IMG/VR virus record: IMGVR_UViG_3300026088_000011
Source of the DNA: a virus
Lineage: Duplodnaviria; Heunggongvirae; Uroviricota; Caudoviricetes
DNA: 58,245 bases
Reading direction: 5' to 3' (one strand)
Shown: one piece after another, positions 1 to 58,245 of the stretch
Layout: the number at the start of each line of letters is the position of its first letter
How positions within the stretch are numbered: position 1 is the first letter of the stretch
Notes under the pieces: generated by a model
What the model saw: the letters and a program-made list of their open reading frames with translations, nothing else
What the model was told of the DNA's origin: nothing
The model's database searches: none
Translations under genes and position numbers: made by a program

Positions 1-203
1 ATATTATTTAGCTGGCATTGATATAAACTATCTATAACAAATGATGAAATGGAATGCTATTATTTGGAGGATATTGTGGACAAAGTTCATTCAGCCCTCA
101 CAAGGTATAAAAAACTTTACAAGACAGATAAACAAAAATGATTAGAGTGAAATTCCTTAATGCTATATTATCTTGTAAATTCCTCGTTTTCAAGTACTTT
201 TCC

Positions 204-234
204 TTTGTTATTTCATAAATCTATTCTACTTTTA
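204..234 (+). promoter_or_regulatory. Bacteroidota-type sigma70 promoter (-33/-7) upstream of the scaffold-capsid operon
   Basis: TTTG at 204-207, 19-nt spacer, TActTTTA at 227-234 (consensus TTTG-N19-21-TAnnTTTG, one mismatch); intergenic, 32 nt before ATG 267. Confidence 0.6.
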
Positions 235-266
235 CATAATAAAAACCAATAGTAACTAACTAAATT

Positions 267-1601
267 ATGGCTGAGAAAGCAACTAATCTTCAGTCTACAC
301 AAGAATTATTTGGAAATTTCAGTATTTCTGATAGTGTAGAAATGACAGGAGCACAAGAAATCCTTGAAGGGTTATATGCCCCAGAAACATCCACTTCATC
401 TCCTGATGAAATAGAGGAACTCGGTGAAGAAAAACCTTTAAAAAAGAAATCAACAACTTCCACAGAAACAACTCTTAAAGAGGAAAAGAAAAAATCTCCT
501 AAAGAACTTGCAGAAGAAGCTCGTCAAAAAGCTGCTAAACAAGCTGAAAAAGGACTAAACTCCTTCTTAGAAGGAGAAGAATCTCAAGAAGAGGAACAAG
601 AAGAAGAGAATGAAGAAGAGGAATCTACAGAAGTAAAAAATAAAACTAAGGAAACTAAAGCTCTTGAGGAGACAGAAAATTCTGAAGAAGAGTCTTCTGA
701 ATCAGATAAAAACCAATTTGAAATCCTATCTAAGGAACTAACTAATCTTGGTGTCTTTTCAAAAGATGAAGATGAAGAAGATGTTGTTGCTAAAACTCCA
801 GAAGAATTCCTAGCAAGATTTAACTACGAAAAGGAAAAAGGAGCTAGAGAAATGATTAGTAATTTCATTAGTCAATTTGGTGAAGACAGGAGACATGCAT
901 TTTCAGCTATATTTGAAAAAGGAGTAGATCCTAAAGAGTATTTCTCTTCTTATAATAAAATCGAAAATCTTTCAGAAGTAGATTTAACTAAAGAAGAAAA
1001 TCAAATAGCAGTGGTTAGAGCAGGACTCACCACTCAAGGATTTGATCCAGCAGACGTAGATGGACAAATTGAAAAGTATAAAAACTATGGAGATTTGGAA
1101 GATATGTCTCAGAAATATCAAAAAATCCTAGTTAAAAAAGAAGCTGAGAAACTGTCGCAATTAGAAAAAGAAAGTGAACTTAAGATTCAACAACAAGCTG
1201 AATTCAAGAGTCAATATATGAAGAACGTAAATACAGTTCTTCAAAACAAATTAAAAGATAAGGAATTTGATGGCATTCCCATTAATCCCAAATTAGCTAA
1301 TGAACTACAAGATTTCCTTTTAGTAGATAAGTACAAAACTTCATCTGGAGAACCTTTAACAGATTTTGATGTTTCTATACTTGAACTAAAAAGACCTGAA
1401 AATCATGAAAGGAAAGTGAAAATAGCTCTTCTTCTAAAAATCTTAGAAAAAGACCCTACTCTCTCTACCATTCAAAAAACAGGAGTTACCAAAAAAACTA
1501 ATCAGTTATTTGGTGAATTGGTGAAGCAAACAAGCAAATCCTCAGTGAAATCAAGTAAGTCATCAGGAGCTTCAAAATCGTTGTTTTCTGAATACTTATA
1601 A
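267..1601 (+). CDS. Acidic protein upstream of MCP; putative capsid scaffolding protein (crAss-like capsid module)
   Basis: 444 aa, very E/K-rich low-complexity N-half, helical C-half; lies immediately before the MCP as in crAss-like capsid modules. Confidence 0.65.
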   Translation: MAEKATNLQSTQELFGNFSISDSVEMTGAQEILEGLYAPETSTSSPDEIEELGEEKPLKKKSTTSTETTLKEEKKKSPKELAEEARQKAAKQAEKGLNSFLEGEESQEEEQEEENEEEESTEVKNKTKETKALEETENSEEESSESDKNQFEILSKELTNLGVFSKDEDEEDVVAKTPEEFLARFNYEKEKGAREMISNFISQFGEDRRHAFSAIFEKGVDPKEYFSSYNKIENLSEVDLTKEENQIAVVRAGLTTQGFDPADVDGQIEKYKNYGDLEDMSQKYQKILVKKEAEKLSQLEKESELKIQQQAEFKSQYMKNVNTVLQNKLKDKEFDGIPINPKLANELQDFLLVDKYKTSSGEPLTDFDVSILELKRPENHERKVKIALLLKILEKDPTLSTIQKTGVTKKTNQLFGELVKQTSKSSVKSSKSSGASKSLFSEYL

Positions 1602-1627
1602 AATAAAAATCTAAATTTAAATAACAA

Positions 1628-3181
1628 ATGGCAATTCAAACAATCCCAGGACTAACTGGTTTTACCTATGCTAGGATAGCTTCTATGGACAAACGTGCTG
1701 TAGGTAAGCTCACCGATAGTAATCACTTGGAGAGTTTTCACTCTACAGATCCTGCAAACTATGATAAAAAAATCATAAGTTTGTATACTCAGAGTTCATT
1801 GTATAGCAATGACTTCTTGGATATGATTAATAAATCCACTCCATTCTATATTGATACAAATAGCGATGCTTGGAAATGGGATGTTAATGTTCCTTACAAA
1901 TTCCCTAAAATTATTGATGTTCCTGTTTCAACACAGAATCTCACTAAACCTGGAATTGATGGACAAGAATTCTCATTAGTTTTGGATACTAATGAATTCT
2001 CTAAAAACTCCATCATCTCTGTTGGTAGCCGTCAATATGGTCCTAGGTTCTATGTAACCAAAGATCCTCAACCTTGGAATGTTGGATATGTGTATTCGTT
2101 TACACTTGTAACTGATAACCCTACAGTGGATTTCGTTGCCCCTGTATTCTTGGAGATTGGAATTGAATTGGAATTGGTTGATGCATCAATTGGTGAATTT
2201 GACCAAGATTTACTAGGCTTACCACGTTTGGGTGAGAAAATCACAATGTTTGAATCTTTAGGTTCAGGATATGGTTTTGAACATAAGATTACAGCATGGG
2301 CTGATACAAAAATGTTGAGAGATAGCTCAGGTAGACCTTTAGATATTCTAGTGTATGTTCCTCAACGTAGGAATCAATTGGCTCTTACTCGTAATGATAT
2401 TAAGTGGGAACCATTTATCGAATTCTGGATGCGTAAAGCAATGCTAGAATTGAAAGTTAAAAAGATGATCTGGGGTAAACCTGGAACCGTTAAAACTAAT
2501 GGATCAAGACAAGAATTGAAACGTACTACTGCTGGTGTATACCACAGAATGCGCAATAATGGTAACTTGGTACAATATAATCGTGGGGAATTCTCTGCTA
2601 ACTTAATCCGTAGCGTATTTGGAGATTTATTCTACAGACGTGTGGATGTTAAAGATCGTAGAGTTAAAATGTATACTAATGAAGCTGGTTTTGATACTTT
2701 CCAACAAGCTTTAAAAACAGATGCTCTTAATTCAGGATTGACATTTATGGCAGATAGCGGTAATCGTTATATGCAAGGTGAAGGTCAACATATCACATAC
2801 AACTTTGCATTTGATGCAATGGTTACTCGTGAAACAGGTAGAGTAGAACTAGTTCACTTAAAAGAACTTGATCTTCCTCAATCTAACTTGGAATTCGGTC
2901 AAAATAAGAAGTCTACTCCTGTATTCTTTGTGTTTGATGTGTCTCCTATGTCAGATGGATCAATGGTTAATAACATCCGTGAAGTACGTATGGAAGGTGA
3001 ACCTTCTATGACTTGGGGATATATTGATGGACGTAGACATCACTTAGGATTTGCAAAATCACAAGGTATGTCTAGTGCTAACAAGTTTCCTGGGTATGAA
3101 TTGTGGATGCAAGATCGTTGTGATGTCTTCATTGAAGATTTGTCTCGTACTGTCCTTATAGAAGAGATACCACAATTCTAG
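1628..3181 (+). CDS. Major capsid protein, crAss-like
   Basis: 517 aa; size, position and sequence style (MAIQTIPGLTGFTYAR..., ...QDRCDVFIEDLSRTVLIEEIPQF) match crAss-like MCPs as recalled; followed by conserved structural-module genes. Confidence 0.9.
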   Translation: MAIQTIPGLTGFTYARIASMDKRAVGKLTDSNHLESFHSTDPANYDKKIISLYTQSSLYSNDFLDMINKSTPFYIDTNSDAWKWDVNVPYKFPKIIDVPVSTQNLTKPGIDGQEFSLVLDTNEFSKNSIISVGSRQYGPRFYVTKDPQPWNVGYVYSFTLVTDNPTVDFVAPVFLEIGIELELVDASIGEFDQDLLGLPRLGEKITMFESLGSGYGFEHKITAWADTKMLRDSSGRPLDILVYVPQRRNQLALTRNDIKWEPFIEFWMRKAMLELKVKKMIWGKPGTVKTNGSRQELKRTTAGVYHRMRNNGNLVQYNRGEFSANLIRSVFGDLFYRRVDVKDRRVKMYTNEAGFDTFQQALKTDALNSGLTFMADSGNRYMQGEGQHITYNFAFDAMVTRETGRVELVHLKELDLPQSNLEFGQNKKSTPVFFVFDVSPMSDGSMVNNIREVRMEGEPSMTWGYIDGRRHHLGFAKSQGMSSANKFPGYELWMQDRCDVFIEDLSRTVLIEEIPQF

Positions 3182-3654
3182 TGATAACTACTCACGAAGA
3201 TAGAAAATGTGAGTATTGTGGTAAAAAACTAGAAAAGAAGGAAAATAAAAGACAACTTAGAAGAGATAAAAAGTTTTGTAACCAAAAATGTCACGATAAA
3301 TTTAAATATGAGAATTCTTCGAAATCTCACAAAAAGTTTAAAGATGAATATGGTTTAAACAAATACACATTAAAAGGAATTAAAAAGAAACTAGAGTTAA
3401 TAGAATTGTTTGGAGGAAAGTGTGAAAAGTGTGGATATAATAAAAATATATCAGCTTTTGATTTTCATCACAGAGATCCAGATGAAAAGAGTTTTGAGAT
3501 CAAAGTTCAGAATTTGAATTACAAAACAGATGAAGTTATTCTAGAAGAAGCTTTGAAATGTATGTTATTATGTTCTAATTGTCACAGAGAAATACATAAT
3601 CCTTATATGGATAAGGAGCATGTGGACAGAGTTATAAAATTACAGAAAGCCTAA
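3181..3654 (+). CDS. Free-standing HNH endonuclease with Zn-binding CxxC motifs
   Basis: CEYC...CNQKC, CEKC, FDFHH...CMLLCSNCHREIH motifs; GTG start overlaps the MCP stop (TAGTG). Confidence 0.85.
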   Translation: MITTHEDRKCEYCGKKLEKKENKRQLRRDKKFCNQKCHDKFKYENSSKSHKKFKDEYGLNKYTLKGIKKKLELIELFGGKCEKCGYNKNISAFDFHHRDPDEKSFEIKVQNLNYKTDEVILEEALKCMLLCSNCHREIHNPYMDKEHVDRVIKLQKA

Positions 3655-3682
3655 CCTCTTCAAAATGCTGAGTTTGAAGAGG
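3655..3682 (+). other. Perfect 10-bp hairpin between HNH stop and tRNA (processing site or weak terminator)
   Basis: CCTCTTCAAA-atgctgag-TTTGAAGAGG, followed only by a weak GCTTTC tract. Confidence 0.55.
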
Positions 3683-3695
3683 GCTTTCAAAAAAT

Positions 3696-3769
3696 AGCGG
3701 GTTAGAGAAGTGGCCATCTCACAAGCCTCATAAGCTTGAAAACCTTGGTTCGAATCCAAGACACCGCAA
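3696..3769 (+). tRNA. trnM: tRNA with CAT anticodon (Met/fMet-like, atypical)
   Basis: Cloverleaf folded by hand: D-stem GAGA/TCTC, anticodon stem CAAGC/GCTTG with loop CT-CAT-AA (anticodon 3729-3731), T-arm CTTGG-TTCGAAT-CCAAG; acceptor stem needs one bulged A (3763); CCA not encoded. Confidence 0.85.
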
Positions 3770-3800
3770 CAAAAATAAAAACCAAATAACTAACTAAATT

Positions 3801-4763
3801 ATGGGCAGGACAGGCAAAATCTCCACTATTAAGAGAACCTATAGCAGTACACAGCAAACTATGCAAAGTGAACTTGCTAAACATGGAATTAGCAGAATCC
3901 CTGGAACAGGGGTATTCAAATTTCCTTACAAGGAACTCACTGGAGTTTATAGAACAGGATTAGATCCAAAAGCAGCTTATATCAGCAGAATTCAAGATAG
4001 GGCAGCTAAAGAAGTAGAGATTGATAGGGTTACTAAACTAAGAGATAAATTACAAGAAGCTCTTGGAGTAGACCTAGGACCAAAGTCCTCATTCTGGGAT
4101 CATAGTAAATCCACTTCATCTGAGGATCAATCCCACGTTCAACCTGTTAAATTAATGGATGGAGATAATCTATTCGATTTATCTATTCCATATAAGGAGC
4201 TAGCTTTCTCTTGGCTTAGAGTTCACCCTACTGTTGCTTCTTCTTTTCAAGCATGGGAGAGAGGAGAATATCCAGCAGATACACAATTTTATGTAGCAGA
4301 TGATGAAGTTGAAAATGCAATTGCTTTCAACAAGAAAAAGGCCATAAATAAAGCCATTATAGCATTTGATGCTATGACTCCTGATAAGAAGAAGAAAGTG
4401 GCAAGACAATTAGGATTGCCTGTAGAAGATAATACAAAAGAAGAAATTGTTTATAACTTAGTAGACGATCTTTTCAAGAAAAGTGAATTTAAATCTGGCA
4501 CTTTCCAAGGATTAAGTCCTATTGAAGTATTCAATAGATTTGCAAATATGAAAGAAGATATTCTTCATGCAAAAGATTTAATTAAACAAGCCATCACTCA
4601 CTCTATTTATAGAATGAAACCTAATGGTAAGCTCTATGAAGGAGAAAATGAAATTGCAAAAGATGAGGATGATTTGGTTAAATTCCTAGTAAATGAAGAT
4701 AACCAAGCTGATTTAATAGAATTACAAGAAAAATTAAAATATAAAACCTTGTCTGCTGTATGA
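3801..4763 (+). CDS. Conserved crAss-like protein following MCP (function unknown)
   Basis: 320 aa in the conserved post-MCP position; shares an 18-nt leader with the 267 gene. Confidence 0.7.
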   Translation: MGRTGKISTIKRTYSSTQQTMQSELAKHGISRIPGTGVFKFPYKELTGVYRTGLDPKAAYISRIQDRAAKEVEIDRVTKLRDKLQEALGVDLGPKSSFWDHSKSTSSEDQSHVQPVKLMDGDNLFDLSIPYKELAFSWLRVHPTVASSFQAWERGEYPADTQFYVADDEVENAIAFNKKKAINKAIIAFDAMTPDKKKKVARQLGLPVEDNTKEEIVYNLVDDLFKKSEFKSGTFQGLSPIEVFNRFANMKEDILHAKDLIKQAITHSIYRMKPNGKLYEGENEIAKDEDDLVKFLVNEDNQADLIELQEKLKYKTLSAV

Positions 4764-5491
4764 TTCCCGTAGATAGTTTATTGTACAAAATAGATCAAAA
4801 GCTAAATAAACTATCAAGTAACGAACATCAACAGATAAGTCTTGAAGATAAAATATTAGCTTTAAATGAGGCTCAAATAAAGCTGATAAAACAGAAATTA
4901 GATGGTCAAAATACTGTTTCTGGTTTAGGATTTGATGCATTTAAAAAGAGATATGAAGATTTAGAAAGACTTATAGAGTCTTATGAAGATCATAAACTTC
5001 CTCTAGAAGAAACGAATAAAGAACTAAACAAATGGACTGCCTCTCTATCTGGAGTATCTCCTGCTTACATGTTCTATGTTGATAGTTATATATTAGCAGA
5101 CAAAGGAAAATGTAAGAATAGAAGAATAAAGATAAATCCAGATTTAGCTAGACATGGAGATATTCAAATGTTATTAGCAAATGATCATACAAAACCATCA
5201 TTTGAATATCAAGAAACATTTAATATAATAGCATCAGATGAAATATCTATATTCACAGATGGGACGTTTTCTCCGTTAGATTTATATCTATCATATGTTC
5301 GTTATCCAGATTATATAGATAAAGAAGGATATATTAAATTAGATGGAAATCCTTCAACAACTGTCAATTGTGTACTTAAAAACTATCTAGAGGACGAATT
5401 AGTGGATTTAACAGTACAAAATATAGCAATGTACACAGAAAATACATCTGCTGCCCAAAGTGCTGAATTTAGAATAAAAACAGACGAATAA
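4760..5491 (+). CDS. Tail ring (neck) protein, crAss-like
   Basis: 243 aa; N-terminal helical KIDQKLNKLSSN...LNEAQ pattern typical of crAss ring proteins; ATGA overlap; synteny. Confidence 0.65.
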   Translation: MIPVDSLLYKIDQKLNKLSSNEHQQISLEDKILALNEAQIKLIKQKLDGQNTVSGLGFDAFKKRYEDLERLIESYEDHKLPLEETNKELNKWTASLSGVSPAYMFYVDSYILADKGKCKNRRIKINPDLARHGDIQMLLANDHTKPSFEYQETFNIIASDEISIFTDGTFSPLDLYLSYVRYPDYIDKEGYIKLDGNPSTTVNCVLKNYLEDELVDLTVQNIAMYTENTSAAQSAEFRIKTDE

Positions 5492-5516
5492 ACTTTAACA
5501 ATTTAAATAAACAAAC

Positions 5517-6674
5517 ATGTCAGATTTCTCATTAACCACCGTCTTTGTTGTTCCAGTAGGGAATACACTCCCTAGCTCTGGTAGCACACAAGACTTAACT
5601 GCTGGTCAGTTTGGTATATTCAGAAGTGATTACACAGTAGCCACTGCTGGTAACATTGCTGCATCTGCTTACTTCTACCTTGCACAAGGAAGAACTAATA
5701 CTTACCTACAAGGAAGTAAACGTTCTGATAAAATCAAGGGATGTGCAACAGCCAATTGTACTTCAAATGTAACAGATTGGCGTAAGGTCACTGGATGTGC
5801 TACTGCTGCTACTCAAGTAACAGATGTAAGTGGATGGAATGTAAAATGTGGTGATATTCTCACTCTTACATTACGTGCCCAATCTTCTTATCTTTCTACT
5901 CTTTATTTCAATGGTTTCACTCGTTCAGTAACTGTTCAAGCTCCTTGTTGTGCTTGCGGTGCTGATCCTTGTACCGTTGTAGATGTACCTGCTCTTATTG
6001 ATAAGCTTATCATAGCACTAAATCAAGCAGCTCCTGGTAATAATTCAGATAATATTTCTCTTTCAGATTTCTATCAATTCCAACGTATAGGAAACAACTC
6101 ATCTGCAATTCTTCGTATTTCTGGTAAGCCTCTTACTAGATATGGACAACCTTGCGATATTGCTGCCTTTCCTTACGAATATGATAGAATGTGGTTTAGA
6201 ACATTCGTATTCTCTGGTCCTGCTACCACAGCAGACTTTATTGTACCAGATGCTTGTGATATTGTAGCTACAGCCACTGTAACACAAAGAGCCACTTATG
6301 CAACAGGTCAATCTGATGAAATTAAACAACTTGAAAAGAATTTCTATAGCTATCAAGCTGGATATTTGAAGAGTCTTTACAGAATGAACGGTTACAATGA
6401 GAACTTCGAATCTTGGGTAACTGATGGTACAAACTATGATACTTTCTATATTCGTTTTAATGAAATAGATAAATCAGCATATCAATGGGGAGATTATATT
6501 CCTGAAGACAGTCTTGTCATCATAGCAACTCCTTCATCTGTAACTGCTGGTATTCAAACTGTTTTGGAAGCTGCTTTAGGTACAGTAGTTACTGATAACG
6601 CTTGTATTACGACAACTAGTACTACAACTACTGTTTGGCCTACTACTTCAACAACTTCTACACTTATACCTTAA
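5517..6674 (+). CDS. Auxiliary capsid (decoration) protein with C-terminal Thr-rich tail
   Basis: 385 aa, beta-rich, CCACGADPC motif, ends CITTTSTTTTVWPTTSTTSTLIP; last gene before a strong terminator, in the position of the crAss auxiliary capsid gene. Confidence 0.65.
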   Translation: MSDFSLTTVFVVPVGNTLPSSGSTQDLTAGQFGIFRSDYTVATAGNIAASAYFYLAQGRTNTYLQGSKRSDKIKGCATANCTSNVTDWRKVTGCATAATQVTDVSGWNVKCGDILTLTLRAQSSYLSTLYFNGFTRSVTVQAPCCACGADPCTVVDVPALIDKLIIALNQAAPGNNSDNISLSDFYQFQRIGNNSSAILRISGKPLTRYGQPCDIAAFPYEYDRMWFRTFVFSGPATTADFIVPDACDIVATATVTQRATYATGQSDEIKQLEKNFYSYQAGYLKSLYRMNGYNENFESWVTDGTNYDTFYIRFNEIDKSAYQWGDYIPEDSLVIIATPSSVTAGIQTVLEAALGTVVTDNACITTTSTTTTVWPTTSTTSTLIP

Positions 6675-6698
6675 TAGTAGATTTAGAATAATATACCG

Positions 6699-6735
6699 AA
6701 AAAGGGGAGGAAGGATAACTTCCCTCCCCTTTTTT
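6699..6735 (+). terminator. Intrinsic terminator ending the capsid operon
   Basis: GGGGAGG-AAG/GATAA loop/CTT-C-CCTCCCC stem followed by T6; upstream A5 tract. Confidence 0.85.
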
Positions 6736-6751
6736 ATTTAAACTAATAGCA

Positions 6752-7321
6752 ATGGCAGACTTAACATTAGATATACTAGTAATTGAAACATTCAACAAGC
6801 TTACATTAGGAATAGCTGATATTTCTACTTATCCTGATAGTCCTCCTATTTCTTCCCCTACTATCACTATAGAAATCCCTAATGGTTTTGATAGTGTTTC
6901 TCTTCCCTTTACTCCTAATACATTCAATGTATTTAATTCCTTAATTTTAGGACTTAGTGCTCCTGGGGATGATTTAACTCCTCTTCCAGATGGAACATAC
7001 ACATTGACATATTCAGTAACTCCTTCTTCAGAAAACTTTGTTACAAAAACCTTTCAAAGAACGGAGATATTTCAGGAAAAGTTTGATGAAGCTTATATGA
7101 AGCTGGATATGATGCAATGTGACATGGCTATTAAAACTCAATCTAAAGTGGATTTAACTTCTATATATTTCTTTATAGAAGGATCTAAAGCAGCAGCTAA
7201 TAATTGTGCCATTGATACAGCCAATACTCTTTACAGACAAGCAAATAAGCAGTTATGTAATTTTATTGCTAATAATTGTGGATGTTCAAGAAATAATAAT
7301 TTTATAACTAACTTCATATAA
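6752..7321 (+). CDS. Putative tail-fibre hub/attachment protein
   Basis: 189 aa, Ig-like N-half plus Cys-containing helical C-terminus (NNCGCS); directly precedes fibre genes. Confidence 0.5.
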   Translation: MADLTLDILVIETFNKLTLGIADISTYPDSPPISSPTITIEIPNGFDSVSLPFTPNTFNVFNSLILGLSAPGDDLTPLPDGTYTLTYSVTPSSENFVTKTFQRTEIFQEKFDEAYMKLDMMQCDMAIKTQSKVDLTSIYFFIEGSKAAANNCAIDTANTLYRQANKQLCNFIANNCGCSRNNNFITNFI

Positions 7322-7331
7322 AACCAATTTT

Positions 7332-7475
7332 ATGAAATGCTCTAAATGTGGGGCAGTACAAGGATGTTCTTGCCAATTAAAAAATGGAATGTGTCCTTCA
7401 TGCTATTCAGCCTCTTTACAGGCAACTAATCCAAATACACAACCTCAAGTAAATGCTCCAGCCCAGACTAACTAA
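7332..7475 (+). CDS. Cys-rich microprotein (47 aa), not in ORF track
   Basis: Manual translation MKCSKCGAVQGCSCQLKNGMCPSCYSASLQATNPNTQPQVNAPAQTN*; preceded by AAACCAATTTT leader; fills the gap between two genes. Confidence 0.7.
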   Translation: MKCSKCGAVQGCSCQLKNGMCPSCYSASLQATNPNTQPQVNAPAQTN

Positions 7476-7719
7476 TTGTGTAGATTGCACAACAATACCT
7501 GTATTACTATCAGAAATTAACTGTAAGATATTCTCATTAGCTAAAAATGAATACAATAATACAGTATTTGATCTTAATAAATGTATAGATAGAGAAGTTA
7601 TGTGGGATTTGCTCTTATATAAAAGAATATTAACATTTAAATTATACAATCCTGATTATGCTTGTAGGTTTACTGTTAAGAAAATAGCCAGCCGAATAAA
7701 AATATTAATTAATAAATAA
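7453..7719 (+). CDS. Small structural protein, putative second hub component
   Basis: 88 aa with CVDC motif; tightly packed in the fibre-attachment cluster. Confidence 0.55.
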   Translation: MLQPRLTNCVDCTTIPVLLSEINCKIFSLAKNEYNNTVFDLNKCIDREVMWDLLLYKRILTFKLYNPDYACRFTVKKIASRIKILINK

Positions 7720-7728
7720 ATCAATAAA

Positions 7729-8841
7729 ATGTGCTCAAACTGTTATAATGGATGTACTGAAGTAACCTCAGATAAATGTGTAAGATACACAGGAGTAGAT
7801 GTTCCTGTACTAGAAATACAAACAGGAGATAGTCTTTCCTATGTAGAGCAAGCTTTAATTACTTTTCTAACATCCACACTAGATGGAACAGGGATTAAAC
7901 CTACAATTCCTTCAGAAATTATATGTACTTTAGTAAGTCAATATCTTCCTACCTGTGAAGATCTTACAGTGGTAAATTTACTTAAGGCTTTAATACAAGC
8001 AGCTTGTAATTTACAAGAACAAATAGATACAATTAACACTACACTTACAACATTAAATGCTGATTATGATGTAGACTGTCTAACAGGAGTGGGTGCTGGA
8101 GATGGTACACATGCTATATTACAAGCAGTGATTACTAAATTATGTTCTGTAAGTACAGATTTAGCAGCTTTAACATTAAATGTTTCTACAAATTATGTAG
8201 CAATAGCTGACTTAAATGCATTAATCGCAGCATATCTAGATTCTCTTCCTTCTTCTACAGCATTCTATACAAAGATGGTTCCCTACACTGTTGTAGAATA
8301 TTATGGATCTCTTAGTAGTTTTGATGCTACAGGAGCTGGATTTGGAGATTGGATAAACATCTACTTATGTAATGGTTTAAATGGCACTCCAGATAAAAGG
8401 GGGAGAGTTCCTGTAGGAGCCATAGTAGGAGTCCCTGGTGGAGTATTAGCCCCTGCTGTAAATCCAGCATCCTCAGTTTTCAATCCTAATTATGCGTTAG
8501 GAGACACTGTATATGGAGTTAATAATATAGTGTTGGATACAACACAAATTCCTTCTCATACTCACTCCATTACAGACCCTAGTCATTTTCATTACTCTGC
8601 CCAAGATGTAGCCCTATCAGGAGCTACAGTTCCTGTAACAGCAGCTTTCCCAATGGTTAGAAAATGGAGTGTAGCTGGAAATACTGATTATGACCTAAAT
8701 TCAGGAAATGCAGCAGCTACAGTATCCCCTACAAGTACAAGTGCTACAGGAATAACAGGAGCAAATGCTACAGGAGGAGGATTAGGTCATGATAATAAAC
8801 AACCCTCTCTAGCAACGTACTACATCATGTACATACCTTAA
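7729..8841 (+). CDS. Tail fibre with Cys-rich N-terminal anchor and C-terminal collar-like domain
   Basis: MCSNCYNGC...CVRYTG anchor, coiled coil, then YLCNGLNGTPDKRGRVPVG...GGLGHDNKQPSLATYYIMYIP typical of phage tail-collar/short-fibre tips. Confidence 0.75.
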   Translation: MCSNCYNGCTEVTSDKCVRYTGVDVPVLEIQTGDSLSYVEQALITFLTSTLDGTGIKPTIPSEIICTLVSQYLPTCEDLTVVNLLKALIQAACNLQEQIDTINTTLTTLNADYDVDCLTGVGAGDGTHAILQAVITKLCSVSTDLAALTLNVSTNYVAIADLNALIAAYLDSLPSSTAFYTKMVPYTVVEYYGSLSSFDATGAGFGDWINIYLCNGLNGTPDKRGRVPVGAIVGVPGGVLAPAVNPASSVFNPNYALGDTVYGVNNIVLDTTQIPSHTHSITDPSHFHYSAQDVALSGATVPVTAAFPMVRKWSVAGNTDYDLNSGNAAATVSPTSTSATGITGANATGGGLGHDNKQPSLATYYIMYIP

Positions 8842-8848
8842 TACAAAT

Positions 8849-10594
8849 ATGACTATACCAGGAATGAATGATTGGCAAAATACTTCCAATAATAATGGAT
8901 GTGGGTGTATTCCTACTATCACTTGGTTTCCTTGTGGTTGCTCTCCTATTAGAATAAATAGCACAGATGTAATATACACAGGAGCAGATTTAGTTAATTC
9001 AGGAATTCTTACTAATGATAATTTAACACAAGCCCTAGCTAAAATTGATGCAATTATTAGTTCTGGAGGAGGATTTACTTTAACTGATGGGAACGGAACC
9101 TTAGCAGGAGCAACTTTTGTAAACTGGGGAGGCACTTTAACTTCCGATGTAAGTATCTCAGGCTATCATAATATTACATTAGGTAATGGTCCAGCGTTAC
9201 AAAGCTTTTCTGCCCATGTTACAGATTTTGCAGTTACTACTCTTTTAGATTTGCTTTTAAGTGGTCTAGGATATATAGAAATTAGAAATGCAGGAGTTGG
9301 GGTTTATGACGAATCTATTACATTAACTTCAGGAGGTATATCCTTATTATATACGAATTCTATATCTTCCAAACAAACAATAGTAAATGTTGGGGATAAT
9401 TTTGTAAAAATTTCTTCTACAGATTCATCCTTTCCAGGAGCTACTTATGATATTAATTATGGGGTTAATTTTACAACAAGATCTCTTATTGATAAAAATT
9501 ATGCAGATATACATTTAACAGGATTAACTTTTACAAATTCCCCATCAAATGGAAATGTTCCAACATATAATGGTACTAATTGGACATTTTCTACTCCAAG
9601 TGGAGGATCAGGGATAACCGTAGGAACTACTACCATTACTTCAGGTACAACAGGAAGAATTCCCTATAACAATGCAGGAATTTACTCAGAGACAGCTAAT
9701 TTGTCATGGGATGGATTTAGTATTTTACAAGTAAGTAGAGTTCAATCTGGAGGAACTGCTGGATATACCTCACAAGGATTCAATGCTGTTAATGGAGAAT
9801 TTCAATATAGTAATAACGGTGCTGATGCTTTTGCGTCATTTAGGGTATCCCATTTTAGTTCTGTCGGTGGTTTAGGAACAGGAGTATCTATAGACTTTGG
9901 GAGTACAGCAGCAGCAGGTAATGAAAAATTGGGTGGGAATATTGGCATAGTAGCAACTAATGTAGGTGTAGGAACAGAAGCATTTGATTTTGTGATTAAC
10001 TTAATGACTGGAGGTGCTGCTGCAACAGAGATATTTAGATTTGTACCAGATGGTACATTAAAAACTCCGAATAATGGAGCCGGAACATCAGGTCAGCTTA
10101 TTGTTAAAAGTGGAACAGGCACAACAGGAAGTGGATTTGTAGAATTAGCAAGTGGAGCTACTTCTGCTGGCACAAGTGGAGGAGCAGCAATTGTATCAGG
10201 AACAGGAACAACTGGTTCAGGCACTGTAGGAGTTATAAGTGGACCAGTCTCCGCTGGAGCATCTGGACAAGTAAGTGTAACTTCAGGAAATGGAACTACA
10301 GGAAGCGGACAAGTTCTAATTATAAGTGGAAATGCATCTGCTGGAAATAGTGGGGATATAATCATACAATGTGGATCAGCCAGCGGATCAGTAGGAGCTG
10401 TTATTGTACAAGGTAGAGCTACTGGAAAATTATCATTTTATGGTAATGCTGGAATATTACAACCAACTACTGCTGGAGCAGCATCATCATTTAGTGCTAA
10501 TGCTGGAACTGCTATAAATGACGCTTCTACATTTGATGGATATACATTAAAACAAGTTGTAGCTGCCATCAGACTTTTAGGATTATTAGCTTAA
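8849..10594 (+). CDS. Gly/Thr/Ser-rich tail fibre
   Basis: 581 aa; N-terminal Cys anchor module shared with 7729; G/S/T-rich beta repeats; fibre-type C-terminus. Confidence 0.75.
   Translation: MTIPGMNDWQNTSNNNGCGCIPTITWFPCGCSPIRINSTDVIYTGADLVNSGILTNDNLTQALAKIDAIISSGGGFTLTDGNGTLAGATFVNWGGTLTSDVSISGYHNITLGNGPALQSFSAHVTDFAVTTLLDLLLSGLGYIEIRNAGVGVYDESITLTSGGISLLYTNSISSKQTIVNVGDNFVKISSTDSSFPGATYDINYGVNFTTRSLIDKNYADIHLTGLTFTNSPSNGNVPTYNGTNWTFSTPSGGSGITVGTTTITSGTTGRIPYNNAGIYSETANLSWDGFSILQVSRVQSGGTAGYTSQGFNAVNGEFQYSNNGADAFASFRVSHFSSVGGLGTGVSIDFGSTAAAGNEKLGGNIGIVATNVGVGTEAFDFVINLMTGGAAATEIFRFVPDGTLKTPNNGAGTSGQLIVKSGTGTTGSGFVELASGATSAGTSGGAAIVSGTGTTGSGTVGVISGPVSAGASGQVSVTSGNGTTGSGQVLIISGNASAGNSGDIIIQCGSASGSVGAVIVQGRATGKLSFYGNAGILQPTTAGAASSFSANAGTAINDASTFDGYTLKQVVAAIRLLGLLA
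10091..10414 (+). repeat. Alternating 14/15-aa protein repeat (GxxxxxSGxGTTGS / GxxxxxSGxxSAGxS)
   Basis: Seven and a half units read directly from the translation of 8849..10594. Confidence 0.85.
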
Positions 10595-10595
10595 A

Positions 10596-10623
10596 ACTCC
10601 ACTTTTATTGGTTTAAGAGGAGT
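10596..10623 (+). other. Stem-loop exposing ATTGGTTT in its loop
   Basis: ACTCC-a-CTT / loop TTATTGGTTT / AAG-a-GGAGT, immediately after the fibre stop and immediately before a terminator. Confidence 0.5.
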
Positions 10624-10656
10624 CCCCATTTGGTAGAAATATCAAATGGGGTTTTT
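10624..10656 (+). terminator. Intrinsic terminator after the fibre operon
   Basis: CCCCATTTGGT-agaaat-ATCAAATGGGG (one G.U pair) followed by T5. Confidence 0.8.
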
Positions 10657-10705
10657 ATTTCTAATTGTTTTAGTTAATTTACTATAATTAATTTAGTTAA
10701 ATAAG

Positions 10706-10737
10706 TTTGCTAAATAGAAATCTTCTTCATATCTTTA
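10706..10737 (+). promoter_or_regulatory. Bacteroidota-type promoter upstream of metallophosphoesterase
   Basis: TTTG 10706-10709, 20-nt spacer, TAtcTTTA 10730-10737. Confidence 0.6.
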
Positions 10738-10764
10738 CTGTTGATTTAACCAAACAATCATAAA

Positions 10765-11988
10765 ATGACTGAAAACCAAGAGATTTTAGATCAATTACAG
10801 AAACTCCTAACATGGAAGAAATCCAAAGCTTTTGTAGCTAGTAAATTAGGGGTTACGGAACTAGAACTGGAAGAATTAATAAAACAACTAAATAAAGAAG
10901 AAGAACCATTAGAATCAACTAAAAAAGTAAATAATGATAAGGGAACTATAGAAAGCTCATTAGAGCTTGATTTTGAGCCTAAATCAGACGAAGACCTATA
11001 TAAGCTTCATAAGATAAATCCTGAAAAGTACAAAATAAGTACATATTGGAGTAAGATGAAGTCTAATGGTAAATTTACTTCTTCTGTATTTGCTACGTTA
11101 ATTAGAATAGATAGTGATTTAATCTCTCAAAAAGAGGTTTTACTAAAGGAGCTTAGAGATGCCTCAGAATACAAACCTTATAAATTTTCTGATTGTAAAG
11201 GTATAGATAGAAGATTAGCATATGAGGTAAATATACCAGATGTTCATTTTGGTAAAATGTCTTGGGGAGAGGAGAGTGGAGAAGACTATGATCTAAGAAT
11301 AGCAGAAGAAAGATATAAAACAGCCATATCTGAACTTATTTCATATATTAATCCTTTATCTATAGAGAAAATCATATTTCCTATAGGAAATGACATGATT
11401 AATATAGATTCTAGAAGAAATGAAACTTTTGCAGGAACTCCTCAAGATAGCGATAGTAGGTTTTATAAAATAGTAAAAACTGTCAAAAGTATATTAATTA
11501 GAGCAATCGATGGATTATCTTTAATAGCTCCTGTAGATGTAATTGTGGTCAGTGGAAATCATGATACAGAAACAATGTTTATGATAGGAGAAATGTTAGA
11601 TGCTTACTATCATAATAATTCTAATGTTAATATAGATAATTCTCCAAAACAGAGAAAATACTACAGGTATGGAGTAACTGGATTTCAATATACTCACGGG
11701 AATGAAGAGAAACATCATGAGTTAGGATTGATATTCGCCACAGAGGAATCTAGATTATGGGCAGATACTACATTTAGAATTTGTAAACTTGGGCATTTTC
11801 ATAAAAATAAGAAAACAGAATATGTATCTGTTGATGAGCATCAAGGGTTTCAAGTCCAAATACTTCCTTCCCTAAGTGGATCAGATGCTTGGCATAAGTC
11901 TAAAGGATATATGTCTAAAAAGCAAGCAAAGGGATTTTTATATGATAAACATAAAGGACAAATAGGAGAGTTTACTTATTCTGTATGA
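10765..11988 (+). CDS. Calcineurin-like metallophosphoesterase with N-terminal HTH-like segment
   Basis: Motifs PDVHFG, GND, SGNHD, THG, LGHFH in canonical order. Confidence 0.85.
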   Translation: MTENQEILDQLQKLLTWKKSKAFVASKLGVTELELEELIKQLNKEEEPLESTKKVNNDKGTIESSLELDFEPKSDEDLYKLHKINPEKYKISTYWSKMKSNGKFTSSVFATLIRIDSDLISQKEVLLKELRDASEYKPYKFSDCKGIDRRLAYEVNIPDVHFGKMSWGEESGEDYDLRIAEERYKTAISELISYINPLSIEKIIFPIGNDMINIDSRRNETFAGTPQDSDSRFYKIVKTVKSILIRAIDGLSLIAPVDVIVVSGNHDTETMFMIGEMLDAYYHNNSNVNIDNSPKQRKYYRYGVTGFQYTHGNEEKHHELGLIFATEESRLWADTTFRICKLGHFHKNKKTEYVSVDEHQGFQVQILPSLSGSDAWHKSKGYMSKKQAKGFLYDKHKGQIGEFTYSV

Positions 11989-12626
11989 TAGTTTATATTA
12001 CTACAAATCTTATTAATGGAAGAAAGTACATAGGAAAGGACGTTAGAAATAATCCTAGCTATCTCGGAAGCGGTAAAATATTTAGACAAGCTTTATTAAA
12101 ATACGGTAAGAAAAATTTCCAAAAAGAAATATTAGGAATTGCTAATAACAAAGAAGAATTATGTGAATTGGAGTCCTATTATATAGATTACTATAATGCT
12201 CAAAAATCAGAATTATTTTATAATATTACAAAAGGTGGAGATGGAGGAGTTACGCATGATCAATCTTTAAAAAAGGTAAAAGTTTATCAATTTGATAAAA
12301 AACTAAATCTAATAAGAGAGTGGGAAAGTGCAGGAGAAGCATCTAAAAATTTAACAATAAATAGATCTAAAATTGTTTCAGCTTGCAAAAATAATAGATT
12401 ATCTGGAGGTTATTTTTGGAGTAAATATTCTAATATAATTTTAAGAAGTGATCTTCATCAAAGATATAAACCAATTTTACAATATACATTAGATGGAATT
12501 TTAATAAAAAGATGGGAATATCTAGAACAGATTAAAAAAGCAACAAGTTTTAATAAAGCAAATATTCATAAATGTCTTAAAGGTAAATACAAGAGAGTTT
12601 ATGGATTTGTATGGAAATACGAATAA
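11985..12626 (+). CDS. Free-standing GIY-YIG endonuclease with NUMOD1-like DNA-binding repeats
   Basis: MIVYITTNLINGRKYIGK...YLGSG...ELESYYI; two C-terminal VYQF/LQY...EW...A...I...CxxxxxGyxW repeats; ATGA overlap. Confidence 0.85.
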   Translation: MIVYITTNLINGRKYIGKDVRNNPSYLGSGKIFRQALLKYGKKNFQKEILGIANNKEELCELESYYIDYYNAQKSELFYNITKGGDGGVTHDQSLKKVKVYQFDKKLNLIREWESAGEASKNLTINRSKIVSACKNNRLSGGYFWSKYSNIILRSDLHQRYKPILQYTLDGILIKRWEYLEQIKKATSFNKANIHKCLKGKYKRVYGFVWKYE

Positions 12627-12628
12627 TT

Positions 12629-13351
12629 ATGACAGCAAGAAAAATTGTAAGTGACGTTCGCAGTATGCACAAATTATTATCCACTGATAATAGTATTACA
12701 GATAGAGCTATTCTTTCTGAGATTAGAAATAATACTATATTCTTAGTTAAAAGAGAAACAAATCTTAGAAAACTCTGGGCTACAGACACAATTTTCAATA
12801 CCCTTCCTTGTTTGGAAATGATTGAGGTTCCAATAAGTGAGTGTTGTGATTATGTTGATCCTTGTAATATAGCTAGGAGTAAATTCAAACTTCCAAGAAT
12901 TTCAGAAGGAAATTATCAATATACCATACAAGGAGTATGGAGTATAAATGCTCTAGGAGGTAGAGGAAAGGAACTTAAAGAAATAACAGTCAATCGTTAT
13001 ATTAATCTTTTAAAACTCCAGATAATTAAGAAAGATATATATTATTTCATTGTTAATGGATATTTATATGCCACCAATCCATTACTTCAAGCTGTTAGAA
13101 TGGCAGCTTTCTTTGAAGAAGATATTCCTAATGAAATAGCTTTTCCTGATTGCGGTTGTGGAACAGCATACACACTAGAAGATTTATGTAAAAATCCTCT
13201 AGACAAGGAGTTTGCTCTCCCAGGATATTTAGAAAAGCCTGTTTTAGAACTCACCTCTCAAAAACTACTTAATACCTATTACAGACTAAAAACGGACCTC
13301 ACTTCAGATAATGTAGATGGTCAATCTCCTAATACAACAAACGCTAATTAA
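12629..13351 (+). CDS. Tail ring protein, crAss-like (start revised from 12611 to ATG 12629)
   Basis: MTARKIVSDVRSMHKLLSTDNSITDRAIL N-terminus recalled for crAss-like ring proteins; Cys-rich inserts; ATG 12629 follows the GIY-YIG stop by 2 nt. Confidence 0.65.
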   Translation: MTARKIVSDVRSMHKLLSTDNSITDRAILSEIRNNTIFLVKRETNLRKLWATDTIFNTLPCLEMIEVPISECCDYVDPCNIARSKFKLPRISEGNYQYTIQGVWSINALGGRGKELKEITVNRYINLLKLQIIKKDIYYFIVNGYLYATNPLLQAVRMAAFFEEDIPNEIAFPDCGCGTAYTLEDLCKNPLDKEFALPGYLEKPVLELTSQKLLNTYYRLKTDLTSDNVDGQSPNTTNAN

Positions 13352-13831
13352 TTGAGAACAGCAGTAGACTATAGATCTGGAAGTAGAGATTGTTATACAG
13401 CCTTCTGTAAGAAGCATCCTACAATAAAAATCTCCTTCGACCAATGGAGGAATATTATATATGGATTTAATGAGTCTTTTAAAACTTATATTCTGGAAAC
13501 AGGTAAAAAAGCCAGAATTCCTTCTGGCTTTGGAGAATTCTCCATAACTAAGAAGAAAAGAAAAAGAATAACTATAGATCCAGAAGGTAAAGAACATATC
13601 AATCTCCCTATAGATTGGAAGAAAACCAAGGAAAAAGGTAAAACAATATACAATTTCAACTTCCATACAGAGGGATATTTCTTTGGATGGATATGGTTTA
13701 AAAATTCTACAAGATTAAAACATGTAGATTTATGGTGGTTTAAACCTTCTAGAATAACATCAAGACTTATAAACCATTATATTAAAGCAGACAATAAATA
13801 TCAACACCTCTATCAATCTTGGCATCCTTAA
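13352..13831 (+). CDS. Divergent IHF/HU-like DNA-binding protein
   Basis: Helical N-half, then IPSGFGEFSITKKKRK and a beta-arm (IDW) as in crAss-like IHF homologs; TTG start directly after the upstream stop. Confidence 0.65.
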   Translation: MRTAVDYRSGSRDCYTAFCKKHPTIKISFDQWRNIIYGFNESFKTYILETGKKARIPSGFGEFSITKKKRKRITIDPEGKEHINLPIDWKKTKEKGKTIYNFNFHTEGYFFGWIWFKNSTRLKHVDLWWFKPSRITSRLINHYIKADNKYQHLYQSWHP

Positions 13832-13840
13832 TATACTAAA

Positions 13841-14776
13841 ATGAGCTATTATTATAAATATAATTTTGTTAGTCCTGAGCCTGTTTATGCTATAGCAAAA
13901 GAGGAATTCAAGACCTATTTTGATACAGGAGCTGTAGATGATTTATTATTTCCAATTTACACAAATAAGTGTTTAAATAAACTTGGTAAAGGAAGTTATG
14001 CAATAGAAGAAGAAATTCTTCATATAGAGGATTTTGAAGCTAGGCTTCCTGATAATTTCTATGCTGTAAGAGAAGCTTGGTTATGCACAGCAGTAAATGG
14101 GTTCCCTGTACAAACAGCTAATTCATTCTATTCTCAGGCTGCATCTGTACAAACTATACAAGTAAGCCCAGTTACAATAGGAGGTAGTGCTTGTACTAAT
14201 GTGGAATGTCAAGATGCTAATTGTCCAGGATGTATGCCTGAATTTATACAAGCTGTGTACAAAACTAATAATACTTTTAATCATACCTATAGAAGAGAAT
14301 ATCTATTAAAACCTGGAAATATCTCTACGAAAAGACATTGTTCTTTACATTGTGCTAATTTTGGAGCTTCTGGACCAGATAGTTTTGATATTAGAGACAA
14401 TAAATTTGTCACTAATTTTAGAAATGGACATGTTCATTTAATATTCTATGCTACAGAGTATGATAGTTGTGACAATCAACTTATTCCTGATAATTATAGA
14501 ATAAAAGAATTCATTGAACTCTTCATTAAATACAAAGTAGTGGAGACTCTTATTAATCAAGTTAATGATGAAACCTTTAATCAACTTCAAACTAAACTTG
14601 TATATTATAAAGCACTTGCCGATGAGGCTTTTATAATGGCAGATTTGGAAACAAAGAAACAAACTGTTTATCAGAAGAGATTAGCTATTAAAGGACAACT
14701 TAATAGTTTTAATAAATATGAACTTCCTAGTGGTACAGTGAGAGGACTTTGGCGTAGAAATGGAACTAGATGGTAA
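13841..14776 (+). CDS. Tail ring/tubular protein (portal-proximal), crAss-like
   Basis: 311 aa between the IHF-like and muzzle genes; Cys-rich inserts; C-terminal helical segment. Confidence 0.65.
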   Translation: MSYYYKYNFVSPEPVYAIAKEEFKTYFDTGAVDDLLFPIYTNKCLNKLGKGSYAIEEEILHIEDFEARLPDNFYAVREAWLCTAVNGFPVQTANSFYSQAASVQTIQVSPVTIGGSACTNVECQDANCPGCMPEFIQAVYKTNNTFNHTYRREYLLKPGNISTKRHCSLHCANFGASGPDSFDIRDNKFVTNFRNGHVHLIFYATEYDSCDNQLIPDNYRIKEFIELFIKYKVVETLINQVNDETFNQLQTKLVYYKALADEAFIMADLETKKQTVYQKRLAIKGQLNSFNKYELPSGTVRGLWRRNGTRW

Positions 14777-14787
14777 ATAATCTATAA

Positions 14788-17700
14788 GTGGCTGATCAAC
14801 AATCTAATATACAACAAGAGAACAACATAGCCAGATTGGGTATGAATATGGATCTTTCAGTGAATCAGATTCCTAAAGGTCAGTATACATATTCCTTAAA
14901 TGGTAATGTTGAAAATTTTGATGCTAATGGAATCTCTATTCAAAATGAGAGTGGAAATGAACTTTGTTTAGAATTTCCTACAGATTTCAAATTAATAGGA
15001 AATCATTTTATTCAAGAACAAAATAAACATATATTCTTTTTAACCAATCCTAATACAGGAGATAGTCAGATAGGGTATATGAATAACAATGATTGTATAT
15101 ACTTAGTATATATAGATGACCCTTGTTTGAATTTTAATATTCACTATCCTATTTTAAAGTGTGTACATAAGATAACCAACTGTTCTACAGAGATATACTG
15201 GACAGATGGATTAAATTCTAGAAGATTTTTAGATTTGAATAATATTCCATATAGGACTATTATAGGAGATACTATTTGTGATGTAAAAACATTCAAAGAA
15301 ATAGATTGTAACAAACTTAAAGTACAGCCAAATTTTACAATCCCTCAGTTAGTAGTATCAGATGTTATAAATGGAGGAGATAATATTGCAGGAACTTATC
15401 AATTTGCAGTACAATATTGTGATGTAGCAGGAGATGGATACACTTCTTATTATTCTATTACAAACCCTACACCATTATTTAATCCTTTAGTATCCACTTT
15501 AGACTTTAATTATCATATAAATAAATCGATAGTTTTAGACATTACTAATATAGATGTTACCGGATACTTTAAATACTTTAATGTAGCAGTAATAAAAACT
15601 ATAAATAATATTACTTCTGTAGAGCTTGTAAATACTTATTTTATAGATGATGATCATAAACAAGTTATATACAGTGGACAAAATCAAACACAAATAAGGT
15701 TAACTGTAAATGATATATTTGAGAAATTTCCATATTATGATATAGCTCAAGACGTAACTGCTGTACAGGATATATTAGTTTGGGATCAACTCACATCTAT
15801 TGATAGAATAAACTACCAGCAAATAGCTAGTAAAATATCATTATATTGGGAAACTTGGAGAATTCCTTCATCAGAAACCTATGCCGATGAAACTAATTCT
15901 ACTAATCTTAGAGGATATTTAAGAGATGAGGTATATCCTTTTGAAATAGTATTTCAACTAGCAAATGGTAAAGAAACTGATGGATTTCATATTCCAGGTA
16001 GACTAGCTCTTCCTTCTGATTTACTAGATGTTCCCCCTATAAATGATGATTTTATAGGAACTCCTGATCCAGTGACAGGTAATCTTCCCTATTGGAAAAT
16101 ATATAATACTGCTTCTCTTATAGCAACTGATTCAGGATTTACAAATTCATCAACCTATAAAGGACCTTACCAATATGGTAATTTCTCATATTGGGAATCT
16201 TCAGAAACATATCCTTGTAATACAGATGTATGGGGAGATTTAGCAGGACAACCAATTAGGCATCATAAGTTTCCAGATGTATTAGTAAGTCCTATATTTG
16301 AAAGCTCTATATATACTTCAGGTTCTCCAATAACTCCAGTAATGGAAGAATCTGCTATTTTCCCTATAGGAGTTAGGATAGATGCAAGTCAAGTTGCACA
16401 ATTAGTTGCATCTTCTAATTTAACAAGTGCTCAAAAAGAAGCCATTGTTGGATTTAAAATAGTTAGAGGAGACAGAAGTACTAATAAATCCATTGTTGCT
16501 AAAGGTATTCTTAGAAATGTAGGAAAGTATAATAGACAGGGAAACGATTACTATTTTGCAAATTATCCATATAATGATTTAAGGACAGATCCTTTCTTAT
16601 TAGAAAATACAAATGCTTTTAATGCTCAATGTAATACATACAAATTTGCAGTTACAGTTACAGGAACCTATCAATATACTGACTGTTTTACAAACTCTAC
16701 AATAACAGCAGATATGACTAGTGGAGAAACTGTGCAAGTTTGCTCTCTTACAGTGCCTGTTATAGTATCAGGGACTGTTACCCTTCCTATACAACAATTG
16801 AATTATGATACTTATCAATTAATTGCAAATAACAATCCCACTATCTTTTCTTACACTGATATAGATAATAACGTACAATCAATCAGTGTATTTAGAGATA
16901 ATCCTGTAACAGTGCAAGTAAAGGTGGGAACAACACCTGCTGTTTTATTTCCATTTTCAGGAACATCTATACAGATAAATACATTTAGAAATGACCTGTG
17001 TTATCCTGCTAATCTATCAGCATTCTCTACAGATGATAGTAAATTCAGATATGTTTTCAATTCTCCAGAAACATCATTTGGACAACCCTTCTTAGGGAAT
17101 GTCCTAAAATTAGAGAATGTTGTATTTGGTGCAGGAAAAGCACATTTTGTAGAAGTAAAGAAAAATGCCCTGTATAAACTTCTTACTAAGGAGGCTCAAG
17201 AAGATGCATTGAAATCAAGTTATGATATTGCAAATATAACTGCTCCATTCAATGCAACTGCAATGTTCACAGCATATCAGGCGTATCTTCAAATTTACAT
17301 AAATGGTATAACAAGGAAGAATTATGGTTGGAGCTATAATTCTATAGCAAGTTATAACTATTGGGCAGATGTTAATAATAATTTGGGAATAAAACAAAGA
17401 GAACTAGATATAGCTCAATATTTGATTCCTGTTGTCCAGAGTGTTAATGAGTCTAATAGTATTGTAGTTAATAACTACCAAAGAGAATCTTCCATCTATT
17501 TAAAAACTAAAGGAAGTGTAGCCCTACCTTATGCTAGTCAGACTCCATCTTTAATTATTTCTGGTACTACTAGTGCAATTGAAGATAAGTCCAGATATGT
17601 GAATTCTCAAAAGGATTGTGCTCATCCTCAAAATCAATTTGATATTTCAGTGGTATCATATTATGGATCAATAAAAGACAACATACTCAATCAATGGGGA

Positions 17701-19389
17701 CAGATATATTCATATACAACAATTGATACAGGATTTCAAACCCTTATAGATTTGCAATCTTTGATAAGCTCTCCTTCTACAATAACAATATTTGGAGGAG
17801 ATACATTTATTAATAAATTTGCTTTTAAAACAAAACTACCCTTCTTTATAGATAATAGAGTGGGTGCTCCTGATGACAGTGATATATTCTATGATGAAAT
17901 AGGGAATGTTGCCTATCCTCAATATTGGCACTCAGCTAGGTCTATATTATATGATTATAAGGTGAATGCCACACCTACTTATGGGAAAAATTTAATATCC
18001 ATAAAAGCTCATTATTTTGATTGTCCAAACAATCAACTTCCTGTACCAGATCCAGTGGCTACTCCTCCTGTTGTAAATCCAGGAAGAACTTATTATGATG
18101 GTAAGATGTATATGTTCGCTTATGGAATACCATCGTTTTATTGTGAAAGTTCTGTAAATGTAGATTTAAGACAAGCATTTAATAATAGAGAAGGAGATTT
18201 CTTTCCTCATGTCACTAAGAATATTCCTGATGATTGGGTTCAAGAGAGTTTTGTACCTATTGTTCAGGATAATACATACTATTATAATGTATCTTATTCG
18301 AAACAAAATAATGAGAATTTTATATCACACCTACCCCCTAATTGGACTTCTCAGTTGTGTTTCACTCATTTTCCATTTAGAAGCATATATTCTGATCCTC
18401 AGCAAAGTTTTACAGATAATAAGATAAATGCATGGTTGATATACAGACCAATTTCCTATTTTGATTTCCCTCAAAACTACGGTAGGCTTGTATCTTTAGA
18501 TGGTATAGAAAATAAGGCTATTTTAGCCAGATTTGAAAATAAATCATTATTATACAATACTTTACTTACTATTAATACTAGTAATCCAAAAGCAGCCTAT
18601 TTAGGAAACGATACATTATTTAGAAGTAGTCCTCCTATAGATTTTGCAGAAACAGATTTAGGATTTGTAGGAAGTCAACATAAATTCTTATTGAAAATTC
18701 CTCAAGGGCAAGTAACAATAGATGCTAAAAGAGGACAAGTATTTCTTATAATGGGAGGTCAAGTTAAGGATTTATCCCAATTTGGGAGTGGTATGAATAG
18801 ATTCTTTACAGATCATTTAGCTTTTGAAATATTAAGATATTTTCCAGATGTAGATATAGATAACAATTTTAATGGAATTGGGCTACATGGAGTATATGAT
18901 AGTAAATTTGATAGAGTTATAATTTCTAAATTAGATTATATTCCGGTAAGAGGAGACATTAAATATGATAGTATAAATAAAGAATTCTATATAGATCATA
19001 TCTATTCCCAGAATGCTCCCACTACATCTAGTACCACTACAAATCCTGATGCAACTACTACATCCACAACAACTATTCCTCCTATTGTAGTTAGAGAAAT
19101 TGTAGAATTAACAGATAGAGACTACTTTTGTAACAAATCATGGACTCTCTCATATAATATAAATACCCAATCTTGGACAAGTTTTCATAGTTATATCCCT
19201 AATTACTATATAGCAGAGAATAATTTCTTCTATTCAGGAATAAACGAAGGATGTGATTTAGAAGCAATAGCTGCTGTAGAAGTCCCCACCACTTCTACTA
19301 CCACTACAATAACACCAGATTGCACTATAGAGGGGGTTGCATATTTAGCAAGTTGCGGAATAGAAGGAGTAGCATTTAAAGAAGCATAA
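14788..19389 (+). CDS. Muzzle / tail stabilization protein (main part)
   Basis: 1533 aa; beta-propeller-type N-terminus (IYWTDGLNSRRFLDL), late SWTLSYN...WTSFHSYIPNYY block typical of crAss muzzle proteins; GTG start. Confidence 0.8.
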   Translation: MADQQSNIQQENNIARLGMNMDLSVNQIPKGQYTYSLNGNVENFDANGISIQNESGNELCLEFPTDFKLIGNHFIQEQNKHIFFLTNPNTGDSQIGYMNNNDCIYLVYIDDPCLNFNIHYPILKCVHKITNCSTEIYWTDGLNSRRFLDLNNIPYRTIIGDTICDVKTFKEIDCNKLKVQPNFTIPQLVVSDVINGGDNIAGTYQFAVQYCDVAGDGYTSYYSITNPTPLFNPLVSTLDFNYHINKSIVLDITNIDVTGYFKYFNVAVIKTINNITSVELVNTYFIDDDHKQVIYSGQNQTQIRLTVNDIFEKFPYYDIAQDVTAVQDILVWDQLTSIDRINYQQIASKISLYWETWRIPSSETYADETNSTNLRGYLRDEVYPFEIVFQLANGKETDGFHIPGRLALPSDLLDVPPINDDFIGTPDPVTGNLPYWKIYNTASLIATDSGFTNSSTYKGPYQYGNFSYWESSETYPCNTDVWGDLAGQPIRHHKFPDVLVSPIFESSIYTSGSPITPVMEESAIFPIGVRIDASQVAQLVASSNLTSAQKEAIVGFKIVRGDRSTNKSIVAKGILRNVGKYNRQGNDYYFANYPYNDLRTDPFLLENTNAFNAQCNTYKFAVTVTGTYQYTDCFTNSTITADMTSGETVQVCSLTVPVIVSGTVTLPIQQLNYDTYQLIANNNPTIFSYTDIDNNVQSISVFRDNPVTVQVKVGTTPAVLFPFSGTSIQINTFRNDLCYPANLSAFSTDDSKFRYVFNSPETSFGQPFLGNVLKLENVVFGAGKAHFVEVKKNALYKLLTKEAQEDALKSSYDIANITAPFNATAMFTAYQAYLQIYINGITRKNYGWSYNSIASYNYWADVNNNLGIKQRELDIAQYLIPVVQSVNESNSIVVNNYQRESSIYLKTKGSVALPYASQTPSLIISGTTSAIEDKSRYVNSQKDCAHPQNQFDISVVSYYGSIKDNILNQWGQIYSYTTIDTGFQTLIDLQSLISSPSTITIFGGDTFINKFAFKTKLPFFIDNRVGAPDDSDIFYDEIGNVAYPQYWHSARSILYDYKVNATPTYGKNLISIKAHYFDCPNNQLPVPDPVATPPVVNPGRTYYDGKMYMFAYGIPSFYCESSVNVDLRQAFNNREGDFFPHVTKNIPDDWVQESFVPIVQDNTYYYNVSYSKQNNENFISHLPPNWTSQLCFTHFPFRSIYSDPQQSFTDNKINAWLIYRPISYFDFPQNYGRLVSLDGIENKAILARFENKSLLYNTLLTINTSNPKAAYLGNDTLFRSSPPIDFAETDLGFVGSQHKFLLKIPQGQVTIDAKRGQVFLIMGGQVKDLSQFGSGMNRFFTDHLAFEILRYFPDVDIDNNFNGIGLHGVYDSKFDRVIISKLDYIPVRGDIKYDSINKEFYIDHIYSQNAPTTSSTTTNPDATTTSTTTIPPIVVREIVELTDRDYFCNKSWTLSYNINTQSWTSFHSYIPNYYIAENNFFYSGINEGCDLEAIAAVEVPTTSTTTTITPDCTIEGVAYLASCGIEGVAFKEA

Positions 19390-19393
19390 AATT

Positions 19394-19954
19394 ATGGCAC
19401 AAACAGTATTAATAACATTAAGTATAGCAGGAACAGATACAGGTCCTTTTGATTTATATTCAAATGTAGATGGTTATGTTACCCCATTTGAAACGGGTAT
19501 AAGTAGAGCCTCTCTTTTGGCTGGATATACATCTGTTGTGGTTCCTGATGCAGCTTTTATAATAAGAGTTCAGTCTACTAGTATCGCCTGTCCTAATTTT
19601 ACAGATTTAACTATTGTTACTTCTACCACTACTACCACATCAACTTCTTCTACAACTACCACCTCAACATCTAGTACTACAACCACAACTACAACAGCAG
19701 CTCCTATTGTAACTTATAGTTATTATTTTGCAGATGTGTATGCTTGTCCTGGATGTGCTCCTACTTCTAGTACAATTGTGGCTGTAGTTAATCCTCATAC
19801 TCTCACTGTAAATAAATTCTATTATCAAATAGGTACTATTACAGCTACAGAATGTTACAAAATTACAGGTACTGGAGCACCTGCTGGTCCTTATCCAATT
19901 ATGGAGTATACTGCTCCATCTAATACTTGTGCGTTTGCTTGTATTGTTGCATAA
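19394..19954 (+). CDS. Small Ig-like domain + 26-residue Thr/Ser tract + Cys-rich domain; putative virion decoration
   Basis: 186 aa; TSTTTTTSTSSTTTTSTSSTTTTTTT linker; N-domain paralogous to the N-terminus of 19969. Confidence 0.7.
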   Translation: MAQTVLITLSIAGTDTGPFDLYSNVDGYVTPFETGISRASLLAGYTSVVVPDAAFIIRVQSTSIACPNFTDLTIVTSTTTTTSTSSTTTTSTSSTTTTTTTAAPIVTYSYYFADVYACPGCAPTSSTIVAVVNPHTLTVNKFYYQIGTITATECYKITGTGAPAGPYPIMEYTAPSNTCAFACIVA

Positions 19955-19968
19955 ATAAATGAATCAAT

Positions 19969-20841
19969 ATGGCTAAAACTATCATCATAAGATTAACAAA
20001 AGCTGGAAATAGAAACACTCTATTTTCCATCTCAGATGATCTTGGTAACATCTTGGATGAAGAAGTGACTAAAAAAGAACTCATTAAAGGAAAATCTTAT
20101 ATAGTGACTGATGAAACATCTGTTATAATTCTTACCTCTTTAAGTAAAAGTTGTTGTAATAAAACTTGGAATATTCCAGTATCTACAATTACTCTTCCTG
20201 AATTAGTAAATTTACAGTTTCAAGAAAAGAATACTACTTCCTTATGGAGGCATCTAACCAATCCTGTACTATATAATAATTTTTATGGATGTGTAGCCCC
20301 TTATGTAATAGAGTATCCTTTTTCCTATCAATATTATGATGAAATTGTACAGAATATAAAAGACTACACTAAGGTTTATAAGTATCTTCCTACAGATGAT
20401 GGAGTGTTCAATTCTAATAGAAAGATACAAACAGATAGTGATTATTTTAATCAGACAGTAATTTACAATGATCAACAATCTTCAGGGATGTTAGAATTGG
20501 TCCCTAAACCTTTAAATAATTTAAAAGCTTATCTATCCTATCCAAAGTACAATACAGAGAGTAAAACCATTCTATTCTCTAAAAGGGATAACTTCTATCA
20601 ATATAATACCTTTTGGGATATTGTAAAAGATAAGCAAGTTCCTTTGTTTATAAACTCATGTGAGTCCTTATCTATTGACAAGGAAGTAAATCAGGATAAT
20701 ATGATATACACTACTAGATCATTTAAGAAATTTCCTATTAGAGCAAAAGATCTCAAAGTAAGAATGTTATTGACAAATAGATCAGATATACATTTAGTCA
20801 GTCAGTTTTTAATTCAATCTTCACAAATAAGCTATTTATAA
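19969..20841 (+). CDS. Putative separately encoded C-terminal part of the muzzle, fused to a small Ig-like domain
   Basis: LWRHL...YNNFYG...PYVIEYPF...RAKDLKVRMLL resembles the recalled C-terminal block of crAss muzzle proteins, which is absent from 14788..19389. Confidence 0.55.
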   Translation: MAKTIIIRLTKAGNRNTLFSISDDLGNILDEEVTKKELIKGKSYIVTDETSVIILTSLSKSCCNKTWNIPVSTITLPELVNLQFQEKNTTSLWRHLTNPVLYNNFYGCVAPYVIEYPFSYQYYDEIVQNIKDYTKVYKYLPTDDGVFNSNRKIQTDSDYFNQTVIYNDQQSSGMLELVPKPLNNLKAYLSYPKYNTESKTILFSKRDNFYQYNTFWDIVKDKQVPLFINSCESLSIDKEVNQDNMIYTTRSFKKFPIRAKDLKVRMLLTNRSDIHLVSQFLIQSSQISYL

Positions 20842-20842
20842 T

Positions 20843-23800
20843 ATGGCAAAGAAAAGTAAACCTAGTCCAGCAAAAGCAAAGGAAATGTTACATAACCCTC
20901 CACATGGGAAACCCTTGAGTGATAAACAACGTAAATACTTTGGTTATCTTTCTAATTTAAATTTAGGAGGTAAAATAGGAAATGAGAATAATAATTCCAC
21001 TCATCTTCCTACAGGATTTGTAGGAGCAGGTTATAATAATATTGGTAGAAATTATAGTCCAGCTTGGGGTGGACAATTTCAGATGGGAGGAAGTCTTCCT
21101 GGAGCTGTAGGATTTACATATGCTAGAACAGGAAGTACGCCTTCTAATGGTAAATATGCTAAGAAAACAAAAGCATCTGCTCAAAATGGAGGATTCTTAG
21201 CATCTGGAGTTTCTGGAGCTAAATCAACAGGACAATTTAATAGCAATAGATTACAGGGATGGAATGTTCCTGTAGATGAAGCTAAATATTTATTCAATGC
21301 TCTTCCTCAGAGGAAAGATGATACAATGGTTCATATTTGGTCACAAGATTCTCCATCTACTTTATTACAAAGAAAATTACATCCTGGAAAACCTGTAGAT
21401 ACGAACACAATATATGGAGATACTACAGCATTAAATCGTCCACAAGGAGCTAATATTAATAACTTTCAAAATGGAGGAATGTTATACTATCAACATGGAT
21501 TAGATTTCAAAACTAAAGGGATGCAAGATGGAGGAACTCTATTTGATGTAAAAGCTTTAAAGAAAAGAAATCAAAAAAGAGATAGTGTAAGAGAAGCTTT
21601 ATATGAGAAATATCCTAAACCTATTGATTATCAAAAGGTTAATAATAAAATGTTAGAGTATTTTCAACAAGAGAAAGCAATTAAAGACGATAAAGGATAT
21701 TGGAATCCTAAAAACAAAGGAAAAGCTGTACAGATAGATTCCAATAAAATTACAATGAATGGTGTTGATCAACCTCTATTGGGAATATCAGATACCAATC
21801 ATATACAAATGATGCAACCTGGGGGTGAATACTCTTTTCACGGTAGTAATGTTACAGAATACCCACTAAATGGAGGAAACCAAAATAAGGGACAATTAAA
21901 GAAATTAAGACAATTAACTGATTTTTCAAACAACAACAATATGGAGCAGGCTAAGGATGGTAAATGGATACAAGGAGCAGTTAATCCAAAACACAAAGGT
22001 TATTGTACACCTATGACAAAGTCTACTTGTACTCCTAAAAGAAAAGCATTAGCTAAGACATTTAAAAAACATCATGGGTTTCATGAAGATGGTGGAACCA
22101 TTGGACAAAATGGTTTAAATCTTAGTCAATACAATACAACAGCTCCTAATTTTGGACCTCCTCAAGGAATGGGTTATCAATCTTTAAATTTAGGTCAACA
22201 ACAACAAGTTTCTCAATATGGAAATTATCAAGCTCCTTCTCCAAATTTAAGTGGGCAAGGAGAAAGTACTATGGGAGCTGGAGGTGGTGGAAATATGATG
22301 GGAGGTATTGGTCAAGGATTGAATGTTGTAGGAGGAGTCATCAAGGGTATTAAAATGTTGAAGCAGGAAAAAGTTCAAAAACAACAAGCTGAACAACAAG
22401 CCAGATTAACAGGTGTAGTAGCACAAGCTTCCGAAACTCGTCCAGAAGCTGTTAAACGTAAATATGTAAGACCTGAAGATATGGCAGTCCAACCAAATCA
22501 AATGTTTCCATCACAAGGAACAGGAACTAATTATCTGTCTGGTAAAAATGGAGTATCTATAGTAGGAGAAATACAAAATACATATGCTCCTAATACATTA
22601 TACACAGATTTAGAATATGAACCTTTGAACGAAAGTGGGAAAGTTAAACAATTTCAAATGGGAGGATTGGTTCAAGGACAAACAGATCAATGGGGACAAT
22701 CTTTAGGTTCATCTATAGGAGGAGGAAATGCTACAGGTACGCCTAATGGAGGATCTCAAGTAGGGTCTTCAATAGGGAGTGGTATAGGTTCTATATTTGG
22801 TCCCGTAGGAAGTATAGTTGGGGGATTTGCTGGAGGAGTAATAGGAGGAGCACTTGATAGAAATGCTAGAAAAATAACACAATTCCAAAAACAAACCAAT
22901 GAAAATACAAATAGAATAGGAATACAACAAGGAGTAAAGAATATACAAACCCAAAATTCCTCATTTATGGAGAATGGAGGATGGCTCTCTCACAATTGGA
23001 ATCCTCAAGTAATTACTAAATTTGGAGATTATACAGCTAAAGAAGTATATAATATTGCTCATGAAGGAATGCATTCTTTAAGAACAGGTGGAAATATTAG
23101 ACAGAATACAAATATGGCTCTAGGAGGAGAATTAAAAATACATGGAGGAGGACATGCTGAATCTATATCTGCTAATCCTTATTTACCAGATGGAGGAGAA
23201 ACAGTGATGTTCAGAGGTAAATCTCACGCTAATGGAGGGATGCCTATTTCTTTTGGAAATAGTCCTGTAGAGGTAGAAGGGGGAGAACCTGCTGTTAAAT
23301 TACAAGATGGTGGTTCTGGAGAAGATAACTTAGTAGTGTTTGGGAATATGAAAATTCCTTCTTATGGAGTAAATGAGATAGGGGATGAAAAAGCTAAAGG
23401 CATGAAATTCAAGAATTATATAGCTAAATTGAGTGAAAAAGAAACTAAACAGAATAAAACAATTACTAAGGGATTAAAACTTATTAATGACACTGATGAT
23501 AGAGATGCTTTTGACCAGCTTAAAATAGCTTCAGGAAAGGCTCTCCTAGAAGGAGGAAACATGAAATTAAAACAAATAGCTGAACAAAAACAAGCAGCAG
23601 CTAATGTTCAAAATGCTATTCTTGAAACAGCACAGGAACATGGATTAGAAAGCGATGCTCTATCTAAAGGGAAAATTAAAAAGGCTAAAATGGGAGCTAA
23701 AATGACATATGCTCAAAATGGTTCAAAATCAGCAGCAAGTAATCTCTTTGAGAATATTTCTCAATGGTTTTCTCCTGATGAAGTAGACAGTCTCACTAAT

Positions 23801-24835
23801 AAAGGGTATCAACCTGTAGCTAATAAAAAGAATATCTTGTTCAAAGATACTCCAGGAACTACAGCTCCTAAAGGTAGTGAGGATTTTAATAAAGCTTTTG
23901 GAAATGCTAGAAAACAAGGATTGAAGAACTTCATTTGGAAAGGGAAACAGTATGGTACACAATTAGCTAATTCATTAAGCCAACGTGATTATGTAGGTAT
24001 TAGAGATCCTTATAATTATAATATCCCCTCTCCAGCAGATGTTTCTGCATACACTCCTCAAGTTAAAGGAGGTCCTTCTATTACAGCTATATCTCCATCT
24101 TCCTCTAAAGATGTCAAGAGTAATTCTAAAGGTGTAGACTATCTAGGAGCAGTAGGTCAATTATGGCCTTATTTTAGACCTACAAATCAAATGGGACTAG
24201 ATCCTAATCAATTATCTGGAGAATACTATGCTCTAGCTAATAATATCCTAGACCCTGTAAATGCTCAAAGATATAGTCCTTTATTAGACCAACCTTATGA
24301 CATTAGTCTTCAGGATCAATTGAATGCTAATCAGGCTGATTTCAATGCCATTCAGAGACAAACAGCTTACAATCCAGCAGCTCAATCAATATTAGCTGGT
24401 CAAAAATATGCTGCCAATTCTCATGTATTGGGAGAACAAACTAGAATCAATCAAGCTAATAAAGCTGGTATTTACTCTAAAAATAGAGATATTCTTAATG
24501 ATGCTCAATTGAAGAATCTGGCTTTATTAGATCAACAATATGTAAGACAGTCTCAAGCTAAGAGTAATACTAAAGCAATTGCTCAGTCTGCTCTTTCTTC
24601 TATTGCTTCTAAAATAGCTCAAAATAAGCTAGAAAACAGAACATTAGGTGTTTATGAGAATCTTTATGGATATAGATATGATAATCAAGGAAGAGCTTAT
24701 AATCTTAATGCTCCTGCTCAATTCAATATTCCTCAGAATTCCAATGAACTTTCAGTGGATCAATTACAATCCCTTATTGATCAAAAAAAGAAAAATAAGG
24801 CTAAAAATGGCTATCTAGTAAAGGCTCTTAAATAA
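20843..24835 (+). CDS. Ejected cargo protein (crAss cargo-1-like), mosaic with repeated xxx-GG motifs and glycine zipper
   Basis: 1330 aa directly after the muzzle; GKSHANGGMPI...VEVEGGE block; about 17 [AFMH]-[QEK]-[NDM]-G-(G)-like motifs; Gly zipper at 22751-22855. Confidence 0.7.
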   Translation: MAKKSKPSPAKAKEMLHNPPHGKPLSDKQRKYFGYLSNLNLGGKIGNENNNSTHLPTGFVGAGYNNIGRNYSPAWGGQFQMGGSLPGAVGFTYARTGSTPSNGKYAKKTKASAQNGGFLASGVSGAKSTGQFNSNRLQGWNVPVDEAKYLFNALPQRKDDTMVHIWSQDSPSTLLQRKLHPGKPVDTNTIYGDTTALNRPQGANINNFQNGGMLYYQHGLDFKTKGMQDGGTLFDVKALKKRNQKRDSVREALYEKYPKPIDYQKVNNKMLEYFQQEKAIKDDKGYWNPKNKGKAVQIDSNKITMNGVDQPLLGISDTNHIQMMQPGGEYSFHGSNVTEYPLNGGNQNKGQLKKLRQLTDFSNNNNMEQAKDGKWIQGAVNPKHKGYCTPMTKSTCTPKRKALAKTFKKHHGFHEDGGTIGQNGLNLSQYNTTAPNFGPPQGMGYQSLNLGQQQQVSQYGNYQAPSPNLSGQGESTMGAGGGGNMMGGIGQGLNVVGGVIKGIKMLKQEKVQKQQAEQQARLTGVVAQASETRPEAVKRKYVRPEDMAVQPNQMFPSQGTGTNYLSGKNGVSIVGEIQNTYAPNTLYTDLEYEPLNESGKVKQFQMGGLVQGQTDQWGQSLGSSIGGGNATGTPNGGSQVGSSIGSGIGSIFGPVGSIVGGFAGGVIGGALDRNARKITQFQKQTNENTNRIGIQQGVKNIQTQNSSFMENGGWLSHNWNPQVITKFGDYTAKEVYNIAHEGMHSLRTGGNIRQNTNMALGGELKIHGGGHAESISANPYLPDGGETVMFRGKSHANGGMPISFGNSPVEVEGGEPAVKLQDGGSGEDNLVVFGNMKIPSYGVNEIGDEKAKGMKFKNYIAKLSEKETKQNKTITKGLKLINDTDDRDAFDQLKIASGKALLEGGNMKLKQIAEQKQAAANVQNAILETAQEHGLESDALSKGKIKKAKMGAKMTYAQNGSKSAASNLFENISQWFSPDEVDSLTNKGYQPVANKKNILFKDTPGTTAPKGSEDFNKAFGNARKQGLKNFIWKGKQYGTQLANSLSQRDYVGIRDPYNYNIPSPADVSAYTPQVKGGPSITAISPSSSKDVKSNSKGVDYLGAVGQLWPYFRPTNQMGLDPNQLSGEYYALANNILDPVNAQRYSPLLDQPYDISLQDQLNANQADFNAIQRQTAYNPAAQSILAGQKYAANSHVLGEQTRINQANKAGIYSKNRDILNDAQLKNLALLDQQYVRQSQAKSNTKAIAQSALSSIASKIAQNKLENRTLGVYENLYGYRYDNQGRAYNLNAPAQFNIPQNSNELSVDQLQSLIDQKKKNKAKNGYLVKALK

Positions 24836-24905
24836 TCATTTCAGTTATACAAGATTAATAATATTCGTTATCCAATTTGGATATAATAATTTCTTTGGTT
24901 AATTT

Positions 24906-24913
24906 TACCTTTC
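24906..24913 (+). promoter_or_regulatory. Possible -7 element upstream of the 24934 gene
   Basis: TAccTTTC(G); no correctly spaced -33 TTTG found. Confidence 0.3.
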
Positions 24914-24933
24914 GAACCAAAACAACTACATCT

Positions 24934-25470
24934 ATGTTAAAATCTGAACCTATACTTCAATATTTTTATGAAGTAATAAAGGATATTCAAATCCCTGAAG
25001 ATCAACAAGTTTCACTTTTAGGAAAATATCACCACCCAAAAGGAAGCTATTCATATAGGGGAGATACTGTAAAATCTCCAAAAGATAATCTGGATGCTGA
25101 ATATTTTAAGAAAATATGTAGTATTAGAGAGGCTTGGAACGGAGATGTTAGAAAGGGAGTAAAAGAATGGCAAGAATATCTAAATGAGATTAATGGATGT
25201 GATTTAAAAGATAGATGGATTGAACAAGCATCTACTCATCCTAAAACTAGAACTGAAGTTATTTTCAAGGAAGTATACGTAGATAGATGGATTCCTACAT
25301 TGTTGGTAGAACGTTTTAAAAAATGGATAAAATCAAAATTTACCAAAAAGGTAAATGATAGGAATGAGGATTATCCAGTAGAAGAAATAGATAGTTATTT
25401 TGAAGAGTTACTTTATAACGAAAACAATTTTCTTTCTAATTGGGATTCGGAAGGTAATTTTAAATATTAA
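24934..25470 (+). CDS. Hypothetical protein (178 aa; start revised from TTG 24877 to ATG 24934)
   Basis: Open frame; ATG preceded by an AACCAAAA leader; no recognisable motif. Confidence 0.6.
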   Translation: MLKSEPILQYFYEVIKDIQIPEDQQVSLLGKYHHPKGSYSYRGDTVKSPKDNLDAEYFKKICSIREAWNGDVRKGVKEWQEYLNEINGCDLKDRWIEQASTHPKTRTEVIFKEVYVDRWIPTLLVERFKKWIKSKFTKKVNDRNEDYPVEEIDSYFEELLYNENNFLSNWDSEGNFKY

Positions 25471-25473
25471 TAA

Positions 25474-26304
25474 GTGGCTTGTATATATAAAATAACAAAT
25501 TTAATAAATGGGAAGTTTTATATAGGAAGTACTATTAGACCTGTTTATATACGAAAATACGAACATTTCTCAGAATTAAGAAAAGGAAAACATTGTAATA
25601 AATACTTACAAAATTCATTTAATAAGTATGGAGAGGTCAATTTTAAGTTTGAGATATTAGAAAGAGTTGAATTTACTAAAGAAACATCCAGATTAGAAAT
25701 GGGTAAACTTATAGTAAATTTAGAATCTGAATATGTTAAAACATTAAATCCTGAATATAACATAGATAGGATTATAGAAACTACAGGTAAAATAGGACAT
25801 ATTTTATCTGAAGAAACTAAACAGAAAATCAAGGAATCTAATAGAAAGAATAGAGAAAATAAACCTTTATCTAAATCAGCATTAGTAAGACTTGATAGAG
25901 AGCTTCGTAGAAAAGAAGGTAGATTATACACTAATCGTCCCTATAATAAAGGTAGTTTAGGTACTAAAAAAGGATGGAAACATACTCCTGAAGCTATTCT
26001 AAAAATAAAAGAGAGGAGTTTAAAAGAGGATAATAAAAAAAGAATAAGAGAAATTCAGAAAATATCTACATTAAATAGGATAGGGACTCATAAATCTGAA
26101 GAAGAAAAATTAAAAACAATGAATAGTAAGTTTGGTAAATCTAGAAAAATAATGATTTATAATAAAGAGGGAGTTTTGATAGACAGTTGTAATTTTTCTC
26201 CAGAAGCTGCAAGAATAACAGGGGTTAAAAGATCTAATATAAGTAATAACTTATGTGGATTATCTAATTATGCTGGAGATTATATATTTAAATATTCTAA
26301 CTAG
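25474..26304 (+). CDS. Free-standing GIY-YIG homing endonuclease (NUMOD3/NUMOD1-like tail)
   Basis: CIYKITNLINGKFYIGST...RKYEH...HCNKYLQNSFNKYG; HILSEETKQKI and KHTPEAILKI repeats; GTG start. Confidence 0.88.
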   Translation: MACIYKITNLINGKFYIGSTIRPVYIRKYEHFSELRKGKHCNKYLQNSFNKYGEVNFKFEILERVEFTKETSRLEMGKLIVNLESEYVKTLNPEYNIDRIIETTGKIGHILSEETKQKIKESNRKNRENKPLSKSALVRLDRELRRKEGRLYTNRPYNKGSLGTKKGWKHTPEAILKIKERSLKEDNKKRIREIQKISTLNRIGTHKSEEEKLKTMNSKFGKSRKIMIYNKEGVLIDSCNFSPEAARITGVKRSNISNNLCGLSNYAGDYIFKYSN

Positions 26305-28874
26305 TGGGAAATTTTACAGATCAACTATTACCGTACACTCCATACATTGCTCAACTTCCAGTTGAACAAATGAAAAATGTTGGCGTCTATAAGCAACAGC
26401 AATATGATCAAGGAGTTGCTAAAATACAATCGCAGGTCGATGATATTGCTGGATTGGACGTAATTAGAGATATAGATAAACAATATCTTCAAACTAGACT
26501 TAATGATCTAGGAAATAATCTAAAGAAAGTGGCAGGTGGAGATTTTTCTAACTTCCAATTAGTGAATTCTGTAGGAGGAATGACTAAACAAATAGTCAAA
26601 GATAAGAATATACAGAATGCTGTAGCTTCTACAATGAGGTATAGGAAAGGTGTAGCAGATATGGATGCTGCTAAAAAGGAAGGTAAATCATCTCCTTCTA
26701 ATGAATGGGATTTTCAAAATCAAGCTTCTCAATGGTTAAGTAATCCTGACATTAAATCAAGCTTCTCAGGAGGATATAATCCTTATACTAATTATAAGAA
26801 GAATGCTTTAGATACAATAAAAGCTCTTACTAAGGATGAATCTATTACAGATGATGCTTTTACTATTGACAGTAAAGGTAATCTTGTAATAGCTGATGCT
26901 ATAGTAAGGAAGAAATTAGCTGGTATAGATCCTGGGAAAATACAACAGGCATTAATGGCTACTCTTACACCTGCTGATTTTAAACAAATGGAGATAGATG
27001 GTAGATATACATATTCAAATGTTTCTCCTGAACAATTTTCTCAAAGTATTAAATCCTCCTATAGAGGTAAAATAGATTTCTATAATGATCAAAAAAGAAC
27101 ATTACAGAATGCTAAAAGCAGTACAACCTCTGTCCTTCAGAAAAACAAACTAGATGAACAAATTGCCTCATTAGACACTGTCATAGGAGGTATATCTAAC
27201 GAGCAAAAGCAAATGGATGATGCTTTAGCTCATGGTAATATAGAAGGCGCAAAAGCTCAATTACATACAAGTAATTTTTTAAACAATTTTTCAAAAGCTT
27301 TCTCTTATACAGAAACCTCTAATACTTATCAAACTAATCCTTTTGCTCAAGCGTCTCAATGGAGAGCTGAACAAGATAGAGATTGGAAAAAGTTCATGTT
27401 AACTTATGAACAAAAGAATAGAGAAATAGACATTCAAAGAGCTAAATTAAAACAAGAAACTACTGGATATGGAGGACTTCCTGGTTCTGTAGATCAATCC
27501 TTGTTACCACATCTAAATATAGATAAAGTGGTAGCTAAAACACAAATAGATCAAAATGCTCTATCTTCTCTGGATGGAGGATTTCTAGGTAAAAAGGGAA
27601 AAGACGAAGAATGGCTTAAACAACAAAGAGATGCTTGGAGTAGAAGTCCTAATGGTGTAGAGGCTGAAGTAGCATATCATTTATCCTCTACAGAACCTCT
27701 TAGAAGGAATGTAGAAGCTAATAAGTCAATGTTAATTGATGCTCAACAATCAGCAGGAAAAGCTTTAGGTATAGGAGATCCTTCTGACTATATTAATAAA
27801 CTTATTCCTAAGAATGCTCCTGATATACACTATACTGATGGGGTTAATCAGTATGTTTACTCTCCTAAAGATTTTGTAGATTATAATAATATTTTATCCA
27901 AATATGTATCAAGTGGCGGTAGTGGAGGAATTGGTGGATATGGAGGAACACTTTTTGATTATAAAAAAGCAAAAGAAGAATTATCTCCAAAATTGTATCA
28001 TTTATTAGAAATACAAGGAACCAGAAAACCTCTTAGTGATGTAGATAAACAATTATTAGGAATAACTCAAAATTATCAACAAATAGTAAATACTCCCAAT
28101 AGAGAAATGTTAGGAAAGATAGAAGAGGTTTCTCAAGAAGAACTAAAGAATAGACTAACCTCTCCTCAAGGAATGGAGTATGGAGTGCCTACAACTAATG
28201 AAGCACAGAAACAATCAATGGGAAACAATCTTGCTAAATTAGCTAACAAAGCAGAATCTCAAAAAGGCAAACTTCCAAATTCTCCTGATTTTAATGTAGA
28301 TAATGCTAGAAAGTTAGCATCTAATCCTGATACACAATACACATTAAAAGTTGTAGAAGGTAGTGAATTTCAACAACCTATGTATGAATTAACAGCTAGT
28401 GGACAAGTAGGTGATAAAAATTTATTTACAAAAGCTTTTATTCCTGTAGAGGATAAATTAGCTATGTTTGGACAACAGTTTGAAGCTGATCCTAGAGTGA
28501 GAAATATTAGACCTTATCAAGAACAAATAAGAAAAATGGGAGGATATAGCACAGCTCTATCCCCTGGAGAATCAACCCACGATAATGCCTATCTATCTAG
28601 TGTAGATTTTCCTAATGTAGGAACATATGGTGTGAAAGCTAATATTGAAACTTTATATCCAGGAAAATATCAAATTAAACTTAGTGTATTTGATCCCACT
28701 AAACAAGTATGGCATGAAAACATTTCATATCCTTCTAGATTAATAAGTGAAAATGCAATATATGATGCTCTCATAGGACTCAATGATAGCGCAATATATG
28801 AGCTAATCAATGAATCTCCTGCTACAGAGAATGATTTAAAACAAGTGAAGAACGCTTCTAAAAAACCTTTTTAA
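26304..28874 (+). CDS. Ejected virion cargo protein upstream of the RNA polymerase
   Basis: 856 aa, helical; N-terminus FTDQ..P..PY..QLPVE.M as recalled for crAss-like cargo proteins; GTG start overlaps the upstream stop. Confidence 0.65.
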   Translation: MGNFTDQLLPYTPYIAQLPVEQMKNVGVYKQQQYDQGVAKIQSQVDDIAGLDVIRDIDKQYLQTRLNDLGNNLKKVAGGDFSNFQLVNSVGGMTKQIVKDKNIQNAVASTMRYRKGVADMDAAKKEGKSSPSNEWDFQNQASQWLSNPDIKSSFSGGYNPYTNYKKNALDTIKALTKDESITDDAFTIDSKGNLVIADAIVRKKLAGIDPGKIQQALMATLTPADFKQMEIDGRYTYSNVSPEQFSQSIKSSYRGKIDFYNDQKRTLQNAKSSTTSVLQKNKLDEQIASLDTVIGGISNEQKQMDDALAHGNIEGAKAQLHTSNFLNNFSKAFSYTETSNTYQTNPFAQASQWRAEQDRDWKKFMLTYEQKNREIDIQRAKLKQETTGYGGLPGSVDQSLLPHLNIDKVVAKTQIDQNALSSLDGGFLGKKGKDEEWLKQQRDAWSRSPNGVEAEVAYHLSSTEPLRRNVEANKSMLIDAQQSAGKALGIGDPSDYINKLIPKNAPDIHYTDGVNQYVYSPKDFVDYNNILSKYVSSGGSGGIGGYGGTLFDYKKAKEELSPKLYHLLEIQGTRKPLSDVDKQLLGITQNYQQIVNTPNREMLGKIEEVSQEELKNRLTSPQGMEYGVPTTNEAQKQSMGNNLAKLANKAESQKGKLPNSPDFNVDNARKLASNPDTQYTLKVVEGSEFQQPMYELTASGQVGDKNLFTKAFIPVEDKLAMFGQQFEADPRVRNIRPYQEQIRKMGGYSTALSPGESTHDNAYLSSVDFPNVGTYGVKANIETLYPGKYQIKLSVFDPTKQVWHENISYPSRLISENAIYDALIGLNDSAIYELINESPATENDLKQVKNASKKPF

Positions 28875-31800
28875 TGCCTGAAACACCTTTATTAAATGAA
28901 CAAGCATTGCAAGATGCTTCTCAAACATATTCCCCTCCTCAAGACGTAAATCTCCCTAACATTCCATTTAAGGGTTTTGACACTTCCTTGCTTCCAAGTG
29001 AAGGCGGTAAACCTACACCCTCTGCATTAAGTGCATTGGAGAATAAGTTATTTTCTATTTCTAATAATGGAGATGGTAAAATAACAGGTGGATCTATTCC
29101 TAGAAGTTTAGCAGAAGTTAGTTCTGATAGGTATGACCAATATGTTCCTGGAGAATATAATAATGAAGATGCTTATGCCTTAGGTCAAGGATGGCCTTCT
29201 AAAATGGTGAATGGTGTAGGAAAGGGATTATCCTTAACTGCTACAACATTCCTTCAATCTACAGCAGGAATGGTAAATGGAATAGCTAAAGCATCTATGG
29301 ATGGTAGAGCTGCTTCCTTTTACGATAATGAATTTAATAGAAATCTTGATGAATTTAACAAACAATTAGAAAATATTCTCCCTAATTATTACACAGATGG
29401 AGAAAAACAAGCTAATTGGTATTCTCCTAAGAAGTTAATAACAGCTAATTTCTTATGGGATGGTATTGTTAAAAACATGGGATTTGCAGCAGGAGCATAC
29501 CTATCAGGTGGTGTATATGCTACAGGATTAAAATCTCTATCAGCTCTCCCAGGAATGACTAAATTATTCTCTGTAGGAAGAGCTGCTGAAACATTAGCTG
29601 CTACAGAAGAAGCCTTATTATCTGCGGATAAAGCTGCTTCTACTTATGGACAAATAGAATCTCTTTCTAATAGGTTTCTTAACACATATAATGTTCTAAA
29701 TAAAGGACAAAGGGTATTAGTTGCTGGATTGGCTACAACAGGAGAAGCAGGATTTGAAGCCTATTACAATCTTAATGATTTTAGAGATAGGAAGATTCAA
29801 GAATATAAAGATAGTCATGATGGTTGGGGTCCAATTGGTGGAGATTTAGAAGCTATTAATTCTGCATCAGATAATGTAGGAAATAGCTCTTTTCTATTAA
29901 ACACTGCTCTTTTAACAGCTACGAACTATATACAATTTCCTAAAATCTTAGGATCTTCTAGTAAAGCAGAAAGAGGACTTATAGCTTCTACTACAACCAA
30001 AGAAATAGGGAATATAACAAAGAATGAAGCTGGTCAATTTATCAAACAAGAAGCCAAAACCAGAACAGGTAGAATCCTATCTACTATAAATGGAATTAGA
30101 CCTTACACATTCTCAACCTCTGAAGGATTTGAAGAGGGTGCTCAATACGCTATTTCTCAAGGAGTAGATGATTATTATAACAAGAAATATAATAACCAAA
30201 ACACTGATTGGTTAGAATCTGTATTTAAAGGAATTAACCAAACTATAGGCACTAATGAAGGAATGGAAAATGTCCTTATTGGTGGCTTATCTGGAGCATT
30301 AATGTTAGGAAGAGGTAAATTCCAAGAATCTTCCCAAATAAAACAGAATACAGCAGATGCTATTGCTAAATTTAATGGTTTCCAATTATCTGATTTCACA
30401 AAATCCACAGTAGATGCTGTAAATAGGGGTACTGTATTACAAGAAGAAAGAGAAGCTTCTCTTAGAAGAGGAGATGTTCTTGAAGCCAAAGACAAAGAAC
30501 AAGATTATATTATCAACTATTTATCTCCTAGAATTAAATATGGTAGATATGATTTAGTACAAAGTGATATTAATCAGTATAAACAATTAGCTTCTACACA
30601 AGAAGGATACTCACAATTACAAGCAGATGGGAAAGCTCTACAAGGAGATTCCAGACTAGCTTATTTACAAAGACTTGCTAATTTAGAGGATGTTTCAAGA
30701 CATATAAAAGGACTTTATGAATCTCTTCAAATAAGATATGGTAATCTTACTAAAGATGGTAAACCTGTTTATACTCCAGAAGTAGTAGATAAAATGGTAT
30801 ATGCTGCTTCTAAAGTAGCAGACTATGATAGACGTATTCCTCAAATATCTACATCTTTAGCCTTGAAAGGTATTCTTATAGATGAAGTGATAAATGATTT
30901 AGCAAAAGGTAAATCTGAAAAATATAATGAAACCTTTGACAAAATACAGGACTTAAATGAGGTGACAGGTTGGAATAGAGCTAATGATGATGAAAAAGAA
31001 GAATTAATAAGAGACTTAAATGATGTATCTGAAATGTCTTTAAGGAGACAACTTTTCCTTAAAGAATATAATGATATTAAGAAAAATCCATCTAGTTTCA
31101 AATCTTCCTTTGAAGAGCTTATCAATCCTAAAGCTACAATAGATCAACAAGTTCTTAAAGAAGGAAATGAGAAGAAAACTACTATTCAAAAGGAATTAGA
31201 AATTGGTAAGGAATATCCATTAGTTCAATCTTTAAGAAGAGAAGCTAACACTCTTCAATTATCTCCAAAACTCACCATCCTATCTAGAACTATAGGAGGA
31301 AAATATCAAGTGAAACTTCCTAATGGAGATATAGCTTATTTAACTCCTGAACAGTTTAAAGATTATGAAATAGGAGAAAAGGACAATACAGTTCCTGAAT
31401 ATGAAGGACTTTTAGATAAGTCTATAGATAATGTACTATCCACAGAAAAATACAAAGATTTAAAATCTCCTGAAAAGAATAAACTTCAATATATTAATTC
31501 CCTGGATAATAAGGAATTAATTGATGACATTGAAACAGAATTCAAGAAACAATCAGAAGAACTAGTAAAGCAGAAACTTAAGGAAGAAAAGGTATTAAAG
31601 AATAAAAGTCTTCAAAAGGAAATATTAGGTAGTGCTGATCCTGGATTACAAACTGTTACCTCTGAAGCTTCTTATGAACCAACTCCTAGAAAATCAGATA
31701 TTACTATAGTTACTTCTACAAAACCTGCCGGAAAATCAATACTTCCACATCATATAAGAAGTAATAAGTTTGGATCTAATTTAGATAAATTCCCTAATAG

Positions 31801-34800
31801 ACAGAAGATTAAAAGTGTACTTATCACTTCTAAGAATGAAGATGAGATGGGTCTTAAAGGACTCACTACATTCTTAAAAGGAACCTCTGATGTAGATACT
31901 TCTAAGATAGTAGCTGTAGTAATGGTGGAAAATGGTAAGCCTGTAGGAGAAGATGGTAAAGAATTAGAATTTCCAACTATGGACAATATCATTGTACAAG
32001 TGATGCCCGATCCTAAATTAGAATGGAGCAAGGAATTTGGTGGAGGAACTATGTTCAGAAAAGATACTACTCCTGAACAAATAGAATATTACAAGAAACA
32101 ATATATAGAGTGGGTAAATTCTATATTAGAGAAACCTTCTTTGTTGGAACATTCTATTATTGCCTCATTTGGTATACCTGAATATGTTACTAGAAAAGAT
32201 GATAAGGGTGATTTAAAAAGAGATTTTAAAGCTAAAGTCAGTGTAGAAGAAGCAGGACTTATAGCCTCATCAGATCTTACAGAAAAGCCTTTAATATTCA
32301 TTCCTACTACAGATACCACTGTAGAGAAAGGAAGTGTATCATTTACTAGTCCTTTAGGTAGACCTTTCTTGAATCTTCCTAATGGATATGTTAAATTAGA
32401 TAATAGAAAAATTACAGAAAAGGAAGCTTCTACAATTTATGAAGCTATTCATGAGCTAGCCAAAGATATATTTGATAATGGAGATGTTCAATCAGAGAAA
32501 TCTAAAAGACTCATAAATTGGCTTAAATCTATCATTTATTGGGGATCTCCTAAAAATAAAGCAGGGTTTAGTAGTATATGGTTTAGTACTATAAATGGAG
32601 AACTTTCTCTATCTATATCTGGACAAGATAAAACATATCCTTTTGTTCCTTCCTCTATAGAGGATAACAAGGAGGAAATTATCACTCTTCTAGAAGGAAT
32701 GTATAATAATGTTAATTCTGGACTTACTGATAAAGCCAATTTATGGAATGCTCCTTATGAGCAAATTCTTTCTATTTCTCCAGAAGGCGTTATAGAAAGC
32801 AAACAATGGCAAAACTATCAAACTTACCTTCTATCTAAGGAAGGTAGAAAAGCAGAAGAATTACCACTTTCTACTAACATGAAACCTATTACAGGAGACA
32901 GCGTTAATAGACATGGTATATATTTCACATTAATTGATACAGTAGATAATTATGCAAATGCTCCAAAGAAAGCTATTATTGCTCCTGTTGCTAAAGAGGA
33001 AACTCCTAAGGAAGGTTATATTTTGGATGGTAAGAAACGCAACACTTACACCTCCCCAGAAGGGAAAAATATAGATTTTGTAGCCACTCCTGATGGTAAT
33101 ATTAGAGTGTTAAAAGGAGGAGATTTAGCAGAAGTATTAGCGTCTCTTACAGAGAAAGTAGGAGAAGAGAAAGCTAAACAATCTATAGAATCTAGAATTA
33201 AAGCTTCTATAGCTCCCCAACTAGAAGTAAAAACTCCTAGGAAATCAATATTTACAAAGACTGAAAAGCCTATAATAGAAGGTAGAAAACCTGCTATTAT
33301 TACTAGTGGTCCTATAGAGGAGAAAATGGAATTCTCTGTAGATGATTTAGATGATGAAACAGTATTAAGGGTGGTTAAAGAAGAACCTCTTAAATATTTC
33401 ACTCCTGAAAACTGGGAAGAAACTTCAAAGTGGTTAAAGTCCAACTTCCCTAATGTTCCTGTATATAGAGTAAAGAATGTTATTCAGGCTACTAATGGGC
33501 AGCAAGCTTGGGGTATGTTTAAAAATGGTGCTATCTATGCATATGAAAATGCAGAAGTAGGTACTGTTTATCATGAAGTATTTGAAGCTGTATGGAAGAT
33601 GTTTTCTGATAAACAGGAGCAATCTGATGTATTAAATGAATTCAAGAATAGAACAGGGTCCTTTGTAGATAGACCTACAGGTAAAACCATTAAATATTCT
33701 GAAGCCATAGATAGTCAAGCAAAAGAACAACTAGCTGAAGAATTCAGAGATTTTGTATTAAATAAGAAGATTCCTCAAAAAGCTGCTTCTGGAAAACATT
33801 TCATTATAAAACTATTTAATGATTTAGTGGACTTTATAAAGTCTTTCTTCACAGGAAATAAAGCTAAAAGTAATACAGAGAAGCTATTTGATAAAATAGG
33901 AAGAGGGTATTACAAACAAGTAGTTCCTCACCAACAACAATTGAGTTTTGCTAATTCAGGATTTATTGATCTAGAACATGCTTATACAGACAATTTTAGT
34001 GAATTCCGTATAAAGAATATTCCTGCTGATGTAGTAAATGACATTATGCAGCATATGACCTATCTCACTCTCACTGATCTTATTAAGGATAATAAGAGTC
34101 TGTTCTCTATTCCCAAGATAGGAAAGGAAGAACTATATTCTAGACTCAAAACTAGATTTACTAAAATAGCTGAACAATCCCAAGAATGGGATGAACTAGT
34201 AAAGAAACACCAAGAATATCTTAAAACCTATTCTATTGAATTTGATGATAATGATGATGTTATTTTAAAAGATGAGGATGCTTCTAAAAAGGGAGATTAT
34301 CAAGATGCTACGAAAATAGATATATTTAAGAAAGCTAATAGTGCTGTAAAACTTCTTCTTTCTACTATTCCAATGGTGGATAATGATGGTAAACTCATCA
34401 GATCTACAATAGGAGGAGTTAAACTCTTACCTACTAGTCAAGTATTTATGGCTCTTATGAACACTCTTCACACTTCTAGAAGTATAGATGAGATGATGGA
34501 AAGGGTGAAGGAAATGTCAGAAGATGACAATAATTATAAAACCCTATATAATAGACTTACAAAGAACACATCTGACTTATCAGAAATCTCTGAAATACAT
34601 GATGGTCAATTATTATCTGCCTTTTGGAGAACATTTAAGAAACAGTCTCCTGATGTAAAGAATGTTTATATATTTGATAATGGAGATGCAGAAGTGGGAG
34701 ACTCTAATTTATCTAGTGCAGCTAGACAAATTAGTAGTGATTATGGGAATGAGATAGTAAAAGTGGTAAAAAGTAAAAACCCTTATTTTGAGTATTCTAA

Positions 34801-37800
34801 TAAGGAAAAAGCTTATATTGGTAAACCTTCTGGGGTTAAATCTGTTTCCTTATCTACTGATCAAAATAGAGTGAATTTCCTAAAATCATTAGGAATAGAA
34901 TTCAAAGTGAGTGAACTTTCTAAACTATCCCCAGACAAAATTGATAGTTTTAGAGAAGCTACAGCAGGTATAAAGAAGAGTATTGAGAAAGCTGAAAAAA
35001 TAGCTACAGTGAGCAGAAAGGTGTTAGATATTAAGGGTAGGTTAATGCAACTTTCCCTTATCAGAGCATCTATTGATAATCCTGAATTTGATAGTACATT
35101 TTTTAATGTAAAAGGTGAAAGAACACAAACCTTCATAGGAACCAATCCTGTAAGTGACTTATTTGATGTTCTCTCTCAAATAACCAATAAAAGGCAACTT
35201 ATCAATACTCCTTATGAATATCTATTGACTGATAGTTTTTCACAAGGAAGTGTAATCCTAGATAAGATATTCAATCCTACTACAGGAAATAGAATTAAAG
35301 GAGGAGAACAACTCATCCATCCTGGATATGCTGATGGTACTATTAATACAGAAAATGGTAAGAAGAAACAATCTGCCAAATTGACATATAAAGAAAGACT
35401 AGTACAAGAAATAAATCTTAATCTAAAAGGATACTATTACAATCTTGTACCTGGAGATGCTTCTATGGAATGGATGGTGTACATGGGAAATCATGTTTCT
35501 CCTGATGCCTTGTTGTCTGGATTCTCGCAAGTACATACTATATTTAAAAACTACTTTATATCAGAATTAGAACTCTCTAGAGAAGATAGATCTACAGCCA
35601 AAAAGAAGAATTCAGAAGACTTAAGATTTTTAAAGTCTATACTTGGAGCTGAATTACAAACTTCTATATTAAAGGAAAAAGGTACTCCTGAGGAGATATA
35701 TGAAAAATATACATCACAGATAAACAAAGCTGTAGAGGCTTTTATTAAACAAGAATCTACTAATTTAAAATCTCTTCTTTCAAAATACTCTATTATCAAA
35801 GAATCTGCTGAAGGATATGAAGTTGAGAATCTTTCATTCTCTGAAGGAGATAATATCAAAGAAGCTACGTTAGATAGACAATTGAACGCTCTAACAATCA
35901 ATTATGTAATTAATAATATAGAGCTTCACAAGTTATTATATTCTGATCCTTATCAATATTCTGATGAATTAAAACGTATTAAAAATGCCAATTCTCCTAG
36001 ACAGGCTATAATCAATAATTCTCCTAATTTCAATAAGTCTTTAAACAAGATGTGGAATAAAGGATATGACAAAGATGATGTAGGATATACTGATATGACC
36101 AGAGACTATTTTAGAACCATCACATCTGAAGATGTTGTATCCAGTTCTGATTTAAAGGATTATGGAAATTTTGAGGAAACTGATGGTGGAGGTATAATTT
36201 CTATGAAAGCCTATAGATGGTTTAGGATCAAGGCAGGTGAATGGAACGATGATGAGGAAAAACAGTATAGGTATGATGTAGCTTTTGAAAAGGATAAGAA
36301 GAATCTCCCTTTATCATGGGAAGAACAATCTCTTTTAAATGGAACCAATCCTGAAGTACAGAGTGCTTACACTCCTATTAAACCTATTGTATTTGGAAAT
36401 AAATTATCCAATAAGAATTATAATGATATTGTATTGGATAAATTTGCTCTCTACCCTCTTTCTTATAGAATATCTTATTCTCTAAATCCTGAGAGTAATG
36501 CAATTAAGCATTATAATAAAATGCAATCTGAGAATATTGATTATTCTGTATTTCAATCAGGTAGAAAAGTGGGTTCTGAAGGAATAAATCCTCTTTATAA
36601 TGAGGATGGTTCATTTAATGAAAACCCATATGAAGCCATTATAAACATTTCTCATGGTATAATTTCTATACAATCTGAAGTTCCTTCTAAGGATGAGCCA
36701 ATTGTAACAAGAGGATCACAAATTACTAAACTTGTTACTATGGACTTTATGGAAGCTGGAGTTCCTATAGATTTCAATAAAGGTAAAAACTACACAGAAA
36801 GATTTAATGAATGGAGCAAATTGTCAGAAGCTCAAAGACTAAACAAATCCCCTTTATATAAGGAAATAAAGAATAACCAAAAGCTTCTAGAGAGTATTAT
36901 CGATCAAGGGTATTCTTCTCTTCTTACAAGAATGGGTATTGAAGAAACAAAAGATGGCACTTTTATCATTAAAGATTTTGATAAGATAGCTAATACCCTT
37001 AAGGATGAAGTATTAAAAAGAGAGGTAAATGACAATATTATTGATGCCTTTGAAGGATTTAAGAATGGGGATGTTGTATTAGAAGCCACTCCTGCTTACC
37101 AACAAATTCGTAATGTACTATATTCTATAGCTGACAAAAACGTTATTTCTCCTAAGATTTCAGGAGGTCAAAAAGTGCAAATTCCCTCTACTTTACTAGA
37201 GTCAGTTAGAGCCAAGAAAGAAAAAGGAGCTTATACATCTGATGTATTGAGATTTTATGAAGATAAAGATGGTAAAAGAACTTGTGAAATAATGGTGGGG
37301 AAATGGTTTAAAAGTCCTCTTTCTGATGAAGAACTTATTAACTATTTGAATAAAACCAAAGAAGGGCAATCTCTATTATCTGGTGTGGCATACAGAATTC
37401 CTACACAGAAACAAAACTCTATCGATTCCTTTGTAATTAAACAATTCCTTCCTAGGGAATTTGGAGACTCTGTTATTATTCCTTCAGCTCTTGTTAAGAA
37501 GGTAGGATCTGACTTTGATATTGATAAACTCTTCATCTATTTCAAAAATACATATAGTAACATCAAAGGTAATTTGAAAGAGATTCCTTTTTTAGGATTT
37601 GGAGAAGAGGCTAAAAACAAGTTTTCTGAACTTTATGAGCAAGGAGAGTTCTTAAATAAAGAACAAAGAGAAAGAGTAAATAAGTGGATAAAGGCTAAAC
37701 AAGAAGATGAAAGTAAAGATACCCTATCTAAACTAGCTACAGATATATTTGGAGAAGATGCTTTTGATCAAGAGGTGATAGATGACTTTTTAGAGTCAAA

Positions 37801-40081
37801 TTCAAATGAAGAACTTAAAAACAAGATTGTTGAGCAGATGTATAAAAAATCGCTCGAAAATCAATATATTCAGTCTTTACAGAACCTTATATCTCATCCT
37901 GAGAATTTTGAGAATCTTATAAAACCTAACTCTGCTGATCAATTAAAAGCTTTAGCAAAGGAGGTTACTAAGAAACTTGGATTTGAAGAATTCACATATG
38001 ATGATCCAGGAAATATGCTTAATAGACACTTTATGTCTAGATTAAGACATGCTTTTGTATCAGGAAAATATGCTATTGGTATAGCTGCTGTTAACCAAAC
38101 TAACCATTCTTTGAACCAAAGACAACCTATTTATATAGACCAAGAAAGATGGGATTTATTAATACCCGAAGATAAATATTGGTTATCTGGAGGAACTATG
38201 AATAAGGAAGATGTTTCTATAAAGTTCAAAAACTACAATAAAATACAAATAGGAGAGAAGGAATACCCCACACTCTCTATGATAAAGAACTCTAAAGGAG
38301 AAAATATTTCAGATATTATAGGTCAATTTATCGATGGATATGTGGATATTTCTAAAGGTCCTTGGATTATGGAATTAGGAGCTGCTCCAAATGTGGCATC
38401 CACATGGTTATTTTTAACAAAATTAGGTGTTCCTATTCAAGAAATAGCCTATTTCATGAATCAACCCATTGTCAAAGATTATCTTGATTCTATAGAAAAT
38501 GCAGGATATTCATGGTTGTTTATTGAAGATTTTGTGAATGATATTAAAGAGTCTGATAAATACAATACTACTCCTTCAGAACTTAAGAAAATAAAAGATA
38601 TACCTTCGAATTTAGGAGAATTGGTAGGAAAAGAGAAACTTTCTCCTCAAGAAAAAGCACAACAACAATTCATACTAAATGAATTCTTGAAATATGCTAA
38701 AATGGCTAACCATTCATTCCTTGTAACTCAAGGAGCTAATTGGGATACAGCCAATTTCAATGATCCTTATTTAGTATTTAAAAAGAATGAACAGTTTAAA
38801 AAAGCTCAATCTACTATTATTTCTTCAGTAAATGACTTAATTAAGAACTCCTTTGTAGGAAAATTAAGTGAGAGTATTGGAAAAGTTAGAAATGCATATT
38901 CCACAATATTAACTTCTGATAAGAAAAATGTTAGAAAAGTAGTAGAAGATGTACTGCGTCCCTATATAGATACTAATGATAGAGATTTTGTTAAACTAGC
39001 TCAAAAAGCTGTAAATGACTTATTTGATTGGGCTGTTCAAAATGACAGAAAACTTAACAATCAAATACAAAAGATATTATTGTCTGACGAAAATACAGCC
39101 AAGGAAATGTCTGATTTTGTTATAAAGGTGAGAAAAGATGATAAACACCCATTACATAACAATCAAATTATTAAGCTTTTAACTCCTCATTTCTCTGAAA
39201 AGAATGAAGGGGTAAATAACCTTAAAATCAAGAATAAGGACAATAAGGTGTATGACCAAAATCAAATGATCTATGCATTCTCTGAATTAAGAACATTTTT
39301 ACAAAGTATAGAAAGTCCTTTATATGGATCATTAGTGAGATTAGCCGTTCTTCAAAGTGGATTATCAAATTCACCTATTTCCTTCACTTCTTTACTTCCT
39401 TATGAAGATTTTAAAAAGATTTACAATGAAACCTTGTCTACATTAGAAGAATATCCTAACTTAGCAGCTTTCAAGGAATTAGATGTATTCCAGAGAAACA
39501 ATTGGAATAATGATGATTTAGTACCTCAAAGAAGAGCTAAATGGAAGCAAAATAAGAATGGAGAATGGAAATATAATAATAACATGAAATTCTTCGGATA
39601 TAAAAGAGTGACAAAAGCTATAGAGAATGAAGATATTCCTCAATTAGTCAAAATCAATACTAAATCTAGAGAAGCAAATAATGATGTTATTGTATATACA
39701 TGGGAAATAGGTACTAAAGCAGAAAAGGATAAAAAGAAGAAAGAAGGGGATTACTCGTATATTAAGAAAGGATTGTTTAAAAAGGTGAAACAATACGGTG
39801 AGCCATATACAATATCCTTCTCTATAGGAGATGCTTTAATAAGTGACTATGTATACAAGGCTATAAACACGTGGGGAGATTCACACTCTTCTGATGGTAT
39901 ATATTTTGGAGCTAATGAATTTTATGATGTAGCAAAACCTTCTATAATTGATAATGGATTTATAAAAGTGGAAAATGAAACAGATGATAGTACAATTCTT
40001 TCTTATTTCGAAAGTCCTGTAAAAGAAGCTTCTGTAGAGGAGGAAGATGATAGCAATTCAAATCTTCCATCGTGTAGTTGA
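28874..40081 (+). CDS. Virion-packaged RNA polymerase polyprotein (membrane-active N-region + zincin-like domain + two-barrel RNAP)
   Basis: 3735 aa; catalytic DFDID at 37511-37525 preceded by YRIPTQ, the signature of phi14:2 gp66-type crAss RNAPs; HEVFE at 33572-33586; hydrophobic Gly-rich helices in the first ~500 aa. Confidence 0.9.
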   Translation: MPETPLLNEQALQDASQTYSPPQDVNLPNIPFKGFDTSLLPSEGGKPTPSALSALENKLFSISNNGDGKITGGSIPRSLAEVSSDRYDQYVPGEYNNEDAYALGQGWPSKMVNGVGKGLSLTATTFLQSTAGMVNGIAKASMDGRAASFYDNEFNRNLDEFNKQLENILPNYYTDGEKQANWYSPKKLITANFLWDGIVKNMGFAAGAYLSGGVYATGLKSLSALPGMTKLFSVGRAAETLAATEEALLSADKAASTYGQIESLSNRFLNTYNVLNKGQRVLVAGLATTGEAGFEAYYNLNDFRDRKIQEYKDSHDGWGPIGGDLEAINSASDNVGNSSFLLNTALLTATNYIQFPKILGSSSKAERGLIASTTTKEIGNITKNEAGQFIKQEAKTRTGRILSTINGIRPYTFSTSEGFEEGAQYAISQGVDDYYNKKYNNQNTDWLESVFKGINQTIGTNEGMENVLIGGLSGALMLGRGKFQESSQIKQNTADAIAKFNGFQLSDFTKSTVDAVNRGTVLQEEREASLRRGDVLEAKDKEQDYIINYLSPRIKYGRYDLVQSDINQYKQLASTQEGYSQLQADGKALQGDSRLAYLQRLANLEDVSRHIKGLYESLQIRYGNLTKDGKPVYTPEVVDKMVYAASKVADYDRRIPQISTSLALKGILIDEVINDLAKGKSEKYNETFDKIQDLNEVTGWNRANDDEKEELIRDLNDVSEMSLRRQLFLKEYNDIKKNPSSFKSSFEELINPKATIDQQVLKEGNEKKTTIQKELEIGKEYPLVQSLRREANTLQLSPKLTILSRTIGGKYQVKLPNGDIAYLTPEQFKDYEIGEKDNTVPEYEGLLDKSIDNVLSTEKYKDLKSPEKNKLQYINSLDNKELIDDIETEFKKQSEELVKQKLKEEKVLKNKSLQKEILGSADPGLQTVTSEASYEPTPRKSDITIVTSTKPAGKSILPHHIRSNKFGSNLDKFPNRQKIKSVLITSKNEDEMGLKGLTTFLKGTSDVDTSKIVAVVMVENGKPVGEDGKELEFPTMDNIIVQVMPDPKLEWSKEFGGGTMFRKDTTPEQIEYYKKQYIEWVNSILEKPSLLEHSIIASFGIPEYVTRKDDKGDLKRDFKAKVSVEEAGLIASSDLTEKPLIFIPTTDTTVEKGSVSFTSPLGRPFLNLPNGYVKLDNRKITEKEASTIYEAIHELAKDIFDNGDVQSEKSKRLINWLKSIIYWGSPKNKAGFSSIWFSTINGELSLSISGQDKTYPFVPSSIEDNKEEIITLLEGMYNNVNSGLTDKANLWNAPYEQILSISPEGVIESKQWQNYQTYLLSKEGRKAEELPLSTNMKPITGDSVNRHGIYFTLIDTVDNYANAPKKAIIAPVAKEETPKEGYILDGKKRNTYTSPEGKNIDFVATPDGNIRVLKGGDLAEVLASLTEKVGEEKAKQSIESRIKASIAPQLEVKTPRKSIFTKTEKPIIEGRKPAIITSGPIEEKMEFSVDDLDDETVLRVVKEEPLKYFTPENWEETSKWLKSNFPNVPVYRVKNVIQATNGQQAWGMFKNGAIYAYENAEVGTVYHEVFEAVWKMFSDKQEQSDVLNEFKNRTGSFVDRPTGKTIKYSEAIDSQAKEQLAEEFRDFVLNKKIPQKAASGKHFIIKLFNDLVDFIKSFFTGNKAKSNTEKLFDKIGRGYYKQVVPHQQQLSFANSGFIDLEHAYTDNFSEFRIKNIPADVVNDIMQHMTYLTLTDLIKDNKSLFSIPKIGKEELYSRLKTRFTKIAEQSQEWDELVKKHQEYLKTYSIEFDDNDDVILKDEDASKKGDYQDATKIDIFKKANSAVKLLLSTIPMVDNDGKLIRSTIGGVKLLPTSQVFMALMNTLHTSRSIDEMMERVKEMSEDDNNYKTLYNRLTKNTSDLSEISEIHDGQLLSAFWRTFKKQSPDVKNVYIFDNGDAEVGDSNLSSAARQISSDYGNEIVKVVKSKNPYFEYSNKEKAYIGKPSGVKSVSLSTDQNRVNFLKSLGIEFKVSELSKLSPDKIDSFREATAGIKKSIEKAEKIATVSRKVLDIKGRLMQLSLIRASIDNPEFDSTFFNVKGERTQTFIGTNPVSDLFDVLSQITNKRQLINTPYEYLLTDSFSQGSVILDKIFNPTTGNRIKGGEQLIHPGYADGTINTENGKKKQSAKLTYKERLVQEINLNLKGYYYNLVPGDASMEWMVYMGNHVSPDALLSGFSQVHTIFKNYFISELELSREDRSTAKKKNSEDLRFLKSILGAELQTSILKEKGTPEEIYEKYTSQINKAVEAFIKQESTNLKSLLSKYSIIKESAEGYEVENLSFSEGDNIKEATLDRQLNALTINYVINNIELHKLLYSDPYQYSDELKRIKNANSPRQAIINNSPNFNKSLNKMWNKGYDKDDVGYTDMTRDYFRTITSEDVVSSSDLKDYGNFEETDGGGIISMKAYRWFRIKAGEWNDDEEKQYRYDVAFEKDKKNLPLSWEEQSLLNGTNPEVQSAYTPIKPIVFGNKLSNKNYNDIVLDKFALYPLSYRISYSLNPESNAIKHYNKMQSENIDYSVFQSGRKVGSEGINPLYNEDGSFNENPYEAIINISHGIISIQSEVPSKDEPIVTRGSQITKLVTMDFMEAGVPIDFNKGKNYTERFNEWSKLSEAQRLNKSPLYKEIKNNQKLLESIIDQGYSSLLTRMGIEETKDGTFIIKDFDKIANTLKDEVLKREVNDNIIDAFEGFKNGDVVLEATPAYQQIRNVLYSIADKNVISPKISGGQKVQIPSTLLESVRAKKEKGAYTSDVLRFYEDKDGKRTCEIMVGKWFKSPLSDEELINYLNKTKEGQSLLSGVAYRIPTQKQNSIDSFVIKQFLPREFGDSVIIPSALVKKVGSDFDIDKLFIYFKNTYSNIKGNLKEIPFLGFGEEAKNKFSELYEQGEFLNKEQRERVNKWIKAKQEDESKDTLSKLATDIFGEDAFDQEVIDDFLESNSNEELKNKIVEQMYKKSLENQYIQSLQNLISHPENFENLIKPNSADQLKALAKEVTKKLGFEEFTYDDPGNMLNRHFMSRLRHAFVSGKYAIGIAAVNQTNHSLNQRQPIYIDQERWDLLIPEDKYWLSGGTMNKEDVSIKFKNYNKIQIGEKEYPTLSMIKNSKGENISDIIGQFIDGYVDISKGPWIMELGAAPNVASTWLFLTKLGVPIQEIAYFMNQPIVKDYLDSIENAGYSWLFIEDFVNDIKESDKYNTTPSELKKIKDIPSNLGELVGKEKLSPQEKAQQQFILNEFLKYAKMANHSFLVTQGANWDTANFNDPYLVFKKNEQFKKAQSTIISSVNDLIKNSFVGKLSESIGKVRNAYSTILTSDKKNVRKVVEDVLRPYIDTNDRDFVKLAQKAVNDLFDWAVQNDRKLNNQIQKILLSDENTAKEMSDFVIKVRKDDKHPLHNNQIIKLLTPHFSEKNEGVNNLKIKNKDNKVYDQNQMIYAFSELRTFLQSIESPLYGSLVRLAVLQSGLSNSPISFTSLLPYEDFKKIYNETLSTLEEYPNLAAFKELDVFQRNNWNNDDLVPQRRAKWKQNKNGEWKYNNNMKFFGYKRVTKAIENEDIPQLVKINTKSREANNDVIVYTWEIGTKAEKDKKKKEGDYSYIKKGLFKKVKQYGEPYTISFSIGDALISDYVYKAINTWGDSHSSDGIYFGANEFYDVAKPSIIDNGFIKVENETDDSTILSYFESPVKEASVEEEDDSNSNLPSCS

Positions 40082-40098
40082 AATTAAACCCTAATAAT

Positions 40099-40563
40099 AT
40101 GGAAATCAAACAATCTCTAGAATCAAAAGCAGCTAACATAGCAATAGCAGCAGGATTATCAATTTTTATAGTAGCTATAACAGTTTCTATATTAACACAA
40201 TTAGTTCCATATTTCGATACAAAACTAGCAGTAAAGAATATTCCTTTAAATCAAATAATAAGAGGATTAACAATAGCTCCATTAGGAGAAGAATTGATTT
40301 TCAGATTAATCCCTATATCTTTATTCTCTGTTCTATTAAAGAATACAGAACTTTTCAAAGAAACCAAATGGTATATTGTAGCAATAATAGCCGCAATATT
40401 TGGTTATATACATGGAGGATTTTATAATATTTACATACAAGGTGTGGCAGGTTTCTTTTTTGGATGGGTGTATATTAAAAATGGTATGTCTTATTGGTCT
40501 GCTGTAGCTACACATTTTCTCTATAATTTCATGATTTATATTGTTTTTCCAGTAATTATTTAA
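40099..40563 (+). CDS. CPBP (type II CAAX/Abi family) intramembrane metalloprotease (start revised to ATG 40099)
   Basis: PLGEELIFR, FGYIH and ATHFLYN motifs in the canonical order within several transmembrane helices. Confidence 0.85.
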   Translation: MEIKQSLESKAANIAIAAGLSIFIVAITVSILTQLVPYFDTKLAVKNIPLNQIIRGLTIAPLGEELIFRLIPISLFSVLLKNTELFKETKWYIVAIIAAIFGYIHGGFYNIYIQGVAGFFFGWVYIKNGMSYWSAVATHFLYNFMIYIVFPVII

Positions 40564-40572
40564 ACCTTTATA

Positions 40573-43500
40573 ATGGCCTGTAAAATAAGTTATATTCAAG
40601 CTGCTCCTCTATCAGAATCTGAGAAACTTAGATTGGAAAATCTACATATAGAAATTTTTAGTAAAGCTAAAGAAAGTGGAGATTTCAGAAATTTTGATGG
40701 AAAATTATATACCCTCAAGGAAGGATATTCAAAAGGTATATCCTTCGTAGCTGGAATAAATAAGGAATATTCTACTCCTGTAGCTAAAATTAATACAAAA
40801 GCTCCAGGTCAACATTATTTATCAGTGGATGTACTTCCTTTAACTATTGAAAAACAGGAAGTAATGTTCCAAAAGTCCACATTAGAACCATCTATAGCTA
40901 CAGAGGAAACCATTAAATTAGTGAAAGAAGTAGCTAAAAAAATGGGAATAGATATTCAAGAATTGAAAGGTAAAGAGGGAGTAAATGCTACAGCAGACTT
41001 AATTTCTGGTATTATAGCTATTGCTGAAGGAAAGGAATCTGAGGCTATTACAGAGGAAACTGTACACATCGCTACAGCCATTTTAGAGCAAACCAATCCT
41101 AAGATGGTGACAGAAATGATTGCCAAAATTGACAAATTCCAGATATATAAGAGGGTTTATAATGAATATAAAGATACATACACACTTCCAAATGGAAAAC
41201 CTGATATTAGGAAGATAAAAAAAGAAGCTGTAGATAGACTTATAGCTGAAATAATTGTAAACAATAATGAGAATTTAGATCAAAATCCTGAATTAAGAGA
41301 GGAAATTAACCAATCCTTAGTAAAAGGATGGTGGAATTCTATTCTTCAATGGATAAAGAGTTTATATAAAAAGGCTAATATTGACATATTTAAACAAGCT
41401 GCTTCTGATATTCTTACAAAGGATATTGGTACAGTGGAAGATATTAAAACAGAAGGAACATTTTACCAACTATCTGATAAACAGAAAGATATACAACAGA
41501 AATTAGCTGATACACAAATAAAGGTAGAAAAGGTAGAAGATGTTAAAAATTCTGACCCATTATTATTGGATTCTGAGGAAGCTAATAATTTCTATAGAAT
41601 ACAAAAAGAAGATGGATCTTGGGAGAAAATTACTAAAAGGGTTACAGATAGGGTAAAAGCTTGGTATAAACAAAGATTTGGCAACAATGTATTTTCAGCT
41701 CAAGAAAAGGAATTTAATGAGCTTAAAAGGAAATATGGTGTAGAAGGACATGCTGATTTTGAAGAAATTCACACCAGATATTATAATGAAGATGGTACTA
41801 AAAGAGAAACTCCTTTAGAAAGACCAGATAAATTCAATCTTCCTTCTAGGGAAATGTATGATAAATTAGAGAAGTATTATGTGGAACTTGTAAATACATT
41901 TCCTCAAGATACATTAATATTCTCTGAAGTGATAATTTATGATGAAAAACAGAAAGAAGCAGGAACAATAGATTTCTTGGCTGTAGAACCTTCTGGTAAA
42001 ACCTCTATATTTGATTGGAAATTCATGAATTTTGGTAAAAATCAAGAGGATGTTGCTTGGTACAAACAAGGAGCTTATAATGTTCAAATAGGAAGATATA
42101 AAGAAATTCTTAATAAACAATATGGAATTAAGGAATTTGGACAATTAAGAGCTATTCCTATTACAATGAACTTTGAGAATAAAGATAAGAAAGACAAAAA
42201 ATCTCCTTTATTATTAAAGTCTATAGGTATAGGTAATGTCAATCCAACAGCTATGGAGCCACTTACCCAACTTCCTATAGCTGAAGAGTCAGAATCTACA
42301 GGATATGAAGCTTTGGATAATATTATAAAGAGACTTAATGCTCACCTAAGACAAGTAAGTAAAGAAAAAACTACCAATGAAGAGGATAAACAGTTTAAAA
42401 TTGAAAGACTTAATATTCTTAACAAGGCTATTAGACATGCTCACATTACACATAATGTTGTACCTCTTATACAGGTTATTGAGGTGATGAGAAAAGAAGG
42501 GGATAGAATCTTGGATGATTATTCTCTTTCTTACAAAAATAGACCTGCTACATTAGCTGATAGTACAAATGAAGAACTATCAGATTTTGCTGAGGAAATG
42601 AGGGATTATATTAAACTCTCTGAAGTATTTACAGATATTGGGGATGATTTAGGAGGACTTATATACACTGAAGAAAATAATAAAGATAATCCTACAGAGG
42701 CAGAGAAAGCAGATGCTCTTATAAGAAAACAATATCTAGATATGCTTGAAAGAGAATCTAGACTTATTAGAAAGTCTCAAAAGGAGATAAAAAAGGCAGC
42801 TTTAGCATTTGCTGACAAACATATAGGGGAACGTAATCTAGTAACAGGGTTATTAAAACCTGAGAAAATAGTTAAAGGACTTGGTAGTTTATTTAGAGGT
42901 GTAAGTGAACTCCCTCTTCGTTCCTTAGAAATATTACATAAACTTACCAGATCAGCACAAGGAAAAGCCTCCACAGATGCTCTAAAAGAGATCACTTCTT
43001 TAATGGATATTAGGAAGAAAATAGCAGATAAAGGTGTAGATATAAGAGATTTTATCAAGCAAATCTATCAAAAAGACAAGGAAAACAAACTTGTAAATAA
43101 ACTTATTCTTAAATATAATAGTGAATTCTTCAAAGAAATTGATGAAAAATCATCAGAAGGAGGAGATATTAAGTGGTTGAAAGAGAATATTAATGTAGAA
43201 GAATATAAGAAAGAAGCTCAAAAAGTTATAGATAGACAGATAGATAATATCAATAAAACTAGGTATAACGGATCTGAAGAGGAAGAAGAACTTATTAGAG
43301 ATGCTGAAAAAATCAGAGTTAGGAAACTCTATGATATTGATAGAGAAGACTTTAATGGTTGGAATAACTATATTCTAAAAAGACATCCTCTTGATAAATG
43401 GTATTCAGATGAATATAAAAATGTCTTAAAAGATCCTCTTTTATTAGAACTATACAATTTTGTTGTAAATTTCAATGAAAAGGCCAAGGAAATAGGATAT

Positions 43501-45597
43501 TTGGATAATAAGGTGGCTAGTAGCTTTCTTCCTTTTGTTAGAAAATCTATGGCTGAACAACTATCATTTGACAACACTCTATCTCCATTAGATGCTTTTC
43601 AAAAGAGTGTACAAATTAATATTGATGATGTAGGATATGGAAATATTAATGAGGTAACAGGAGAGCTTGAAAATAGCATTCCTAAATACTACACTCACGA
43701 TTTTACCAAAACTGATGGTGTAAATGACTATTCTCAGGTGAGTGAAGATTTGTTTAAGAATCTTATTCTTTATATCCAACAAGTAGAGAAGTATAAGTAT
43801 ATGTCTGAAATTGAAGGACAATTAAAACTTGTTAAAACTATAGAGGAATTCAAAACCCATCTTAATACAGGTAGAACAGGTGATGTTATAATGAAAGATG
43901 GTAAACCTGAAGAGCTTCCAGGGAATGCAGAGAATACTAAAATGTTTGATGATTTTCTGAGAGTGTTATTATATGATCAAAGATATGTACTCTCTGATAG
44001 TGATACCCCATTACATATAGATAAGGTTTTAAACTTTGTTAAAAAGAGTGTAAATGGTGTAGTCGGGAAAGAAATATGGAAAGAAAATGAAAAACCTACA
44101 GCTACATCAATGATAAAAGCTATCGATGCCGCCAATAGAGGATTTCAATTAAAAACTTTAGGATTTGAGTTTATATCAGGAGCTGTCAACATGTTTGGAG
44201 GAAACATCCAAATGGCTACACAATCAGGAAATTACTTCAAAGCTAGAGAATTTGCTAAGAATGAAGCTAAATTAACCTTCCAAAAGTTTGCCAATGAGGA
44301 GGATAAAGAACTATTCATTCAATTAGTAGACATTTTTATGCCTTTAAAAGATGATCCTTCCTATGAACTCTATAAACAAGCAGGATTAACAACTCTTACT
44401 AGACTTAATCTAGGAGATACTCTAATGGTATTTATGCGTAAACCTGAACAATTAATAGAAAAATCTGTATTTCTTTCTCTATTAGAGAATACAATGGTAG
44501 TGGATGGAAAAATAGTGAATATTAGAGAGTTTGTTAAGAATAAGTATAAAAATAGATATGATGATGCTTCCTCTTATAACCAAGTAAAGGATAAAATAGA
44601 AGCAGAAATAGAAGAATTAAAGAAAACTTCCTCTATAAATACCACTAAAAAACTGGAGGATGGGAAACTTGTAATCCCTGGACTGGATTTAAAGAATAGA
44701 GATGAGCTACAAAGACTTACTAATCTATCTAGAAGAATTTCTAGAAACGCCACCGGAGGTATGACAGATGGGGATATAAATAGAATGTCTATGTCTATTT
44801 GGACTAAATCTATGATGATATTCAAAGGTTGGATACCTAAACTAGCTGATACAAGGTTCTCTGAATTCAGAAAGGTGAGTGATGATTTCTCTGTAAGAGT
44901 GAATGAAGATGGAATAGCAGAAGGAGAAAAGTACGATATTGGTAGAATAAGGCTTTTAGCCTACATCCTATCAGATGGAATATTCAAAGGTGTACAAAAT
45001 GTAAAGAACATTGTAGCTCTTAATTCTCAAGGATTAGAACGCTTAGATAAGCTTTTTGAGGATTTTAAGCAAAAATATGAATCAGAAACAGGAGAAGCTC
45101 TGAATATGTCTAGAGAAGACTTTATTGATCTTATTAGAACCAATTTAAGAAATCAACTAAAAGAACTTGCAATATTTGCTAGTTTAATAGGAATGGCTCT
45201 TAGTTTAGGATTTATGGCTCCAGATGATGATGAGGATAAGGCTACTAAGAACTTCTTCAGATATAGTCAAAAAGTACTAGATAAGTTTGTAAATGAACTT
45301 TCATTCTTCTATAATCCTGCTGATTGGGAATCTCTATTATCAGGAGGTATATTTCCTGCTGTAGGTATAATTGAAGATATGCAAAGATTTATTATTCATT
45401 TCTTCCAACAAACTACAGGACTAGACTTTGATCCTAATACATCATATGATGATGTTAGAAAGAAGGCTCAACCTATTAAAAATGCTATGAAAATGCTGCC
45501 GATTACTAAAAGTGCAGTTACTTACCTTGCTATATTTAATGAAAATTGGGCTAAAGAATTTGATGTCACTGTGTCTAGTAGTAGTAAGAGACACTAA
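40573..45597 (+). CDS. Large ejected virion protein with PD-(D/E)xK (RecB/Cas4-like) nuclease domain
   Basis: 1674 aa; GHADF...SEV...AGTIDFL...IFDWK...QIGRY motif set (core 41959-42021); EETVH zincin-like relic; hydrophobic helices near the C-terminus. Confidence 0.75.
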   Translation: MACKISYIQAAPLSESEKLRLENLHIEIFSKAKESGDFRNFDGKLYTLKEGYSKGISFVAGINKEYSTPVAKINTKAPGQHYLSVDVLPLTIEKQEVMFQKSTLEPSIATEETIKLVKEVAKKMGIDIQELKGKEGVNATADLISGIIAIAEGKESEAITEETVHIATAILEQTNPKMVTEMIAKIDKFQIYKRVYNEYKDTYTLPNGKPDIRKIKKEAVDRLIAEIIVNNNENLDQNPELREEINQSLVKGWWNSILQWIKSLYKKANIDIFKQAASDILTKDIGTVEDIKTEGTFYQLSDKQKDIQQKLADTQIKVEKVEDVKNSDPLLLDSEEANNFYRIQKEDGSWEKITKRVTDRVKAWYKQRFGNNVFSAQEKEFNELKRKYGVEGHADFEEIHTRYYNEDGTKRETPLERPDKFNLPSREMYDKLEKYYVELVNTFPQDTLIFSEVIIYDEKQKEAGTIDFLAVEPSGKTSIFDWKFMNFGKNQEDVAWYKQGAYNVQIGRYKEILNKQYGIKEFGQLRAIPITMNFENKDKKDKKSPLLLKSIGIGNVNPTAMEPLTQLPIAEESESTGYEALDNIIKRLNAHLRQVSKEKTTNEEDKQFKIERLNILNKAIRHAHITHNVVPLIQVIEVMRKEGDRILDDYSLSYKNRPATLADSTNEELSDFAEEMRDYIKLSEVFTDIGDDLGGLIYTEENNKDNPTEAEKADALIRKQYLDMLERESRLIRKSQKEIKKAALAFADKHIGERNLVTGLLKPEKIVKGLGSLFRGVSELPLRSLEILHKLTRSAQGKASTDALKEITSLMDIRKKIADKGVDIRDFIKQIYQKDKENKLVNKLILKYNSEFFKEIDEKSSEGGDIKWLKENINVEEYKKEAQKVIDRQIDNINKTRYNGSEEEEELIRDAEKIRVRKLYDIDREDFNGWNNYILKRHPLDKWYSDEYKNVLKDPLLLELYNFVVNFNEKAKEIGYLDNKVASSFLPFVRKSMAEQLSFDNTLSPLDAFQKSVQINIDDVGYGNINEVTGELENSIPKYYTHDFTKTDGVNDYSQVSEDLFKNLILYIQQVEKYKYMSEIEGQLKLVKTIEEFKTHLNTGRTGDVIMKDGKPEELPGNAENTKMFDDFLRVLLYDQRYVLSDSDTPLHIDKVLNFVKKSVNGVVGKEIWKENEKPTATSMIKAIDAANRGFQLKTLGFEFISGAVNMFGGNIQMATQSGNYFKAREFAKNEAKLTFQKFANEEDKELFIQLVDIFMPLKDDPSYELYKQAGLTTLTRLNLGDTLMVFMRKPEQLIEKSVFLSLLENTMVVDGKIVNIREFVKNKYKNRYDDASSYNQVKDKIEAEIEELKKTSSINTTKKLEDGKLVIPGLDLKNRDELQRLTNLSRRISRNATGGMTDGDINRMSMSIWTKSMMIFKGWIPKLADTRFSEFRKVSDDFSVRVNEDGIAEGEKYDIGRIRLLAYILSDGIFKGVQNVKNIVALNSQGLERLDKLFEDFKQKYESETGEALNMSREDFIDLIRTNLRNQLKELAIFASLIGMALSLGFMAPDDDEDKATKNFFRYSQKVLDKFVNELSFFYNPADWESLLSGGIFPAVGIIEDMQRFIIHFFQQTTGLDFDPNTSYDDVRKKAQPIKNAMKMLPITKSAVTYLAIFNENWAKEFDVTVSSSSKRH

Positions 45598-45654
45598 ATA
45601 GCTATATTATATTCAAAACATTAAAATAATCCTTAAAATTTCAATAATTTAACT

Positions 45655-45662
45655 TATTTTTG
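45655..45662 (+). promoter_or_regulatory. Perfect -7 element before the 45669 gene
   Basis: TAttTTTG 6 nt before ATG; no matching -33 TTTG. Confidence 0.4.
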
Positions 45663-45668
45663 TACATT

Positions 45669-45980
45669 ATGAGAACTGCTAATATTTGCCCCACTTGTGC
45701 AACATTTATAAATGCTGCATGTATTGTATATGATGGAGATCTTCTAACCAACTTAGATGTAGCTCCTCTAGACACCTTAGATATTATTCTAGGGAAGATT
45801 AATGATGCTTTAGAGCCTCAAACTGGTCATGGCAACCCTACATCCAATGTTGTATTTGTAGGTCAATTTTATATTGACTTGGATGCTCCTGCAATATGGA
45901 TAGGGTTAGCAGCAGGAATCCCTGATTGGGGTTATTTTGGTAGTATTTCAACTACTACAACTACCACAACAACTAGTTAA
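45669..45980 (+). CDS. Small fibre-anchor-module protein with poly-Thr tail (start revised to ATG 45669)
   Basis: CPTC...CIVYDGDLLTNLDVAPLDTL aligns without gaps to the anchors of 7729 and 8849; ends STTTTTTTTTS-type tract. Confidence 0.7.
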   Translation: MRTANICPTCATFINAACIVYDGDLLTNLDVAPLDTLDIILGKINDALEPQTGHGNPTSNVVFVGQFYIDLDAPAIWIGLAAGIPDWGYFGSISTTTTTTTTS

Positions 45981-45987
45981 AAAATAA

Positions 45988-46019
45988 TTTGGATTATTAG
46001 AATATTTTTTATATTTTTG
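45988..46019 (+). promoter_or_regulatory. Consensus Bacteroidota promoter
   Basis: TTTG 45988-45991, 20-nt spacer, TAttTTTG 46012-46019 (perfect consensus). Confidence 0.8.
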
Positions 46020-46042
46020 CACAAAATTAAACCAATTATATT

Positions 46043-46474
46043 ATGGAAAAACAACTAAAAGTTGAAGAGATTTATGAATGTATAGCTCTTTTAGCAGGAT
46101 TTAAAAATGATCAAACTCAAGTTACATGTCTAGGATTTAATAATGAGAAGTCTATTTCTGAAGGAATGCGAAGAATTACTAACAAAACATTCAAGAAATT
46201 GAGTGAAAACTGGCCTAAGGAGCAATTAGAAGGTATTCAAAAACTAACAATAGAAGCTCTTCCTGCATTACAAGAAGGAGAAGAAAGAAATGATGAAATT
46301 GCTCTTTTGACTCTAAAACAAAGTAAAATTAAAGAATTAACTGAATCAGAGGTAACTATTATTTTTGAAGAACTTCCTGATTTTAAAATACTAGATAGTA
46401 GACTAGAAGAAAGAAAAGAATCATTAAGTTATAATTACAGCTATATTTTTGAACGATTGTTCCTAAACTACTAG
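46043..46474 (+). CDS. Hypothetical helical protein (monocistronic; possibly fibre-assembly chaperone)
   Basis: 143 aa with its own promoter and terminator; no catalytic motif. Confidence 0.6.
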   Translation: MEKQLKVEEIYECIALLAGFKNDQTQVTCLGFNNEKSISEGMRRITNKTFKKLSENWPKEQLEGIQKLTIEALPALQEGEERNDEIALLTLKQSKIKELTESEVTIIFEELPDFKILDSRLEERKESLSYNYSYIFERLFLNY

Positions 46475-46498
46475 AAAAGAGGATTTATCCTCTTTTTT
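46475..46498 (+). terminator. Intrinsic terminator
   Basis: AAAAGAGGA-ttta-TCCTCTTTT followed by TT. Confidence 0.75.
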
Positions 46499-46526
46499 CT
46501 TATAGCATTATTTTATTGCCAAATTC

Positions 46527-46557
46527 TTTGAAATTTGGATATTTTATCATACTTTTG
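46527..46557 (+). promoter_or_regulatory. Consensus Bacteroidota promoter for the lysis/fibre/glycosylation block
   Basis: TTTG 46527-46530, 19-nt spacer, TActTTTG 46550-46557 (perfect consensus). Confidence 0.8.
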
Positions 46558-46582
46558 TACACTCCCTCTAAATTTATTTTAA

Positions 46583-46909
46583 ATGCCTGACATTGCTGAA
46601 GAATTATCAGAAATAAAACAACAATTAGCCATAGTTATAACAACAGGGAATAATACACTTGATGAGTGTAGAAAAACCAATGGTAGAGTTACTAGACTAG
46701 AAGAAAGTCATAATAACTTAGTAAAGGATTTGGCTGTACTAGATGCCCTAACCACTCAAAAAATGAAATTTATAGATAAAGGTTTGGATGACATAACTCC
46801 TAAATTAGAGAAAGGTCAGTCCTTTATGTATACACTAAAAGGAAATTGGCAAGGTATAATGGTAGTAGCAATGCTAATAGGATATATAGTAGATAAATTT
46901 ATAAAATAG
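46583..46909 (+). CDS. Coiled-coil protein with C-terminal TM helix; holin/antiholin-like
   Basis: KTNGRVTRLE coiled coil; hydrophobic GIMVVAMLIGYIV C-terminus. Confidence 0.5.
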   Translation: MPDIAEELSEIKQQLAIVITTGNNTLDECRKTNGRVTRLEESHNNLVKDLAVLDALTTQKMKFIDKGLDDITPKLEKGQSFMYTLKGNWQGIMVVAMLIGYIVDKFIK

Positions 46910-46910
46910 T

Positions 46911-47138
46911 ATGTTCAGTAATTGGAATAAAGAATCTTCTAAAATAGGAAAAGTATTCCATACTTGGGTGGCTGGTATACTATTAGTCCTATCCATATTA
47001 GGAGGATCAAATGAATACCTTTCTCTTGTTCCTCCTGATTACATTCCAACTTATATAAAAACCATTGTTGTAATATCGGGAGTTATTTCCTATGTAGGTG
47101 GAAAATTAACCAAAAAAGAAGATGCTCCTAAGGCTTAA
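46911..47138 (+). CDS. Putative holin (two TM helices)
   Basis: 75 aa, two hydrophobic segments, charged C-terminal tail. Confidence 0.55.
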   Translation: MFSNWNKESSKIGKVFHTWVAGILLVLSILGGSNEYLSLVPPDYIPTYIKTIVVISGVISYVGGKLTKKEDAPKA

Positions 47139-47751
47139 AATAGAAATAGGGATAGTGTTACTACTAATTATAAGTAGTTCGTTTCTTTATGTATTCTATA
47201 ATAAATATAAAGAAGAAAGAGGGCAGAAAGAAGGAGTAGAACAACTTTTTAGCAAGAGCCAGGATAGTGTAAGAGTGTATAGGAATGTACACGGAAGATT
47301 AGTCAGTAAAACCAATAGTCTTGTTCTGGAGAATAAGACAATTAAACAACTTGTAAAAGATGGAAATCTACCCTTTCTAAAGGAATTTGATGGTTTAAAA
47401 AGGAATTATAAAAATCTAGAATATGCTTTTCATTCTCTCTCAAAATCTGTAGATAGTCTTCATATCCATTTAAAAGATAGTGCCTTTAGTTATATTGATA
47501 ATAAAGGTGATACTGTTAAATTTGTAGCCAAAAATTGGAAAAAACAAGATAAATGGTCAAAATTTGACTACAAAGAAGTTAGTCCAGATAGTGCAATCCT
47601 TAAATATGAAGTGGATGTCCCTTTAGATGGAGTATTGTATTGGAAAAGGAGATGGTTTTTAGGAAAAAAGCACTATTTTTCAGAAATGACTTCTGAAAAT
47701 CCACATGTTAAAATTCCAGAACTATTAGAATTAAAAGTAGGTAAAAAATAA
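47122..47751 (+). CDS. Putative spanin-like protein (N-terminal TM + periplasmic coiled coil)
   Basis: IGIVLLLIISSSFLYVFY anchor, then coiled coil and beta-rich C-terminus; overlaps the holin-like gene. Confidence 0.5.
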   Translation: MLLRLKIEIGIVLLLIISSSFLYVFYNKYKEERGQKEGVEQLFSKSQDSVRVYRNVHGRLVSKTNSLVLENKTIKQLVKDGNLPFLKEFDGLKRNYKNLEYAFHSLSKSVDSLHIHLKDSAFSYIDNKGDTVKFVAKNWKKQDKWSKFDYKEVSPDSAILKYEVDVPLDGVLYWKRRWFLGKKHYFSEMTSENPHVKIPELLELKVGKK

Positions 47752-47760
47752 AAATAAATA

Positions 47761-48051
47761 ATGCCTCATTATGTAAAAACCGGATTTTGGACAAGTTCTG
47801 CAAAGAAATATAATGATTATCTCGATTTAGAGAAATTAATAACCTCTACTATAGGACCTATACCTAATTTGTTAGCAGGTAATAACATTACTATTACAGG
47901 AACCTATCCTAATCTAATAGTAAATACTATAGATCCTATAAATATAATAGCGGGTGCAAACATTGGAGTTACAGGAACCTACCCTGATATAACTATTGCA
48001 GTTACAGGACTGTCAGGAGGAAGTGGATTTACAGTATTTAATTTAAATTAA
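47761..48051 (+). CDS. Short fibre-like structural protein with two AGxNIxxTGTYP repeats
   Basis: AGNNITITGTYPNL and AGANIGVTGTYPDI in 96 aa. Confidence 0.6.
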   Translation: MPHYVKTGFWTSSAKKYNDYLDLEKLITSTIGPIPNLLAGNNITITGTYPNLIVNTIDPINIIAGANIGVTGTYPDITIAVTGLSGGSGFTVFNLN

Positions 48052-48055
48052 TAGA

Positions 48056-50842
48056 ATGCCATTAGCTTCAGGAGCATTTATACAAGATAGAGGAACTACA
48101 ATGATGCAAGTTGCAGCATTTCCTGCTGGTTATTCTAATGATGGTATATTTGGATATGATGACGGTATAAATAAATGGATTGCCATAGAATTAGATAGTT
48201 TAATATCATGTAGAAAGGGGGGAATCTACTCTAATGGAGTAGATATGACTACTAAATTAAATACTTTACTGTCTAATTCTGGAATAAAAGGTATTAGGTT
48301 TGATGCTAAAGGAGGGGGAGGAATAACTGTAAATGGTACAGTAAATGTACCTTCAGGTAAAGTACTTTCATTTGAAAACGGTTGTTATTTAACAGGCTCA
48401 GGTACAGTAAATGGAGGAATAATAGATGGTAATTTTAGAAGTAAAATATTTGATATAACACTAACGATAGTACCAGAAGCTCTTGTTCAAGGTAAATGGT
48501 CAGTTAGATGGTTTGGTGCATTAGGAAATAACTCTCAAGATGACCAACCTTCTATACAAAAAACTATAGACAGTGCTATAACTTCAAACTTAAAGTATGT
48601 ATATATGCCATTTGGTATTTATAAAATATCAAAAGGTATTGTAATAAGAAAAGGAACAGATGTGTTTTGTACAGGATTTAAATTAGAAGGGGAAGTAAGT
48701 GTTTATGGTGGCGAAATAGGACAAACTAAAATATCAACTTCTAATAAAAATACCTTTATGGTAGGTGTACATAAAGGCAAAGGTGTTAGAATTTCAAATA
48801 TCTACCTATCTGGAGCCAATATATCCATAGCCACTCTATCTATTTATGATGTGATGGAGAACCCCAATACTGACTTTACTGGAGGATGTAGAAATACCCC
48901 TAGTTCTCCACATGCGGGATTTATAGTTGATCCTTTTGTAAATGATCCTTCATATTCCGATCAATATCCAGATTTTACATCTTATTATGTAAATGAAGGT
49001 AGTGGAGGGTCAACAGATATTATTTTTGAAAATTGTAGAGTTAATAGCTTAGTTGTTGGATATTGTATGAGTCCTCATACTACTCCTCAAAATGGGGATG
49101 CAATTTGTATAAACAATTGCTGGGGAGATAGTTGCAAGGCTGCAATTTCTGTTGGCCAGTCACAAAATAGATCTATGTTAGTAAATAATTTCAAATGTTG
49201 GGGACACACAGAGACAATATTTGATTCGTATAATTATGGAAATGTAACATCTGACCATCCAGAAGTGGACGGATTAAACGTTGCTGGTTCTGTTAGGTAT
49301 TTATGCAGATTAACAACATTTGCAAATAAAGGACTTATAATAAAAAGAGCGCATATAGAAAGTTTATATATGTTAAATGGTCCAGGTCAACTAGGAGATT
49401 TATGTATAAAAGATTCAAGAATTCATTTACAGTCAACTCAAATTGGAACACCAGCGATACATGATGCCTACACGGTATTTAAAGGAGGTTCCTTAAAAAT
49501 ATCAGATAGTTTATTTATAAGATATAGTAATTATAATAAACCTTTTGCTGTAGATTGCGCAATGGCTTATTTTGAAAGATGTTATTTTGAAATATTACCT
49601 ATAAATTATGCTACAGCAACAGGAGGTCAGATATTTTTTGAAAATTGTAGAAATGCTCAAACTATACATAATTTTGGTACTGATGGTAGAATTACTTTAA
49701 CAAAAACCGCAGATCAATCTCCTAATAACCCAATTCTATTTTTATCTAATATGGAGTTATCTTTCATAAGTAGAAATAGATATGCACCAGCAAATGGAAC
49801 ATGGTCTTATACAAGAAAAAGAATGGCTGATATATCAGATAAATTTTTAAGTAGAGATTATAATTTTTTTGCTTTAAAATCATCTACATTAAATTTTAGT
49901 AGTATAGATTCTGTAAACTTAACAGCTAATATAATTATTGGACTGGGAGATGATTATAATAAGGTAATGTTAGACGATTTAATTTTTCTAAATGGAACAA
50001 CTAACATTTTAGATGAATATGGAATAGCAAATAGATATTTATGTTGCGGAATGGTGACAGCAAAAAACGACATAACAGGGACAATTACATTATCATATAC
50101 CACCAGAGGAATAGATAATATTACTAATTATAATTTTTATATTGGAAGAACTTCTTTAATGTATCCATTTTGCGTTGTAGGAGATTGTGCATCAGGTAGT
50201 AATTTAATAACAAATGCTGTAGCAGATGGAGGATTAAGTACACCCAAATATATAAGTGTAAATAGTCCTTATTTTCCTATAGGAACATATATAACATCTA
50301 TATCAGGAACAACTATTACTTGTAGTAATAATGCCATATCGTCTGGAACAAATATAGATGTTGTAAGTGCAAACTGGCAAGCAATTGAATATGGGGTTTA
50401 TAATGCAGCAACTCCTGATGTTATTGGATACAAAAGTGGTGATTTAATTTATAATACAAATCCAGTAACTTATCCTAATGTGTGGAGATGGAGATGTATT
50501 CAATCTGGAGTTACAGCAACTTCAAGACTACCTATTTTTACGACAGAAACTGCAATTCCAGCAAATAGTCTAGAGGCAACATTTAGTTCAACAAATAATA
50601 CTACTTTTGTTATTCCTATAGGTTATCTAACTACTGAATTTGTATTAAAATCCACTGTAAATATGACTATTAGTATAGGAACAACTCCTAGCGGTACTGA
50701 TATAGCTAATTCACAAGCAACTGTAGCTAATATCTCCATAGTGATTCCTTATGTTAAATATACTGATAATTCTATAACCATCTACTTTACCGGAATCTCA
50801 GGAGGAACTTTATCAATTATACCTATATTAAGAAAAGTATAA
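48056..50842 (+). CDS. Tailspike / polysaccharide depolymerase (pectate-lyase-3-like beta-helix)
   Basis: SVRWFGALGNNSQDDQPSIQKTID...VYMPFGIYKI cap motif followed by parallel beta-helix-like repeats. Confidence 0.75.
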   Translation: MPLASGAFIQDRGTTMMQVAAFPAGYSNDGIFGYDDGINKWIAIELDSLISCRKGGIYSNGVDMTTKLNTLLSNSGIKGIRFDAKGGGGITVNGTVNVPSGKVLSFENGCYLTGSGTVNGGIIDGNFRSKIFDITLTIVPEALVQGKWSVRWFGALGNNSQDDQPSIQKTIDSAITSNLKYVYMPFGIYKISKGIVIRKGTDVFCTGFKLEGEVSVYGGEIGQTKISTSNKNTFMVGVHKGKGVRISNIYLSGANISIATLSIYDVMENPNTDFTGGCRNTPSSPHAGFIVDPFVNDPSYSDQYPDFTSYYVNEGSGGSTDIIFENCRVNSLVVGYCMSPHTTPQNGDAICINNCWGDSCKAAISVGQSQNRSMLVNNFKCWGHTETIFDSYNYGNVTSDHPEVDGLNVAGSVRYLCRLTTFANKGLIIKRAHIESLYMLNGPGQLGDLCIKDSRIHLQSTQIGTPAIHDAYTVFKGGSLKISDSLFIRYSNYNKPFAVDCAMAYFERCYFEILPINYATATGGQIFFENCRNAQTIHNFGTDGRITLTKTADQSPNNPILFLSNMELSFISRNRYAPANGTWSYTRKRMADISDKFLSRDYNFFALKSSTLNFSSIDSVNLTANIIIGLGDDYNKVMLDDLIFLNGTTNILDEYGIANRYLCCGMVTAKNDITGTITLSYTTRGIDNITNYNFYIGRTSLMYPFCVVGDCASGSNLITNAVADGGLSTPKYISVNSPYFPIGTYITSISGTTITCSNNAISSGTNIDVVSANWQAIEYGVYNAATPDVIGYKSGDLIYNTNPVTYPNVWRWRCIQSGVTATSRLPIFTTETAIPANSLEATFSSTNNTTFVIPIGYLTTEFVLKSTVNMTISIGTTPSGTDIANSQATVANISIVIPYVKYTDNSITIYFTGISGGTLSIIPILRKV

Positions 50843-50860
50843 ATAATTTAATAAAATATA

Positions 50861-52390
50861 ATGTCAGTATCTAATAGAGAAATAGGAGGAGCATCAGCAC
50901 CTGAAGAATATTGGTTAGCATTCATCTCTAAACAGATGGAAAGACTTACACAAGTTGCCTCTAATATAGCAGGTGGAGGTGGAGGTAGTCCCACAGGTCC
51001 TGCTGGAGGGGATTTAAGTGGAACTTATCCCAATCCTATAGTAGCCAAAATACTAGGAAATGCTATTCCTATTAACGCTGCTGGAGCGTTAACTAATAAT
51101 GGAGCAGGAATATTAACCTGGTCCCCTGCTGGAACAGGTAGTGTAACTTCTGTTTCTGTCACTTCTACAAACGGATTTGCAGGAACCGTAGCCACAGCTA
51201 CAACAACTCCAACCATCACCATATCTACTACAATTACAGGAATAATAAAAGGAAATGGGACTTCTATAAGTGCAGCTACAGTAGGTACTGATTATAGTGT
51301 CGGAACTTCTGCTTTAGGTACAGGAATCTTAAAATCTACAACAGCAACAGGAGCATTGTCAATAGCTGTAGCTGGAGATTTTCCAACATTACCTTATTGG
51401 TCACTAGCAACTGGTGGCACTTTAACAAATGTAAACACTATTACTAGTAATGTTGCTAATCAGCACATCTTTACTGGAACTTGGACTGCATCTGCTAATA
51501 ATCAAAATCATATAGAAGTAACAGGTACAATAACAAGTAGGAATACTGCTTCTGACACTATAAACTATTTAGTAATTGATCCAACTATTGCTAGAAATGT
51601 AGGTAACCCAGCAACGCAAATAGCAACGGCAGTATTAATTAATCCTACTTTTTCTAATTCTCCCACTACACAATATATTCTTAGACTTCAAAATGCCACT
51701 ACTGATAGATTTACAGTACAATCGGACGGGACAACAAAAATAACTAATGCTTCTGGATCAACTACTTTTTCAACCAATGGTGATATTGTCATGATTTCGG
51801 GAGGAAGGTTGAGTTCCATTGGTAATTCAGCAGGTGTAAATTTTTTAGGAGGAAGGGATGCAGCAAATACATTTTTATTTTCTACTTCAAACAATTATGA
51901 TCAAGCAAATGCTACAAATATATTTATAAGTGGAAGTCCTTCATTTTCCTATCCTTCAGGCACAAATTCGGGAACATATTTTAAAATTTCACCAACTTTA
52001 AATACATCTGGAGGTACTAATACGATTAGAATAATTGACTACAATCCTACTGAGACTTTACTAACAGGGAGTACACACTATTTCATTACAAGTAGATCAA
52101 CAACAGCATTAAGTGGATTTGCAGTAGCCTCTCCTGCAAATGCTTATATTGTTATTGGAGCGGGAACTACAACAATAGCACCATTTAAATTAACATCAGG
52201 AACTAATCTTACAACTGCTGTTGCTGGTTGTATGGAGTATAATGGTACAGACTTATTATTTACTAAAACGGGTACTACTAGGGGAAATGTTTTAGTTTCT
52301 ACAGCTACTACCACTGAAACAGTAGTTAGTGATACTACTGCTACTATAACAATTGGAGGAACTACATTTAAAGTGCTGCTAAAGGCATAA
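50861..52390 (+). CDS. Fibre protein (head or tail) with short N-terminal helical anchor
   Basis: M.V.N..IG...WL..ISKQ.ERLT anchor, GPAGGDLSGTYPNP linker, T/S/G-rich beta shaft. Confidence 0.7.
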   Translation: MSVSNREIGGASAPEEYWLAFISKQMERLTQVASNIAGGGGGSPTGPAGGDLSGTYPNPIVAKILGNAIPINAAGALTNNGAGILTWSPAGTGSVTSVSVTSTNGFAGTVATATTTPTITISTTITGIIKGNGTSISAATVGTDYSVGTSALGTGILKSTTATGALSIAVAGDFPTLPYWSLATGGTLTNVNTITSNVANQHIFTGTWTASANNQNHIEVTGTITSRNTASDTINYLVIDPTIARNVGNPATQIATAVLINPTFSNSPTTQYILRLQNATTDRFTVQSDGTTKITNASGSTTFSTNGDIVMISGGRLSSIGNSAGVNFLGGRDAANTFLFSTSNNYDQANATNIFISGSPSFSYPSGTNSGTYFKISPTLNTSGGTNTIRIIDYNPTETLLTGSTHYFITSRSTTALSGFAVASPANAYIVIGAGTTTIAPFKLTSGTNLTTAVAGCMEYNGTDLLFTKTGTTRGNVLVSTATTTETVVSDTTATITIGGTTFKVLLKA

Positions 52391-52391
52391 A

Positions 52392-53774
52392 ATGACAACA
52401 ACATCATACGCTCTTTCTATTCTTACTAATTATACTTCTGTTGAAGAAGCAATATATGCAACTACTTTAAGTGGAGTTAATGCTGGAAGCTCTGTTATAT
52501 ATAATACAACTCTTTCTCTCACTAGAATATGGGATGGAACTAATTTTGTAAATGCTCCTACAATTTCAGCATCAGTACTGCCTTCTTTTGGAGATATGTT
52601 TAAATCTGATAATTTATCAGGTTTATCAAATTATACCACTGCTAGAAGTAATTTAGGACTTGGTACACTTGCTACACAAAATGGTACTTTTAGCGGTACA
52701 TCCTCAGGAACCAATACAGGAGATCAAGATTTAAGTGGGCTTGTCCCTAAAACAACCACTATTAATGGTAGTTCTCTTTCTTCTAATATCACTATAACTA
52801 CAATTACAGGGAATGCAGGAAGTGCCACTGTATTGCAGACAGCTAGAGCTATAAATGGTATTTCTTTTGATGGAAGTTCCTCTATAACAATAACAGCAGC
52901 AGCAGGAACATTAACAGGTAGTACATTAAATTCAGGAGTTACAATATCATCTTTAGTTTCATTTGGAGCATCAGCCATAACTAATCTTCTTCCCTCTCAA
53001 ACTGGAAATACAGGGAAATATCTTACTACAGATGGTAGTAATATAAGCTGGGGATCTCCTTCAGGTAGTGGGGATATGATTTTAGCCTCTAATCAAATAG
53101 TTACAGGTACTAAAACTTTTAGTCCTGGGACATTGATACTTGCTGCTGGGAATACGTCTTCTGGAGCAGAAATATTTATATTAACTAGTGCAGCATTATT
53201 AACATCAGCAGTGGCTGGTGTAGGGGAAGTGGATGCTAATGGTATTAGATATTGGACTCATTCTACATCAGAAAGAGGAGTGATAGACAGTGAGCAGTTT
53301 ATTTCTCTTACAGGAGCATACACTCTCACTTCTCAAACTGCTGCTCAAAAATTGTTCAATTCTTCTACGAATGGGGCATTAACAGTTTCAAGTTCAAAAT
53401 CTTATTATTTTGAATGTGTTTTTTCTTTAACCTCTTTATCCTCTACCTCTGGTTCTTTTGGTTTTGCATTTGGAGGAACAGCTACATTTACATCTCAAGC
53501 ATGGCAATCTATTGCTAATAAAGCAGCATTAGCTACCCCCACTGCCGGATTAATGACATTTAATACTGCTGCAAACGTAACACTTGCTACAGCAAATACC
53601 ACTACTACAGGGCAAGCTAGAATAACAGGAATTGTTAGAATTAATACAGGAGGAACATTAATCCCTCAAATATCATTAGGAGTAGCATCAGCAGCCATAG
53701 TAGGAGTAAATTCATACTTTAGAATTTGGCCTGTTGGTAGCAATACAGTAACAAATGTAGGAAGTTGGAGTTAA
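52392..53774 (+). CDS. Fibre protein
   Basis: NLSGL...ARSNLGLG and TARAINGISFDGS fibre motifs; beta-sandwich-type C-terminus. Confidence 0.7.
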   Translation: MTTTSYALSILTNYTSVEEAIYATTLSGVNAGSSVIYNTTLSLTRIWDGTNFVNAPTISASVLPSFGDMFKSDNLSGLSNYTTARSNLGLGTLATQNGTFSGTSSGTNTGDQDLSGLVPKTTTINGSSLSSNITITTITGNAGSATVLQTARAINGISFDGSSSITITAAAGTLTGSTLNSGVTISSLVSFGASAITNLLPSQTGNTGKYLTTDGSNISWGSPSGSGDMILASNQIVTGTKTFSPGTLILAAGNTSSGAEIFILTSAALLTSAVAGVGEVDANGIRYWTHSTSERGVIDSEQFISLTGAYTLTSQTAAQKLFNSSTNGALTVSSSKSYYFECVFSLTSLSSTSGSFGFAFGGTATFTSQAWQSIANKAALATPTAGLMTFNTAANVTLATANTTTTGQARITGIVRINTGGTLIPQISLGVASAAIVGVNSYFRIWPVGSNTVTNVGSWS

Positions 53775-53788
53775 TTAATTAAAAAAAT

Positions 53789-53893
53789 ATGCCAGTACCA
53801 AATCAACAGATAGGATCTAGTAGGAAAGTCAAATGGCTTCAAACTATATCAAAACAGATAGAGAGATTAACAAAAATTCTATCTACCAAATAA
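53789..53893 (+). CDS. 34-aa microprotein, stand-alone paralog of the 50861 anchor; not in ORF track
   Basis: Manual translation MPVPNQQIGSSRKVKWLQTISKQIERLTKILSTK*; 15 identities to the first 32 aa of 50861. Confidence 0.75.
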   Translation: MPVPNQQIGSSRKVKWLQTISKQIERLTKILSTK

Positions 53894-53921
53894 GAGATTT
53901 TCAATAAACCAATAGAATTAC

Positions 53922-54935
53922 ATGAGAGATTTAGTATTTATACAATGTGCGCCTTGTGATGATTATTACTGGTGGCAAACTCATTTATGGTTAGAAAGTC
54001 TAAAATCAATAGGAAAATCAAATAAAGCAATTTCTCTAATATTTACGCCTAATTACAGAGATAGGAATTCTAAATGGGATGAATTAGTTAAACTATATCC
54101 TGAATCAGAATTCTTCTTCTATAAAGATACTGATAGAATAAGTGAAAAATTAATAAGAATTTATATTCCTATTATACGACCTTATATTCTGATGAAATAT
54201 TTCAAATTACATCCAGAATTAAAGGAAAAAGCTATTTTTTATTGTGATTGTGATATTCTTTTTACAGAAAAATTCAATATTGACAAATTTTTAGATGATG
54301 ACGTATGTTATCTATCAGATACACTTAGTTATATAAATGCTAGTTATTTTGATAGTAAAGTAAAAGATGTTATTCCTGAGAAACTAGAGCAATATAAAAC
54401 TAGAGATATATTAGATGAAACTTGTAAATTAGTTGGTATATCCAGGGAAATAGCAGAGAAGAACAATTTACACTCTGGAGGAGCACAATATCTTTTAAAG
54501 AATATAGATTGGACATTCTGGGATAAATGTATAACAGACTGTATTAGAATTAGACATCATCTTCAAGAAGTAAATAAATATTTCTTTGAAAATGAGAATA
54601 AAGGATTTCAATCCTGGTGTGCAGATATGTGGGCAGTCTTATACAATTTATGGAATAGGGAACAAGAAACTAAAATAGTTCCAGAAATGAATTTTGCATG
54701 GAGTAGTGATAATATTTCTAAACTAGAAACCTGTCCTATATTCCATAATGCAGGTATCGTAGGGGAAAAACAAGGAGAAACCCCTGTATTTTATAAAGGA
54801 AAATATCATCAAGGAGCTAATCCTTTCGAAGATAGTCATTTAGAACTTGTATATAACAATGAACAATCTAAAACTCTTTGTAATTGGTATTATGTAGAGC
54901 AGTTAATAAAATTAAAACAAAAATATAATTATTAA
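53922..54935 (+). CDS. GT-A glycosyltransferase resembling HPAT/SGT1 peptide O-glycosyltransferases
   Basis: CxxYxxWQT, YxxIxRP, DxD (YCDCD), SGG and WCADMW motifs in the order recalled for plant Hyp-arabinosyl-/Ser-galactosyltransferases. Confidence 0.65.
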   Translation: MRDLVFIQCAPCDDYYWWQTHLWLESLKSIGKSNKAISLIFTPNYRDRNSKWDELVKLYPESEFFFYKDTDRISEKLIRIYIPIIRPYILMKYFKLHPELKEKAIFYCDCDILFTEKFNIDKFLDDDVCYLSDTLSYINASYFDSKVKDVIPEKLEQYKTRDILDETCKLVGISREIAEKNNLHSGGAQYLLKNIDWTFWDKCITDCIRIRHHLQEVNKYFFENENKGFQSWCADMWAVLYNLWNREQETKIVPEMNFAWSSDNISKLETCPIFHNAGIVGEKQGETPVFYKGKYHQGANPFEDSHLELVYNNEQSKTLCNWYYVEQLIKLKQKYNY

Positions 54936-54938
54936 AAT

Positions 54939-55112
54939 ATGGCAAATATAGATAAACCTGTACTTAAGGCATTTGTTAGGATAGACGGAACTGGTCGTGA
55001 TGTGAGTGGTAGTTTAATCCTTAGATTAAAGATGCCTAAAGTAGGTAAATGGCGTGAGATTCAAGCATACCAATGCTGTGATCCATTTACTACTACGACA
55101 AGTCATCCTTAG
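54939..55112 (+). CDS. 57-aa basic microprotein ending CC-DPF-TTTTS; not in ORF track
   Basis: Manual translation MANIDKPVLKAFVRIDGTGRDVSGSLILRLKMPKVGKWREIQAYQCCDPFTTTTSHP*; starts 3 nt after the GT stop. Confidence 0.75.
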   Translation: MANIDKPVLKAFVRIDGTGRDVSGSLILRLKMPKVGKWREIQAYQCCDPFTTTTSHP

Positions 55113-55151
55113 TTTTTGAATTTATTCTAAACCAATTTTTAACTACATTTT

Positions 55152-56501
55152 ATGGTGGTTGTTTCTGTTATTGTACATAATAGGTTGTCTAATGTTGAGG
55201 AATGGATAAGGTGTTGGAAACAATGTAATACTCAAGATGCTCAATTAATAATTATTCACAATTATAATAATACTAATGATAAGAATGAATGCAGTAAACT
55301 TTGTAGAACAGATGATATTGCTTATATTCCTAGACTTAATACAGGATTTGATATAGGTGCATTTCAAGATGTTTGTAGAGGGAGATTAGAAGGATTCCCT
55401 ACAGAATATGACTATCTCTTGTGGTGTACAGATGATGTGCTCCCTATGAGTAAAGATTTTATAGAAAGATATATTGCTGTATTTAAAGATGATATTTCTT
55501 GTGTATGTTATGAATTAAGTAATGAGGTTACTAAACATATACGTACTACAGGATTTATGATGAGAAAAAGGGAGTTAGCTAATATTGTATTTGCAGTAGA
55601 TCCTATAGCTCATAAAGAGGAATGTTATGAATTTGAACATAAGAGAAAAAGTAGAGTGGTTACTCTCTTTGAACAAGTGGTTCAATGGGGAAGAATAGTT
55701 CAAGTAGATGCTGTTGAATATGCTCCTTTATGGGATAGTGGACATGAAAGTCCACAAGCTAAAGGAAGATTTAAAAGAAGACATCAAGAACATATAGAAG
55801 CATTTCCAACTCTTCCTAAAGTATTAAATTTAAATCCTCTTCCTGAGGATAATAAAATTACATTTATTTGTCCCATTTTCAATACTTTTCCTGAAATTGT
55901 TAGTAGTTTAATTAATCAAACCTATAAGAACTGGGAACTTTTATTAATACACGATGGTCCTAATTCCACTAATTTAAGAAAAGTAATAGATGCTATAGGA
56001 GATAAAAGGATTAAATTTATAGAGACAGAAGAAAGAAAACAGCAATGGGGTCATCCAATACGCCAATTTGCACTCAATAACATTGATGTATTATCTCCTA
56101 ATACATCATATATATGTGTGACAAACGGAGACAACCATCATGTCCCTCATTTTTGTGAGTTTTTATTAAATGGGTTTTCAAATCCTTACTATATAGCGGT
56201 TTTTTGTTCCCAGTTCGTACATTCATATGATTCTTCTCAGAAAACTACAATAATTGAAAATAATCAAAGATCTTGCGGTAATATTAATTGGGAAATATAT
56301 AAATATGGAATAATTGATACCAGATTACAATTAGGATATATAGACAGCGCCTGTGTAATTATCAGAAAGGATATAGCCGTAGAAAGTGGATGGGACGATT
56401 TTAGTCATTCTAGTGACTATAGTTACTTTAAAAGGATAATAGACAAATATGGAGCTGATAGGTGGGGTAGTGTCCGCGGAACTTTAGTAGTGCATAATTA
56501 A
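55152..56501 (+). CDS. Tandem two-domain GT-A (GT2-like) glycosyltransferase
   Basis: Domain 1: VSVIVHN...IIIHN...NTGFDIG...LLWCTDD; domain 2: ITFICPIFN...SLINQTYKNWELLLIHDGP...VTNGDN. Confidence 0.8.
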   Translation: MVVVSVIVHNRLSNVEEWIRCWKQCNTQDAQLIIIHNYNNTNDKNECSKLCRTDDIAYIPRLNTGFDIGAFQDVCRGRLEGFPTEYDYLLWCTDDVLPMSKDFIERYIAVFKDDISCVCYELSNEVTKHIRTTGFMMRKRELANIVFAVDPIAHKEECYEFEHKRKSRVVTLFEQVVQWGRIVQVDAVEYAPLWDSGHESPQAKGRFKRRHQEHIEAFPTLPKVLNLNPLPEDNKITFICPIFNTFPEIVSSLINQTYKNWELLLIHDGPNSTNLRKVIDAIGDKRIKFIETEERKQQWGHPIRQFALNNIDVLSPNTSYICVTNGDNHHVPHFCEFLLNGFSNPYYIAVFCSQFVHSYDSSQKTTIIENNQRSCGNINWEIYKYGIIDTRLQLGYIDSACVIIRKDIAVESGWDDFSHSSDYSYFKRIIDKYGADRWGSVRGTLVVHN

Positions 56502-56513
56502 CAAACCAATTTT

Positions 56514-58245
56514 ATGACAGTTGTTTTATTTGGAGGCAATGGGACTTTAGGAATAGAATTACAGAAAATAAATCCTGATATACTTTGTCCTACAAAATCA
56601 GAAATTGACATCAGGAATATAAAAGATGTTGAAAACTATATAAGAAAGTATTCTCCTGATATAGTGATTAATTCTGCTGCTATTATTGATAATAGAGCCA
56701 TTGAAAAAGATAGTATTCCTGCAATTGAAACTAATATTATTGGAAGTGCTAATATTTCTATAATTTGTTCTAAATATGATATTAGATTAGTCTACATTTC
56801 TACAGACTATATCTATTATGATGGAAATCAAGGTAATTACAAGGAAACCGACCCCCTACTACCATTTAATTTATATACCTGGACTAAGTTAGGAGGAGAA
56901 TGTTCTGTAAATGGAGTTAAAAATCATTTAATCATTCGTACTTCTTTTGGAAAGAATGAATTTTCATATTCTGTAGCTTTTATAGATAAATGGGCTTCCA
57001 AGGATTATGTAGATAAAATAGCTCCTTTAATATACGAAGCCTCAATGAGTCCCTTAATAGGAGTATTAAATTTGGGTACAGAGAGAAAAACTCTATTTTC
57101 TCATGCTAAAGAACGTAATCCTAATGTTTCTCCTATAAAATTATCAGAAACGAGTTTTAACACTCCTTATGATACCTCTCTAAATCTCCAGAAATGGATA
57201 GATTATAAATCAGAATCTCCTATTGCTAAATCTCATACCCATTGTAGAGCATGTAATTCTACAAAATTAACTAAATATTTAGATTTAGGATTGATGCCTT
57301 TAAGTAATAACTTAGAAACATCTTCTAAATTAGCTAGAAATAAGCAAAGATTTCCTCTTCAGGTGATGGTATGCGAAGAATGTTATTTAACACAATTATC
57401 AGTGGTGATTGATCCTAAGGAGATGTATAGTTACTACACATACAGATCTTCTATAAATAGACCATATCTACAGCATTGTAGAAATATGGCTAAAGATTTA
57501 AAGGATAAATACAATCTTTCTTCTGACAGTTCTCACATAGATATTGCCTCAAATGATGGATCTCTTCTAAAGGAATTCAAAGAGGAAATAAATATTAAAG
57601 TGTTAGGTGTAGATCCTGCTGAAAATCTAGCAGCAATAGCAGAATCTCAAGGAATTCCTACAATAGCAGATTTTTGGTGTAAAAGAGTGGGTGAGGAAAT
57701 AGTGAGTAAATACGGAAAAGCTCAATTAATAACAGCTACTAACGTATTTGCTCATGTTGACAATATTAGAGAATTCATAGAAACTGCCAAATTAGTCCTA
57801 TCTCCAAGTGGTGTATTAGTGATAGAATGTCCATATTTAGTAGACTATATTGAACATTTAGAGTACAATCAGACATATTTTGAGCATTTGTCAACAATGT
57901 CTATATCTCCTATAAATCACCTTTGTGATACATTAGGGATGAAAATAATTGAAGTGAACAAGTATAATATACATGGAGGTACAATAAGAATTACAATAGC
58001 TAAACAATCATCTAAATATGATGTAGCTCCTTCTGTTCATGATTTTATAAAAAATGAAGAAAAGAAAGGGTATACATCGAAAGAACTATATTCTGAATGG
58101 CAATCTAAGGTGAAAGAAAGCATTTCCTCTATATCAGAAAATCTTCTAAATTTAAAGAAAAAAGGATATAAATTATCTGGATTTGGAGCATCCGCTAAAG
58201 GTAATACACTTTTAAATGCTTGTAATGTTACAACAGATATAATGG
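56514..58245 (+). CDS. Fusion of RmlD-like NDP-4-keto-sugar reductase and NDP-hexose C-methyltransferase (3' end outside window); not in ORF track
   Basis: Manual translation, open to the window end: GGNGTLG, VINSAA, ISTDY, YTWTK (YxxxK), IIRTS; then in frame HCRAC...LDLGLMPLSNN, CEEC, DIASNDG, GVDPA, NVFAH, YFEH, HGGTIR, GASAKGNTLL. Confidence 0.88.
   Translation, partial: MTVVLFGGNGTLGIELQKINPDILCPTKSEIDIRNIKDVENYIRKYSPDIVINSAAIIDNRAIEKDSIPAIETNIIGSANISIICSKYDIRLVYISTDYIYYDGNQGNYKETDPLLPFNLYTWTKLGGECSVNGVKNHLIIRTSFGKNEFSYSVAFIDKWASKDYVDKIAPLIYEASMSPLIGVLNLGTERKTLFSHAKERNPNVSPIKLSETSFNTPYDTSLNLQKWIDYKSESPIAKSHTHCRACNSTKLTKYLDLGLMPLSNNLETSSKLARNKQRFPLQVMVCEECYLTQLSVVIDPKEMYSYYTYRSSINRPYLQHCRNMAKDLKDKYNLSSDSSHIDIASNDGSLLKEFKEEINIKVLGVDPAENLAAIAESQGIPTIADFWCKRVGEEIVSKYGKAQLITATNVFAHVDNIREFIETAKLVLSPSGVLVIECPYLVDYIEHLEYNQTYFEHLSTMSISPINHLCDTLGMKIIEVNKYNIHGGTIRITIAKQSSKYDVAPSVHDFIKNEEKKGYTSKELYSEWQSKVKESISSISENLLNLKKKGYKLSGFGASAKGNTLLNACNVTTDIM

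Follow-up and report, generated by a model that had tools for sequence, protein, structure and literature searches.

A glycosyltransferase encoded near the end of the window (the whole stretch of 58,245 nucleotides analysed here, from a large uncultured phage) is likely to glycosylate poly-Thr tracts on proteins of the phage's own particle, with the tracts acting as tags for a mucin-like coat. A tandem glycosyltransferase and a sugar-modifying fusion enzyme encoded downstream probably elaborate the glycan. We regard the particle as probably sugar-coated because the enzyme family and poly-Thr tracts on particle proteins co-occur across many unrelated phages. Our literature search found no paper describing this glycosyltransferase (GT) family or its pairing with poly-Thr.

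Genomic setting and fold of the glycosyltransferase

An earlier, sequence-only reading of the window had described a set of four genes following the fibre genes. The open reading frames and their positions were confirmed (Table 1), and matches to a pectate-lyase-type tailspike and to tail-fibre proteins lie upstream of the gene at 53922. The same reading called the phage crAss-like, which holds loosely: the records of the nearest cultured relatives (a Leptolyngbya phage, Cellulophaga phages phi17:2 and phi4:1, Flavobacterium Fpv phages and the gut phage csAssE-Sib) are not placed in Crassvirales. Genes of nucleotide metabolism occur nearby (RNR, MazG, dGTP-diphosphohydrolase-like), and the close relative G108, a complete genome, carries two more GT2 genes on the opposite strand, in its replication module.

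Table 1. Positions of the genes and Thr/Ser tracts discussed in the text.
Feature	Position	Strand	Remarks
C-terminal Thr/Ser tail, residues 362-383 of 385-aa protein (5517-6674, downstream of major capsid gene)	6600..6665	+	kept in G108
Thr/Ser tracts, residues 1409-1430 and 1498-1508 of 1533-aa muzzle-type virion protein (14788-19389)	19012..19311	+	kept in G108
Uninterrupted 26-residue Thr/Ser tract, 186-aa protein (19394-19954)	19619..19696	+	kept in G108
C-terminal S-T8-S tail, 106-aa protein (45660-45980)	45948..45977	+	G108 homologue ends T7-H-P
Predicted GT-A glycosyltransferase gene, 337 aa	53922..54935	+	phrog_4417 family; soluble, retaining
57-aa protein gene	54939..55112	+	48-residue conserved N-domain closing on CC motif, then short Thr tail
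TTTTS of 57-aa protein	55089-55103	+	within Thr tail
Predicted tandem GT-A (GT2-type) glycosyltransferase, 449 aa	55152..56501	+	PF00535, two-domain model
Predicted RmlD-like SDR 4-ketoreductase + NDP-sugar 3-C-methyltransferase fusion	56514..58245	+	577 of about 647 aa, open at window end

Profile scans of the 53922 protein gave no Pfam or NCBIfam match, and the phrog family that it matches is annotated as of unknown function; the 53922 family counts 743 representatives in a library of 50%-identity clusters. Its structural model (pLDDT 97) adopts a GT-A fold, and the DxD motif (D109xD111) is invariant across 43 homologues. The structure comparison suggested in the sequence-only reading identified peptide O-glycosyltransferases as the nearest predicted structures. 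Top matches in the Swiss-Prot part of AFDB are SGT1 (E 6e-10, TM 0.59) and HPAT/RDN (TM about 0.6), whereas GT8 enzymes in the same search stay below them at TM 0.40-0.47. SGT1 is a peptidyl-serine alpha-galactosyltransferase and HPAT/RDN are hydroxyproline O-arabinosyltransferases, retaining GT-A enzymes that place the first sugar onto hydroxyl amino acids in long, repetitive and extended stretches of their targets. Likeness to the plant and algal SGT1 (GT96) and HPAT/RDN (GT95) extends over all 337 residues (E 6e-10 to 3e-6, TM 0.59-0.61), but identity is just 12-14% and no Pfam model joins them. The plant enzymes are also Golgi membrane proteins that act on Ser or Hyp in extensin motifs, whereas the phage protein has poly-Thr as its proposed acceptor and neither a signal nor a membrane anchor was noticed in it.

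Neighbours among solved structures include the protein-glycosylating enzymes glycogenin (Z 14.2), Skp1 AgtA (14.1), S. pneumoniae GlyE (12.8; serine-rich-repeat protein) and A64R (11.1; PBCV-1 capsid), and also LgtC and UGGT. Glycogenin, AgtA and GlyE, the highest-scoring of these, align over 211-231 residues and have the DxD metal site in common with the phage model, but such GT8-type protein glycosylators are only about 10% identical to the 53922 protein, which lacks a Pfam GT8 match, and their TM-scores fall below those of the GT95/GT96 models.

Threonine tracts and their coupling to the enzyme family

All six Thr/Ser tracts named in the sequence-only reading are present, in the products of the genes at 5517, 14788 (two regions), 19394, 45660 and 54939. 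The homologue of the 14788 product is annotated as muzzle protein in csAssE-Sib and as virion structural protein in phi17:2, and the major capsid protein of the window phage has no Thr tail. DNA coding for Thr6 occurs five times in the window, against zero expected from shuffles. In G108 the tracts sit on the same proteins and, with one possible exception, are confined to virion-module proteins and the microprotein encoded behind the GT gene.

The sequence-only reading had this microprotein ending in TTTTS; the Thr tail is there, but the real end is ...FTTTTSHP, with three more residues after the Thr run. All 80 IMG/VR relatives encode a homologue downstream of their GT gene, with 48-78% identity in the N-domain, and runs of at least four Thr come directly after the CC motif in 47 of 55 distinct homologues, some of which have an extra C-terminal domain beyond the run. 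Judged from these sequences, the window protein is the minimal form of a modular design, putatively an anchor and a Thr stalk with an optional distal domain.

The co-occurrence check proposed earlier was carried out across phages, and the 53922 family and poly-Thr tracts proved to be present or absent together in several independent lineages. In Enterococcus-type phages, tail-tube proteins end in poly-Thr in 12/12 cases with a GT gene downstream and in 0/15 without (Fisher p = 6e-8, uncorrected for relatedness). Two tail-tube subclades each hold both states, GT with tail and neither, and among tail-tube proteins that are 83-100% identical the tail comes and goes with the enzyme gene. Similarly, Lactococcus-type capsids carry double poly-Thr tails in 5/5 cases with the GT, against a run of at least four Thr in 4/75 without it; one capsid with a Thr7 tail but no GT gene in the locus examined is an exception. 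Neighbours of the GT gene, or other genes of the same virion module, encode poly-Thr proteins in phiFL1A, iLp84, phiCTP1, CHPC836, Chryseobacterium MA9V-3, Staphylococcus PT94 and Lactobacillus Iacchus; an exception is Lactobacillus phage SAC12B, whose GT gene lacks any poly-Thr ORF within 8 kb.

At the level of whole genomes, eight GT-positive members of the Bacteroidota/crAss-like assemblage contain 6-49 Thr6-coding matches each, all on one strand, and four GT-negative relatives that have the muzzle protein in common with them contain none. Because the GT is a core gene in the window's own clade, the case for coupling within that clade comes from adjacency and from comparing it with GT-negative phages that are more distant. 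A reverse test found the family at 8 of 118 random IMG/VR loci with a Thr7 pattern, compared with 0 of 114 poly-Asn control loci. Comparative evidence and fold together strongly support viewing the family as putative peptide-type O-glycosyltransferases coupled to Thr tracts on virion proteins.

The tandem glycosyltransferase and the fusion enzyme

The model of the 55152 protein (pLDDT 90) consists of two GT-A (Rossmann-type) domains, and PF00535 matches the C-terminal half (residues 245-406, 3.8e-10). D94/D95 and D327 do not vary among 40 homologues. The top two-domain matches in the PDB are K4 chondroitin polymerase (K4CP, E 5e-16), Mimivirus R699, LARGE1 and PmHS2; single-domain matches are SpsA, TarP and RmlT. 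Like these two-domain enzymes and human LH3 (E 5e-16 to 1e-10), the phage protein combines two GT-A domains in one chain, but whole-chain TM-scores of just 0.27-0.35 indicate a different domain arrangement, and its second domain has N-x-D-N in place of a plain DxD. LARGE1 extends O-linked glycans on proteins. Mimivirus R699 and human LH3 are collagen glucosyltransferases, and R699 extends O-linked protein glycans (PMC9546862, PMC12279948). On the basis of its model, we propose the 55152 protein as a glycan-extending enzyme.

The predicted reductase::C-methyltransferase fusion was recognized correctly from sequence. Pfam finds RmlD_sub_bind (2e-31) followed by the Zn-finger, methyltransferase and C-terminal domains of sugar C-methyltransferases, and the translation contains GGNGTLG, STDY and Y-x3-K motifs. 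The window end removes about 70 residues. In the closest relative the homologue is full-length (647 aa), and its residues 237-645 match TylC3 (4rv9) at 1.4e-75, with further matches to TcaB9 (7.5e-53) and, in the N-terminal part, to RmlD structures (1e-16). The phage fusion has the Zn-finger, SAM and C-terminal domains of the 3-C-methyltransferases TylC3, TcaB9 and KijD1 and keeps the Rossmann and Ser/Thr-Tyr-Lys motifs of RmlD, but unlike either it joins both activities in one chain. At about 235 aa its reductase part is short, and the RmlD profile is matched in its first half only (107 bits vs the 224-bit equivalog cut-off). The same architecture is found in at least 120 clusters, at 57-66% identity. 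G108 has neither RmlA nor RmlB of its own, which fits the use of a host NDP-4-keto sugar. This domain content suggests that the glycan may be capped by a rare branched sugar.

Homologues of the two genes travel together and in three further genomes are adjacent or one inserted ORF apart, at the end of the structural operon. Of 10 complete genomes from the relatives whose 53922-type protein is closest, 9 lack the pair; it is therefore dispensable for the core function and may act on a different acceptor. Of the single four-gene pathway envisaged in the sequence-only reading, the enzymes are real, but the pair is accessory and its part in a joint pathway is putative.

Proposed mechanism and competing explanations

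In the mechanism we propose, the 53922 enzyme would act in the cytoplasm and put a sugar on poly-Thr hydroxyls of particle proteins before or during assembly. The acceptors would be the microprotein, the tail of the 385-aa post-capsid protein, the muzzle-type protein, the 186-aa protein and the 106-aa protein with its Thr8 tail. The poly-Thr tract would serve as a portable tag, and the product could be a mucin-like glycan coat or bristles. In the window phage and a minority of relatives, the tandem enzyme would add further sugars to the same glycan, while the fusion may convert a host-made NDP-4-keto-6-deoxyhexose to an NDP-3-C-methyl-6-deoxyhexose donor, by C-3 methylation and then 4-keto reduction. 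Comparative coupling and fold back the earlier claim that the phage glycosylates Thr of its own virion as far as the 53922 family is concerned; Thr as acceptor, the sugar used and the biological role are what we infer from them.

To our knowledge, mycobacteriophages are so far the only phages with proven virion glycosylation. Virion O-glycosylation of Che8, Corndog and Myrna was reportedly described by Freeman et al. in 2023 (Cell Host Microbe 31:1216). These phages resemble our proposal in combining phage-encoded glycosyltransferases with Ser/Thr-rich tails on virion proteins, and a single phage can employ several transferases and sugar-modifying enzymes. The enzyme family differs, as there are no Mycobacterium phages among 77 phage records matching the 53922 protein; the tag here is nearly pure poly-Thr and the hosts are Bacteroidota-type and Firmicutes. 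Unlike in mycobacteriophages, the GT of the system proposed here is a core gene kept beside a dedicated Thr-tailed microprotein. Passages in PMC13313380 and PMC12582341 refer to the mycobacteriophage work (Freeman et al. 2023).

Some doubt attaches to the pair. That the 53922 enzyme glycosylates poly-Thr while the other two proteins belong to a different process, such as remodelling of host surface polysaccharide or lipid-linked glycan (superinfection block, progeny release) or supply of a sugar for another phage product, is unlikely, but the genomes that lack the pair yet retain a 53922-type gene and abundant Thr tracts speak for it. Fibre genes separate the pair from the 53922 homologue in two relatives (L430, L431), the wall-teichoic-acid enzymes TarP and RmlT are among the single-domain neighbours of the tandem GT, and G108 has its further GT2 genes in the replication module. 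On the other hand, the pair is invariably found at the end of the late strand of structural genes and in L431 directly follows the gene of the Thr-tailed microprotein; a Pfam scan found no membrane-protein, flippase or polymerase domain in either protein, and the protein-glycan extenders R699, LH3 and LARGE1 are neighbours of the tandem GT as well.

It is improbable that the tracts are nothing more than flexible linkers or stalks, of a type usual in Bacteroidota-associated proteins, with the 53922 enzyme acting on a non-protein acceptor and co-occurrence reflecting shared ancestry or a cassette. The Thr run does join N-terminal and distal domains in many microprotein homologues, and the retaining GT-A clan is functionally broad, with lipids, glycans and small molecules also among its acceptors, a point against our main reading. 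However, phages of Enterococcus, Lactococcus, Lacticaseibacillus, Clostridium, Staphylococcus, Lactobacillus (Herelleviridae) and Chryseobacterium all show the coupling, with tracts on proteins that are unrelated to each other (capsid, tail tube, small head or tail proteins). It holds within closely similar tail-tube proteins, and tails at protein termini connect nothing. Least probable is glycosylation of hydroxymethylated DNA bases, of the kind known from T-even phages and from the MT/5mYOX/GT clusters of Pyle et al., with the Thr tracts as unrelated linkers. DNA glycosylation by phage GT-A and GT-B enzymes is known, from clusters that can sit near structural genes (bioRxiv 10.1101/2023.12.21.572611), and the nucleotide-metabolism genes nearby would suit this. 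It is disfavoured because G108 has neither a ThyA-type hydroxymethylase (PF00303) nor a C5 cytosine methyltransferase (PF00145), and it would account neither for the strict presence/absence coupling of the 53922 family with poly-Thr tails in small Firmicutes siphophages nor for finding these GT genes directly behind capsid or tail-tube genes.

The four-gene locus and its complete relative

The sequence-only reading had assigned 53922-58245 to a candidate system with which a crAss-like phage O-glycosylates its own virion proteins. The four open reading frames and the Thr/Ser tracts on which it was built were all recovered and are listed in the table with the surrounding features. The whole window is a single long virion module with its genes on one strand, and it also encodes large virion proteins as well as one protein of 3735 aa, which, like the 1674-aa product, could be a cargo or virion-RNA-polymerase-type protein as in crAss-like phages. 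A megablast search gave no match between the DNA of the region and cultured phages.

Features of the window and of the sequence beyond its end (Thr/Ser tracts are placed by the start of their gene)
Feature	Position	Strand	Remarks
Major head protein gene	start 1628		in the virion module
C-terminal Thr/Ser tail	product of 5517	+	translation
Thr/Ser tract, two regions	product of 14788	+	translation
26 consecutive Thr/Ser	product of 19394	+	translation
ORF of 3735 aa	28874-40081	+	virion module, no PHROG match
ORF of 1674 aa	40573-45597	+	virion module, no PHROG match
C-terminal Thr8	product of 45660	+	translation
Pectate-lyase-type tailspike, 928 aa	start 48056		5' of the four ORFs; family search
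509-aa protein	start 50861		5' of the four ORFs; without family match
460-aa protein	start 52392		5' of the four ORFs; matches PHROG tail-fibre family
Glycosyltransferase (GT) gene	53922-54935	+	337 aa
Microprotein gene	54939-55112	+	57 aa
Short Thr tail	microprotein (54939)	+	translation
Tandem GT gene	55152-56501	+	449 aa
Reductase::methyltransferase fusion gene	56514-window end	+	577 aa, ORF still open
Two short GT2 genes, 191 and 252 aa	L081:13455-14757 (stretch of G108)	-	beyond window end, start of replication module

As a stand-in for the window's genome we used its closest complete relative, G108 (IMG/VR contig 3300035695_000002, 120,724 bp), which ends in direct terminal repeats and is estimated to be 100% complete. 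All four genes recur in it, with protein identities of 77-87% to the window copies; the last of them encodes 647 aa, so that the window copy is short by about 70 residues. Reading on in G108 for further sugar genes, as had been proposed, we found a DUF5856 gene and small ORFs behind the fusion gene and, further on and on the opposite strand, the two short GT2 genes together with RecA and a class II ribonucleotide reductase. Homologues of the 191-aa GT2 are encoded by three or more relatives without the tandem GT. Between its GT and microprotein genes G108 also holds a GIY-YIG homing-endonuclease gene (L081:7775-8431), an insertion missing from this site in the window.

With regard to a Crassvirales placement, the window encodes a muzzle-protein homologue: relatives of the 14788 product are annotated 'muzzle protein' in the gut phage csAssE-Sib and 'virion structural protein' in Cellulophaga phi17:2. 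The only match of the window's capsid protein is to Leptolyngbya phage Lbo-JY46 (26% identity), and the nearest cultured relatives of the phage are records outside the Crassvirales classification.

Two smaller features accompany the locus. A 34-aa ORF just 5' of the GT gene (53789-53893, + strand) duplicates the N-terminus of the 509-aa protein (17/34 identical, E 1e-7), and many relatives have a homologue of it upstream of their GT gene; it may be what fibre-cassette exchange left behind, or else serve as a short adaptor. The motif AAACCAAT occurs 13 times in the window against 4.6 expected, a count reached in 0 of 100 shuffles. Twelve of the 13 copies are on the + strand. Among the positions are 243, 7321, 46029, 53906, 55129 and 56503, and each of the three enzyme genes, like the genes that begin at 267 and 46043, has the motif 3-16 nt 5' of its start codon. 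This arrangement suggests a common leader or a late-expression signal.

Coupling of the enzyme family to poly-Thr tracts

If the 337-aa enzyme modifies Thr runs, its family should co-occur with poly-Thr on structural proteins, as the sequence-only reading had pointed out; such co-occurrence was found in several independent ways. Within the window's clade, represented by the best 80 IMG/VR relatives of the 53922 protein (61-87% identity), a microprotein homologue lies downstream of the GT gene in 80 of 80. These homologues conserve the first 48 residues and a CC motif, directly after which 47 of the 55 distinct microproteins carry poly-Thr, very variable in length and often arranged in T7-AAP-T7 modules. 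Some run on into a further domain past the Thr run, and the microprotein looks like an anchor with a Thr stalk and an optional distal domain, the window version being minimal.

The same pairing is seen in cultured phages of Gram-positive hosts. The GT gene lies directly 3' of the major tail protein gene in Enterococcus phiFL1A and Clostridium phiCTP1, and directly 3' of the capsid gene in Lactococcus CHPC836 and Lacticaseibacillus iLp84; these capsid and tail proteins end in poly-Thr, except for the phiCTP1 capsid protein. In Chryseobacterium phage MA9V-3, the two genes upstream of the GT encode long Thr/Ser tracts, and the pairing recurs in Staphylococcus PT94 and Lactobacillus Iacchus. Lactobacillus phage SAC12B (L429) carries the GT gene, yet within 8 kb of it no poly-Thr protein is annotated. 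Separately, one 14.8-kb locus (L363) encodes a Lactococcus-type capsid with a Thr7 tail and no GT gene.

The coupling was also examined by matched comparisons within protein families. Homologues of the phiFL1A tail-tube protein were compared at 27 IMG/VR loci: all 12 proteins with a GT downstream end in poly-Thr, compared with 0 of the 15 without (Fisher p = 6e-8, a value that ignores kinship). Because both states occur in the 79-100% as well as in the 64-68% identity subclade, gain or loss must have happened independently at least twice. Similarly, among CHPC836 capsid homologues at 80 loci, double poly-Thr tails were present in 5/5 capsids accompanied by a GT, whereas a run of at least four Thr was seen in 4/75 of those without.

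On the level of whole genomes, seven near-complete IMG/VR genomes (CheckV 99-100%) and MA9V-3, all GT-positive and Bacteroidota/crAss-related, contain 6-49 Thr6-coding matches each, all on one strand, against 0-5 for the reversed-pattern control. Four phages with the muzzle-type protein but without the GT (csAssE-Sib, phi17:2, Lbo-JY46 and Flavobacterium Fpv1) contain none in 4/4 cases; a profile search with MA9V-3 as positive control found the GT absent from these four. The association also holds in reverse: IMG/VR stretches picked solely by a Thr7-coding pattern include the GT family in 8 of 118 cases, poly-Asn stretches in 0 of 114 (p = 0.007), two weak matches in the control being to non-GT domains of fusion proteins. 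We prefer this locus-level comparison because the whole-record control of 20 poly-Asn records was too small (0/20 positive, p = 0.35).

In the window itself, Thr6-coding DNA occurs five times and never in 100 shuffles. The tracts occupy the same proteins in G108, where each tract belongs to the microprotein or to a protein of the virion module, one doubtful 57-codon frame aside (all but about 1.3 kb assembled). The Thr-bearing proteins of the window are auxiliary and tail proteins, and its major capsid protein has no Thr tail. The Thr-tract proteins matched no PHROG family, and no similarity was detected between the microprotein and the Thr-tailed 106-aa protein.

Fold and predicted activities of the three enzymes

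The 53922 protein has no Pfam or NCBIfam match and no usable PDB sequence match, poxvirus core proteins being the sole hits (E about 0.2), and it belongs to phrog_4417, a PHROG family of unknown function. An exhaustive search of 1.8 billion proteins returned 743 cluster representatives, and the window's clade alone comprises at least 282 IMG/VR contigs; some members carry a fused methyltransferase, GT2, O-fucosyltransferase or GlcNAc-transferase domain. The AlphaFold model (pLDDT 97, pTM 0.93) consists of one compact Rossmann-like α/β/α GT-A domain that begins at residue 4 and has hundreds of GT-A matches (Foldseek, VIA; top Z 14.2). Residues D109 and D111, its DxD metal/nucleotide-sugar motif, are invariant across 43 homologues of 30-52% identity, and by fold the protein is a GT-A enzyme.

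The structural neighbourhood includes enzymes that glycosylate proteins. The best match among Swiss-Prot models is the Arabidopsis peptidyl-serine α-galactosyltransferase (E 6e-10, TM 0.59); hydroxyproline O-arabinosyltransferases reach a TM of about 0.6 and GT8-type enzymes 0.40-0.47. Solved neighbours are retaining GT-A enzymes, namely glycogenin (Z 14.2), the Skp1 galactosyltransferase (14.1), LgtC and UGGT, together with GlyE (12.8), which acts in the pneumococcal serine-rich-repeat pathway, and A64R (11.1), an enzyme of the PBCV-1 capsid glycan. The plant families GT95/GT96 (HPAT, SGT1) are thus the nearest look-alikes by structure, yet identity is only 12-14% and no sequence profile is shared. 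Moreover, the plant enzymes are type II Golgi membrane proteins whose aligned part starts at residues 57-68 (392 in SGT1), an N-terminal extension to which the modelled phage protein appears to have no counterpart.

In the 449-aa protein, Pfam recognizes GT2 in the second half only; the model (pLDDT 90) contains two GT-A domains. Among PDB entries it is most similar to two-domain transferases (K4 chondroitin polymerase, Mimivirus R699, LARGE1 and PmHS2), and its single domains match SpsA, TarP and RmlT. D94/D95 are invariant in the N-terminal domain and N325-x-D327-N328 in the C-terminal one. One of the two domains could be non-catalytic, by analogy to LH3 and R699, the latter a collagen glucosyltransferase (PMC9546862, PMC12279948).

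The product of the last gene is a fusion of an RmlD-like short-chain reductase domain with a complete NDP-hexose 3-C-methyltransferase. All three domains of TylC3/TcaB9-type enzymes can be recognized in its sequence: the Cys4 zinc domain PF08421 (2.6e-18), the SAM domain PF13489 (2.1e-12) and PF08484 (9.9e-20 in the shortened window copy, 1.4e-42 in the full-length G108 copy); the match of the methyltransferase part to TylC3 (4rv9) is at 1.4e-75. The reductase scores 106.9 bits against TIGR01214 (cut-off 224; profile positions 1-148 of 285), below the RmlD equivalog level, and is best called an RmlD-like SDR 4-ketoreductase domain; its translation contains GGNGTLG (Rossmann GxxGxxG), STDY and Y-T-W-T-K (catalytic Ser/Thr-Tyr-Lys). 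Given the chemistry of TylC3-type enzymes and RmlD, the fusion would methylate C-3 and then reduce the 4-keto group, yielding a 3-C-methyl-6-deoxyhexose. A search of the G108 genome found neither a nucleotidyltransferase nor a separate 4,6-dehydratase, so the fusion must use host NDP-4-keto-6-deoxyhexose.

The fused architecture recurs in at least 120 protein clusters of 57-66% identity on phage-size contigs. Tandem GT and fusion close the structural operon as a pair in the window, G108, a 124-kb NCBI contig and an 80-kb ENA contig, and adjoin each other except in the last, where one 214-aa ORF intervenes. As to the proposal that all four genes form one pathway, these two are real and travel together but are absent from 18 of the 19 large genomes with a close 337-aa homologue (10 of the 19 at least 90% complete), G108 being the only carrier. 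The 337-aa enzyme and the Thr tracts are therefore the core, and the other two genes an add-on. As a side observation, pair-carrying genomes have short microprotein tails, CCDP followed by T4-T5 (54939-55112; L430:5338-5517 and L431:9814-9984 on two more distant contigs), and those without the pair (L018, L042, L080 and others) mostly long T7-repeat tails, a comparison confounded by phylogeny. The Thr6 count of G108, 7, is among the lowest, with 13-49 in most others.

Proposed acceptor, alternatives and precedent

Poly-Thr tracts that co-occur with the GT lend indirect support to peptide O-glycosylation, and the 53922 protein probably places the first sugar on a poly-Thr hydroxyl. Glycosylation of phage DNA is a weak alternative and was largely rejected: G108 encodes neither a ThyA-type hydroxymethylase nor a C5-methyltransferase (a TET/JBP search gave no signal in G108 or in the control genomes and was uninformative), and a DNA target would leave the coupling of GT and poly-Thr across phages unexplained. 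That the Thr tracts are pure linkers fails to account for terminal tails that appear and disappear with the enzyme gene. General bacterial O-glycosylation works outside the cytoplasm and virion proteins are cytoplasmic, so modification by the host's system was rejected as well. For the accessory pair, action on a host glycan is conceivable but rather improbable.

Comparative and structural inference thus supports the core of virion O-glycosylation, whereas elongation and capping of the glycan are unproven. A broader reading, which we consider unlikely, would see poly-Thr as a universal portable glyco-tag read by phrog_4417 enzymes in Bacteroidota and Firmicutes phages, so that any virion protein could be coated by gaining a Thr run; here, the LARGE-like tandem GT would elongate the primer into a repeating glycan containing the 3-C-methyl-6-deoxyhexose made by the fusion, giving polysaccharide bristles on a crAss-related phage. 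If the glycosylation reading is right, an unannotated enzyme family would flag sugar-coated virions across many lineages, from abundant environmental crAss-like relatives to Enterococcus, Lactococcus, Lactobacillus, Staphylococcus and Clostridium phages, and enzyme gene plus poly-Thr tract would be a simple sequence predictor of modified proteins. The coat would alter antibody recognition and clearance in phage therapy, bear on particle stability and on adhesion to mucus or host polysaccharides, and affect the reading of virion proteomics and cryo-EM density. For design, tag and enzyme would offer a genetically encodable pair for glyco-engineering, and the fused reductase/C-methyltransferase a compact way for phages to make a branched-chain deoxysugar.

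To our knowledge, glycosylated phage particles have been established experimentally solely in a few actinobacteriophages. The closest known system, that of mycobacteriophages, likewise combines phage GTs with Ser/Thr-rich virion tails but uses a different transferase family, and the 77 records matching the 53922 protein (tblastn, E <= 1e-3) include no Mycobacterium phage. Our literature search found no paper on a phrog_4417-type GT family or a poly-Thr tag. Particular to the window are the GT as a core gene of a large clade of ~90-120-kb environmental phages related to crAss-like phages, its dedicated Thr-tailed microprotein partner, and the additional pair of tandem transferase and branched-sugar enzyme.

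A minor observation concerns the tail ends, which are similar in unrelated phages. Tails in the window (55089-55112, 45948-45980) and G108 end in T4-S-H-P and T7-H-P, those of Lactococcus capsid and tail proteins (L087, L320-L345) in T5-S-H-A and T7-H-A; these endings may belong to enzyme recognition or be coincidence.
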